This document shows positions 1-41,647 of a stretch of 41,647 nucleotides of DNA, piece after piece. Both the position numbers and the translations under genes were made by a program. This stretch comes from Eggerthellaceae bacterium (GTDB taxonomy: Bacteria; Bacteroidota; Bacteroidia; Bacteroidales; UBA932), in contig CAVIKQ010000001.1 of assembly GCA_963643305.1 (NCBI GenBank), positions 1 through 41,647 of the forward strand. The letters are read 5' to 3'. Under the pieces are notes generated by a model, which saw nothing but the letters and a program-made list of their open reading frames with translations, was not told the origin of the DNA and ran no database searches. Every line of letters begins with the position of its first letter. Within the stretch, counting starts at the first letter, position 1.

Positions 1-337
1 ATATTATCTACAAAAAAAGTGTGGAGCTGATTTCGTCTATCTAATTGAAGGTTGTGGCAAACCCGAAGAGAATAAACGATGCAATACCCCACACTTGAAT
101 AGTATGGGATACAAGTACAGATTGCACTGTTCGCATATCTAAACAAGGAATGAGTGCTGTTCGTCGTCCTCTCTTCATAGAAAATTGCCACATTTTCAAT
201 TAAGGACAGAGCGAAAACACTTTCGCAATATGTATGATACCTTGCGGTACCGAGAGCGAATATAGTAAAATTTTTTTATTTATATAGCATTTTTAGAAAA
301 TATTACGTAATATTGCATTACGTTATTTTACATAATG

Positions 338-345
338 TAATTTTG
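338..345 (+). promoter_or_regulatory. Bacteroidota-type -7 promoter box (TAATTTTG)
   Basis: Exact TAnnTTTG match. It ends 7 nt before the ATG at 353, implying a very short or absent leader. It overlaps the palindrome TTACAT-A-ATGTAA (328-340). Confidence 0.4.
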
Positions 346-352
346 CATAATC

Positions 353-1489
353 ATGACAAAAATCATCAAAAATCCATTTATCATAACACCATTTGTTCCG
401 GAGGAATACTTCTGCGACAGAACTAAAGAAACGGCAGAGCTTTGCAAGCATATTCTCAACGGACGTAATGTAGCATTGTTTGCAAAAAGAAGATTGGGCA
501 AGACCGGGCTCATAAGGCACTGCTTTGAGCAGAGAACCATTAAGGAACACTACAACACATTTCTTATTGACATCTATTCAGCAGGTTCTCTCAAAGAGAT
601 GACATCTCTGGTAGCAAAGGAGGTGTTCGCAAAAAGTGGTGTGTTCGGAATAAAGGAAAAACTGTTAAACGGGCTGAAATCCATAAAGCCAACCATAGAA
701 TACAACGAACTGACAGCATCGTTTTCATTAGGAGCAGGTATGGCGGAGATAAAGAATCCCGACAAGACTCTCGAAGAGATTATTTCTGTGCTGGACTCGT
801 TAAAGAAGCCAACCGTCATTGCCATTGATGAGTTTCAACAAATCAGAGACTTTAAGGAAAAGAATGTTGAGGCTTATCTGAGGAGTTTGATGCAGCGGTG
901 CAGGAACATCTCGTTCATATACGCCGGGAGTATCAGCCACGCCATGAACAACATGTTCAAATCTCCGGATAAACCTTTCTACAACAGTGCCGTGATGATG
1001 ACAATTGGCGTGATTGACAAAACGGCCTACAGAGTGTTTGCAATAAGAATGTTCAACAAGTTTGGAAAAAAAGTGCAGCCGGAACTTATTGATAAGAGCT
1101 ATGACTATTTCAACGGTGTCACTTGGTACGTTCAGCTTATGATGAATGAGGCTTTTGCTCAGACATCACCGGGAGAGGAGCTCACAGAATCTGATTTCGG
1201 TTCAGTCTATGATGCCATTATAGCGCAGCAAAGTTTCTCTTATGAGGAACAATTCGCAAGATTTTCCGAAAAACAGAAAGCCTTGTTGGTGGCTGTTGCT
1301 AATGAAGGTCCCGATGGGGCGAGAATCACTTCTGAGGAGTTTATTTCAAAATATGGACTCGGCTCGGCAAGTTCTGTGCAAACGGCCGGGAATGCTCTTA
1401 AAAAGAACAATATTTTGTCTGATAATGGCCAACGGAAACAGATTAATGATTTGATTTTCAGAGACTGGCTTCGTAAATACAGTTGCTGA
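353..1489 (+). CDS. AAA+ ATPase of the ATPase_2/ORC-Cdc6-like type with a C-terminal winged-helix-like region; function unknown
   Basis: 378-aa ORF. Walker A is FAKRRLGKTGL and Walker B is VIAIDEFQQI. The N-terminal NPFI..PFVPEEYFCDR motif is typical of this family. No C-terminal nuclease-like module. Confidence 0.7.
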   Translation: MTKIIKNPFIITPFVPEEYFCDRTKETAELCKHILNGRNVALFAKRRLGKTGLIRHCFEQRTIKEHYNTFLIDIYSAGSLKEMTSLVAKEVFAKSGVFGIKEKLLNGLKSIKPTIEYNELTASFSLGAGMAEIKNPDKTLEEIISVLDSLKKPTVIAIDEFQQIRDFKEKNVEAYLRSLMQRCRNISFIYAGSISHAMNNMFKSPDKPFYNSAVMMTIGVIDKTAYRVFAIRMFNKFGKKVQPELIDKSYDYFNGVTWYVQLMMNEAFAQTSPGEELTESDFGSVYDAIIAQQSFSYEEQFARFSEKQKALLVAVANEGPDGARITSEEFISKYGLGSASSVQTAGNALKKNNILSDNGQRKQINDLIFRDWLRKYSC

Positions 1490-1504
1490 CGCAACGCAAA
1501 AAAA

Positions 1505-1564
1505 GGGGAACTGACTTGAATCAATTCCCTTTCTTTTGTCGGGGTACTCCGACTCGAACGGAGG
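1505..1564 (-). repeat. Orphan copy of the tRNA-Pro 3' end (26 nt) plus 34 nt of its downstream flank
   Basis: 59/60 identical to 1672-1731 at a 167-bp offset, preceded by an A-run in both copies. There is no 5' tRNA half next to it. Confidence 0.85.
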
Positions 1565-1671
1565 TGCGCCAGAGGACTGGCGCTCAGTGCAGTTGCTAAC
1601 GCAACGCCTAAGCTCACTACGTTCGCGCCTTCGGCTTATTACGGGCCCTCCGTTCTCGTACAATACAAAAA

Positions 1672-1731
1672 GGGGAACTGACTTGAATCAATTCCCTTTC
1701 CTTTGTCGGGGTACTCCGACTCGAACGGAGG
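1672..1731 (-). repeat. Master copy of the 60-nt repeat (tRNA-Pro T-arm and acceptor 3' strand plus downstream hairpin)
   Basis: Direct repeat of 1505-1564. It contains the hairpin GGGAA-N13-TTCCC followed on the minus strand by CTTTTT, a tRNA terminator-like element. Confidence 0.85.
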
Positions 1732-1779
1732 ACCCTCTGCTCCCAAAGCAGATGCGCTAGCCAACTGCGCCACACCCCG
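1706..1779 (-). tRNA. tRNA-Pro (anticodon TGG)
   Basis: Hand-folded cloverleaf: acceptor CGGGGTG/TACCCCG, D arm GCGC..GCGC, anticodon arm TCTGC-TTTGGGA-GCAGA, T arm CTCCG-TTCGAGT-CGGAG, discriminator A. CCA is not encoded. Confidence 0.92.
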
Positions 1780-1902
1780 AATCTTGAAGAAAACCGTGGT
1801 TTTCCCTCAAAGCGGATGCAAAGGTATGCCGTTTTTTTTAAACTTCCAAATTTTTTAATTGAATCTAAGACGAAAAAAAGAAGATAATATACAATAAACA
1901 TA

Positions 1903-1910
1903 TATATTTG
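1903..1910 (+). promoter_or_regulatory. -7 promoter box (TATATTTG) for the riboswitch-led operon
   Basis: Exact TAnnTTTG match a few nt upstream of the start of the riboswitch aptamer. Confidence 0.45.
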
Positions 1911-1914
1911 CAGC

Positions 1915-2092
1915 AGGATTAGTAATCGGGACATTACAAGTTCCGATGCAAGGGAATCCGGTGCAATTCCGGAGCTGTACCTGCAGCTGTAAATCCTCGT
2001 CACATTGGTTGGATAGTCCAAAACCACTGTTTCAATTGGAGAAATGGGAAGGTTTCCAACCGGAGGAAAGCCAGAAGACCTGCTAAGACTGT
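1915..2092 (+). promoter_or_regulatory. Cobalamin (B12) riboswitch
   Basis: Conserved core AGGGAAtccGGTGcAAttCCggaGCtGtaCCtGCagCTGTAA, then CCACTG...GGGAAGG, then a B12 box AGCCAGAAGACCTGC (2069-2083). It lies in the 5' leader of a TonB-dependent receptor gene. Confidence 0.88.
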
Positions 2093-2229
2093 TAAACAAA
2101 GCACCAGGCTTCCAGGATTAGAAGTATGTGTCCATTCGAGCAAGCGTTTCCAACGTCTTTTCCTTTGTGGCGTTTCTCCCTATAACAGAGAAGTTTGGCG
2201 TTTTATTTTGTAACTAAATAGAACAGAAT

Positions 2230-4293
2230 ATGAGGATTTTAGTTTCTGCCATGCTACTGTTGTTAGGAGCACAGATTGTAAGTGCTCAAAGTATTATCAA
2301 GGAGCAAGAGGAGAAAGAGCTGCTCCTGTTGCTCAATGAAGTGGTCATTACCGGTACTGGTACCGAGCACTACATGAAGAATGCCCCGGTACAGACAGAA
2401 GTAATTACCGCCAAAGCATTGGAGCAATATCAGGCACGCAATATAGATGATCTGTTAAGCAGCCTTATCCCCTCATTAACCTTTAGAGACGGAGATATGG
2501 GGAGTCATATTCAACTGAACGGATTGGGTAATGACTATATCCTTATCATGATAAACGGCAAGAGGATGAACGGTGATGTTGGAGGACAGAACGACCTGAA
2601 CCAGTTGAATATAGCCAATATAGACCGTATAGAGATTGTAAAAGGCGCAGCATCTTCTCTGTATGGCAGTGATGCAATAGCCGGAGTAATAAATATCATA
2701 ACCAAACGCAACCGGGAAAAGGTAGAGCTTACAAATACATCTCGGGTTGGAGGGCATGGAGATATACTTCAAAGCACCAGTTTTGGGTTTAATTACGGCA
2801 AGCTAAAATCTGTAACCGGAATCAATTTCCGCCATACCGATGGCTGGCAGAATACAGACCTGCAGTGGGATCAGAACCAGTTGAAATCGGGCTCTACCAT
2901 GTTAACTGTAAACCGCTCGTCTAACTACACCCTCTCTGAAAACCTTGAATGGCAGGTAAACCGCAAGCTGAATCTCACGGCAGAGGGTACCTATTATGAA
3001 CGTTGGGTAATGCGTACACACGGCCCGTGGAAATATCAGCCCAACGACTTCTATTATCGCAACTATACATTGGCGGTGGGGAGCAGATATAATTGGGGGA
3101 AACGGAGTTATCTTACGGCAGACCTCTTATACGGCAGGTACGGTTACTTTTATGACTATAAGCTGAATGAACATACAGATTATTTTCTCGATAACGACCG
3201 TCACGAACGTATTACCTATTTTGCAGGGCAGCGCATAAAGCAGAGCATTCAGAAACAACTGTTGGGACAGGTAAAGAGTGTATTTTATCTTGGGGAGCGT
3301 CATATACTGAATACAGGAATCGAATATCAGTACAATCATTTGGAATCTCCTCATCACATAAATGGAGACCGCGCTTCTGTCTATACATTGGCAGCCTATA
3401 TACAGGAGGAGTGGACTGCAAGAGAAAACATGGTCTTTACGGCAGGTGTACGGGGGACACAGCACAAGGAGACAGGATTGAATTTCAGCCCAAAAATATC
3501 GGGACTTTATAAACCGGGAAAATATATTAATCTGCGTGTTTCCTATGCGTTAGGTTACAAATCTCCAACCATTAAGGAGCTGTATTATAATTATACCGGC
3601 ATTATTGGAGGGGGAGCCATGACTGCATACCATGGCAACACAGAGCTAAAAGCGCAGACATCGCAATATGCATCGGTAGGGATTGAGTATGCAGGAAAGA
3701 AGTTAAGGGCAGGCTTAACCGGATATATGAATTTTATCTACAACATGATAGAATTGGTTGAGATTGCCGTAACTCCGGCCGAAAAGATGCTCGAAGTGGA
3801 GAAGAGCAAACAATATACGAACCTTACAAAGGCGCGGGTCAGCGGGATAGACTTTACTTTCAACTACAGACCAGCCAAATCGCTCAGCATTGGAGGAGGC
3901 TACAGTTATACCAACCCAAAAGCACAGTATCCTAATAAGGGAATAGACTATATGAAATATCTCCCGATAGATGCCACCTCCAGGCATAACGCAAACCTGA
4001 ACCTTGTATGGCAACACTCGTGGGAATGGTATCGTCTGGGAATCGGGGTCTATGGCAGGTACCAGTCTACACGCCGTTATATAAAAGATAATGATGCAGA
4101 TGGATTCCAGACATGGCGTATAAATACCGCCCACACTCTATTGAAACTCAAGAGGTGGTCATTAACAATGAATGCCGGAGTAGACAATCTGTTCAACTAT
4201 GTAGACCGTACCCCGTTCGGACGGAACCGTGCCACATCTACTCCGGGAAGAACCTATTATGCATCGGCTCTTATTAAATTCAGAAACAATTGA
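2230..4293 (+). CDS. TonB-dependent outer-membrane receptor, BtuB-like; probable corrinoid or tetrapyrrole uptake
   Basis: 687 aa with a signal peptide ending VSAQS. Plug-domain motifs (NEVVITGTG, IDRIEIVKGAASSLYGSDAIAGVINIITK) and a beta-barrel ending in an aromatic-containing terminal strand (ALIKFRNN). Sits downstream of a cobalamin riboswitch. Confidence 0.9.
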   Translation: MRILVSAMLLLLGAQIVSAQSIIKEQEEKELLLLLNEVVITGTGTEHYMKNAPVQTEVITAKALEQYQARNIDDLLSSLIPSLTFRDGDMGSHIQLNGLGNDYILIMINGKRMNGDVGGQNDLNQLNIANIDRIEIVKGAASSLYGSDAIAGVINIITKRNREKVELTNTSRVGGHGDILQSTSFGFNYGKLKSVTGINFRHTDGWQNTDLQWDQNQLKSGSTMLTVNRSSNYTLSENLEWQVNRKLNLTAEGTYYERWVMRTHGPWKYQPNDFYYRNYTLAVGSRYNWGKRSYLTADLLYGRYGYFYDYKLNEHTDYFLDNDRHERITYFAGQRIKQSIQKQLLGQVKSVFYLGERHILNTGIEYQYNHLESPHHINGDRASVYTLAAYIQEEWTARENMVFTAGVRGTQHKETGLNFSPKISGLYKPGKYINLRVSYALGYKSPTIKELYYNYTGIIGGGAMTAYHGNTELKAQTSQYASVGIEYAGKKLRAGLTGYMNFIYNMIELVEIAVTPAEKMLEVEKSKQYTNLTKARVSGIDFTFNYRPAKSLSIGGGYSYTNPKAQYPNKGIDYMKYLPIDATSRHNANLNLVWQHSWEWYRLGIGVYGRYQSTRRYIKDNDADGFQTWRINTAHTLLKLKRWSLTMNAGVDNLFNYVDRTPFGRNRATSTPGRTYYASALIKFRNN

Positions 4294-4327
4294 GAACCAA
4301 TAATTTATAAACTAAAAATTTATTTGT

Positions 4328-5524
4328 ATGAAACAGTTCAAGTATTATTTGATGGCAACTGTGGTTGCTGTGGTAGCTTGCATGGGTTTAAGCTCATGCA
4401 GTGACAAAGATGATGAGGAAAGTACTTTAAATCCTGCGGCCGAGGTGGTAAACAAGACCAAAAAGTATGACACAGCTATTTTGCTCTGTACTTTTGGAAG
4501 TACCTATAACGAGTCTCTTTCCGTTTATGAAGATGTGATTAAGGATTTTAAAGCCAAGTTCCCCAATACGGACATTTATATGTCGTTCACATCACGTACA
4601 TGTATAGGACGTGTAGAGGCATCTACAGGGGTGGCTCGTTACGAATTGGATCAATGGCTAAAAGCAATTGGAGAGGCCGGTTACAGACGTGTGGCTGTTC
4701 AGTCGTTGCACGTAATTCCGGGAGAAGAGTATCTCTCTCTGATGAATACCGATGTAAAAAAATACTTTATGATTCAGTGGTTCCCTAATATAGATGTGTT
4801 GAGGGGTGCCAACCTGCTTTCAACGGAAGAGGATACAAAAGAGGTGGCCGAGATCCTTTACAAACATTATGAGTCTAAATTGGCCAACAAGAAGAGTATA
4901 GTTCTTCTAATGGGTCATGGTAATCCCGATGAGAATTACAATGCCAACAAGAAATACTCCGATGTAGAAAAAGCCCTGCATGAGCTTTCTGCCAACAACA
5001 ATATCTTTATAGGTACTGTAGATTACGGAGAGATGCTTTTCTTCCCCAATGAAGTAGAGGAGGCTCCGGCAGACAGAATTCCTGTAGAGGGATTTGACAA
5101 GACCCAATATCCCGATTGTATTTACTCTAAGGTTATGAGCTATTGCGAGGAGAACGGTCTTAACCCGTCTGAAGTAAATGTTTATCTTGCTCCTTTCATG
5201 TCTATAGCCGGAGACCATGCCCACAATGACCTTTGGGGATTGGAGGCTATTGCAGAAGGGGATAAGCTGACCGATGTAGAGATTAACACAAACGAATATA
5301 GCTGGCGTGAGCGTTTGGAGAAATTGGGATTCAAGGTAGACAGAACATTTGAGAGCCACCCAACCGATAAAGCCGGTGCAGATCATGGTATTAAAGAGGG
5401 GTGTATGATGAAACCTCTTGGGAGCTATCCGGAGATTCGTCAGATATGGGTAAACCATCTGTATGAGAATTGGAATAATGAGAGTGCATGGGAGAATGGC
5501 AAGGGTTATCAGCCTGAAGCATAG
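4328..5524 (+). CDS. Lipoprotein with a CbiK-type (class II anaerobic cobaltochelatase fold) domain
   Basis: 398 aa. Lipobox GLSSC followed by SDKDDEE. CbiK-like motifs LLCTFGSTY, SLHVIPGEEY, LMGHGNPDENYNANKKY and PFMSIAGDHAHNDL. 34 nt downstream of the receptor gene. Confidence 0.8.
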   Translation: MKQFKYYLMATVVAVVACMGLSSCSDKDDEESTLNPAAEVVNKTKKYDTAILLCTFGSTYNESLSVYEDVIKDFKAKFPNTDIYMSFTSRTCIGRVEASTGVARYELDQWLKAIGEAGYRRVAVQSLHVIPGEEYLSLMNTDVKKYFMIQWFPNIDVLRGANLLSTEEDTKEVAEILYKHYESKLANKKSIVLLMGHGNPDENYNANKKYSDVEKALHELSANNNIFIGTVDYGEMLFFPNEVEEAPADRIPVEGFDKTQYPDCIYSKVMSYCEENGLNPSEVNVYLAPFMSIAGDHAHNDLWGLEAIAEGDKLTDVEINTNEYSWRERLEKLGFKVDRTFESHPTDKAGADHGIKEGCMMKPLGSYPEIRQIWVNHLYENWNNESAWENGKGYQPEA

Positions 5525-5540
5525 TTCTATAGCAACAATA

Positions 5541-5576
5541 AAAAGCCTGAGATGTTTGCTCTCAGGCTTTTTTATT
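5541..5576 (+). terminator. Rho-independent terminator of the riboswitch operon
   Basis: GCCTGAGA-N7-TCTCAGGC stem followed by TTTTTTATT. Confidence 0.7.
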
Positions 5577-5619
5577 GTCATGGTAGAGAAGGGGATGAGA
5601 ACAAGTTCTTGCGTATAAA

Positions 5620-5650
5620 GCAAAAACAACTCGGAGCTTTGCTCCGAGTT
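5620..5650 (-). terminator. Terminator-like hairpin downstream of tRNA-Ser
   Basis: AACTCGGAGC-TTT-GCTCCGAGTT (10-bp stem), followed on the minus strand by GTTTTTGCTTT. Confidence 0.55.
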
Positions 5651-5660
5651 GCCTATGTTG

Positions 5661-5747
5661 CGGTGAAAGGGGGATTCGAACCCCCGGTACGGTTACCCGT
5701 ACGACAGTTTAGCAAACTGTTGGTTTAAGCCACTCACCCATCTCACC
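5661..5747 (-). tRNA. tRNA-Ser (anticodon GCT), type II with a long variable arm
   Basis: Hand-folded: acceptor GGTGAGA/TTTCACC, anticodon arm ACAGT-TTGCTAA-ACTGT, variable arm GTACGG-GTAA-CCGTAC, T arm GGGGG-TTCGAAT-CCCCC. Confidence 0.92.
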
Positions 5748-5807
5748 GGGTTCTGTAACCCCCATTGGGATTGCAAAGGTAGAAATTTATTTCATTTAAA
5801 CAAAAAG

Positions 5808-7886
5808 TTATCTGTTTAACTCTATCTTTTCAACAGTAACTATTATCTTGTTCCCGTGAGGCAGGTTCTCTGCATTTTCTGTTGAGTTTTCTTCTGTTGC
5901 CACGTTTGAGCTTTCCGTTGCCACGCTCTCTTCGCTGCTGCTGTTTGCCGCTTTATCAATCAGCTCTGCAAGCCTCTCTGCCTCTGCCTTGTCTGAGAAA
6001 ACACCTATAGAGTACACAAGAACACCGCCGTCTAAATGCTTGGCAATATCCTTTTCGGTATTCTCCCTAATGACTTTCAAAACAGACTCGCTGATACCCT
6101 CTGTATATCCGGTAATGTTTATCTTATATGTCTCTGCTCCCCTCTTTGCCCCCTTTACATTAACATTCTGTCTGCTGTCTTTGCTTATTTCATTACTGCC
6201 TGGCAGCTTCCCTTCTGCCATCAGTTGCCTCTCCATTGCCCTTGCAGCCGAAAGCGTAAGCGGTTTGCCACTGTCGTATGCTACAATCATAGCGTTGGGG
6301 AACCCTAATTTTTTAACCTTATTAACGTTTGCAAGTGCTCCCGAATAGTTTCTGAAGATACCGGCAGAGTAGATATACTTGCCAGACTGCGCTTTACGTT
6401 CAAAGACCGGAGTAATACCGCCAAACCTCTCTGTCTCTTGCTGCTGAGACACCACAAACAGCTGATACTGATATACCAAACCCTCCGGGAGAGCAGTAAA
6501 TTCATATATCATAGGGGTTGTCTCCTCTATATTTATAGTTATCCCTGTAGGAGGGGCGGCAGCTTCAACGGTAAACAGAGGAGCCTCCCCCAAAAGATTG
6601 CTTGCAAAACAGAATCGGTTATCCCCCTTATGCTCCTCCTGCTCTGTAGAGATGGCATGGTCTGTCTCCTCCTCCGTTTCCTGCGGAATGATTATCCCCT
6701 TTGACAGAAAATCCATCTCCAATTCCTGTAATCTATAGGAGGTTCTGTTCAAACTGTCTCTCATCTGAAGCACATTGGTCTCCTGCTCGGATATCTTGCG
6801 AGCCAAAGTCTTAAGATCTGTCTCGTCTTTAAGGGTATTGTACAGATTCCTGTTGCTGTCTATTAACGCTATAGCCTCCTTAATCTGTTTTCTCAGGGTC
6901 CTTACGGTAGTTACAACATTACGGAACTCGGTATATTCCGTTGAACCGTTATCCGTTTGGTCGTTGCCTGCACCCTCTTTCTGTTCAGATGGAGTGTCAA
7001 TCCCCTGTGCAGAGGGGATGAGATGAGATATTTCCCGTGCTTCCGAGGGTGAAATCCTCTTTTTAACCGGCAGGTTGTCAAAAGCCAATGCATAGACCAT
7101 TATGCTGTCTTTTCTTGTGTCGCGCGTAGATGCAAAAATAGAGAAGTTGCCATCGGGAGTATCATAATATAGAAAATCATCTTCCGGAGAGGAAAACGGA
7201 AACCCAAGATTCTGGGCAACCCCCCAATCGTTACTCTCTTCATCCCACCTGCTCACATAAATGTCAAATCCACCTATCCCATAATGTCCGTTAGATGAGA
7301 AATATAGAGATTTGCCATCCTCTGTTATGTAAGGAAACAGCTCGTCGCCGGTTGAGGTTATGTTTTCATTCAGCATCTCCGGATATGTCCACTCACCGTT
7401 CTCCTTTAATGTAGAGGAGTAGATATTCCAGGAACCGCTGTTGTCTTTTGCGCTGAAGACCAATTTGCGGGCGTTATTGGGGAGAAACATATAGCTCCTC
7501 TCTCCGCTTTCCCCTGCAAACTCCCGTGGTGTAAGAACCCATTTGCCGCTGTTAAAGCCGGGATAGAGAAGAAAAAAATTCTTTAGAGAAGCCTCCTTTG
7601 TCGTAATGACAGTAGGAGAGTATGCAAAATTGAGCATGCTGCTCCCGTTCTGGCTCTGTGCCAAGAGCTTGTTAAGCGTATTAACATTCCCCATAACACC
7701 CTCTGTGGTTGTATCCTGTGCCACTTTCATCAGGCCGGTATATATCTCAATCGCTTTGTTGAATTCGTAACTTTTGTGAAAAGATTCCGCCTCTTTAAGT
7801 TTGGCGTTCATATCTTGTGCGCCAAGGCTCAAAGTTGTTAGCAGGGAGGTTATGATAAGTAACAGAGATAGCTCTTTTTTTGGCAT
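5808..7886 (-). CDS. Envelope protein with signal peptide, TolB-like PD40 beta-propeller repeats, a coiled-coil/acidic linker and two SPOR-like C-terminal domains
   Basis: Start moved to the internal Met (MPKKELSLLLIITSLLTTLSLGAQD, a signal peptide) because a -7 box lies at 7910-7917. PD40-like repeats (LYFSSNGHYGIGGFDIYVS, FASTRDT). SPOR-like segments (YQLFVV...AGIFRNYSGALANVNKVKKLGFPNAMIV and YSIGVFSDKAEAERL). Confidence 0.7.
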   Translation of the reverse strand: MPKKELSLLLIITSLLTTLSLGAQDMNAKLKEAESFHKSYEFNKAIEIYTGLMKVAQDTTTEGVMGNVNTLNKLLAQSQNGSSMLNFAYSPTVITTKEASLKNFFLLYPGFNSGKWVLTPREFAGESGERSYMFLPNNARKLVFSAKDNSGSWNIYSSTLKENGEWTYPEMLNENITSTGDELFPYITEDGKSLYFSSNGHYGIGGFDIYVSRWDEESNDWGVAQNLGFPFSSPEDDFLYYDTPDGNFSIFASTRDTRKDSIMVYALAFDNLPVKKRISPSEAREISHLIPSAQGIDTPSEQKEGAGNDQTDNGSTEYTEFRNVVTTVRTLRKQIKEAIALIDSNRNLYNTLKDETDLKTLARKISEQETNVLQMRDSLNRTSYRLQELEMDFLSKGIIIPQETEEETDHAISTEQEEHKGDNRFCFASNLLGEAPLFTVEAAAPPTGITINIEETTPMIYEFTALPEGLVYQYQLFVVSQQQETERFGGITPVFERKAQSGKYIYSAGIFRNYSGALANVNKVKKLGFPNAMIVAYDSGKPLTLSAARAMERQLMAEGKLPGSNEISKDSRQNVNVKGAKRGAETYKINITGYTEGISESVLKVIRENTEKDIAKHLDGGVLVYSIGVFSDKAEAERLAELIDKAANSSSEESVATESSNVATEENSTENAENLPHGNKIIVTVEKIELNR

Positions 7887-7909
7887 TTTTGCGTGCTTTT
7901 TTAAGATAA

Positions 7910-7917
7910 CAAAGGTA
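7910..7917 (-). promoter_or_regulatory. -7 promoter box (TACCTTTG on the minus strand)
   Basis: The plus strand reads CAAAGGTA. It sits 24 nt upstream of the Met codon at 7886 and inside the longer ORF-track version, arguing against the 7952 start. Confidence 0.45.
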
Positions 7918-8011
7918 CATAATACTTGCCAAACTAACCGAAAAAATTGCATAATAATTAAACTGACAGCCCTAACAGGTTAAAAATGTTTCTACATAAA
8001 GGAAAAAATAG

Positions 8012-8019
8012 TAAATTTG
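8012..8019 (+). promoter_or_regulatory. -7 promoter box (TAAATTTG) for secDF
   Basis: Exact TAnnTTTG match 65 nt upstream of the ATG at 8084. Confidence 0.45.
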
Positions 8020-8083
8020 CGCCTTATTATGTGGGAATTGTCTCCCAAACCAAAACGTAAGAAATTTTAAAACTAAATAACAG

Positions 8084-11000
8084 ATGCAAAGTAAAGGAGC
8101 CATAAAGTTTGTGGCAATTTTAATCGCCTTAGCCTGTCTATACCAGTTGTCGTTTACATGGGCTACAAGGGTTCAGGAGAAGAAAGCAGCCAAGTATGCT
8201 GCCGAATATGTGGAAGCAATTCAGAAAACACCGGCGTTTGCAAAGGTTCCGGAGTTAGACAGAGCCTACTTCCTCGATTCTTTGGCAAAAGAGAAGAACA
8301 GACATTACATCGATTCCATCTCTTCGGAAAAAGTCTTTTTGGGATTTACCTACAAAGAGGTTAAAGAGAATGAGATAAACCTTGGATTGGACCTTAGGGG
8401 AGGTATGAACGTCATGCTTCAGGTACAGTTGAGAGATCTTGTAAAAGCTTTGGCCGGAAACAGTAATGATAAAGATTTGAATGATGCAATTGCCCTTGCC
8501 TCAAAGAAGGAGCAGGAGTCTCGTAAAGATTTCCTTACAGCGTTTGAGGAGAGCTGGAACGAAGTTGCTCCAACCAGACCTATGAATCAGGTGTTCGGTA
8601 CATACGAGATGAAGGATAAGATTAATGCAAGGACCACCAACGCAGATGTAATGAAGGTTATCCGTGCTGAATCTGAAAGTGCAATAGCCAACTCATTCCT
8701 TGTACTCAGAAGCCGTATAGACCGTTTTGGCGTTACCCAGCCAAATATTCAGAAGATAGGCAACACAGGAAGAATCCTTGTAGAGCTTCCGGGTGTTAAG
8801 GAGCCTGAGCGTGTTAGAAAACTGCTTCAGGGCTCAGCCTCACTCGAATTCTGGACAACCTACGAAAACGATGAGATTTATCCATACCTGGAGCAGGCCA
8901 ACAATGCAGTAAGAGATTACATTGTAGCAGAAAAGGAGGTTGTTGCCGTTGATTCAACAGCTACAGCCGGAGCAGAGGAGAAAACGGCATCTGTTGAGGA
9001 GTCGCTAATGGCAAAAGATTCTCTCTCTGCAGACAACCAGAAACTTGCAGAGGCAAATCCGCTCTTCTTTATTTTAAGCCCAAGCGTTTATAACGGACAG
9101 CTGGCTCCGGGTCCCGTAATTGGTAGAGCACACTATAAAGACACAGCCCAGATAAATACATATCTCAACCTGCCACAGGTAAAGGCTGTGTTGCCTGTAG
9201 ACCTTAAACCTATGTGGACTGTAAAACCAAGCAATATAGACAACAGCGGAACAATGTATGATTTGGTTGCAATTAAGGCAAATGTAAAGAACGGAAAGGC
9301 TCCTTTAGACGGAGATGCCATTACAGATGCAAGAGTCGCATTCGGACAGGGAGGCAAGAACTCTGCAGAGGTAAACATGTCTATGAACTCAAACGGAGCA
9401 AGAATATGGAGCAGGCTGACCGCAGACAACATTGGCAAGAGTATAGCTGTTGTTTTGGATGGAATGGTTTACTCATATCCTACCGTACAGACAGAGATTA
9501 GCGGTGGTAACTCTCAGATTACCGGTAACTTTACAATCACAGAGGCAGAAGACTTGGCAAACGTGCTTAAATCCGGTAAACTTCCGGCACCTGCAACAAT
9601 AGTTCAGGAGCAGGTTGTAGGACCAAGCTTGGGTTCAGAGTCTATAAATGCCGGTATGATTTCATTTGTCATTGCATTCATACTCGTATTGGCCTATATG
9701 CAGCTCTTCTATCATGGAGCAGGTTTGGTGGCAAACGTAGCCCTGCTATGTAACGTGTTGTTCCTGTTGGGCGCACTTGTGTCATTTGGAGCAGTGCTTA
9801 CATTGCCGGGTATTGCCGGCTTGGTGCTTACAATGGGTATGGCGGTAGATGCCAACGTAATCATTTATGAACGTATCAAGGAGGAGATTAGAGCCGGCAA
9901 GCAGCTCAAACTGGCGGTTAAGGATGGTTACAGCAACGCATATTCTGCAATTATAGATGGTAACTTAACAACCATTATTACAGGTATAGTACTGTTTGCA
10001 TTTGGTTCAGGCCCTGTACAGGGATTTGCAACAACCTTGGTAGTTGGTATTATCACCTCAATGCTTACCTCTATCTTGGTTACAAGGCTAATCTTTGAGG
10101 CCAGACTTGCAAAAGGCAAGAATATTACATTCGACAACAAGTTCTCAAGGAACTTTATGCAGAATACTCATATCAACTTCTTAGGTCTGAGAAAGTATTC
10201 ATATACATTGTCTGCAATTCTATGTATTGTTGCCATAGGTTCAATTACATTCAAGGGATTCAGCTACGGTGTAGATTTTACAGGTGGTAGAACGTATGTC
10301 CTTAGGTTCGACAGGGATGTTACTGCAGAGGAGATTAGAGATGCTGCCAACGCAGAGTTCGGTGAGACTGTAGAGGTAAAACAGTTTGGCGGCGAGAGCC
10401 AGATGAAGATAACCACCAAGTATAAGATAGAGGATAACTCAACAGAGGTAGACAATGAGGTTGAGATGAAGTTGTACAATGCTCTAAAGAGCCATTTTGC
10501 AAAATCAATGACATTTGACGAGTTTACCTCAACACAGGAGAACCCTAACGGTATTGTAAGTTCAGATAAGGTTGGTCCTACAATAGCCAACGATATGAAG
10601 GGAGATTCAATAATAGCTGTTGTATTGTCGCTTCTTGCAATCTTCCTCTATATTGCAGCTCGTTTCCGCAAATGGACATGGGGTGCCGGTGCATTGATTT
10701 CGTTAACACATAACGCCATTATAGTTGTAGGTTTCTTCTCATTGTTCTCCGGAATACTTCCATTCAGTTTGGATGTAGACCAGACATTCATTGCTGCGGT
10801 GCTTACAATTATCGGTTACTCAATTAACGATACAGTGGTTATCTTTGACCGTATCCGTGAGTACAAAGGGCGTTACAGAAGAGACTTCGTTACAAATGTG
10901 AACTCGGCTCTTAACAGCACTTTGGCACGTACAATAAACTCTTCCGGCACCACATTGGTAGTGTTGATAGCAATTGCACTGTTTGGCGGTGAGGTTATCA

Positions 11001-11131
11001 GAGGATTTGCCGTTGCTTTGATAGTTGGTATAGTAGTGGGAGCATATTCATCTGTATTTGTAGCAACTCCATCTATGTATGACATGAGTCGTAAGATAGA
11101 GGAGAAAGCTGCTGCAACAAGCAAGAAATAG
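8084..11131 (+). CDS. secDF: Protein translocase subunit SecDF (fused SecD-SecF)
   Basis: 1015 aa with an N-terminal TM, a large periplasmic domain and two 6-TM blocks. SecD and SecF signatures are present (GLDLRGG, LPGIAGLVLTMGMAVDANVIIYERIKEE, TIIGYSINDTVVIFDRIRE). Confidence 0.95.
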   Translation: MQSKGAIKFVAILIALACLYQLSFTWATRVQEKKAAKYAAEYVEAIQKTPAFAKVPELDRAYFLDSLAKEKNRHYIDSISSEKVFLGFTYKEVKENEINLGLDLRGGMNVMLQVQLRDLVKALAGNSNDKDLNDAIALASKKEQESRKDFLTAFEESWNEVAPTRPMNQVFGTYEMKDKINARTTNADVMKVIRAESESAIANSFLVLRSRIDRFGVTQPNIQKIGNTGRILVELPGVKEPERVRKLLQGSASLEFWTTYENDEIYPYLEQANNAVRDYIVAEKEVVAVDSTATAGAEEKTASVEESLMAKDSLSADNQKLAEANPLFFILSPSVYNGQLAPGPVIGRAHYKDTAQINTYLNLPQVKAVLPVDLKPMWTVKPSNIDNSGTMYDLVAIKANVKNGKAPLDGDAITDARVAFGQGGKNSAEVNMSMNSNGARIWSRLTADNIGKSIAVVLDGMVYSYPTVQTEISGGNSQITGNFTITEAEDLANVLKSGKLPAPATIVQEQVVGPSLGSESINAGMISFVIAFILVLAYMQLFYHGAGLVANVALLCNVLFLLGALVSFGAVLTLPGIAGLVLTMGMAVDANVIIYERIKEEIRAGKQLKLAVKDGYSNAYSAIIDGNLTTIITGIVLFAFGSGPVQGFATTLVVGIITSMLTSILVTRLIFEARLAKGKNITFDNKFSRNFMQNTHINFLGLRKYSYTLSAILCIVAIGSITFKGFSYGVDFTGGRTYVLRFDRDVTAEEIRDAANAEFGETVEVKQFGGESQMKITTKYKIEDNSTEVDNEVEMKLYNALKSHFAKSMTFDEFTSTQENPNGIVSSDKVGPTIANDMKGDSIIAVVLSLLAIFLYIAARFRKWTWGAGALISLTHNAIIVVGFFSLFSGILPFSLDVDQTFIAAVLTIIGYSINDTVVIFDRIREYKGRYRRDFVTNVNSALNSTLARTINSSGTTLVVLIAIALFGGEVIRGFAVALIVGIVVGAYSSVFVATPSMYDMSRKIEEKAAATSKK

Positions 11132-11231
11132 CTGCACGGAAGCAAACCTTTTCCGTAAGCCAAATGAGCAGAGTCAAACCTGTTTGAGCTATGCCATGGC
11201 GAGGAAAAGCTGTGCGGAAGCAACCCTTTTC
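11132..11231 (+). repeat. 78-bp-period repeat element (1.3 units), diverged relative of the array at 30154-30316
   Basis: CTGCACGGAAGCAAACCTTTTC (11132-11153) recurs as CTGTGCGGAAGCAACCCTTTTC (11210-11231), 19/22 identity at a 78-bp offset. The interior shares ordered blocks TAAGCC, GAGCAGAG, CAAA..TTTG and GCTATGCC with the other locus. Confidence 0.6.
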
Positions 11232-11237
11232 ATATGC

Positions 11238-11280
11238 AGAGAGGATGACCGGAGAAGAATCGGTCATCCTCTCTTTATTT
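11238..11280 (+). terminator. Rho-independent terminator of secDF
   Basis: AGAGAGGATGACCG-N9-CGGTCATCCTCTCT (14-bp stem) followed by TTATTT. Confidence 0.75.
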
Positions 11281-11350
11281 ACAGGGATATATTATTTGTA
11301 AGGGTATAACAATAAATACAGTTCCTGTTGATTATTATATATAAATGTGC

Positions 11351-11358
11351 TAATTTTG
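11351..11358 (+). promoter_or_regulatory. -7 promoter box (TAATTTTG) for tnaA
   Basis: Exact TAnnTTTG match 44 nt upstream of the ATG at 11402. Confidence 0.45.
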
Positions 11359-11401
11359 AGAAAAATTAAAATCAAATAAAGTATAAGCATAAAAATTTAT
11401 T

Positions 11402-12781
11402 ATGGAATTACCTTTTGCAGAATCCTACAGAATCAAAATGGTAGAAACTGTTAAGAAATCTACCAGAGAAGAGCGCGAACAGTGGATAAAAGAGGCAAAA
11501 TACAATCTCTTTAATCTTAAAAGCGAACATGTTTACATAGACCTCCTTACAGACTCGGGAACCAATGCAATGAGCGACAAACAGTGGGCAGCCATTATGT
11601 GCGGAGATGAGAGTTATGCAGGTGCCTCCTCTTTCTTTAATATGAAGGAGAGTATCAATGACCTTACCGGATTGGGATACGTATTGCCAACACATCAGGG
11701 AAGAGCCGCAGAGAATGTGCTCTTTAGCGCAATTGTAAAGCCCGGTGACATTCTCCCCGGCAACTCGCATTTTGATACCACAAAAGGGCATATAGAGTTC
11801 AGAAAAGCCCACGCCATTGATTGTACAATAGATGAGGCGGCAGATACAGAGTTGGAGATTCCGTTTAAAGGAAACATGTGCCTCAAAAAGTTGGAGAAGG
11901 TTCTTAAAGAGAATCCAAAAGAGAAGATTCCGGCTGTTGTGCTTACAATTACCAACAACACCGCCGGCGGTCAGCCTGTATCTATGGAGAATATAAGAGG
12001 GGTATCGGCTCTTTGTAAAAAATATGGAGTAAAACTTATGATAGATTCTGCAAGATTTTTGGAGAATGCCTACTTCATAAAGACAAGAGAACCTGAATTC
12101 AAAAATAAATCCATTAGGGAGATTACCCGCGAGGTATATTCTTATGCAGACTATATGACAATGTCTGCAAAGAAAGACGCCATTCTTAACATAGGCGGTT
12201 TTGTTGCATTCCGCAGCGAAGAGGATATGCACAAATGCCAGATGTACAGCATTATGTATGAGGGATATCTCACTTATGGCGGAATGGCCGGCAGAGATAT
12301 GAATGCGCTTGCCCAAGGACTTAAAGAGGGCTCGGATTTCCAATACCTTGAGACACGTATCAAGCAGGTAGAATATTTAGGCAAAAAATTGGATGAATAC
12401 GGTGTCCCATATCAGAAACCTGCCGGAGGTCACGCTATCTTTTTGGATGCCAAGAAGATTCTGACCCATGTTCCAAAAGAGGAGTTTATAGCGCAGACCC
12501 TTGGAGTAGAGCTATATATAGAGGGTGGTATAAGAGGCGTTGAGATTGGGAGCATCCTTGCAGACAGAGATCCCGATACCAGAGAGAACCGTTATCCACG
12601 CTTAGAGCTTTTAAGATTGGCTATTCCAAGACGTGTATATACCAACAACCACATGGACTACATAGCGGCAGCAGTAAAGAATGTGTATGACAGACGTGAG
12701 AAGATAAACCACGGCTATGTGATTACAAAAGAGCTGCCTATAATGAGACACTTTACAATAGAGTTGGCTCCTGCCAAATAG
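11402..12781 (+). CDS. tnaA: Tryptophanase (tryptophan indole-lyase), PLP-dependent beta-eliminating lyase
   Basis: 459 aa with the family motifs YIDLLTDSGTNAMSD, PTHQGRAAE and SAKKDAILNIGG (PLP lysine). HFDTTKGH and DSARFLENAYF match tryptophanase (FDTTQGH, DSARFAENAYF) rather than tyrosine phenol-lyase (FTTTRYH, DATRCVENAYF). Confidence 0.85.
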   Translation: MELPFAESYRIKMVETVKKSTREEREQWIKEAKYNLFNLKSEHVYIDLLTDSGTNAMSDKQWAAIMCGDESYAGASSFFNMKESINDLTGLGYVLPTHQGRAAENVLFSAIVKPGDILPGNSHFDTTKGHIEFRKAHAIDCTIDEAADTELEIPFKGNMCLKKLEKVLKENPKEKIPAVVLTITNNTAGGQPVSMENIRGVSALCKKYGVKLMIDSARFLENAYFIKTREPEFKNKSIREITREVYSYADYMTMSAKKDAILNIGGFVAFRSEEDMHKCQMYSIMYEGYLTYGGMAGRDMNALAQGLKEGSDFQYLETRIKQVEYLGKKLDEYGVPYQKPAGGHAIFLDAKKILTHVPKEEFIAQTLGVELYIEGGIRGVEIGSILADRDPDTRENRYPRLELLRLAIPRRVYTNNHMDYIAAAVKNVYDRREKINHGYVITKELPIMRHFTIELAPAK

Positions 12782-12812
12782 TACGGCGGTTGTCGGCAGA
12801 CAAACATTTAAA

Positions 12813-12856
12813 AAGGGGTGGCCTGTTACTTTTTGGCCGCCCCTTTCGTCTTTTTT
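12813..12856 (+). terminator. Terminator-like hairpin after tnaA, overlapping the 3' end of convergent rnr
   Basis: AAGGGGTGGCC-N11-GGCCGCCCCTT followed by TCGTCTTTTTT. The right arm lies within the last rnr codons. Confidence 0.5.
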
Positions 12857-15066
12857 CTCTTATTCCATTGAGGGTTCCATATAAGCTCATAATCAATCAG
12901 TTTCTGTTCAAGATTCACCCGTGCAACCTTAATCTTAACCCTGTCTCCCAACATGAACTTTTTACGGGTAGATTTGCCGTAGAGCGTAAATGTATCCTCG
13001 TCATAGACGAGATAATCCTCCTTTATGTTGCGGAGCATGACCATCCCCTCTATCTTGGTAGGATCTGCCTCAACATACATTCCCCATTCTGTAATTCCCG
13101 ATATGGTTCCTTCATACTCCTCGCCAACCCTCTCCTGCATATATTCGGCCATCTTGTATTTTATACTGCTCCTCTCTGCCTCCGTTGCAACCTGCTCCCT
13201 TTCTGAAGCCTGCTTGCACAGCTCCTCATACTTCTCCTTGTTAACAGATTTGCCTTTATCCAAATAGTGGGTAAGCAACCTGTGAACCATCATATCGGGA
13301 AGCCTACGTATAGGGGAGGTAAAATGGGTATAGTAGGCAAACCCCAAACCGTAGTGCCCGATATTGTCTGTAGTATATTTTGCTCTTGCCATAGAGCGCA
13401 GGGCAAGAATCTCAATAGGGCCGGCTTCAGGCTTATCCTTAATGCTCTCCAACAGCTTGTTAAGGGCAAGCGCCAATTCGTGGGGGTCTGTAGAGGGGGT
13501 AAGACGGTAACCAAAATGCTTTATGAAATTGCGCAGCTGCTGTATCTTGTCTATATCGGGACAATCATGCACTCTATAAACAAAGGTAGGCTCCTTAATA
13601 CGCATTTTCTTTGTCACAAACTCTGCCACTTTCCTGTTAGCCAGCAACATAAACTCCTCAATAAGCCAGTTGGCCTCAGATGTTACCCTCTGTTGTACAT
13701 CTATAGGCTTGCCGTTGGCGTCAACTATAACCTTCATCTCAGGCCTCTCAAAACTGATTGAGCCGGCAGCAAAACGCTCCTTACGCAGAATAGTTGCTAA
13801 TTTATGCAGTTGCAGAATGGCCATTGCCACCTCCTTATCGGAACGGCGAACCCCCTTTATACGGCGGCCCGTAACCTTTTTAACAACAGGAACAGGGGTA
13901 TCTACCATCTCCCCCATATCATTGGGCACCTTTTTGTATTCATACTCAATGATATTCTCCCCTGCTGTTTCTATCACCTTCTGAGCCTGTTCGTAAGCAA
14001 ATCTCCTGCAAGAATTTATTATTGTACGGCCAAACCATTCATTAACCACCTTACCCGTATCTGTCATCTCAAAAACGGCAGAATAGGTAAGTTTCTCCTC
14101 ATTGGGACGCAACGAGCAGAGATTATTGGAGAGTACCTCCGGCAACATTGGAATAGTCCTGTCTACCAAATAAACAGAGGTTCCCCTCTCAACCGCCTCC
14201 TTATCTACAATCTCTCCCGGCTTAACATAATTGGTAACATCTGCAATATGAACACCAACCTCCCAATTACCGTTGCCCAACTGCTTCAAAGACAACGCAT
14301 CATCAAAATCCTTTGCATCAAACGGGTCTATTGTAAAGGTAAGGGTATCCCTAAAATCCCTCCTCCGCTCAATCTCCTCCTTTGGAATCTCAACAGAAAT
14401 CTTTGCGGCAGCATCCTCAACCTCCTTAGGGAATCTGTATGGAAGCCCATACTCCGTAAGGATAGCATGCATCTCCGTATTGTTATCCCCCGGCTCCCCA
14501 AGTACATCTACAATCTTACCGCTCGGATAATCCTCCCCTCTGCGCCATTCCGTTACTATAACCGCCACCTTTTTGCCATTATCACCAACAGAGAAATCGC
14601 CCCCCGTAACCTTTATATCGTATGGCATTGTACGGCTCTCCACAATCACCCACGCACTATCTCCAACTATCTGTAATATACCAATATGAGGCTTTTTAGA
14701 ACGTTCAACCACCTCAAGAACCTCCCCCTCGCTCTTCAGATCACCCTTCCGCGAAGAACCTTTATACACACCCACTCTAACGGTATCATTGTTAAGCGCG
14801 CCCCTCAGTTTGGAAGCACTCACAAAAATATCGGAATCCCTATCAGGAACTATTATAAACCCGTAACCCTCTCTGTTAAGAGCCACTCTGCCGGTTACCT
14901 CCTCAACAATCCTTACACCCTTTTTCCCTCCCGATAATCCACCTTTTCCTCTTTTCCCTGCCAAAGCAGCACCCCTTTTTCCACCCCTCTTTTCACCCCT
15001 CTTACCATCCCTTTTTCTCTCGGTCTTTCCATGCTTGCCTGTGGCAGCTCTATCTCTTTTTCCCAT
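12826..15066 (-). CDS. rnr: Ribonuclease R (RNase II/VacB family 3'-5' exoribonuclease)
   Basis: 746 aa. Lys/Gly-rich N-terminal tail, cold-shock-like region, RNB catalytic domain (IDPFDAKDFDDALS, HYGLGFAYYTHFTSPIRRLPD) and a C-terminal S1 domain. Confidence 0.93.
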   Translation of the reverse strand: MGKRDRAATGKHGKTERKRDGKRGEKRGGKRGAALAGKRGKGGLSGGKKGVRIVEEVTGRVALNREGYGFIIVPDRDSDIFVSASKLRGALNNDTVRVGVYKGSSRKGDLKSEGEVLEVVERSKKPHIGILQIVGDSAWVIVESRTMPYDIKVTGGDFSVGDNGKKVAVIVTEWRRGEDYPSGKIVDVLGEPGDNNTEMHAILTEYGLPYRFPKEVEDAAAKISVEIPKEEIERRRDFRDTLTFTIDPFDAKDFDDALSLKQLGNGNWEVGVHIADVTNYVKPGEIVDKEAVERGTSVYLVDRTIPMLPEVLSNNLCSLRPNEEKLTYSAVFEMTDTGKVVNEWFGRTIINSCRRFAYEQAQKVIETAGENIIEYEYKKVPNDMGEMVDTPVPVVKKVTGRRIKGVRRSDKEVAMAILQLHKLATILRKERFAAGSISFERPEMKVIVDANGKPIDVQQRVTSEANWLIEEFMLLANRKVAEFVTKKMRIKEPTFVYRVHDCPDIDKIQQLRNFIKHFGYRLTPSTDPHELALALNKLLESIKDKPEAGPIEILALRSMARAKYTTDNIGHYGLGFAYYTHFTSPIRRLPDMMVHRLLTHYLDKGKSVNKEKYEELCKQASEREQVATEAERSSIKYKMAEYMQERVGEEYEGTISGITEWGMYVEADPTKIEGMVMLRNIKEDYLVYDEDTFTLYGKSTRKKFMLGDRVKIKVARVNLEQKLIDYELIWNPQWNKRKKTKGAAKK

Positions 15067-15124
15067 AATTATAAGCGTTTATTGCAACTTGCCAAAATAA
15101 TTGTTAAAATTCAAAACTGCTTTC

Positions 15125-15132
15125 TAAATTTG
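15125..15132 (+). promoter_or_regulatory. -7 promoter box (TAAATTTG) for gpmI
   Basis: Exact TAnnTTTG match about 80 nt upstream of the ATG at 15213. Confidence 0.4.
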
Positions 15133-15212
15133 CGGCGTAGAAAAAACAAACGGCAACTCTTAAGCCAACAGATTTGTTAAAAACTCAATTTGAAGACAAA
15201 AATAAGAATTAT

Positions 15213-16733
15213 ATGGAGAAAAAAGTACTTTTAATGATTCTCGACGGATGGGGAATAGGCAAGCATGACAAATCAAATGCAATCTATACCCAGGGTCAAC
15301 CACACATAGACGCCTTAATAGCAAAATACCCTCACTCACAACTGAGTGCCAGCGGAGAGGATGTGGGACTTCCTGCAGGGCAGATGGGCAACTCGGAGGT
15401 GGGACACCTTAACATAGGAGCCGGAAGAGTAGTTTATCAGGACCTTGTAAAAATAAACAAAGCCTGTAAAGAGAAGACACTGTTAAACAACAGAGAGGTA
15501 AAAGCTGTTTACGACTACGCCAAAGAGAGCGGCAAAGCGCTGCACTTTATGGGGCTGCTATCGGATGGAGGGGTGCATAGCTCTATATATCAGCTGTTTG
15601 CAATGTTAGATATAGCCGCCGAATATGGCTTAAAGGAGGTCTACGTACACTGCTTTATGGATGGGCGCGACACAGACCCCAAGAGCGGTAAAGGCTTTAT
15701 AGAGGCATTGCAGACGCATATACAGAAGAGCACGGGAAAGATAGCCTCTGTTGTGGGCCGTTTTTACGCAATGGACAGAGACAAAAGATGGGAGAGGATA
15801 AAAGAGGCATACGACCTGCTCGTCTACGGTAAAGGAGCATATTTTACCTCTGCCGTTGAGGCAATGGAAGCATCCTACAAAGAGGAGATTACAGACGAGT
15901 TTGTAAAACCGGTTGCAATAGTAGAGGACTCAAAGCCTATAGGACTGCTCAAAGAGGGGGATGCCGTGGTCTTCTTTAATTTCAGAAACGACAGGGCACG
16001 AGAAATAACCTCTGTACTTACACAGGCAGATATGCCTGAATTTGGGATGAAGACAATGCCGTTGTATTACTGCTGTCTTACACCATACGATGACAAGTTT
16101 ACCGGAATAAAGATACTGTTCAACAAAGAGAATGTTAGGCAGACACTTGGAGAGGTGGTAGCCGAAGCCGGAAAGAGACAGCTGAGAATAGCGGAGACAG
16201 AGAAATACGCCCATGTAACATTCTTCTTTAACGGAGGCAGGGAGACCCCGTTTGCCAACGAAGACAGAATATTGGTAAACTCCCCTAAGGTTAAAACATA
16301 CGATCTCAAACCTGAGATGAGTGCTCCTGAGGTTGCCCAAAAACTTATAGATGTGCTCAATACACAGAAAGAGGATCTTATTATCCTTAACTTTGCCAAT
16401 GGCGATATGGTTGGGCATACAGGCGTTTATACCGCCATTGAAAAAGCAGTTGAAACAGTAGACAGATTGGCAGGGGAGGTTGTGGATGTTGCGCGCAAGA
16501 ACAACTACACCGTGCTCATTACGGCAGACCACGGCAACGCAGACCATGCGATAAATGAGGATGGCACCCCTAACACGGCACACTCGCTTAATCCGGTACC
16601 GTTCATTGTAGTAGACAACGATGTAAAATCTGTAAAGAACGGCATCTTGGCAGATATTTCACCTACAATTTTAACCCTTATGGGAATCAAGCAGCCTGAA
16701 GCAATGACGGGGAAGAGCCTTGTTAGTTTATAG
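15213..16733 (+). CDS. gpmI: 2,3-bisphosphoglycerate-independent phosphoglycerate mutase
   Basis: Starts at [14 protein letters not shown]; the ORF-track TTG start at 15174 adds 13 unlikely residues. Contains the motifs [21 protein letters not shown] and GDMVGHTG. Confidence 0.93.
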
Positions 16734-16734
16734 C

Positions 16735-16758
16735 ATTGGCATTGGAATTGGCATTGGC
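16735..16758. repeat. Left arm of a 24-bp imperfect inverted repeat made of (C/A)ATTGG hexamers
   Basis: ATTGGCATTGGAATTGGCATTGGC begins 2 nt after the gpmI stop. It matches the reverse complement of 18563-18586 at 21/24 positions (23/26 if extended to 16733 and 18588). Confidence 0.8.
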
Positions 16759-16984
16759 GCAGACATTGTCCGATGCCGGCGAATAACTATAGAATCTCCA
16801 CCTCTTTCGGGATTGGACAGCAGAAAAAAGTCCGCAAATTGCAGCAATTGTTTGCTTCCGTTTGTGGACTTTACTGTGCTTAAATTATAATTATTTAATG
16901 CGTGTATATGTATACCTTCCCTAAACTATTACTTTTGATGGAACAATAAAATGTTTTGCGAAAGAACTTTGTAGGGGCAATCTC

Positions 16985-18400
16985 CTACGCAAATAAATCC
17001 TCTAATGTTATCTCGCTTTGTACAACCCCGGAGTGTGAGTTCCGACGGACTCCATATGTCGTGACCATAGTAAGATGAACAGCCTTGCGTGTTTTTGTAG
17101 CCTCGATAAACGCACTTTTTTTGTTACGCAGCTCGCGTTCGTAATCAGCATCAATAGTGAACTCAGACAAAGAGTATTTCATCTCGCAGATATTTATCAC
17201 CTGGTCATTGCGGTCTATCAGCAAATCAATTTGTGCTCCTTTGCCATTTTCATCTGCCTCTTTTCTCCATGAATAGATGTTACTCAATACACCTGAAATA
17301 CCCAATCCAGCCTTGATTTGCTGTGTGTGAGCCATACACAGGCGCTCAAAAGCCAAACCGCTCCATGCCCGATGCGTTGCAGAATCTATAGAAATAGACC
17401 AGAAATGCTCGTCATTATTTTTGTTTTGCCGGATAAACTTGAAATAAAAGAGTGTATAGTTATCGACTAATTGATAGATTGCCTGTTTTGTCTTTTTGCC
17501 ATAGCCACTGTATTTTCGTATGAATCCGCAGTATTCCAACTCATCAAGCACCTTACTCAATGCACCGTTGCTCGGCTTGTCGATTGCGGTCATAATCTCC
17601 TCGCGAGCCATACCAACCTTTTTACGGCCAAGAGCGGTTACGACATCTATATATTGCTCCGGTGACCTAAATAACGATGCATAGAGTTGATTAAACTCAT
17701 TTGACAATTTACCATTCTTGGTAAAGAAAATCTTATCAATGTTTTGAGCAAGACTGGGCTCCTTTTCAAGCATACTCCAATAAAAAGGTATGCCTCCCAA
17801 CACCATATAACATTCGGCAATTTGATAACGGTTCATTTCAAGACCTCTGTTTTTAGCAAACATTTCACACTCACGCAAAGTAAACGGCAGAAGTGCTATA
17901 CGCTGTGTAACTCGGTTATGAAGTCCGCCATGGTCGTTAATCACTTTGTTGATAATCCATGATGTGGCAGAACCACAAATAATCAGAACTATATCCTTTC
18001 TGGCCGATGCCCATCCATTCCAGAAATGTTCAAAGGCAGAGATGAAATTTGAACGAGGAGTATCCATCCATGGAAGTTCGTCAAGGAAGATTAATTTTTT
18101 CTCATCTGTCGAATTCTTCAGTAAATGAGATAACAGGCTGAATGCCTCCAGCCATGATTGTGGTATTGGGCAATCGTCGTATCCGGCATCACGAAGTGAA
18201 ATGGCAAAACTGAACAGCTGATCTTTTGTCTTGGCATTGGCCAGACCGGTATGTTGGAATGTAAACTTATAGCCAAATGTTTCACGAATTAGATACGTCT
18301 TACCTACTCGCCTGCGGCCATAGACTGCTATGAATTCCGCATATTCCGACTGTACTGCCGAAAGCAATATTTTCTGCTCTTCTTTTCTTCCGATTATCAT
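16985..18400 (-). CDS. AAA+ ATPase (ATPase_2 type) fused to a DUF234-like C-terminal domain with PD-(D/E)xK nuclease-like residues
   Basis: Start set at MIIGRKEEQ (Met at 18400) because a -7 box lies at 18420-18427. Walker A is VYGRRRVGKTYL and Walker B is LIFLDELPWM. The C-terminus carries GLAFERL ... QIDLLIDRND ... ICEMKY, an E / D / ExK pattern. Confidence 0.8.
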   Translation of the reverse strand: MIIGRKEEQKILLSAVQSEYAEFIAVYGRRRVGKTYLIRETFGYKFTFQHTGLANAKTKDQLFSFAISLRDAGYDDCPIPQSWLEAFSLLSHLLKNSTDEKKLIFLDELPWMDTPRSNFISAFEHFWNGWASARKDIVLIICGSATSWIINKVINDHGGLHNRVTQRIALLPFTLRECEMFAKNRGLEMNRYQIAECYMVLGGIPFYWSMLEKEPSLAQNIDKIFFTKNGKLSNEFNQLYASLFRSPEQYIDVVTALGRKKVGMAREEIMTAIDKPSNGALSKVLDELEYCGFIRKYSGYGKKTKQAIYQLVDNYTLFYFKFIRQNKNNDEHFWSISIDSATHRAWSGLAFERLCMAHTQQIKAGLGISGVLSNIYSWRKEADENGKGAQIDLLIDRNDQVINICEMKYSLSEFTIDADYERELRNKKSAFIEATKTRKAVHLTMVTTYGVRRNSHSGVVQSEITLEDLFA

Positions 18401-18419
18401 AACAATAGATTTTTCACTA

Positions 18420-18427
18420 CAAATATA
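18420..18427 (-). promoter_or_regulatory. -7 promoter box (TATATTTG on the minus strand) for the ATPase gene
   Basis: The plus strand reads CAAATATA, 20 nt upstream of the Met codon at 18400. Confidence 0.45.
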
Positions 18428-18446
18428 GCAAAAACAACTCACATAA

Positions 18447-18483
18447 TTAGCCAAATCGCATAAAATTTTGGCGATTTGGCTAA
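18447..18483. promoter_or_regulatory. Perfect 13-bp inverted repeat (operator-like) upstream of the ATPase promoter
   Basis: TTAGCCAAATCGC-N11-GCGATTTGGCTAA. No flanking T-tract on either strand, so it is not an obvious terminator. Confidence 0.5.
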
Positions 18484-18562
18484 TTATAAGTGATTTTTAA
18501 ACCTAAAATTGGTCTTCCCTTGACCTTCACTAAAAAAGGTTTGACCTTCCCTGTCCACCAAA

Positions 18563-18586
18563 GCCAATGCCAAAGCCAATGCCAAA
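18563..18586. repeat. Right arm of the 24-bp imperfect inverted repeat
   Basis: GCCAATGCCAAAGCCAATGCCAAA is the reverse complement of TTTGGCATTGGCTTTGGCATTGGC. It lies about 45 bp upstream of the dnaE -7 box. Confidence 0.8.
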
Positions 18587-18631
18587 GCGGATAAAGCGCA
18601 CTATAAACTTTAAAACATACGGGAATTATTG

Positions 18632-18639
18632 TATTTTTG
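18632..18639 (+). promoter_or_regulatory. -7 promoter box (TATTTTTG) for dnaE
   Basis: Exact TAnnTTTG match 26 nt upstream of the ATG at 18665, and inside the ORF-track N-terminal extension. Confidence 0.45.
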
Positions 18640-18664
18640 TAGAGGACACAAAAACTTTACATCT

Positions 18665-21600
18665 ATGCAATTTGCTCATCTGCACGTACATACATATTAT
18701 TCTATATTGGATGGCGCATCCTCTATAAAATCACATTTTAAAAAAGTGCAGGCTAATGGTCAGCCCGCACTTGCCATTACAGATCATGGTAATATGTTTG
18801 GGGTTAAGGAGTTCTTTAAGGTTGCAAAAGAATTTCCCGATATTAAACCCATAGTAGGCTGTGAAGTGTATGTTAATCCGGAGGGGCGTTTTTCAAAAAG
18901 AGGAAAAGAGGATCAAAGTGCAAACCACCTTATCCTTTTGGCCAAAAACTTAGAGGGCTATTACAACCTTGTAAAGATAGTATCCACAGGCTGGACAGAG
19001 GGGTTCTACTACAAACCCAAGATAGACCACGAGATATTGGAAAAATATCACAACAACATCATCTGTTCATCTGCCTGTTTAGGCGGCGAGATACCCCAAT
19101 TCATTAAAGAGGGGAATATAGAGGCGGCCTACAACACTGCAAAATGGTACAAGAACCTTTTTGGAGAGGACTATTACCTTGAGGTCATGCTCCATAAAAC
19201 AGAGCTGCCCGGTTATAACGAAGAGGCATATCCGCAGCAGCAAAAGGTTAACGCAGAGATATTTAAAATGTCTAAAGAGTTAGGCATTAAAGTAATAGCA
19301 ACAAATGACGTTCACTTTACCAACAAAGAGGACGGCCCTGCACACGACCGTCTAATCTGCCTCACCACCAACGTAAACTTTGATGCTCCAAAACGGTTGA
19401 AATATACCCAGCAGGAGTATATGAAGACAACAGAGGAGATGCAGGCTCTTTTTCCAGATCATTTAGAGGCGTTGGAGAACACAATGGAGATTGTAGAGAA
19501 GGTAGAACGCTACACAATAGACAAAGGGCACGTTCTGCCCCTTTTCCCAATACCCAAAAAATACACAGACTCAAACGATTATCTGCATGATTTGGTTTAT
19601 GAGGGGGCAGAGAGGCGCTACAAGACAATAGACAACGCAACGCAAGAAAGGATAGATTTTGAGTTGGCTACAATAAAGAAGATGGGATTTCCCGATTACT
19701 TCCTTATAGTACAAGACTTTATAAAGGCGGCACGAGAAATGGGGGTATGGGTAGGCCCCGGCAGAGGTTCGGCAGCAGGTTCGGTAGTAGCCTATTGCTT
19801 GGGTATTACCAATTTAGACCCAATCAAATATGATTTGCTGTTTGAGCGTTTCCTTAATCCCGACAGAATCTCCATGCCCGATATAGACATAGACTTTGAC
19901 GACGAAGGGCGCGGAACAGTACTCAAATATGTAGAGGAGAAATACGGCAAAGATCATGTATCTCACGTTGTTACCTTTGGAACAATGGCAACCAAAAGCG
20001 CCATAAAAGATATAGCCAGAATACAGAACGTACCGTTGGCAGAAAGCGACAGGCTAACAAAACTTATCCCTGATTCATTCCCACCAGACAAGGTTGAGAA
20101 GAAAGATGAGAACGGCAATGTAGTAGGCACAGAGGAGAAAAAGGTAAAAGTTACAGTAGAAAACTGCATTAAGTTAATACCGGAGATGCATCAGGCATAC
20201 GAATCCTCTCCCATACCGGGAGTTCACGAGACCTTGGAGTATGCAGAAAAGTTAGAGGGAACGGTAAGAAACACAGGAGTTCATGCCTGCGCCATTATAA
20301 TAGGCAGAGACAACCTAACCAAGCATATCCCAATCTGCATAGCAAAAGACAAGGAGACAGGGGAGGATATGTGGGTTTCCCAATACGAGGGGAGCTTTAT
20401 AGAGGATGTAGGGATGCTAAAGATGGATTTTCTTGGGTTAAGAACCCTCTCCATTCTAAAGGAAGCCGTAAGCAACGTAAAGAAACACAGAGGCATAGAT
20501 ATAGACATAGAGGCAATCCCAATAGACGACAAAGCAACCTTTGACCTCTTTAGCCGTGGAGATACAGTGGCCGTGTTCCAGTTTGAAAGCCCCGGCATGC
20601 AGAAATGGCTAAGGGAGCTGCAGCCAAACAGATTTGAGGATCTCATAGCCATGAACGCCCTCTACCGCCCCGGCCCAATGGACTATATCCCAGATTTTGT
20701 AGCCCGTAAAAAGGGGGAGCAGAAGATAGAATATGACCTTCCCGATATGGAGAGCATCCTCTCCAACACATACGGAGTAACAGTATATCAGGAGCAGGTG
20801 ATGCTGCTATCCCAAAAACTCGCAAACTTTACCAAAGGGCAGGCAGACGGATTGAGAAAAGCTATGGGTAAAAAGCTCATAGACAAAATGATGGAACTTA
20901 GAGCCAAGTTCTTTGAGGGAGGAGTGGCAAACGGGCATCCCAAGGAGATATTGGAGAAGATATGGAAAGACTGGACAGCATTTGCGCAATACGCATTCAA
21001 CAAATCCCATGCAACCTGTTACGCATGGGTGGCGTATCAGACAGGCTACATGAAGGCCAACTATCCGGCCGAGTTCATGGCAGCCAACCTCAGCAGGAAC
21101 CTCAACAATATGGATGAGATAACCAAGCTGATGGATGAGTGCAGAAGGATGGGTATAGCAGTACTTGGTCCCGATGTAAATGAATCTGACCTGCGATTTA
21201 CAGTTAACAGAAAGGGGGAGATACGTTTTGGTATGGCGGGAGTAAAAGGGGTAGGGTCTAACGTAGTGGACAGTATTGTTAAAGGACGGGAGAACGTCCC
21301 TTACAAAGATATATTCGACTTTATAGAGAGGGCAGCCGGTGCCGGCACAATAAACAGAAAGACAGTTGAATCGCTTGTGTATGCCGGAGCCTTTGATTCA
21401 TTCGAGGGAATCAACAGAGACCAGTTCTTTAAGCTCAACAACAAGGAGGAGCAGTTCATAGACGCCCTTTGCAGGTATGGAGTAAAAGTGCAGACAGATG
21501 CAGTGAATATGGGCAACTCCCTCTTTGGAGATGTAGAGGAGTTTAAACCTGTCCCTCCGGAAATTCCTGTTCCCGGAGAATACAACAAGTTAGAGTTCCT

Positions 21601-22312
21601 TAAAAAGGAGAAAGAGCTTGTTGGAATGTATCTGTCTGCCCATCCGTTAGATATGTTTAAGTTTGAACTTGACAACTTTACAACAGCCTCTCTTACAGAG
21701 GCCGAACAGATGACAAAGGATGCCTCGGTAAATACAGAGCTTCAGAATAAAGACCTTCTGTTAGGGGGTCTTATTACAGGGGTATCAAAAAAGTTCTCAC
21801 AGAAGAACGGAAAGCCGTGGGCCGATTTTACTATAGAGGATTTTAACGGGAGTGTGAATTTCAGGCTGTTCGGCAAAGATTATGAGACATTTATGCCGTT
21901 TTTGGAGGATGGTAATGCCGTCTTCATGAAATGCAGGATTACTCCAAAATATTTTGCCAAAAAGGATGACGAAACCAAAAAGGGAGAGGAGGAGAAACCG
22001 CAGCAGCTTGATTGCGAGCTGAAAATAAAGAGGATGGTGCTTTTGGCAAACACCAAAGATGACTTCATTAAATCCTTTACCATAAACATTCCGGTTCATA
22101 AACTTACAGAGGAGTTTAGAAAGGGGTTTGTAAAGGAGCTAAAAAGAAACAAGGGACATAAAATGCTGTCCCTTAAAATAGTAGATTACGAAAAACAGCT
22201 TACGGCAGACTTCTTCTCGCGCAAACTCAAGGTAGATGTAAACAACAATCTGTTAGACTACCTGGACCACAACAACTTAGAGTACTCAGTAGAAAAAGAG
22301 GTAAGCCTGTAG
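18665..22312 (+). CDS. dnaE: DNA polymerase III alpha subunit
   Basis: Starts MQFAHLHVHTYYSILDGA (PHP domain). Contains the polymerase core (PDIDIDF, GLLKMDFLGLRTL), an HhH region and an OB fold. About 1215 aa from the ATG at 18665. Confidence 0.95.
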   Translation: MQFAHLHVHTYYSILDGASSIKSHFKKVQANGQPALAITDHGNMFGVKEFFKVAKEFPDIKPIVGCEVYVNPEGRFSKRGKEDQSANHLILLAKNLEGYYNLVKIVSTGWTEGFYYKPKIDHEILEKYHNNIICSSACLGGEIPQFIKEGNIEAAYNTAKWYKNLFGEDYYLEVMLHKTELPGYNEEAYPQQQKVNAEIFKMSKELGIKVIATNDVHFTNKEDGPAHDRLICLTTNVNFDAPKRLKYTQQEYMKTTEEMQALFPDHLEALENTMEIVEKVERYTIDKGHVLPLFPIPKKYTDSNDYLHDLVYEGAERRYKTIDNATQERIDFELATIKKMGFPDYFLIVQDFIKAAREMGVWVGPGRGSAAGSVVAYCLGITNLDPIKYDLLFERFLNPDRISMPDIDIDFDDEGRGTVLKYVEEKYGKDHVSHVVTFGTMATKSAIKDIARIQNVPLAESDRLTKLIPDSFPPDKVEKKDENGNVVGTEEKKVKVTVENCIKLIPEMHQAYESSPIPGVHETLEYAEKLEGTVRNTGVHACAIIIGRDNLTKHIPICIAKDKETGEDMWVSQYEGSFIEDVGMLKMDFLGLRTLSILKEAVSNVKKHRGIDIDIEAIPIDDKATFDLFSRGDTVAVFQFESPGMQKWLRELQPNRFEDLIAMNALYRPGPMDYIPDFVARKKGEQKIEYDLPDMESILSNTYGVTVYQEQVMLLSQKLANFTKGQADGLRKAMGKKLIDKMMELRAKFFEGGVANGHPKEILEKIWKDWTAFAQYAFNKSHATCYAWVAYQTGYMKANYPAEFMAANLSRNLNNMDEITKLMDECRRMGIAVLGPDVNESDLRFTVNRKGEIRFGMAGVKGVGSNVVDSIVKGRENVPYKDIFDFIERAAGAGTINRKTVESLVYAGAFDSFEGINRDQFFKLNNKEEQFIDALCRYGVKVQTDAVNMGNSLFGDVEEFKPVPPEIPVPGEYNKLEFLKKEKELVGMYLSAHPLDMFKFELDNFTTASLTEAEQMTKDASVNTELQNKDLLLGGLITGVSKKFSQKNGKPWADFTIEDFNGSVNFRLFGKDYETFMPFLEDGNAVFMKCRITPKYFAKKDDETKKGEEEKPQQLDCELKIKRMVLLANTKDDFIKSFTINIPVHKLTEEFRKGFVKELKRNKGHKMLSLKIVDYEKQLTADFFSRKLKVDVNNNLLDYLDHNNLEYSVEKEVSL

Positions 22313-22315
22313 CCC

Positions 22316-23365
22316 CTACCACCCTTGGGCGCGGAGTTCGAGGGTAGTCCCCTCCGGGGTAACAAGGTATTCACCGGCATCGCTTGCGGTAAAATGACCT
22401 ATTATATCTACGTTGGGAAACTCCTTGTGGAACCTCTCATGCTCGCTTAGCGGAACAACAAACAGAAACTTGTAGTCATCGCCCCCGTTAAGCGCAGCCG
22501 TTGTGGCATCTACCCCAATCTCCTTGGCAAAATCAAAAGTCTGCATTGCAATAGGAATCTTCTCCAAATATACCCTTGCCCCAAATCCATATTTTTGGCA
22601 CAGCTCCTTAACAGCTGCGGCAAGTCCTTTGGTAATGAATATCCCCCCTGCCGGCCACAAAGAGACCTCCCTGAATTGCTCTAATGTCTTTGGATTAATA
22701 TCGGGACTAAGATATTGAGAAAGAATATATTTGTATCTGCTTAAATCGGGCTGGCTGTATTCCGCAATCCTCTCCGCAGGAATCTTGTTGAATGCAATCT
22801 TTTCTCTTTCGAGCACATGCAACCCCATATAGGCTGCCCCCACATTGCCTGTAAGACACAAAAGAGAGCTGCTGCATGGAGTAGGGAGAGAGTTAACAAT
22901 ATCGGCATCCTGCTCCCCAATGGCAGACATACAGATAGAGAGGCCGTTAATAGAGGCGGTAAGCTCTAACGAGAGATTCCTTATCTTGTGCTCTTTTGCC
23001 GCAGCAAGCATCCCTGTCCAGAGTTCCACAATATTTTCCGCTACAAACCTGTTAGACAACGCAAGGGTTACAGACAAACCCACGGGGACGTAACAGGAGG
23101 CATACAGATTGCCTATTGCAAGGAGCACCGCCTTATACCCCAAATGTTTAAGAGGAGTATAGACCAAGTCAAAATCTATCCCCTCTAACATAATAGCCTG
23201 TGTTGTAAGATAGCACTTGGTACTGTCTGAATAGTTGAATGTTGGGGAATTGGTATAACCTGTATCTTTAAACAGCCGGTTAAGAAGATTTATTTTCCCT
23301 ATGCTCTCTATCTTTGTCCGTTTCTGATTGTCTTTATTGCCATTGTTGCTATTTGCAGCCTCCAT
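22316..23365 (-). CDS. AIR-synthase-family protein, thiamine-monophosphate kinase (ThiL)-like
   Basis: 349 aa with the PurM-like N- and C-domain pattern (GIDFDLVYTPLKHLGYKAVLLAIGNLYA; GGDDYKFLFVVP). The N-terminal metal-binding motif is atypical, so the ThiL assignment is tentative. Confidence 0.65.
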   Translation of the reverse strand: MEAANSNNGNKDNQKRTKIESIGKINLLNRLFKDTGYTNSPTFNYSDSTKCYLTTQAIMLEGIDFDLVYTPLKHLGYKAVLLAIGNLYASCYVPVGLSVTLALSNRFVAENIVELWTGMLAAAKEHKIRNLSLELTASINGLSICMSAIGEQDADIVNSLPTPCSSSLLCLTGNVGAAYMGLHVLEREKIAFNKIPAERIAEYSQPDLSRYKYILSQYLSPDINPKTLEQFREVSLWPAGGIFITKGLAAAVKELCQKYGFGARVYLEKIPIAMQTFDFAKEIGVDATTAALNGGDDYKFLFVVPLSEHERFHKEFPNVDIIGHFTASDAGEYLVTPEGTTLELRAQGW

Positions 23366-23380
23366 ATCATAAAATTTTTA

Positions 23381-23388
23381 CAAAAATA
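23381..23388 (-). promoter_or_regulatory. -7 promoter box (TATTTTTG on the minus strand) for the thiL-like gene
   Basis: The plus strand reads CAAAAATA, 16 nt upstream of the Met codon at 23365. Confidence 0.4.
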
Positions 23389-23389
23389 T

Positions 23390-23397
23390 TAACTTTG
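23390..23397 (+). promoter_or_regulatory. -7 promoter box (TAACTTTG) for sufB
   Basis: Exact TAnnTTTG match ending 7 nt before the ATG at 23405. Confidence 0.4.
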
Positions 23398-23404
23398 CGT
23401 CACT

Positions 23405-24841
23405 ATGAGCAAAAATAATAATTTAATTGAAGATATTGCCAATGCCGAGTATGAACATGGTTTTGAAACCAATGTATATCAGGAGTTTATACCAAAGGGG
23501 CTTAACGAGGATATTGTTCGTCTCATATCGGCAAAGAAGGGCGAACCGGAATGGTTGTTAGAGTTCAGGCTCAAAGCATACAGGAAGTGGGTAACAATGA
23601 CCATGCCCACTTGGGCACATCTGAATATACCCAATATTGATTATCAAGACATTATATATTATGCAGCACCTGCGGCAAAGAAGGAGGGTAAAGAGATAGA
23701 CCCGGAATTGGAGGCAACCTTTGACAAACTTGGCATTCCTCTCCATGAACGAAACGTACTTGGGGGAGTGGCGGTAGACGCAGTGTTCGACAGCGTATCT
23801 GTAAAGACCACATTCAGAGAGACTTTAGCAGAAAAGGGGGTTATATTCTGCTCATTCTCAGAGGCGGTTAGAGATTACCCGGATCTTGTTAGAAAATATT
23901 TGGGGAGCGTTGTGCCATACAACGATAACTTCTTCTCCGCACTCAACTCCGCTGTCTTTTCAGACGGGTCGTTCTGCTATATTCCAAAAGGGACAAGATG
24001 CCCAATGGAGCTGTCCTCATACTTTAGGATAAACGCAAAAGGGACAGGACAGTTTGAGAGAACCCTCATTGTTGCAGACGAGGGGTCTTATGTAAGCTAC
24101 CTTGAGGGGTGTACCGCTCCTCAAAGAGATGAGAACCAGCTGCATGCCGCTGTGGTTGAGATTGTGGTGCTGAGAGATGCAGAGGTCAAGTATTCAACCG
24201 TTCAGAACTGGTATCCGGGAGACAAACAGGGCAGAGGGGGTATCTATAACTTTGTTACAAAGCGCGGTATCTGCAAGGGGGAGAACAGCCGTCTTTTCTG
24301 GGCGCAGGTTGAGACAGGCTCTGCAATTACATGGAAATACCCAAGTACAATACTAAAGGGAGACAACTCGGTTTCAGAGTTCTACTCTGTGGCCGTTACC
24401 AACAACTACCAGCAGGCAGACACAGGTACAAAGATGATACATCTTGGCAAGAACACACGCAGCCGCATTGTTAGCAAAGGTATCTCTGCCGGATATAGCC
24501 AGAACAGCTACAGAGGCTTGGTTAAGGTATCGCCAAATGCAGAGAATGCAAGAAACTACTCCCAGTGCGACAGCCTGTTGCTTGGAGACAAATGCGGAGC
24601 TCACACCTTTCCATACATAGAGTCCGACAACCCAAGCGCGGTGGTTGAGCATGAGGCCACAACCTCAAAGATAGGGGAGGATCAGCTGTTCTACTGCCGC
24701 CAGAGAGGTATTACGGCAGAGGATGCTGTGGGGCTTATTGTTAACGGATATGCAAAAGAGGTCCTTAACAAACTGCCAATGGAGTTTGCGGTTGAGGCGC
24801 AGAAGCTCCTACAGGTAACGCTCGAAGGCTCTATTGGTTAG
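23405..24841 (+). CDS. sufB: Fe-S cluster assembly protein SufB
   Basis: 478 aa. The N-terminus ([10 protein letters not shown]...[28 protein letters not shown]) and the C-terminal beta-helix region are typical of SufB. Confidence 0.95.
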
Positions 24842-24889
24842 CCTTTGCTTCCCGATAAATTTGGCACAGGAAAATTACAGGTTTAGAAA

Positions 24890-25543
24890 ATGTTCAGTAT
24901 AGAGAATATATTTTTCAGCATAGCAGGGCAGGGGGTCAGCTACCTCGAATTTTTTGGAGTGGTTGCCGGCCTGGGCTGTGTCTTTTTGGCAACAAGAGGC
25001 AGGGTACTTAACTTCTGGGTAGGGTACCTGTACAACATTCTGCTGTTTCTCATGTTTTTACAGAAACACCTCTATTCCAGTATGCTGCTGCAGCCGGTCT
25101 CCTTTATAATAAACCTTTTTGGGCACTGGCGGTGGACACATCCCAAAAAAGAGGAGGAGAACAGCCGTAAATTGTTAAAGGTAACACTCCTTACAAACAG
25201 GCAGAGGGTAATCTACCTGCTTGCCATAGCTGTTTTTACGTTGGCATGGGGATTCTTTTTAAGTAAACTTAACCTGTTGTGGCCAAACACGTTCCCAATG
25301 GCCAGAACACCCTATTTAGATGCAATGGTTACAGGATTCATCCTGTTGGCGCAGCTCCTTTCCGCACAGAAGAAATTAGATTGCTGGGGGGCATGGCTCA
25401 TAGTAAACACAACCAATATCATACTGTATGTTAAGGCAGGATTGGCATTCTTGCCGTTTGTATGCGCCGGATATATAGTATTGGCCTTTATGGGGTTCTT
25501 TATCTGGCGCAAAGAGTATTTAGAAACTGTTAGAGAAAAATAA
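24890..25543 (+). CDS. pnuC: PnuC-family transporter (nicotinamide riboside or related vitamin)
   Basis: 217 aa with 7 predicted TM segments. PnuC-like motifs: SYLEFFGVVAGLGCVFLATRGRVLNFWVGYLYN and QLLSAQKKLDCWGAWLIVNTTNIILY. Confidence 0.75.
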   Translation: MFSIENIFFSIAGQGVSYLEFFGVVAGLGCVFLATRGRVLNFWVGYLYNILLFLMFLQKHLYSSMLLQPVSFIINLFGHWRWTHPKKEEENSRKLLKVTLLTNRQRVIYLLAIAVFTLAWGFFLSKLNLLWPNTFPMARTPYLDAMVTGFILLAQLLSAQKKLDCWGAWLIVNTTNIILYVKAGLAFLPFVCAGYIVLAFMGFFIWRKEYLETVREK

Positions 25544-25553
25544 AATATTATAT

Positions 25554-26309
25554 ATGAGTTTGTTAGAGATAAGAGACTTGCACGCAAGCATAAACGGTAA
25601 AGAGATTTTGAAAGGGATAAACCTTACAATCAACAGAGGGGAGGTTCACGCAATAATGGGACCCAACGGATCGGGAAAAAGCACCCTCTCTGCGGTACTT
25701 GCCGGAAAAGAGAACTACGAGGTAACAGGAGGTTCTGTAACATTCAACGGAGAGGATCTGTTAAAGCTCTCTCCCGAGGAGAGATCATGGGCCGGCATCT
25801 TCTTGGGGTTCCAGTATCCCGTTGAGATACCGGGCGTTACCAATGTGAATTTTATGAGAGCAGCTGTAAACGAGCATAGGAAATATCATAAACTACCACC
25901 CTTAACCGCAGCAGAGTATCTTAAACTTATGAGAGAGAAGATGGCCATAGTTGATATGGACCCCGCTTTCTCATCGAGAGGGGTAAATGTAGGCTTTTCG
26001 GGTGGAGAGAAGAAGCGCAACGAGATATTCCAGATGGCTATGCTCAATCCCACCCTTGCAATATTGGATGAGACAGACAGCGGTTTGGATGTAGATGCCC
26101 TTAGGATTGTAGCCAACGGGGTAAACAAGCTAAAGACACCCAACAATGCATCTATAGTCATTACCCACTACCAGAGGCTGTTAGATTATATAGTTCCCAA
26201 CATAGTACACGTACTCTACAAAGGCCGGATAATAAAGACTGCCGGCAAAGAGCTGGCTTTGGAGGTAGAGAAACGGGGTTACGACTGGCTCATAGAGGAG
26301 GCTGTATAA
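25554..26309 (+). CDS. sufC: Fe-S cluster assembly ATPase SufC
   Basis: 251 aa ABC ATPase. Walker A GPNGSGKST, signature FSGGEKKRNEI, Walker B LAILDETDSGLD. Confidence 0.95.
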   Translation: MSLLEIRDLHASINGKEILKGINLTINRGEVHAIMGPNGSGKSTLSAVLAGKENYEVTGGSVTFNGEDLLKLSPEERSWAGIFLGFQYPVEIPGVTNVNFMRAAVNEHRKYHKLPPLTAAEYLKLMREKMAIVDMDPAFSSRGVNVGFSGGEKKRNEIFQMAMLNPTLAILDETDSGLDVDALRIVANGVNKLKTPNNASIVITHYQRLLDYIVPNIVHVLYKGRIIKTAGKELALEVEKRGYDWLIEEAV

Positions 26310-26363
26310 AAGCTATAAACTTGGTTACAAGACAGTGATTGCAGGGAAGAAAAAATAGAAAAT

Positions 26364-27380
26364 ATGGATAATAAATACAAAGATTTGGTGTTTGTTCCTA
26401 CCGATAAGCAGATTAAGGAGGATTTCAGATGCAGGGTACCGTTTGAAAATACCCTGCAAAGGTTCATTATAGATGGCATTTGCGATGGCAAAAAGGGTTT
26501 AAAGATAGAGACCCCTGCAGGTGTTGTTGAGAAGATGCTTACCCAGGTTATAGCTGTAAGGAGAGACCCCACGGCAAAGAATGTAGACTACAATGTTAAC
26601 ATTAATATAGGAAAGGGGGGAGCTGCCAAATTGCTCTATTGTGCACATACATTGTCTGAGGCACCGTTTGAGACGGCAGAAAACATTAACATTGCGGTTG
26701 GAGAGGATGCAATGTTAGATCTGATTATCATGCAGAACGAACACAATAAGGCAAGCCATTCTGCCGTGATGAGAGTAGATATGGGCAGAAGCTCGCGGTT
26801 AAGGCTGTATCTTATCTCCCTGCACGGAGGGGTTATAGAGAACAAAGTATCTGTTAACCTTAACGGCAAAGGGGGCGAGGCCTCTCTCAACGGTCTCTAT
26901 TTTGGAGATGGGGAGCAGAGGATTATAACAGAGGTGAATGTATCCCATAACATAGGGGAATGCCATAGCAGCCAGCTGTTTAAAGGGGTGTTGGAGGGGA
27001 ACTCCGTATCCCATTTCAACGGAACGGTCTATGTAGCCAAGGATGCACAAAAGACAGAGGCGTATCAGGCAAACAATAACATTTTAGCATCTGAGACCGC
27101 AAAAGCATTTACAGAGCCGCATCTGGAGATTTACGCAGACGATGTAAAATGCTCCCATGGCGCAACCGTTGGAAGATTAGATGAAAACGAGCTGTTCTAC
27201 ATGCGGTCGAGAGGGATAGAACTGAATGAAGCAATATTGTTGCAGCAACAGGCATTTGCCCAGGCCGTATTGGATAAAATATCAAACGAGCAGTTAAGGA
27301 CACGGCTCACAGACCTCGTTGAAAAACGCCTCAGAGGAGAATTCTCAAAATGCTCAAACTGCAGTACCCACTGTTGTTAA
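26364..27380 (+). CDS. sufD: Fe-S cluster assembly protein SufD (short form, Cys-rich C-terminal tail)
   Basis: 338 aa with the SufB/D beta-helix region (HLEIYADDVKCSHGATVGRLDENELFYMRSRGI). An in-frame TAA at 26316-26318 prevents any N-terminal extension. Ends in CSNCSTHCC. Confidence 0.85.
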   Translation: MDNKYKDLVFVPTDKQIKEDFRCRVPFENTLQRFIIDGICDGKKGLKIETPAGVVEKMLTQVIAVRRDPTAKNVDYNVNINIGKGGAAKLLYCAHTLSEAPFETAENINIAVGEDAMLDLIIMQNEHNKASHSAVMRVDMGRSSRLRLYLISLHGGVIENKVSVNLNGKGGEASLNGLYFGDGEQRIITEVNVSHNIGECHSSQLFKGVLEGNSVSHFNGTVYVAKDAQKTEAYQANNNILASETAKAFTEPHLEIYADDVKCSHGATVGRLDENELFYMRSRGIELNEAILLQQQAFAQAVLDKISNEQLRTRLTDLVEKRLRGEFSKCSNCSTHCC

Positions 27381-27411
27381 TATTTTGTTGAAAAATAAAA
27401 CAGGACAAATG

Positions 27412-27445
27412 ACCTGCAAGGTGCAAAAAAAAGTATCTTGCAGGT
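27412..27445. promoter_or_regulatory. 9-bp perfect inverted repeat in the nrdJ leader/promoter region
   Basis: ACCTGCAAG-N16-CTTGCAGGT, 19 nt upstream of the ATG at 27464. No T-tract follows. Confidence 0.3.
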
Positions 27446-27463
27446 TCAAAATCCTATTATATT

Positions 27464-29992
27464 ATGACAACATATACGCACAAAGAAGCTTTAGACGAGA
27501 GCATTAAGTACTTTAAGGGAGATGAATTGGCCGCACAGGTATGGATTAACAAATATGCCATGAAAGATTCATTTGGGAATCTGTATGAAAAATCTCCCGA
27601 TGATATGCACCACAGATTAGCTCGCGAGTTTGCCAGGATAGAGAAGAAATATCCAAACCCCATGTCGGAAGATGAGATTTACAATCTTCTAAAGGAGTTC
27701 AAATATATAGTTCCGCAAGGAGGCCCTATGACAGGAATGGGAAACAACTTTCAGGTAGCCTCCCTCTCCAACTGTTTTGTCATAGGCACAGCCAAACCTG
27801 CCGACTCCTACGGCGGAATCCTAAAAATGGATGAGGAGCAGGTGCAGCTTATGAAAAGGAGGGGTGGTGTAGGGCATGACATGTCAGACATCAGGCCGGC
27901 AGGAAGCGCAGTACTCAACAGCGCCCTTACCTCTACCGGAATAGTGCCGTTTATGGAGAGATATTCAAACTCTACAAGAGAGGTTGCGCAAGATGGCAGA
28001 AGAGGTGCGCTTATGCTTTCAATCTCCATTAAACATCCCGATGCAGAGAGCTTTATAGATGCAAAGATGGAGCAGGGCAAGGTAACAGGGGCCAATGTCT
28101 CTGTAAAGATAGATGATGCGTTTATGAAAGCAGCCCTAAACGGAGAGGAGTATGTACAGCAGTACCCTATAGATTCCCAAAATCCAAAGGTTGTAAAGAA
28201 CATAAACGCACAGAAACTGTGGAAAAAGATAATCCATAACGCATGGAAATCTGCAGAGCCGGGAGTACTGTTTTGGGACACGGTTATAAGGGAATCTATA
28301 CCAGACTGTTACGCAGATTTGGGCTACAAGACCGTAAGTACAAATCCATGCGGAGAGATACCGTTGTGCCCTTACGATTCATGCCGTCTTATAGCAATAA
28401 ACCTTTATTCGTACGTTAAGAATCCGTTTACAAAAGAGGCCTCATTTGATATGGAGCTGTTCCATGACCATGTCCACAAGGCAATGAGACTGATGGATGA
28501 CCTCATAGACCTTGAGATAGAGAAAGTAGACGCCATTCTTGCAAAGGTCGGTTCAGATCCTGAAGATGCAGATATAAAAAGGGTTGAGAGAGAGCTTTGG
28601 GAGAAGATTAGACAGAAGGGCTTGGAGGGCAGAAGAACAGGCCTTGGAATAACGGCAGAGGGGGATATGCTTGCTGCACTTGGGCTCAGATACGGGTCGG
28701 ACAAGGCAATAGATTTCTCTGTAAATGTTCAGAAAAACTTGGCTGTTGAGGCATACAGATCATCTGTTACAATGGCAAAGGAGCGTGGAGCCTTTCCTAT
28801 CTTCAGTGCAGAAAGAGAGAAGCACAACCCAATGATAGACAGAATAAAAGAGGCAGAACCAGCTCTCTATGAGCAGATGGTAAAATATGGCAGGAGGAAT
28901 ATCTCCATGCTAACCATTGCCCCTACCGGAACAACCAGTCTTATGACACAGACCACATCGGGAATAGAACCTGTGTTCCTGCCATTCTACATTAGGAGAA
29001 GAAAGGTTAATCCAAACGACAAGAATGCCGTAATAACCTTTAGAGATGATGTTGGAGATTGTTGGGAGGAGTATTATGTGTTCCATCACAAATTCCTCGA
29101 ATGGTGCAGAGTTAACGGCTACTCTGTGGAGAATGTAAAATCTCTCCCTGTAAAGGAGATAGAGAGTCTTGTTAAAAAATCACCATATTACAAGGCAACA
29201 TCTAACGATATAGACTGGATTGCAAAGGTAAAGATGCAAGGCAGTATTCAGAAATGGGTAGACCACTCAATAAGTGTTACCGTAAACCTGCCAAACTCAG
29301 TTACAGAGGAGTTGGTTGCAGATGTCTATAAAACAGCATGGGAGGTTGGATGTAAAGGCGTTACAGTTTACAGAGACGGTTCACGAGCAGGTGTCCTTGT
29401 CTCTGCAAAAGAGAACAAAGAAACCTCAACCGCAGCCATAAAGCCAAAAGAACGTCCTAAATCGTTAGAGGCAGATGTCATTCACTTTAAAAACGGCAAT
29501 GAACAATGGATGGCTCTTGTAGGTAAAATGAACGGCGCTCCATACGAGATTTTTACAGGTCTCGTAGATGACGACAGCCGCAATATCCCCAAATCTGTTG
29601 AGAAAGGCTTCATAGTAAAAGAGAGAGATATAAAAACCGGACGTAGTCGCTACGATTTCCAATACACAGACAAATACGGCTACACCAACATTGTTGGCGG
29701 CATATCCCACATGTTTAACAAAGAATACTGGAATTATGCAAAACTCATCTCCGGAGTGCTGCGCCACGGCATGCCTATAACAGATGTTATAAACCTCATA
29801 AACGGGCTTCAATTAGACAACGAAACCATCAACACCTGGAAAAACGGAGTTGAACGTTCTCTCAAACGTTACATTCCTGACGGCACCAAAGATGATACCG
29901 GCAAACGTTGCTCTAAATGTAATTCCAGCAACCTTGTTTATCAGGAGGGGTGTTTGGTGTGTATGAATTGTGGGTATTCCAAATGCGGTTAA
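27464..29992 (+). CDS. nrdJ: Class II (adenosylcobalamin-dependent) ribonucleotide reductase
   Basis: 842 aa. RNR core motifs (LSNCFV, STNPCGEIPL, TIAPTGTTS) and a C-terminal CxxC...CxxC zinc ribbon (CSKCNSSNLVYQEGCLVCMNCG). Confidence 0.88.
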   Translation: MTTYTHKEALDESIKYFKGDELAAQVWINKYAMKDSFGNLYEKSPDDMHHRLAREFARIEKKYPNPMSEDEIYNLLKEFKYIVPQGGPMTGMGNNFQVASLSNCFVIGTAKPADSYGGILKMDEEQVQLMKRRGGVGHDMSDIRPAGSAVLNSALTSTGIVPFMERYSNSTREVAQDGRRGALMLSISIKHPDAESFIDAKMEQGKVTGANVSVKIDDAFMKAALNGEEYVQQYPIDSQNPKVVKNINAQKLWKKIIHNAWKSAEPGVLFWDTVIRESIPDCYADLGYKTVSTNPCGEIPLCPYDSCRLIAINLYSYVKNPFTKEASFDMELFHDHVHKAMRLMDDLIDLEIEKVDAILAKVGSDPEDADIKRVERELWEKIRQKGLEGRRTGLGITAEGDMLAALGLRYGSDKAIDFSVNVQKNLAVEAYRSSVTMAKERGAFPIFSAEREKHNPMIDRIKEAEPALYEQMVKYGRRNISMLTIAPTGTTSLMTQTTSGIEPVFLPFYIRRRKVNPNDKNAVITFRDDVGDCWEEYYVFHHKFLEWCRVNGYSVENVKSLPVKEIESLVKKSPYYKATSNDIDWIAKVKMQGSIQKWVDHSISVTVNLPNSVTEELVADVYKTAWEVGCKGVTVYRDGSRAGVLVSAKENKETSTAAIKPKERPKSLEADVIHFKNGNEQWMALVGKMNGAPYEIFTGLVDDDSRNIPKSVEKGFIVKERDIKTGRSRYDFQYTDKYGYTNIVGGISHMFNKEYWNYAKLISGVLRHGMPITDVINLINGLQLDNETINTWKNGVERSLKRYIPDGTKDDTGKRCSKCNSSNLVYQEGCLVCMNCGYSKCG

Positions 29993-30113
29993 AATGCAAT
30001 TAAATTGGCTATTTTGGTGTTATTGCTCATTCTTCGTTCCTCATTTACTACAGTAAACTCCGGTACTCAGAATTTCGCATGCCTAAAAATAGCTCAATTT
30101 AATTACATTTTAA
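29989..30113. repeat. 125-bp AT-rich element bounded by about 26-bp imperfect inverted repeats (long hairpin, MITE-like or terminator)
   Basis: TTAAAATGCAATTAAATTGGCTATTTT (29989-30015) pairs with AAAATAGCTCAATTTAATTACATTTTAA (30086-30113), with one bulge and one mismatch. The left arm overlaps the nrdJ stop codon. Confidence 0.6.
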
Positions 30114-30153
30114 ATTAGAGAAAGAGATTTGCGCACGCCTTGAACTTATCTAA

Positions 30154-30316
30154 CTAAAATAAACGATTAAGCCGAGAGCAGAGGCAAAATTTATTTGGGC
30201 TATGCCGAGGCGCAGTGATTGTAGACGAAGTCTAAAATAAACGATTAAGCCGAGAGCAGAGGCAAAATTTATTTGGGCTATGCCGAGGCGCAGTGATTGT
30301 AGACGAAGTCTAAAAT
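30154..30316 (+). repeat. Perfect tandem repeat, 78-bp unit x 2.1 copies
   Basis: The unit CTAAAATAAACGATTAAGCCGAGAGCAGAGGCAAAATTTATTTGGGCTATGCCGAGGCGCAGTGATTGTAGACGAAGT occurs at 30154-30231 and 30232-30309, followed by 7 nt of a third copy. It ends 13 nt before the ispE ATG. Confidence 0.92.
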
Positions 30317-30329
30317 GTTTTAATAGAAT

Positions 30330-31157
30330 ATGAACAGAGTAGTATATCCTAACGCAAAGCTAAATATAGGGCTTAAGGTGCTCGGCAAGAGGGAGGATGG
30401 GTTTCATAATATAGAGACTCTCTTTCTTCCTGTACCCACGCTGACGGATATTCTCGAAATCTCAGACAATTGTCATTTGGAGGGGGAGCAGGGCAAAGAT
30501 ATAATCCGGTGTGGCAAGGTGCTGTTCAGGCAGACAGGGATAGAGGCCGGCAATCCGGCAGACAACCTTTGCATAAAGGCTTATAACACAATAGACGAGG
30601 CAACAGAGGGCAAGCTACCCCCTGTTTATATACATCTACATAAACAGATTCCCGTGGGGGCAGGGCTTGGAGGGGGTTCTGCAGATGCCTCATTTACCCT
30701 TAAAACCATTAATAGCATCTATGAATGCGGTCTCTCTAACAATCATCTGAAAGAGCTGTCTCTGCAACTTGGCAGCGACTGTCCGTTCTTCATAGAGAAT
30801 ACCCCAATGCTTGGGGAGGGGAGAGGGGAACTGCTTACCCCAATAGAGTTCTCTCTGCCCAAAGGATACCGTTTTGAATTTCTGTTTCCACCGCTTTTTG
30901 TCTCAACTGCCGATGCCTACAGAGGGATAGTACCACGCAACTGTTGGCAGGAACAGCCTGTAGACAACAGCCCCCTTACAGAGTTGGTAAAAGCCCCAAT
31001 AGAAGAGTGGAAAAATCTCATCTTCAATGATTTTGAACATACGGTCTTTGCCAAATATCCTGTTCTGGCAGAGTACAAGCAATCCCTTTACAACAGAGGA
31101 GCCGTATATGCCTCAATGAGCGGCAGCGGAAGCAGCATGTTCGGGATTTTTAAATGA
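30330..31157 (+). CDS. ispE: 4-diphosphocytidyl-2-C-methyl-D-erythritol kinase
   Basis: 275 aa GHMP kinase. Motifs: PNAKLNIGLKVLGKREDGFHNIETLF and IPVGAGLGGGSADAS. Confidence 0.9.
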   Translation: MNRVVYPNAKLNIGLKVLGKREDGFHNIETLFLPVPTLTDILEISDNCHLEGEQGKDIIRCGKVLFRQTGIEAGNPADNLCIKAYNTIDEATEGKLPPVYIHLHKQIPVGAGLGGGSADASFTLKTINSIYECGLSNNHLKELSLQLGSDCPFFIENTPMLGEGRGELLTPIEFSLPKGYRFEFLFPPLFVSTADAYRGIVPRNCWQEQPVDNSPLTELVKAPIEEWKNLIFNDFEHTVFAKYPVLAEYKQSLYNRGAVYASMSGSGSSMFGIFK

Positions 31158-31207
31158 TTACTTAAATAAAAGGTGCGTATCTTTGCCCTTTTCAAAATTT
31201 AAAAGCT

Positions 31208-31552
31208 ATGGCAAATAATGATTGGAAGAGCAGGTTGGGAATGGTATATTCTACCAATCCCAATTATGAATACAATACGGGAGAGGAGGAGATTACAGAG
31301 ACCCTTCCCCCCTGCAAACAGAAACTTACTGTAAGATTAGACAAGAAAGGGCGTGCCGGCAAACAGATGACAACCGTTGAGGGGTTTGTTGGGGCAGAAG
31401 AAGATCTGCAGGAGTTGTCGAGATTTCTTAAAACCAAATGCGGAGTGGGAGGCACTGCAAAAGAGGGGGTTATTCTTATCCAGGGCGATTTGAGAGACAA
31501 GATAACAGAGATTTTAACCAAGGAGGGGTACAGAGCCAAACGGGGTAATTGA
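31208..31552 (+). CDS. yciH: SUI1/eIF1-family translation initiation factor homologue
   Basis: 114 aa. The basic core LTVRLDKKGRAGKQMTTVEGF...KTKCGVGGT is typical of the SUI1 fold. Confidence 0.85.
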   Translation: MANNDWKSRLGMVYSTNPNYEYNTGEEEITETLPPCKQKLTVRLDKKGRAGKQMTTVEGFVGAEEDLQELSRFLKTKCGVGGTAKEGVILIQGDLRDKITEILTKEGYRAKRGN

Positions 31553-31589
31553 AGGCAATCAAATTTGGCAACAGATTTTCTTTTTTTTG

Positions 31590-31597
31590 TATCTTTG
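31590..31597 (+). promoter_or_regulatory. -7 promoter box (TATCTTTG) for hemD-rnpA-yidD
   Basis: Exact TAnnTTTG match 64 nt upstream of the ATG at 31661. Confidence 0.4.
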
Positions 31598-31660
31598 CAC
31601 CCTTGAATTATTACCATTGATTGTCTTGGTGAAGATAGTATTACAAAATTAACGTACTCT

Positions 31661-32407
31661 ATGGGTATAACTAATATTCTAATATCGCAACCGGTACCTG
31701 CTACACCTGCCCCATATACAGACTTAATATCAAAGTATGGAGTCAATATAGAGTTTATGCCTTTCTTTAAGGTAGAAACCCTAAGTGCAAAGGAGTTTAG
31801 GGCACAGAAGATAAATATATTGGATTTTTCTGCTATTGTGTTTACATCAAAAACCACAATAGATGCCTTCTTTAAACTTTGCGAGGAGCTTAGGATAACT
31901 GTTCCAGAAGATATGAAGTATTTCTGTACCTCCGAGTCTATTGCAGTCTATCTGCAGAAACACATTGTTTACAGAAAAAGAAAGATATTCTTTGGAAACG
32001 GAACAATTGCCTCTATACCGGAGCTTATTGGGAACAAGCATAAGGAGGAGAGATTCCTTATTGCCTCTACTGAGAACCAGAAAACAGACTTGCACAAGCT
32101 GTTTGCCAAAACAAAATACAAATTTGGCAGTGCGGCATTTGTAAAGACCATAATATCTGATCTTACACAGATAGATCTGCACAAATATGATATAATAGTG
32201 GTCTATACACCGCAGGATGTTAAGTCTATATTCGAAAATTATCCTAACTTTACACCACAACAGATTCGTTTTGCGGCATTCGGGCCGGCGAGTCTGAAGG
32301 CTCTTAAAACAGTAAAGATTAATCCGCAGATACTTGCCCCAACACCGGAGGCTCCCTCTGTGGCCAAGGCATTGGACCTGTATCTCGCTTCGGACAAAAA
32401 CCTTTAG
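31661..32407 (+). CDS. hemD: Uroporphyrinogen-III synthase family protein
   Basis: 248 aa. A two-lobed HemD-like pattern (ILISQP...FKVE...AIVFTSKTTIDAFF...FAAFGPASLKAL), in the usual Bacteroidota position upstream of rnpA. Confidence 0.75.
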   Translation: MGITNILISQPVPATPAPYTDLISKYGVNIEFMPFFKVETLSAKEFRAQKINILDFSAIVFTSKTTIDAFFKLCEELRITVPEDMKYFCTSESIAVYLQKHIVYRKRKIFFGNGTIASIPELIGNKHKEERFLIASTENQKTDLHKLFAKTKYKFGSAAFVKTIISDLTQIDLHKYDIIVVYTPQDVKSIFENYPNFTPQQIRFAAFGPASLKALKTVKINPQILAPTPEAPSVAKALDLYLASDKNL

Positions 32408-32409
32408 CA

Positions 32410-32808
32410 ATGAAAACATATTCTCTGTCTAAACAGGAACGGCTTAAATTGCGGAAAGAGATAAGTGAACTGCTTTTAAAAGGGAAATCAATTTTTGGTT
32501 TCCCTTTTAAGGCTATCTATTCTGCATATAAAGAGGACAAGCCTGTAGAGACAGAGGGTTATGCAGTGCGGATAATGGTGTCGGTTCCAAAAAGGAACTT
32601 TAAGAGGGCTGTTATGAGGAACCTGTTAAAGCGCAGGATAAGAGAGGCATACAGAACCAACAAACAGCTGATAACCTTAGGTTTGGGCAAACATGTTAAC
32701 ATACTGTTTGTATATGTTGCAAAAACAGAGTTGCCATACATGGCAATTGAGAAAGCTGTCTGTGGTATTCTGCAAAAAATAAAGGAGGAGGTAAATGAAG
32801 AGAATTAA
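32410..32808 (+). CDS. rnpA: Ribonuclease P protein component
   Basis: 132 aa, basic. Contains the RNR-box-like [16 protein letters not shown]. Starts 3 nt after hemD. Confidence 0.85.
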
Positions 32809-33031
32809 CTGGAGGGCGGTAGCATCGTTCCCGTTTCTTGTGCTTGTGCGGTTCTATCAGATCTGCATATCCCCCCTTAAACCCCCTACCTGCAGGTTTA
32901 CCCCCACCTGTTCGCAATATGCAATAGAGGCATTAAAAAAATACGGCCCTTTTAAAGGGCTGTATCTCTCTGTGCGCAGAGTATTAAGATGCCATCCGTG
33001 GGGAGGCAGTGGGTACGACCCTGTCCCCTAA
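32795..33031 (+). CDS. yidD: Membrane protein insertion efficiency factor YidD
   Basis: 78 aa with the signature [31 protein letters not shown]. Overlaps the rnpA 3' end by 14 nt. Confidence 0.9.
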
Positions 33032-34824
33032 TCCATAATATCAAACCTGCGGTATATCTCGGACTTGTCTGCAAACTCCTTTGAAAGCAGCTCTATCTCC
33101 AATCTCGGAATCTCAGATAGGTTAAGCATAATAAGACCGTCCAAGCTGTAGTTGAAATCGGGATCTACATTAAAATCAATGATTTTTGCATTCATCTTAA
33201 TATATCTCTTAAGCAGGGTAGGCAATCTGTATCTGCCATCGCTCAATTTAAAGATAAATCGGTCAAACTTCTCCAACGAATCCATCTTGCCATACAGCAA
33301 ATCCGTTGGGTTTACCCTGTAGAACTCCTCTTTAAACGGATGTATGGGCCTCACATTATGTTTAAGCTCCCACAAAGACTGCCTGTTTGTAAGATAATAT
33401 ACCATCATACTACGGTAAAACAGAGGATATGAGGCACTTATACTTGCCGGCCCTATAAGATACCCAATGTTAGGATAACGCATAACGGTGTACAGTATCC
33501 CCTTTATAAGCAGCATGAGAGGCAGGGCCTCCTTCTGGTACTTTACAACAACAAACGAGCGTCCCAACTCAATGGAGTGGCTAAGGTAGTAGCTCATCCG
33601 CTGTTTGTATCTGAACAGGGTGTCTGTATAGAACCCTTTTATCCCCTTCTCTGCATAGATCTCATCTCCAAGCCCAAGCCTGTACGCCCCAACAAGTTCG
33701 CAAGTGGCCCTGTTCCATAAGAACATCTGCTTGTAGTATGTATCATAGTCATCTGTGTCTAATGCTTTGTTTGTCCCCTCTCCAACAGCCCTAAAGGTCT
33801 CCTCCCTTAATCGTCCAAGCTCGTGCATCATGTTAGGAATCTCAGCCGAATCGCACAGATAGCACTCATAATCTGCCATCTCAAACAGTTTGCGGGAACT
33901 TAGTGCGGCTAACTCCTCTACGAGTAACCCCCTATCCAACGGTTGGGCAACAGGTTCTGTGTACTCTGTCTTAACCTCTTTCTCCCTGTTTTTTGTGCCG
34001 CATACCTCAGATTCCAAAGCGTATGTACGGTTATACAGATACGCCCCAAGCTCTGCATCCGAGGTATATTCTGCAATCTCCGACACCGAAACAGGCTTCC
34101 CAATACGCATAGAGATTCTCTTGTTGTGCTTGTTGGCCAACTCATGCGGCAACCTCACCGTTCTTAACATTGGATGCACCTTACCAATAAAATGGAAAAA
34201 CTTAGAATTTTCCCCATGGAAATAGACAGGGATAACAGGCACCCCTGCATTACGTATGAGCTTTATTATAGATGGCTGCCATGGAATATCCTTTACAACC
34301 TTCTCCCTGTTTCTGCTTGATGATACCTCTCCCGATGGATACAGCCCAAGTATTCCCCCCTCTGCCAAGGTCTCTTTGGCCAATTTCAGCCCTTTGAGGC
34401 TGCTTTTTAACCCCGGCCTGTCTGTAAAAGGATTAACCGGAAGAAAATGACTGCTAAGATTTGGAACGTACGAGAGCAGGAAATTGGTAAGAATCTTTAA
34501 ATCAGGCCTTAACTTGCCAATAACTGCAAGCATCATAATGCCGTCAATTGCACCAAAAGGGTGGTTTGAAACAAGTATTACCGGCTCGTTTGCAGGAATG
34601 TTCTTTAATTCATCGGGAATAAAATCACATTCGATATTCAGATACTCCATAAGTTTTTGAGCAAACTCAACCCCCTGATAATGACCTATACTGCGGTAAA
34701 TGTGGTTCATCTTGTTAAGCCCTGTTACCTGCATTGCAAGACGCGCAATAATATCCCCCGCAATTCCGTTCACCTTAAGGGCATTCTTAACTTGAGAATT
34801 ATTAACTAATTTTGTATTGCTCAT
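33028..34824 (-). CDS. Bifunctional acyltransferase, OlsF-like (N-terminal PlsC-type O-acyltransferase + C-terminal OlsB/GNAT-like N-acyltransferase); aminolipid synthesis
   Basis: 598 aa. HX4D motif [10 protein letters not shown] plus a LYPSGEVS block in the N-terminal half. The C-terminal half has hemolysin/OlsB-like N-acyl amino acid synthase character ([10 protein letters not shown]...GAYRLG). Confidence 0.7.
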
Positions 34825-34854
34825 AGTAGTAATATCTTAGATTTCTGTAAAGGG

Positions 34855-34862
34855 CAAATATA
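34855..34862 (-). promoter_or_regulatory. -7 promoter box (TATATTTG on the minus strand) for the olsF-like gene
   Basis: The plus strand reads CAAATATA, 31 nt upstream of the Met codon at 34824, in the 44-bp divergent spacer shared with uvrC. Confidence 0.4.
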
Positions 34863-34868
34863 ATAAAT

Positions 34869-36707
34869 ATGGATGTTAGAAACAAAGTGGCACTGCTGCC
34901 GCACTCTCCGGGAGTGTACCGGTTTTATGACAATGCCGGTGTAGTCATATATATTGGCAAGGCAAAAGATCTGCATAAAAGGGTCTCATCTTACTTTGTG
35001 GCTGTAGATAAGAAACCGGTGAAGACCAAGATGTTGGTAAGCAAGATTGCAGATGTTGCCCATACGGTGGTAGAGACAGAGGAGGATGCTTTTCTGTTAG
35101 AGAACAATCTTATAAAGCAGTACAAGCCCAAATACAATATCCTGCTCAAAGACAGCAAAGGCTATCCGTGGATTGCCATAAAAAACGAACCTTTTCCAAA
35201 GATTATCCTTACAAGACGTTTTATAAAGGACGGATCGCAATATTTTGGGCCGTACAGCTCTGTAATGCACGCAAAAGAGATAATAAAGCTGATAACATCT
35301 CTTTTTCCGTTAAGAGACTGCAACCTGCAACTTTCGCGGCAGGGTATAGAGCAGAAAAAGTTTAAGCCATGTCTTAACTACCATATTAAAAAATGCTGTG
35401 CCCCTTGTGTGGGGTATGTTTCCAATCAACAGTATGACAGCTGGATAGAGGATGTTAAAGAGATACTTAAAGGCAACAGTGCATATCTTATAAAGCAGTT
35501 TAAGGGAAAGATGGAAGAAGCCTCCGCTGCATTGGAGTTTGAAACAGCCATGGAGTATAAGGAGAAGATAACCCTTTTACGCAGTCACTACAGCAAATCG
35601 CTTATAGTACACCCCTCTATAAACAACCTCGACCTCTTTTCCATTGTCTCCGAGAGGGGGAGTGCATTTGGCAACTTTATGAGAATCAATGGAGGCTGTA
35701 TAGTTGAAACCTTTAACATGGAGTTCAGATTGGGGGTAGAGGAGGAGCAGGCAGAGGTACTCTCCCGTTTTATAATGGAGGCATACAAGATGCTTTGGCA
35801 AGGGAAGAATATTTCAGCTCAGCTACCGGCCAATTTCCTTTCACAGGCAGCGTGTGCAGAGATATTGGTACCATTTATGCCGTTGGATATGGAGATTTCA
35901 GAGAGGTTCAGGGTCCCCTTAAAAGGGGACAAAGCCGCCCTGTTGGATTTGAGTACAAAAAACGCCAATGCCTTTAAATTTGAAAGGCTTAAGCAGGAGG
36001 AGATAAAGAACCCTCAGGAGGCAGATACCAACAGACTGCAACGGTTAAAGGAGGATCTTAAATTAAAACATCTGCCATATCACATAGAATGTTTCGACAA
36101 CTCTAACATACAGGGCACCAATCCTGTAGCTTCTTGCGTGGTATTTAAGAACGGCAAACCATCCAAGAAAGATTACAGACATTTTAAGATAAAAACAGTA
36201 GTGGGGGCAAATGATTTTGCATCTATGTATGAAGTTGTGTACAGACGCTATTCCAGATTATTACAAGAGGGGGGAGAACTGCCTCAACTTATCCTTATAG
36301 ATGGAGGGAAAGGGCAGCTCTCCTTTGCGTATAAAGCATTGGCAGACTTAGGCCTTACAGACAAGATAGAGATAGTGAGTATAGCCAAACGATTAGAGGA
36401 GATAATATCTCCGTATGAGGCAACGCCGTTTCTTATTGGCAAGAGTTCTCCATCTTTAAAGATACTCATGCACCTTAGAGATGAAGCACACAGATTTGGC
36501 ATTACGTTCCATAGGCAACTGCGCTCAAAAGCACAGATAAACAGTTGGTTAAGGGAGATTCCGGGAATAGGGGAGGCTACAGAGCAGAAACTGTTGCAAC
36601 ATTTTGGAAGCGTTAAGAGAGTAAAGGAGGCAACATTCACCGAGCTGGCTGCCGTTGCCGGGAAGCGAGCCGCAACCTTAATATCTGAAGCCGAACAAAC
36701 CATGTAA
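34869..36707 (+). CDS. uvrC: Excinuclease ABC subunit C
   Basis: 612 aa. GIY-YIG N-terminus (PGVYRFYDNAGVVIYIGKAKDLHKRV), a UVR domain, an endonuclease V-like domain and a C-terminal (HhH)2. Confidence 0.95.
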   Translation: MDVRNKVALLPHSPGVYRFYDNAGVVIYIGKAKDLHKRVSSYFVAVDKKPVKTKMLVSKIADVAHTVVETEEDAFLLENNLIKQYKPKYNILLKDSKGYPWIAIKNEPFPKIILTRRFIKDGSQYFGPYSSVMHAKEIIKLITSLFPLRDCNLQLSRQGIEQKKFKPCLNYHIKKCCAPCVGYVSNQQYDSWIEDVKEILKGNSAYLIKQFKGKMEEASAALEFETAMEYKEKITLLRSHYSKSLIVHPSINNLDLFSIVSERGSAFGNFMRINGGCIVETFNMEFRLGVEEEQAEVLSRFIMEAYKMLWQGKNISAQLPANFLSQAACAEILVPFMPLDMEISERFRVPLKGDKAALLDLSTKNANAFKFERLKQEEIKNPQEADTNRLQRLKEDLKLKHLPYHIECFDNSNIQGTNPVASCVVFKNGKPSKKDYRHFKIKTVVGANDFASMYEVVYRRYSRLLQEGGELPQLILIDGGKGQLSFAYKALADLGLTDKIEIVSIAKRLEEIISPYEATPFLIGKSSPSLKILMHLRDEAHRFGITFHRQLRSKAQINSWLREIPGIGEATEQKLLQHFGSVKRVKEATFTELAAVAGKRAATLISEAEQTM

Positions 36708-36804
36708 TAAGGTGTCTTACAAGGTTTTTCTATGGCTGAAATAATAACTTAACAAAAAATTAAACAGCGTATAATTACAGAAAAAAACCGGCAACAAAAA
36801 AAGC

Positions 36805-36825
36805 ACTTCTCTTACTAAGAGAAGT
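36805..36825. repeat. Perfect palindrome (10+1+10) containing the left copy of a 17-bp inverted repeat
   Basis: ACTTCTCTTA-C-TAAGAGAAGT. The core TTCTCTTACTAAGAGAA (36807-36823) is the exact reverse complement of 36971-36987. On the minus strand it is followed by TGCTTTTTTTGTTGCCGGTTTTTTT. Confidence 0.85.
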
Positions 36826-36836
36826 ACAGCACAGCG

Positions 36837-36844
36837 CAAAGTTA
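36837..36844 (-). promoter_or_regulatory. -7 promoter box (TAACTTTG on the minus strand) between the two palindromes
   Basis: The plus strand reads CAAAGTTA. It is the only exact TAnnTTTG on either strand that I found in 36708-37056, and it points away from the downstream lipoprotein gene. Confidence 0.4.
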
Positions 36845-36966
36845 TACAAATTCGCACAAATAGCAAGCGAAATTGCAAAAAAATCTTTTCAGAAAAAATC
36901 AATTTTCTCAACAAATTTGGGGAATTTGCAAGCAAAAGCCGCGTAAATATCTGATTATCAACGCCT

Positions 36967-36991
36967 GTATTTCTCTTAGTAAGAGAAATAC
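36967..36991. repeat. Perfect palindrome (12+1+12) containing the right copy of the 17-bp inverted repeat
   Basis: GTATTTCTCTTA-G-TAAGAGAAATAC, with core TTCTCTTAGTAAGAGAA at 36971-36987. It lies 66 nt upstream of the ATG at 37057. Confidence 0.85.
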
Positions 36992-37056
36992 ATAAATGCA
37001 TCACGTTAAAGTAGAGAATAACACAACCAATTTTTTAATTTAAAAGTGCTTTTATT

Positions 37057-39678
37057 ATGAACAAAAGATTTTTAAGTGCACTTCTTGCAGCTACCTTAAT
37101 GGTGGCCTCAACAGAGGTGTTCGTGTCTTGTAAAGACTATGATGATGACATCGATGCCATCAACACAGAATTGACACAGATCAAATCGCAGATTTCAGCC
37201 ATTGAGGCTAAAATCAACGGAGGACAGTGGATTACCAGTGTAACTCCTGTAACTAACGGTTTCACCGTAACATTCTCAGGCGGTGGAAGCTATACCATCA
37301 CAAACGGTAAAGACGGTGCTGACGGTGCAACAGGTGCTGACGGTAAGAACGGTACACAATGGACCATTTCAGAGGATGGCTATTGGGTATGCGACGGTGT
37401 AAAGACAGACGTCAAGGCTGTCGGTGTTGACGGTAAAGACGGTGCTAACGGTGCCGACGGTGAAAACGGCAAAGACGGCGTTGACGGCAAGGACGGCAAG
37501 GACGGCAAGGATGCCCTTAACGCCGTAAAGAAAGAGAACGGCAAATGGTATTTGTGGAACGGAACAGAGTATGAGGAGTTCACAGTAGCTGCTGCCGACA
37601 ATATCCCTTACTGCTACACCGACCCAGACGATACCAACTATGCAGTATTGGTAATATATGACGAGAACGGCGAGAACAAACAGGAGATTCGTCTTCCTTT
37701 GAACGAAGGTCTTGCTCAGATTGCAATCCTTAATGCAGACGATGTGCTTACCGTTAACTACGCAATCTACCAGGTTAAAAGCGCAAAACAGGCTGTTTGG
37801 GATGGTGCAAAACCTGCCCCTGTAAAAGGTGAGTATATCATCACCCAGTCTATGGACAGCATTTTGGTACAGGTAACCCCAACCAACTACGATTTGGCAG
37901 CCATTTCATCATTCTCGTTGGTTAACTCATTGAGCGAGGCTGCTCCTGTAGCCGTAGGCGCTCCTGTTGCTTACAATAAAGTACTTACAAGAGCTGCTTC
38001 AAAAGGCGGCCTTTATCAGATGTCTGTAACTGCTGACCCTATTACAGACGAGAGCAAGGCAGCATATACAGTTGATGGTGGCAGATATATTGCACTTTCA
38101 CTCAAAGCCAACGATAAGGTACGTTCAGGTTATGAGCTTAAATACAAACTTAACGAGGTAACATCTTCTCCAATAATAAAGTTTGAGAGAGCTGTTACAA
38201 CCAAACCGGGTGAGCCTGTAACAATCAAGGTAACAGAGGGAGCAGAGTATCTTTACGATGCTTACATGTACACAGCAAACGAGCACAGCAAGGCTGACTC
38301 TTTAAAATTCGGTTTGGAGACAGGCAAAACCCTTACCGTTAAGAGCAATGCAGACGCTTTTGGTACTGTAAACTTTACAATCCGTTATTGTGATGTATTG
38401 GGCGCTATTAAAGAGGCATCTGTAGATGTTACATTCTCAGACAACAAGGTGGTAGAGGTTAACAACGTTGTTGACACTACAGATCATGTAGCAACAGGAA
38501 CGAAGACTGCTCTCCAATACATGTTGGTTGATTTCACTCCTTATCTGAAGAGCATGACAGAGGACGAGAGAACCTACTGGAACGGATATTCATCATTTGA
38601 TAATAGTGTTGAAGTTACTTGGTCAGATATAGACCCTTATCCAGATAGAGAGACAGAGCCTGTAGATGTTACCGGTTTGGTTGCCGGCATAACTAAATGT
38701 AATGCTAAGGGTAAGACCGTTTCTAATAATGCTGATTTCACTCATCTGAAAGTAACATTCAAAGAAAACTACAAAGATGCTGACAATAACAATGTAACCT
38801 TAGGTATTAAAAATGGTGCTACATTCACTGCACAGGTAAGAATCAACAGAGCAGCAAACGGAGAAGACCATATTGTATATGTACCATTTACAATTGATAA
38901 CCCTGTTGCAACCGAGTACAGCTCATTGTACACATTCAACCCTGCATATTTTGCAAATGGCACACTTACACTTATAGATACACCTTTTGATACCGAGGTT
39001 GACTTGAGCGATTATGTTAAAGAGGGAGCTTCTTACCTTGACTATACAAGAGCTGCATCTACTGAGAAGACGTTAATCCCTGTTGTTAAGAGTGGCGTGG
39101 AGCCGGATGTTGTTAGCACAAGCAAGATAAAGAGGGTAACTCCTACAGCTAATCCAACTACCGGAGTAACTCCAAAAGCTCCAACCAGCACTACTATAAG
39201 CGGCTGGCAGGTTAAATACATGGATCGTTTGTTCCCTGTATCTGCATTCAAGGTTAAGTTCGCAGCCTCAACAGACTACACTGTAGTAGCAGACAGCGCA
39301 TCTGTAAGCATCCTAAGCGGTGTTGACGTTGAGAGAGCTAAACTGTACTACAGAGATGTTACAACCGATGCAGCAAAAGCAGCTAAGTATCCTAACTTCT
39401 TCTATTTGAAAGCAGCTGACGGTACATATACACAAAATGGCGTGACATGTAAATTCATCTTTGGAGAAGAGGAGGACGGTACTCCTATCGCAGAGAATGA
39501 CTATATTAAGTTTGGTACATGGCAGACTGATGCTAGCGGAGTAGGTTATTTTGCAATAACAGCTAAAAAGAAAGTAACTGTTGATACTCAGATACCGGTA
39601 ACAGTAGTATGTACAATAGGCGGTAAGGAGTACACAGGTGAGTTTACAGTTACTGTAAAGGCATACCCTGTTAATTAG
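37057..39678 (+). CDS. Surface lipoprotein with an N-terminal coiled coil and two collagen-like G-X-Y repeat blocks; large beta-rich C-terminal region of unknown function
   Basis: 873 aa. Lipobox VFVSC followed by KDYDDD. A heptad-like segment (INTELTQIKSQISAIEAKI). G-X-Y runs GKDGADGATGADGKNG and GVDGKDGANGADGENGKDGVDGKDGKDGKD, each followed by a Trp-rich motif (GYWVCDG, GKWYLWNG). Confidence 0.8.
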   Translation: MNKRFLSALLAATLMVASTEVFVSCKDYDDDIDAINTELTQIKSQISAIEAKINGGQWITSVTPVTNGFTVTFSGGGSYTITNGKDGADGATGADGKNGTQWTISEDGYWVCDGVKTDVKAVGVDGKDGANGADGENGKDGVDGKDGKDGKDALNAVKKENGKWYLWNGTEYEEFTVAAADNIPYCYTDPDDTNYAVLVIYDENGENKQEIRLPLNEGLAQIAILNADDVLTVNYAIYQVKSAKQAVWDGAKPAPVKGEYIITQSMDSILVQVTPTNYDLAAISSFSLVNSLSEAAPVAVGAPVAYNKVLTRAASKGGLYQMSVTADPITDESKAAYTVDGGRYIALSLKANDKVRSGYELKYKLNEVTSSPIIKFERAVTTKPGEPVTIKVTEGAEYLYDAYMYTANEHSKADSLKFGLETGKTLTVKSNADAFGTVNFTIRYCDVLGAIKEASVDVTFSDNKVVEVNNVVDTTDHVATGTKTALQYMLVDFTPYLKSMTEDERTYWNGYSSFDNSVEVTWSDIDPYPDRETEPVDVTGLVAGITKCNAKGKTVSNNADFTHLKVTFKENYKDADNNNVTLGIKNGATFTAQVRINRAANGEDHIVYVPFTIDNPVATEYSSLYTFNPAYFANGTLTLIDTPFDTEVDLSDYVKEGASYLDYTRAASTEKTLIPVVKSGVEPDVVSTSKIKRVTPTANPTTGVTPKAPTSTTISGWQVKYMDRLFPVSAFKVKFAASTDYTVVADSASVSILSGVDVERAKLYYRDVTTDAAKAAKYPNFFYLKAADGTYTQNGVTCKFIFGEEEDGTPIAENDYIKFGTWQTDASGVGYFAITAKKKVTVDTQIPVTVVCTIGGKEYTGEFTVTVKAYPVN
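37306..37512 (+). repeat. Collagen-like triplet-repeat coding region (9-bp periodicity)
   Basis: Block 1 at 37306-37353 (16 aa) and block 2 at 37423-37512 (30 aa). GACGGCAAG is repeated perfectly three times at 37483-37509. Confidence 0.85.
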
Positions 39679-39690
39679 TAGCTGAATAAA

Positions 39691-39742
39691 AGAGGTGGGG
39701 GAGAGAAAGAGATGTTGAGAAACATCTGCCCCACATCTTTTT
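39691..39742 (+). terminator. Rho-independent terminator of the lipoprotein gene (nested hairpin)
   Basis: The outer stem pairs AGAGGTGGGG with CCCCACATCT (one mismatch). The inner stem is AGATGTT-GAGA-AACATCT. Followed by TTTT. Confidence 0.65.
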
Positions 39743-39803
39743 AAAGAATAGGTTTTCTCTTAGGAGAGGGCTTATATAATTAAAAAACTTTAAATCAATT
39801 TCA

Positions 39804-39845
39804 GGAGGTAAACACTATTTCTCTGGGTGTTTACCTCCTTTCTTT
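39804..39845 (+). terminator. Second strong plus-strand terminator-like hairpin
   Basis: GGAGGTAAACAC-N11-GTGTTTACCTCC (12-bp stem) followed by TTTCTTT. Confidence 0.6.
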
Positions 39846-39935
39846 ATAACAAAAAGAAGTTGTCTAAAAAGATTATAACAACTCTCTGAGATTCGAATAT
39901 GTGGGAACTATAGAGGTCGATACCTCATAGAAAAA

Positions 39936-39983
39936 CAAGAAAAAAAGGCTTGACTAATACTTTAGTCAAGCCTTTTTTTCTTG
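39936..39983. terminator. Bidirectional terminator downstream of groEL
   Basis: CAAGAAAAAAAGGCTTGACTA-N6-TAGTCAAGCCTTTTTTTCTTG. A 21-bp perfect palindrome with A and T tracts on both sides. Confidence 0.8.
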
Positions 39984-40010
39984 TAGTACTTATAAAGGAT
40001 TCTGATAATT

Positions 40011-41645
<1,635 letters not shown>

Positions 41646-41647
41646 AG

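What the first reader, a model, noticed from the sequence alone, without database searches (positions are those of the whole stretch)
16733..18588. Single-gene ATPase/nuclease-like cassette flanked by 24-bp inverted TTGGCA-type repeats between gpmI and dnaE
An unusual hexamer array starts two nt after the gpmI stop codon: ATTGGCATTGGAATTGGCATTGGC (16735-16758). Its reverse complement recurs at 18563-18586 at 21/24 identity (23/26 when extended), just upstream of the dnaE promoter box. The 1.8 kb between them holds a single minus-strand gene with its own -7 box (18420-18427) and a perfect 13-bp palindrome (18447-18483). The gene encodes an AAA+ ATPase (Walker A GRRRVGKT, Walker B FLDELP) fused to a DUF234-like C-terminus. 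That C-terminus carries an E...D...ExK pattern (AFERL / IDLLID / CEMKY), suggestive of a PD-(D/E)xK nuclease fold. The flanking genes are core housekeeping genes on the opposite strand, so this looks like an insertion. One possibility is insertion into what was once a palindromic intergenic hairpin. NTPase-plus-nuclease single-gene modules are a recurring theme in anti-phage defence, but this family has no established function. A second, nuclease-less paralogue lies at 353-1489 beside a tRNA scar.
Basis: partly seen in the sequence, partly recalled or inferred. Interest (0 to 1): 0.65.

Follow-up and report, generated by a model that had tools for sequence, protein, structure and literature searches.

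The report
Mobile ATPase-nuclease gene beside chance-like repeats
The gene between gpmI and dnaE belongs to an already catalogued but unproven candidate phage-defence family (PADLOC PDC-S27), and travels as a compact 1.5-kb unit, while the inverted TTGGCA repeats around it are local simple-sequence arrays of this spacer, not the ends of the insert.

Summary
The arms 16733-16758 and 18563-18588 are 23/26 complementary and are the only period-6 arrays in the window.

The 471-aa minus-strand gene (16985-18400) matches PADLOC PDC-S27 over its full length (E 1e-214). It has an ATPase_2/Orc-Cdc6-like AAA+ domain, a winged helix and a C-terminal domain with canonical PD-(D/E)xK topology. E352, D392, E406 and K408 are invariant or nearly so. 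Its own Pfam DUF234 match fails, but 27 of 100 relatives hit DUF234.

A sister lineage (gpmI 94-95% identical) has gpmI-dnaE without the gene, so presence/absence polymorphism exists. That empty spacer already carries diverged, length-variable versions of both arms. The indel boundaries lie inside the arms (16922/16923 and about 18552-18575) and are bracketed by a 9-bp direct repeat.

About 45 other loci share only 16983-18509: a conserved promoter palindrome plus the ORF. This unit sits in at least 19 contexts. Proteins at least 90% identical occur in different Bacteroidales families.

The defence role is unproven; one published heterologous test of a PDC-S27 gene showed no protection. Verdict: a new member of a known kind, of modest interest.

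The parts
16733..16758 (.). Arm L: hexanucleotide array (GCATTG x4.3) directly after the gpmI stop codon. It is a local simple-sequence repeat, not an element terminus.
   Evidence: A diverged array sits at the same place in the ATPase-less sister lineage, and L106 has 12 nt more than L096.
16768..16824 (+). Pseudo-copy of the 3' end of the AIRS-family gene (CGATGCCGGCGAATA) joined to a 38-nt segment. In the sister lineage that segment follows the real AIRS-gene stop and abuts a 52-nt ATPase gene fragment.
16827..16872 (.). Bidirectional intrinsic-terminator hairpin, with an A-run on one side and a T-run on the other. It is conserved in the sister lineage.
   Evidence: -28.7 kcal/mol, z -4.65 on the plus strand; -22.6 kcal/mol, z -4.3 on the minus strand.
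16914..16922 (+). Left copy of the 9-bp direct repeat ACCTTCCCT. Homology with the empty site ends exactly here.
   Evidence: only two copies in the window.
16923..16984 (-). 62 nt between the indel boundary and the stop codon. It is unique to this locus and contains a weak hairpin overlapping the stop.
16985..18400 (-). ATPase-wHTH-nuclease gene, 471 aa, PADLOC PDC-S27. AAA+ domain is residues 5-207 (17780-18388), winged helix is about residues 247-312 (17465-17662), and the PD-(D/E)xK domain is about residues 333-471 (16988-17404).
16983..18509 (-). The conserved 1.52-kb cassette (palindrome, promoter and ORF up to the stop codon). It is shared at 72-94% nucleotide identity with about 45 loci in other genomic contexts.
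18420..18427 (-). Bacteroidetes-type -7 promoter box TATATTTG. The motif is conserved as TAnnTTTG in five aligned loci.
18443..18487 (.). Perfect 17-bp-arm palindrome (ATAATTAGCCAAATCGC / GCGATTTGGCTAATTAT) with an 11-nt A/T loop, upstream of the -7 box. It is a probable operator.
18544..18552 (+). Right copy of the 9-bp direct repeat ACCTTCCCT.
18558..18588 (.). Arm R: hexanucleotide array (CCAAAG/CCAATG x5.2). Only the last one or two units (from about 18576) align with the two-unit array of the sister lineage.

Best explanation
The gene encodes a single-polypeptide, ATP-driven DNA nuclease of the PDC-S27 / COG1672 kind. It has three parts: an Orc/Cdc6-like AAA+ ATPase (ATPase_2), a winged-helix DNA-binding domain, and a catalytically intact PD-(D/E)xK domain of the DUF234 type.

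It is carried on a compact 1.52-kb unit made of a promoter-proximal palindrome, a Bacteroidetes -7 promoter and the ORF. That unit is horizontally mobile among Bacteroidales and is present or absent at this gpmI-dnaE junction in close relatives.

Inferred mechanism:
- The winged helix binds DNA. It probably also binds its own palindromic operator, which would give autorepression.
- ATP binding or hydrolysis by the AAA+ module gates oligomerisation and activation of the nuclease.
- The most probable biological role is a conflict function: anti-phage or anti-mobile-element defence, or abortive infection.

The flanking inverted TTGGCA-type arms are hexanucleotide simple-sequence arrays that belong to the gpmI-dnaE spacer of this lineage. 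They are not part of the cassette and played no demonstrable role in its arrival.

Shown here: domain architecture, conserved catalytic residues, cassette limits, presence/absence polymorphism, dispersal, and independence of the arms from the cassette.

Inferred only: operator function, ATP-gated nuclease activity, and the defence role.
For: Family and fold:
- PDC-S27 HMM match E 1.4e-214 over residues 2-470.
- ATPase_2 scores 43 bits against a cutoff of 33.2.
- Profile matches to 2fna and 2qen cover residues 6-298.
- AlphaFold model has pLDDT 97 and pTM 0.93; the best Foldseek hits are 2qen and Orc/Cdc6 proteins.
- C-terminal secondary-structure order is helix(E352), strand, strand(D392), strand(E406-x-K408), helix, strand.
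- E352, D392, E406 and K408 are nearly invariant in 125 relatives at 36-52% identity and invariant in the 32-sequence C-terminal alignment.
- DUF234 hits 27 of 100 relatives, mapped to residues about 330-420.
- DUF234/COG1672 is listed as a PD-(D/E)XK family (PMC3424549).

Cassette and mobility:
- Homology limits fall at 16981-16992 and 18488-18509 in about 45 loci.
- There are 19 upstream and 19 downstream flank clusters, in shuffled combinations.
- One 90% cluster holds proteins from Alistipes and Bacteroides caecigallinarum, whereas gpmI between such families is only about 62-66% identical.

Empty sites.

Palindrome:
- It is present upstream of every close copy.
- It is enriched in distant homologues, with different arm sequences.
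Against: - No experiment supports defence. One PDC-S27 representative cloned in E. coli B was not among the four candidates that protected against T4, T5 or T7 (PMC12881386).
- Most neighbours of the cassette are housekeeping, regulatory or transport genes. Only about 8 of 78 flanking ORFs hit defence-candidate models, and 3 are integrases.
- The protein itself does not reach any Pfam nuclease model. Its best hit is DUF4143 at E 0.028.
- The isolated C-terminal domain could not be searched by fold, and a sequence profile of it finds nothing in the PDB.
- The same palindrome motif also precedes other small genes, so autoregulation by this protein is not the only reading.
- The direction of the polymorphism is ambiguous. 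The sister lineage carries a 52-nt ATPase fragment next to a copy of the window's 3' flank, so its empty site may be a loss.
Confidence: 0.6

Rival explanations
1. The 1.52-kb unit is itself a selfish mobile element. The AAA+/winged-helix/PD-(D/E)xK protein catalyses or targets its own spread by homing-like or transposition-like breakage. The covarying palindrome is its cis-acting site rather than, or as well as, an operator.
For: - The unit has discrete limits within a few nucleotides in about 45 loci and at least 19 contexts, with no other shared gene.
- Near-identical copies occur across Bacteroidales families.
- A 9-bp direct repeat brackets the indel here, and an approximately 80-nt direct repeat brackets the unit in the L146 context.
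- L002 and L003 carry the identical cassette, but their sequences diverge just upstream of the palindrome.
- The palindrome keeps its position while its arms change on both sides among subfamilies.
- The AAA+ profile has a weak match to TnsC (E 6e-5).
Against: - There are no terminal inverted repeats, and no consistent target duplication across contexts. Only 2 of 24 contexts show a significant flanking repeat.
- The segment bracketed by direct repeats is larger than the conserved unit and carries locus-specific DNA (62 nt and 34 nt here). That fits illegitimate recombination better than a precise transposase.
- Flank shuffling can arise by homologous recombination between dispersed copies.
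- No PD-(D/E)xK plus AAA+ single-protein transposase is known (own knowledge).
- The palindrome also precedes unrelated genes.
Confidence: 0.15
2. The cassette inserted into a pre-existing palindromic intergenic hairpin, so the two arms are the split halves of that hairpin or the terminal inverted repeats of the insert.
For: - The arms are a highly non-random 23/26 inverted pair flanking the gene.
- The outgroup lineage (gpmI 80% identical) has only a 55-bp spacer with no arms.
- The CATTGG/CCAATG unit is shared by both arms here but is absent from both arms of the sister lineage.
Against: - In the empty sister site the two arrays are about 340 bp apart, not adjacent. They share only about 8-9 complementary bases.
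- 164 bp of conserved spacer, including a terminator, lies between arm L and the indel boundary.
- No other cassette copy has the arms.
- The left array varies in length between contigs of the sister lineage, as a slippage-prone microsatellite would.
- The pattern is common in unrelated viral contigs.
Confidence: 0.05
3. The arms are recombination sites of a DNA invertase, so the 1.8-kb segment is an invertible ('inverton'-like) region.
For: Bacteroidales commonly use inverted repeats of 15-30 bp for site-specific inversion (own knowledge). The arms here are 26 bp and flank a self-contained transcription unit.
Against: - All 12 sister-lineage contigs and the one contig from the same lineage (L001) have the same orientation.
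- No invertase gene is adjacent, according to the ORF list and Pfam on the neighbours.
- Inversion would not connect or disconnect any promoter, because the gene carries its own.
- Tandem hexamers are not typical invertase core sites (own knowledge).
Confidence: 0.03
4. The protein has a non-defence cellular role, such as DNA repair or recombination or transcription-factor-like regulation. Its dispersal would reflect paralogue expansion and gene conversion rather than conflict.
For: - Contexts are mostly housekeeping or metabolic.
- There was a negative heterologous phage test.
- The family is very abundant and sits as solo genes.
- The PDC lists rest on a single embedded instance being enough (10.1101/2024.01.29.577857).
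Against: - Presence/absence varies between close relatives.
- Cross-family near-identity implies horizontal transfer.
- Some copies sit in integrase, Fic, RhuM and YobI-ATPase islands.
- Homologues occur on plasmids and in the Wolbachia phage WO region.

These are accessory-gene properties, not those of a core function.
Confidence: 0.15

Closest known systems
PADLOC phage defence candidate PDC-S27 (Payne et al., guilt-by-embedding; model PDLC04984)
   Same: Full-length HMM match (E 1.4e-214, residues 2-470). It is a single-gene system described as an ATPase domain fused to a PD-(D/E)xK superfamily member (PMC12988326), and it is abundant in rumen and gut Bacteroidales (PMC13356809).
   Different: Nothing at the protein level. 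The family's defence activity is unproven, and one representative gave no reported protection. The compact cassette limits, the covarying promoter palindrome and the cross-family dispersal seen here did not appear in the papers retrieved and read here.
COG1672 / Pfam ATPase_2 (PF01637) + DUF234 (PF03008) proteins; solved relatives 2fna (Sulfolobus SSO1545) and 2qen (Pyrococcus Walker-type ATPase)
   Same: The ATPase_2 domain is above Pfam threshold. Profile and fold matches to 2fna and 2qen cover the ATPase plus winged helix. DUF234 is a recognised PD-(D/E)XK family and is hit by 27 of 100 relatives in the equivalent region.
   Different: This protein's own C-terminus does not reach DUF234 at E <= 0.01. 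It is a divergent branch. 2fna and 2qen are matched only over the ATPase and winged helix.
PDC-S01 / COG1373 (AAA_14 + DUF4143) and AAA-ATPase_like + PDDEXK_9 families of Bacteroidales
   Same: The design is the same: a P-loop ATPase followed by a PD-(D/E)xK domain, as solo genes expanded in Bacteroidales. There are weak cross-hits (PDC-S01 at 3e-6, DUF4143 at 0.028). Three cassette neighbours are PDC-S01 proteins.
   Different: They are different ATPase and nuclease subfamilies, and the matches are far below family thresholds.
STAND/Avs-type NTPase-nuclease immune proteins
   Same: The NTPase, winged-helix and nuclease-effector logic is shared. Foldseek hits include Avs4 and plant NLR NB-ARC modules, and there are nSTAND6 and iSTAND hits in a minority of relatives.
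   Different: At 471 aa there is no repeat sensor domain. The nuclease is C-terminal, and the ATPase is closest to Orc/Cdc6-type AAA+ proteins.
Integron gene cassettes (ORF + attC)
   Same: The unit is a single ORF with one imperfect or perfect palindrome whose structure and position are kept while its sequence changes. The unit ends at the stop codon.
   Different: There is no RYYYAAC/GTTRRRY core by inspection. There are no arrays and no integron integrase nearby. The palindrome lies upstream of the promoter rather than 3' of the ORF, and the cassettes are solitary in housekeeping contexts.

Membership tests
PADLOC PDC-S27 | Full-length match to the PDC-S27 profile HMM as a single-gene system | tested here: met
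   PDLC04984 E 1.4e-214, 711 bits, residues 2-470 of 471 on profile positions 4-473 of 474.
PADLOC PDC-S27 | Demonstrated anti-phage activity | not testable with these tools
   Literature only. It is listed as a candidate. One representative was tested in E. coli B and was not among the protective systems.
Pfam ATPase_2 (PF01637), AAA+ P-loop ATPase | Score above the gathering threshold; Walker A and Walker B present | tested here: met
   43.0 bits against 33.2, residues 5-207. G28, G33 and K34 and D107 and E108 are invariant in 125 relatives.
Pfam DUF234 (PF03008) | Score above the gathering threshold on the C-terminal domain | tested here: not met
   No hit at E <= 10 for this protein's C-terminus. 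27 of 100 relatives hit it at E <= 0.01 (best 1e-5); the three hits seen individually were below the 22.5-bit cutoff. It is DUF234-like, not a formal member.
PD-(D/E)xK nuclease superfamily | Core alpha-beta-beta-beta-alpha-beta topology, with E on helix 1, D at strand 2 and ExK on strand 3 | tested here: met
   Model with pLDDT 97: H341-356 (E352), E373-380, E389-397 (D392), E401-408 (E406, K408), H418-435, E440-447. The residues are invariant in the C-terminal alignment.
PD-(D/E)xK nuclease superfamily | Significant fold match of the isolated domain to a solved PD-(D/E)xK nuclease | tested here: inconclusive
   The whole-protein Foldseek list is saturated by AAA+ hits. A sequence profile against the PDB finds nothing.
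Transposon / IS with terminal inverted repeats (arms as TIRs) | The same inverted termini at the ends of other copies, and termini coinciding with the insertion boundaries | tested here: not met
   No arms occur at any of about 45 other copies. The boundaries are 164 bp inside arm L and at or inside arm R. The arms are present in the empty site.
Integron gene cassette | attC with R''/R' core sites, cassette arrays, IntI/attI nearby | tested here: not met
   No core motifs flank the palindrome (by inspection). Cassettes are solitary, and the three neighbouring recombinases are phage-integrase-family proteins with an Arm-DNA-binding domain (PF17293); no cassette array or attI was seen.
Invertible DNA segment (inverton) | Both orientations observed in a population; invertase nearby | tested here: inconclusive
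   Only one orientation appears in L001 and in 12 sister contigs. There is no read-level data.

The most novel reading that the evidence does not exclude
The PDC-S27 unit is an autonomous single-gene mobile element of a kind not yet described. An Orc/Cdc6-like AAA+ ATPase, winged helix and PD-(D/E)xK nuclease would recognise the structure-conserved, sequence-covarying palindrome at the head of its own cassette. It would use it as a cis site for excision, insertion or homing, which would explain both its 'embedding' in other loci and its precise 1.5-kb limits in many contexts across Bacteroidales families.
Probability: 0.12. Interest if true: 0.75.

Novelty: new member of a known kind. Interest (0 to 1): 0.3.

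Why it matters
As submitted, the finding would have suggested a new kind of inverted-repeat-bounded defence cassette. The evidence shows instead a member of a very abundant but functionally untested family (PDC-S27), sitting next to ordinary slippage-prone hexamer arrays.

The useful outcomes are threefold:
- A clean natural presence/absence pair at a housekeeping junction, for experiments.
- A high-confidence structural model with defined catalytic residues to mutate.
- The observation that the family travels as a compact promoter-palindrome-plus-ORF unit with covarying palindromes. This gives a concrete handle (operator or cis site) for working out what this widespread ATPase-nuclease does.

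Tried and rejected
- **Single-sequence AlphaFold.** The result was useless (pLDDT 37). It was repeated with a 125-sequence alignment.
- **Exact look-ups of the window's gpmI.** These found nothing. The homologue search followed by contig look-ups succeeded.
- **GTDB representative genomes.** The best gpmI match is 73% identical and none keeps gpmI-dnaE synteny, so they were uninformative about the junction.
- **NCBIfam.** No model matches.
- **Rfam on the region.** Nothing was found.
- **PDB sequence searches.** The protein alone gave no hits, and a profile of the C-terminal domain gave only noise.
- **Arm L as an RNA hairpin.** It folds no better than shuffles.
- **The 38-nt segment as a copy of the dnaE 3' end.** Similarity is weak (p about 0.01-0.03), so this is not relied on.
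- **A systematic search for target-site duplications around 24 contexts.** Only the window (9 bp) and the L146 context (34-80 nt) stand out.
- **TTGGCATTGG inside the ORF.** It occurs at 18231-18240 and encodes ANAK. I estimate the chance of such a match at about 0.03, and I treat its resemblance to the arms as probably coincidental. The same applies to the GCCAAA core shared by the arms and the palindrome half-site (my estimate about 0.05).
- **The 146 bp unique to the sister's empty spacer.** It matches nothing fetched.


Full report
**Observation**

- gpmI (15213-16733, +) ends with TAG at 16731-16733.
- One base later a hexamer array runs to 16758 (GCATTGGCATTGGAATTGGCATTGGC).
- Its reverse complement recurs at 18563-18588 with 23/26 matches (I2).
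- TTGGCATTGG with at most one mismatch occurs 12 times in the window against 3.8 expected. No shuffle out of 100 reached 12, and eight of the hits lie in the two arms.
- Tandem Repeats Finder reports no other period-6 array in the 41.6 kb.
- Between the arms lies one minus-strand gene, 16985-18400, 471 aa. It has a Bacteroidetes -7 box (TATATTTG, 18420-18427).
- Upstream of that box is a palindrome that is longer than reported: perfect 17-bp arms at 18443-18459 and 18471-18487 around an 11-nt A/T loop.
- gpmI and dnaE (18665-22312) are confirmed by Pfam.

**What the gene is**

- Pfam places residues 5-207 in ATPase_2 (43 bits against a cutoff of 33.2).
- PADLOC's model for the phage defence candidate PDC-S27 matches residues 2-470 at E 1.4e-214. 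NCBIfam has no model.
- The family is large and uniform. There are 1,158 clusters at 50% identity with E <= 1e-30, and nearly all of the 150 best hits listed are 440-500 aa and match over the full length.
- An alignment of 125 relatives at 36-52% identity keeps the Walker A residues (G28, G33, K34) and Walker B residues (D107, E108) invariant.
- In the same alignment E352, Q390, D392, R397, D399, E406 and K408 are nearly invariant in the C-terminal part.
- In a C-terminal-only alignment of 32 sequences, E352, D392, E406 and K408 are invariant.

With that alignment, AlphaFold gives a model with pLDDT 97 and pTM 0.93.
- The N-terminal two-thirds resemble the Pyrococcus Walker-type ATPase 2qen and Orc/Cdc6 proteins, that is, AAA+ plus winged helix.
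- The C-terminal domain has the order helix 341-356 (E352), strand 373-380, strand 389-397 (D392), strand 401-408 (E406-x-K408), helix 418-435, strand 440-447. This is the canonical PD-(D/E)xK core.
- The protein itself does not reach Pfam DUF234. Its best C-terminal hit is DUF4143 at E 0.028.
- However, 27 of 100 relatives hit DUF234, and where inspected the hit maps to residues about 330-420.
- Steczkiewicz et al. list both DUF234/COG1672 and DUF4143 as PD-(D/E)XK families (PMC3424549).

I could not run a fold search on the isolated domain. A sequence profile of the domain finds nothing in the PDB.

**Is it an insertion?**

Exact look-ups and GTDB representatives were uninformative. A homologue search with gpmI followed by contig look-ups gave the needed relatives.
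- A sister lineage with gpmI 94-95% identical (L096-L106, 12 contigs from different samples) has RNase R, gpmI, dnaE, the AIRS-family gene and sufB in the same order as the window. Its gpmI-dnaE spacer is 437-460 bp and holds no ATPase gene.
- A more distant lineage (gpmI 80% identical, L107-L110) has a 55-bp spacer.

Presence/absence polymorphism is therefore established. Alignment of the spacers shows the boundaries.
- Homology with the empty site runs from gpmI through 16922 and stops exactly after ACCTTCCC.
- Homology resumes at about 18576, inside arm R.
- ACCTTCCCT occurs only twice in the window, at 16914-16922 and 18544-18552. The indel is therefore bracketed by a 9-bp direct repeat, of which the sister site has one copy.

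**What the arms are**

The empty sister spacer already has a hexamer array directly after the gpmI stop.
- In most contigs it reads GCGTTGGCTTTAGCTTTAGCGTTTGCTTTGGCG, and L106 has 12 nt more.
- A two-unit array, CCAA(A)GCCAAAGC, sits where arm R is.
- In the sister lineage the two arrays are about 340 bp apart and share only 8-9 complementary bases.
- Between arm L and the indel boundary lie 164 bp that are conserved in both lineages. They include a strong bidirectional terminator hairpin at 16827-16872.

The arms are therefore slippage-prone simple-sequence arrays native to this spacer. They are not cassette termini or halves of a split hairpin.
- None of the other cassette copies examined has such arrays.
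- The pattern TTGGCWTTGGNWTTGGCWTTGG occurs in more than 119 unrelated viral contigs, including giant-virus bins.

One point remains unexplained. In the window both arms have acquired the unit CATTGG/CCAATG, which neither sister arm has, and arm R has five units instead of two.

**The real unit**

Comparison with 14 loci from exact-protein look-ups and 46 close metagenome loci gives consistent limits.
- Nucleotide homology (72-94%) always starts 88-109 nt upstream of the ATG (window 18488-18509).
- It always stops at the stop codon (16981-16992).

This 1.52-kb unit lies in at least 19 different upstream and 19 different downstream contexts, and the combinations are shuffled. Examples:
- BACON or DUF5106 genes upstream, with aldose epimerase, thyA and folA downstream.
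- A polysaccharide utilisation locus upstream, with a hybrid two-component regulator downstream.
- An island carrying integrase, Fic, RhuM and YobI-ATPase genes.

Evidence for horizontal transfer:
- Proteins at least 90% identical occur in Alistipes and Bacteroides caecigallinarum.
- Relatives about 85-89% identical to the window protein occur in Muribaculaceae, Cryptobacteroides and Rikenellaceae.
- By contrast, gpmI between such families is 62-66% identical.

The segment that differs from the sister site here (16923 to about 18552) is slightly larger than the conserved unit. It carries 62 nt and 34 nt of locus-specific DNA. In the L146 context the unit is bracketed by an approximately 80-nt direct repeat. 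No consistent terminal repeats or target duplications were found across contexts.

**History at this locus**

The sister lineage has 245 extra bp between dnaE and the AIRS-family gene. They contain a 52-nt fragment of an ATPase gene, 92% identical to window 18227-18278. That fragment is fused to a 38-nt segment that also lies at window 16787-16823.

Window 16768-16782 repeats codons from the 3' end of the AIRS-family gene. The cassette and its 3' flank were therefore already in this neighbourhood in the common ancestor. The sister's empty gpmI-dnaE site may be a loss rather than the ancestral state. I cannot resolve the direction.

**The palindrome**

- Every close copy carries GCCAAATC-N15-GATTTGGC at a fixed distance upstream of the TAnnTTTG box.
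- Homologues at 50-57% identity mostly have a palindrome 39-46 nt before the ATG with different arms (for example CGGAAAT/ATTTCCG and CTAAATC/GATTTAG).
- 28 of 48 loci have arms of at least 11 matched bases, against 2% of shuffles.
- The palindrome lies upstream of the promoter box, so it acts at the DNA level. An operator co-evolving with the protein's winged helix is the simplest reading.
- The same motif also precedes other small genes in L142 and L143, so a shared trans-acting regulator or another role is possible.

**Function**

PDC-S27 was proposed by 'guilt by embedding' (10.1101/2024.01.29.577857). It is described as an ATPase fused to a PD-(D/E)xK domain and as awaiting validation (PMC12988326). 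One representative cloned in E. coli B was not among the candidates that protected against T4, T5 or T7 (PMC12881386).

A census of 78 ORFs flanking 23 contexts gives mostly regulators, transporters and metabolic genes. It also contains three integrases, three PDC-S01 proteins, three Ser/Thr kinases and two PDC-S06 proteins.

Homologues on plasmids and phages are at most 49% identical, and where a feature is annotated it is called 'ATP-binding protein' or 'hypothetical protein'.

The accessory, horizontally mobile behaviour and the intact nuclease favour a conflict role. That role, and the ATP-gated nuclease mechanism, are inference.

**Verdict**

The gene is a new member of a known but functionally unproven family. 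The arms are an eye-catching feature of the local spacer and are unrelated to the cassette. The compact cassette with its covarying palindrome is the most interesting lead, and it leaves open a small chance that the unit mobilises itself.

Noticed in passing
L096:11891-12136 (sister lineage, dnaE / AIRS-family gene spacer): There are 245 extra bp compared with the window's 3-bp spacer. They hold a 52-nt ATPase gene fragment fused to a 38-nt copy of window 16787-16823, plus the N-terminal fragment of a trpG/pabA-like amidotransferase (my reading of MLVDNHDSFVYNL). It is a decayed remnant of an earlier cassette-bearing insertion.
   Followed up: partly
L002 vs L003 (5' flank of the cassette, about locus position 4950): The identical ATPase protein and identical downstream genes have completely different upstream genes in different samples. 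The sequences diverge just upstream of the palindrome. Flank shuffling of this kind recurs across the metagenome loci.
   Followed up: partly
L146:3797-3876 and 5447-5526 (also L140, L143): An approximately 80-nt direct repeat (34 nt perfect) brackets the cassette in this context, reminiscent of attL/attR or a long duplication.
   Followed up: partly
L142:5467-5497, L143:7752-7782, L140:7587-7617, L154:1108-1138: A second copy of the GCCAAATC-N15-GATTTGGC palindrome lies downstream of the ATPase gene. In L143 it lies just after an XRE-like HTH ORF and ahead of a short, uncalled reading frame (my reading), with a metallophosphatase ORF about 250 nt further on. In L142 a GHKL-type ATPase ORF starts 270 nt downstream of it. 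The motif is therefore not exclusive to PDC-S27.
   Followed up: partly
window:18231-18240: TTGGCATTGG, the arm unit, also occurs inside the ATPase ORF, where it encodes ANAK. The ATPase fragment in the sister-lineage scar starts four bases before the equivalent of this motif. I judge this to be probably coincidence.
   Followed up: partly
window:302-348: A period-15 repeat (ATTACGTAATTTTGC x3.1) containing TTACGTAA palindromes sits immediately upstream of the distant ATPase_2-like ORF at 353-1489. It is a possible operator for that gene.
   Followed up: no
window:30154-30316: A perfect 78-bp tandem duplication (2.1 copies) lies in an intergenic region upstream of ORF 30330-31157.
   Followed up: no
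window:14970-15017: A period-12 repeat (CACCCCTCTTTC x4) lies at the 5' end of the minus-strand RNase R-like ORF 12826-15066.
   Followed up: no
window:37312-37511: There are several overlapping 9- and 18-nt tandem repeats inside ORF 37057-39678, so the protein is probably repetitive.
   Followed up: no
L052:27-1199 and L090:7433-8851: In two other Bacteroidales genomes a 41-44% identical ATPase homologue also lies next to or near gpmI. Given the family's abundance this is probably coincidence.
   Followed up: no

Follow-up and report, generated by a model that had tools for sequence, protein, structure and literature searches.

Promoter inversion is a characteristic trait of gut Bacteroidales. 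Carasso et al. (bioRxiv 10.1101/2023.03.31.535104) listed, in Tables S1/S2, invertible regions of ~200 bp in Phocaeicola dorei that are bounded by the repeats TGGGGTTCTCTTAGTAAGAGATCCCC, ATCTCTTAGTAAGAGATCGACA, ATCTCTTATTAAGAGATAT and similar sequences. These catalogued regions were called by PhaseFinder on metagenomic reads, and they adjoin upxY and regulator genes. In Bacteroides thetaiotaomicron, the S-layer (BT1927 family) and CPS promoters are bracketed by pairs of imperfect 17-nt palindromes whose asymmetry is central (Taketani 2015, PMC4611039; Porter 2020, bioRxiv 10.1101/521070). These switches turn surface lipoproteins ON or OFF and are selected by phage (PMC4611039; bioRxiv 10.1101/521070).

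Two groups of invertases provide further points of reference. The Tsr tyrosine invertases, BF2766 of B. fragilis and BVU2677/BVU2684 of P. vulgatus, act on local as well as distant promoters (PMC12940148), and Tsr-type inversion of local and distant promoters is also attributed to Roche-Hakansson 2007, as cited in PMC12632263. In B. fragilis, the trans-acting serine invertase Mpi alone flips many dispersed promoters of surface structures (Coyne 2003, as cited in PMC12632263).

The locus described here lies in the 349-bp spacer that separates the uvrC stop (36707) from the ATG (37057) of a lipoprotein gene, in DNA from an uncultured Bacteroidales species; 'the window' denotes the whole stretch that was analysed, which is 41,647 nt long. 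A first-pass annotation had described a candidate invertible promoter in this spacer, apparently OFF, and had offered a pair of looped operators as an equally valid alternative. It is now concluded, with a probability of roughly 90%, that the spacer holds a site-specific invertible promoter (inverton) that is OFF in the window. This reading is preferred because the same locus occurs in both orientations in related assemblies, because the repeat pair belongs to a recurrent class with flipped members and because regions of this kind appear in a published catalogue. The features of the locus are given in Table 1.

Table 1. Coordinates of the proposed switch and of its target gene, numbered from the first base of the window.
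Feature	Position	Strand	Remarks
Terminator-like element, OFF direction	36781-36827	minus	left-repeat hairpin (36827-36803), then TTTTTTTGTTGCCGGTTTTTTT
Left inverted-repeat arm, proposed recombination site	36807-36829		core TTCTCTTA-C-TAAGAGAA (TTCTCTTACTAAGAGAA), 36807-36823
Proposed invertible segment, 147 bp between cores	36824-36970		OFF orientation in the window
Bacteroidetes-type -7 promoter box TAACTTTG	36837-36844	minus	13 bp inside left core, points at uvrC
TGATAATC block	36953-36960	minus	~20 nt inside promoter-distal repeat; semi-conserved (TGA.AA) in class
Right inverted-repeat arm, proposed partner recombination site	36965-36987		core TTCTCTTA-G-TAAGAGAA (TTCTCTTAGTAAGAGAA, reverse complement of left core), 36971-36987
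Lipoprotein gene, proposed to be regulated	37057-39678	plus	ORF, 873 aa

The two cores are 164 bp apart, at the positions first annotated for the 17-mer and its exact reverse complement, and both have the form TTCTCTTA-S-TAAGAGAA with complementary centre bases. Each core is a 17-bp near-perfect palindrome whose sole asymmetry is the centre base pair, and the polarity of that pair is inverted between the copies (C on the left, G on the right). The palindrome around the left core extends to 10+1+10 (36805-36825), as originally reported, and the one around the right core to 13+1+13 (36966-36992) rather than the reported 12+1+12 (36967-36991). The inverted-repeat arms reach inward to 23 nt, with 22/23 positions complementary and 135 nt between them, and the repeats surround an intergenic segment within the short range of about 100-400 bp. 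With up to two mismatches allowed, the 17-mer is found only at these two sites in the whole 41.6-kb window; it is expected there 0.01 times by chance, and two or more copies arose in 0/100 shuffles. The TGATAATC block could be an accessory site.

The same locus was gathered from other public assemblies with the 17-mer and UvrC-cluster proteins as queries. A predicted ON sequence was derived from the window by inverting 36824-36970, and the contigs were scored against the ON and OFF forms. Two contigs from JGI metagenomes (L219 and L220, ~99% identity) are OFF like the window, with OFF versus ON scores of 385 versus 250 and 287 versus 216. Two further contigs carry the ON form. In the genome-collection contig L047 (~92% nucleotide identity), the flanks are collinear with the window and the repeat-bounded 181 bp lie on the opposite strand: positions 735-7222 and 106-590 align on one strand to 36823-30320 and 37451-36967, respectively, and positions 570-751 align to 36807-36987 on the other, with scores of 306 for ON and 203 for OFF. 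Contig L223 (Logan SRR19415658, ~96%) is collinear with the window as far as 36829, beyond which 36991-36872 follows in reverse complement; over its final 224 nt it matches the predicted ON sequence end-to-end, with a score of 209 and seven mismatches, whereas the OFF sequence scores 125. Both orientations therefore exist at one locus, OFF in the window, L219 and L220 and ON in L223 and L047, as a difference between assemblies and strains rather than among reads of one clonal population.

Contig L223 also bears on where the strands are exchanged. At the position just inside its left core it has A in place of G, as would be expected of a base that moves with the segment, and the outer flank is unchanged; the exchange point is thereby placed in or at the 17-bp core. 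An ENA contig (L095), whose first 100 nt are identical to the window, starts exactly at 36971, the first base past the position where the ON and OFF forms would differ, a coincidence suggestive of mixed orientations. Four other contig ends were considered as breaks caused by the inverton and rejected: those of L001 (36798), L002 (36776) and L221/L222 (36772) lie upstream of the repeat, beside a strain SNP at 36777, and are probably due to low coverage or to this SNP. An exact look-up of the lipoprotein sequence matched no further contig, and a metagenome scan with a 23-mer from the interior of the segment gave zero matches.

The first-pass annotation had proposed a genome-wide search for pairs of the repeat, and scans of other genomes uncovered a recurrent class. 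When each species was represented by a single genome, the exact 17-mer was present as pairs with a spacing of 151-192 bp in many Bacteroidales, among them Phocaeicola vulgatus, P. sartorii, Bacteroides spp., Prevotellaceae and Rikenellaceae, and a paired-pattern scan of metagenome contigs recovered at least 120 loci, mostly from human gut. Several copies of the 17-mer lie within about 100 nt of contig ends. Pooling of Bacteroidales genomes and metagenomes gave 141 pairs among the matches listed, which are not independent, many being Phocaeicola paralogues or strains. The window shares the WTCTCTTA-N-TAAGAGAW core of this class, its opposite centre polarity and its spacing of ~150-190 bp.

The centre bases of the 141 pairs among the matches listed are G..C in 130, C..G in nine (the window included), C..C in two and G..G in none, so that polarity is inverted in 139. 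An outward-facing TAnnTTTG lies 11-14 bp inside one repeat in 138/141 of these listed pairs, and at exactly 13 bp in 134. The box-and-repeat pattern is consistent across families despite the presence of related loci. When 18 diverse members were aligned in promoter orientation, a common order emerged: a repeat, a TGAyAAT block ~20 nt further in, a middle that varies, and then the -7 box, separated by 13 nt from the second repeat. Beyond the promoter and a few blocks, the interiors of these 18 members diverge widely between loci. We infer that a recombinase that reads the central base would treat G..G and C..C pairs as directly oriented and would excise the DNA between them, an idea that fits the near absence of such pairs.

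Members of the class are themselves found flipped. A segment of ~203 bp is inverted in L117 relative to L029, in L155 and L214 relative to L060, and in L213 relative to L106, and the flanks of these three Phocaeicola loci are 91-100% identical over 0.4-1.5 kb. Recombination between loci is also seen, as a flank of the L060 locus is joined to a flank of the L029 locus in L114 and L132 (60L+29R) and the reciprocal combination is present in L136 (29L+60R). The pair L165 and L071 was examined as a further flip and set aside. Their interiors are 78% identical and their polarities are C..G and G..C; because inversion cannot change the centre polarity, the two are not related by simple inversion and represent different alleles.

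These observations bear on the alternative that the first-pass annotation had considered equally valid, namely that the two palindromes are operators at which a dimeric transcription factor loops the promoter DNA without rearrangement. Each site is a near-perfect palindrome, as would be expected for dimer binding, and a spacing of 164 bp suits looping. However, operators do not require opposite centre polarity, which nonetheless holds for 139/141 pairs among the matches listed, and they do not account for a segment that is physically inverted between collinear flanks in L047, L223 and the three Phocaeicola loci. Moreover, copies of the site in host-associated Bacteroidales are mostly paired or located at contig ends, with about seven unpaired internal copies seen. 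The looped-operator explanation is contradicted by the polarity rule and by the inversions, and is now very improbable.

A different objection would be that the repeat-bounded unit is a MITE-like element with an outward promoter, and that its two orientations reflect independent insertions. Units of ~180 bp with terminal inverted repeats do occur at many loci in many genomes. A target-site duplication is absent at the window locus, however, where the outer flanks AAAGCAC and ATACATA form no direct repeat. The ON and OFF copies occupy the same position between the same outer flanks, with junctions as from exchange within the cores, and the interiors differ widely from locus to locus. Independent insertion is accordingly regarded as highly unlikely, and inversion of a resident promoter segment remains the preferred reading.

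Within that segment, TAACTTTG is the only exact TAnnTTTG on either strand of the uvrC-lipoprotein spacer, as had been noted from the outset, and at the level of sequence it supplies an outward-facing promoter. No clear -33 TTTG was seen by eye at the consensus distance from this box. After inversion, the box is predicted at plus-strand positions 36950-36957, at a distance of 99 nt from the ATG downstream, in keeping with the first estimate of ~100 nt.

Both repeats fold into hairpins, whose energies range from -12.8 to -13.9 kcal/mol and whose z-scores are as low as -5.7. The left hairpin, read on the minus strand, has an 11-bp stem (-13.9 kcal/mol), and a terminator scan calls this hairpin together with the TTTTTTTGTTGCCGGTTTTTTT that follows it; the scan and the fold agree with the earlier description of a terminator-like arrangement, which would function as a putative terminator in the OFF direction. 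Across the class, the flank faced by the promoter has a mean of 7.3 T per 14 nt just past the hairpin, and the other flank, next to the gene, is rich in A (8.3 A and 2.2 T), both averages being taken over non-independent loci. This T-rich promoter-facing flank supports the idea of a terminator, as a correlation.

The stability of the two folds and the terminator call raise the possibility that the palindromes serve as static RNA hairpins, the left one as an intrinsic terminator and the right one as a 5′-UTR or attenuator hairpin of the lipoprotein mRNA or as part of a small antisense RNA, with no inversion involved. Such hairpins would leave unexplained the opposite polarity of otherwise identical 17-mers, the placement of the -7 box at 13 bp and the inversions. 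When 36300-37500 was compared with Rfam under a permissive threshold, the matches were at chance level only. Terminator roles are, in addition, compatible with an inverton as secondary functions and hence do not compete with it. As a replacement for inversion, static hairpins have only a very small chance of being correct.

In the proposed inverton, the two orientations would have distinct transcriptional outcomes. In the OFF state, the promoter would fire toward the 3′ end of uvrC, and the repeat hairpin with its outside T-run would stop the transcript at once, thereby blocking antisense transcription into uvrC. Recombination between the cores would flip the segment to the ON state, in which transcription from the promoter would pass through the right repeat and enter the gene that starts at 37057. 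The ON transcript would have a leader of ~95 nt that opens with the repeat hairpin, with no T-run after it. A recombinase encoded elsewhere would act in trans on this orphan inverton.

The first-pass annotation had found no recombinase encoded in the window, and protein-level searches bear this out. Pfam scans of 20 large ORFs upstream of uvrC detected housekeeping families only and no recombinase, and tblastn of the window with a Bacteroidales tyrosine integrase gave zero matches. ORFs of the window include a TonB-dependent receptor, CbiK, SecDF, RNase R, iPGM, DnaE, SufBCD and ribonucleotide reductase. Elsewhere in the class, one Phocaeicola inverton has a tyrosine integrase (Phage_int_SAM_5, Phage_integrase, Arm-DNA-bind_5) at a distance of 0.36-1.1 kb. 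An integrase match was present in the fetched DNA of 10/141 paired loci among the matches listed, eight of them at 0.36-1.1 kb.

In another contig, L011, only 22 bp separate the end of an integrase gene from the repeat; the integrases of L011 and L071 are 400-401 aa long. The interior and repeat of L011 are identical, at 97/97 nt, to those of L065 from the same MAG, and the start of L065 folds back on that contig's right flank (83/83). The simplest reading of these sequences is that L011 and L065 represent one inverton present in both orientations in the sample and flanked on opposite sides by the integrase and a lipoprotein gene. Because integrases adjoin related loci and because there are precedents in B. 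fragilis and P. vulgatus, the window's switch is most likely served by a tyrosine invertase that belongs to the Bacteroidales Tsr/integrase type and acts in trans from another part of the genome. The rarer C..G pair of the window might use a different invertase from that of the G..C majority.

The lipoprotein is the single target gene of the switch and converges with groEL. A terminator-like palindromic hairpin with a 20-bp stem lies between the two genes (39936-39983) and is called on the minus (groEL) strand; uvrC, an acyltransferase gene and groEL make up the neighbourhood. The predicted protein begins with a signal peptide and a lipobox (...FVSC) followed by KDYDDD. By analogy with the lipoprotein export signals published for Bacteroidetes, the acidic residues after the lipidated Cys suggest that this lipoprotein is exported to the surface. 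Pfam identifies an N-terminal DUF4988 and a Collagen domain (a Gly-X-Y block), which are followed by a long, variable C-terminal part; control by the switch would thus fall on a cell-surface structure, a DUF4988/collagen lipoprotein with putative surface exposure.

More than 2,000 relatives of the lipoprotein were found, some named 'PL29 family lyase N-terminal domain-containing protein', and among solved structures it has zero sequence relatives. The orthologue in L219 is only 66% identical in protein though the flanks are 99% identical; its first 120 residues are identical to those of the window protein, and the collagen block differs in length. Divergence of this kind would be expected if the protein were a surface antigen or a phage receptor on which diversifying selection acts.

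Genes that flank other members of the class include NusG/UpxY-type first genes of polysaccharide loci (L053, L023 and Phocaeicola genes of ~270 aa), DUF3575 genes (L027, L039) and genes for large lipoproteins (L034, L087, L065), of which that in L065 encodes 888 aa and resembles the window's. Judged by these annotations, the neighbours are of the kinds controlled by known Bacteroidales invertible promoters. In the loci of an abundant Phocaeicola-type homologue, P0096 (L096-L098), an AraC-like gene is followed by an 853-aa lipoprotein gene, and no copy of the repeat was found within 2.5 kb upstream. Not every member of this lipoprotein family is therefore under the control of an inverton of this class.

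A broader reading of the class is possible and is put forward tentatively, at somewhat less than even odds. The 8+1+8 palindromes may define a distinct, widespread inverton regulon of Bacteroidaceae, Prevotellaceae and Rikenellaceae, in which a dedicated tyrosine invertase encoded beside one 'master' inverton would flip orphan invertons, the window's included, in trans. A single central base pair would set the polarity, which would explain the near absence of pairs destined for excision, and the hairpin would have been recruited to serve as a terminator in one orientation, only the OFF side having a T-run. The sites would also mediate large rearrangements between invertons.

The finding indicates that, in an uncultured Bacteroidales species, a hypervariable collagen-repeat surface lipoprotein is phase-variable (ON/OFF) by means of a proposed orphan inverton between core housekeeping genes. 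Phase variation marks this lipoprotein as one on which phage or host immunity probably exerts selection, and the locus offers a clean, easily scored marker for orientation profiling in metagenomes. It also yields testable sequence rules for the prediction of invertons: the centre-base polarity, a distance of exactly 13 bp between the -7 box and the repeat, and the OFF-side T-run.

Comparison with the described systems places the locus closest to the Phocaeicola regions. The WTCTCTTA-N-TAAGAGAW regions of P. dorei and P. vulgatus resemble the window in size and have the same or nearly the same core, and the exact 17-mer pairs of P. vulgatus and P. sartorii likewise have the -7 box at 13 bp and are flipped between metagenome contigs. 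In a literature search, the exact 17-mer was absent from main texts and was located in supplementary tables only. The window differs from the Phocaeicola regions in its species, its housekeeping neighbourhood (uvrC, groEL) and its single lipoprotein target, as well as in its rarer C..G polarity and in palindrome extensions that are AT-rich rather than GGGG/CCCC.

The S-layer/CPS class of B. thetaiotaomicron, the analogue that has been studied in most depth, shares with the window the 17-nt palindrome pairs around a promoter and the central asymmetry. Its repeat, however, is GTTAC-N7-GTAAC with a variable central trinucleotide, a motif that is absent from the spacer and has a single 1-mismatch match in the window, inside the lipoprotein ORF at 38218. 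Loci of that class usually have an adjacent tyrosine recombinase and an OmpA-like partner, whereas the window has neither.

Mpi is a serine recombinase with a different repeat, of consensus ARACGTWCGT, and no match to this consensus was found in 36708-37056, even with one mismatch; what it shares with the proposed switch is the idea of trans control over dispersed promoters. The Tsr systems, whose repeat motif TACTTNNNANGTAANNGAA is unlike that of the window, provide the precedent for an inverton without an adjoining recombinase that is flipped in trans from beside another inverton. The current view of Bacteroidales phase variation is unchanged by the finding, and the window's switch is a further example of an already catalogued inverton type rather than a new mechanism.

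Strain comparison shows that the phase-variable lipoprotein encoded downstream of the invertible promoter is itself hypervariable from strain to strain. Between the window and L219, a public contig carrying the same locus in the OFF orientation, flanking DNA is 98.9–99% identical, whereas the lipoprotein is only 66% identical (window 37400–39600 against L219 6188–8788). Residues 1–120 are identical in the two proteins, and indels distinguish their collagen Gly-X-Y blocks. A third sample yielded L095, with a lipoprotein allele at 67% and downstream genes different from those of the window (ORF6N).

The inverton interior also varies. L220 (JGI 3300001525), an OFF-oriented relative, lacks 49 bp around its position 6010, corresponding to window 36880–36928. 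The gap falls between two imperfect direct repeats (D1) of the interior, and despite it both inverton repeats and the -7 box (TAnnTTTG) are intact. L047 (CAVHKR010000024.1), which holds the same locus in the ON orientation, sits in a bin submitted as Acutalibacteraceae (Firmicutes). Mis-binning is likely, since for more than 7 kb the contig matches the window at 92% identity and shows features of the Bacteroidetes type. Between the lipoprotein gene and groEL, which converge, lies a long perfect palindrome (see table), probably a bidirectional terminator.

Outer flanks have been swapped reciprocally between different invertons of the paired 17-mer class in Phocaeicola metagenome contigs (L114, L132, L136 and L162, compared with L060, L029 and L106). 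The left flank of L060 occurs with the right flank of L029 or of L106, and the left flank of L029 with the right flank of L060. This exchange implies recombination between distant 17-mer sites, amounting to large rearrangements. At one integrase-adjoining Phocaeicola locus (L071 and L165), versions with G..C and C..G centre bases share the same flanks, but identity of their interiors is just 78%, a state that cannot arise by inversion alone. C..C centres, which denote direct polarity, were found in two pairs (L179 3–198 and L192 133–325), one of which sits at a contig end.

Two contigs of MAG JAWXTT01 share an interior end plus repeat (97/97 nt). In L011 (1–1321) it is joined to a tyrosine integrase gene, in L065 (1–420) to a lipoprotein gene resembling that of the window. 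L065 opens with its own right flank folded back exactly over 83 nt; this is an artefact of assembly at the palindromic repeat.

Coordinates of the intergenic palindrome and of single-copy 17-mer loci
Feature	Locus	Position	Remarks
Perfect palindrome	Window	39936–39983	20-bp stem; A-/T-runs either side; between convergent lipoprotein and groEL genes
Single 17-mer	L005	5545–5650	
Single 17-mer	L046	2400–2510	
Single 17-mer	L022	3600–3710	
Single 17-mer	L061	45–150	
Single 17-mer	L036	4548 and 5148	
Single 17-mer	About 10 more		

The inverton 17-mer, TTCTCTTASTAAGAGAA, is present in identical form as single copies in MAGs of Ignavibacteria and environmental Bacteroidota. Here it forms the tip of a larger palindromic element of 60–70 nt, laid out as (G)AACTCATCCCC-N-CCCC-17mer-GGGG-N-GGGGATGAGTT(C), and one contig holds several direct copies. 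An Rfam search with this element returned no match. This element resembles REP/MITE-like or hairpin-RNA elements and seems distinct from the paired invertons.
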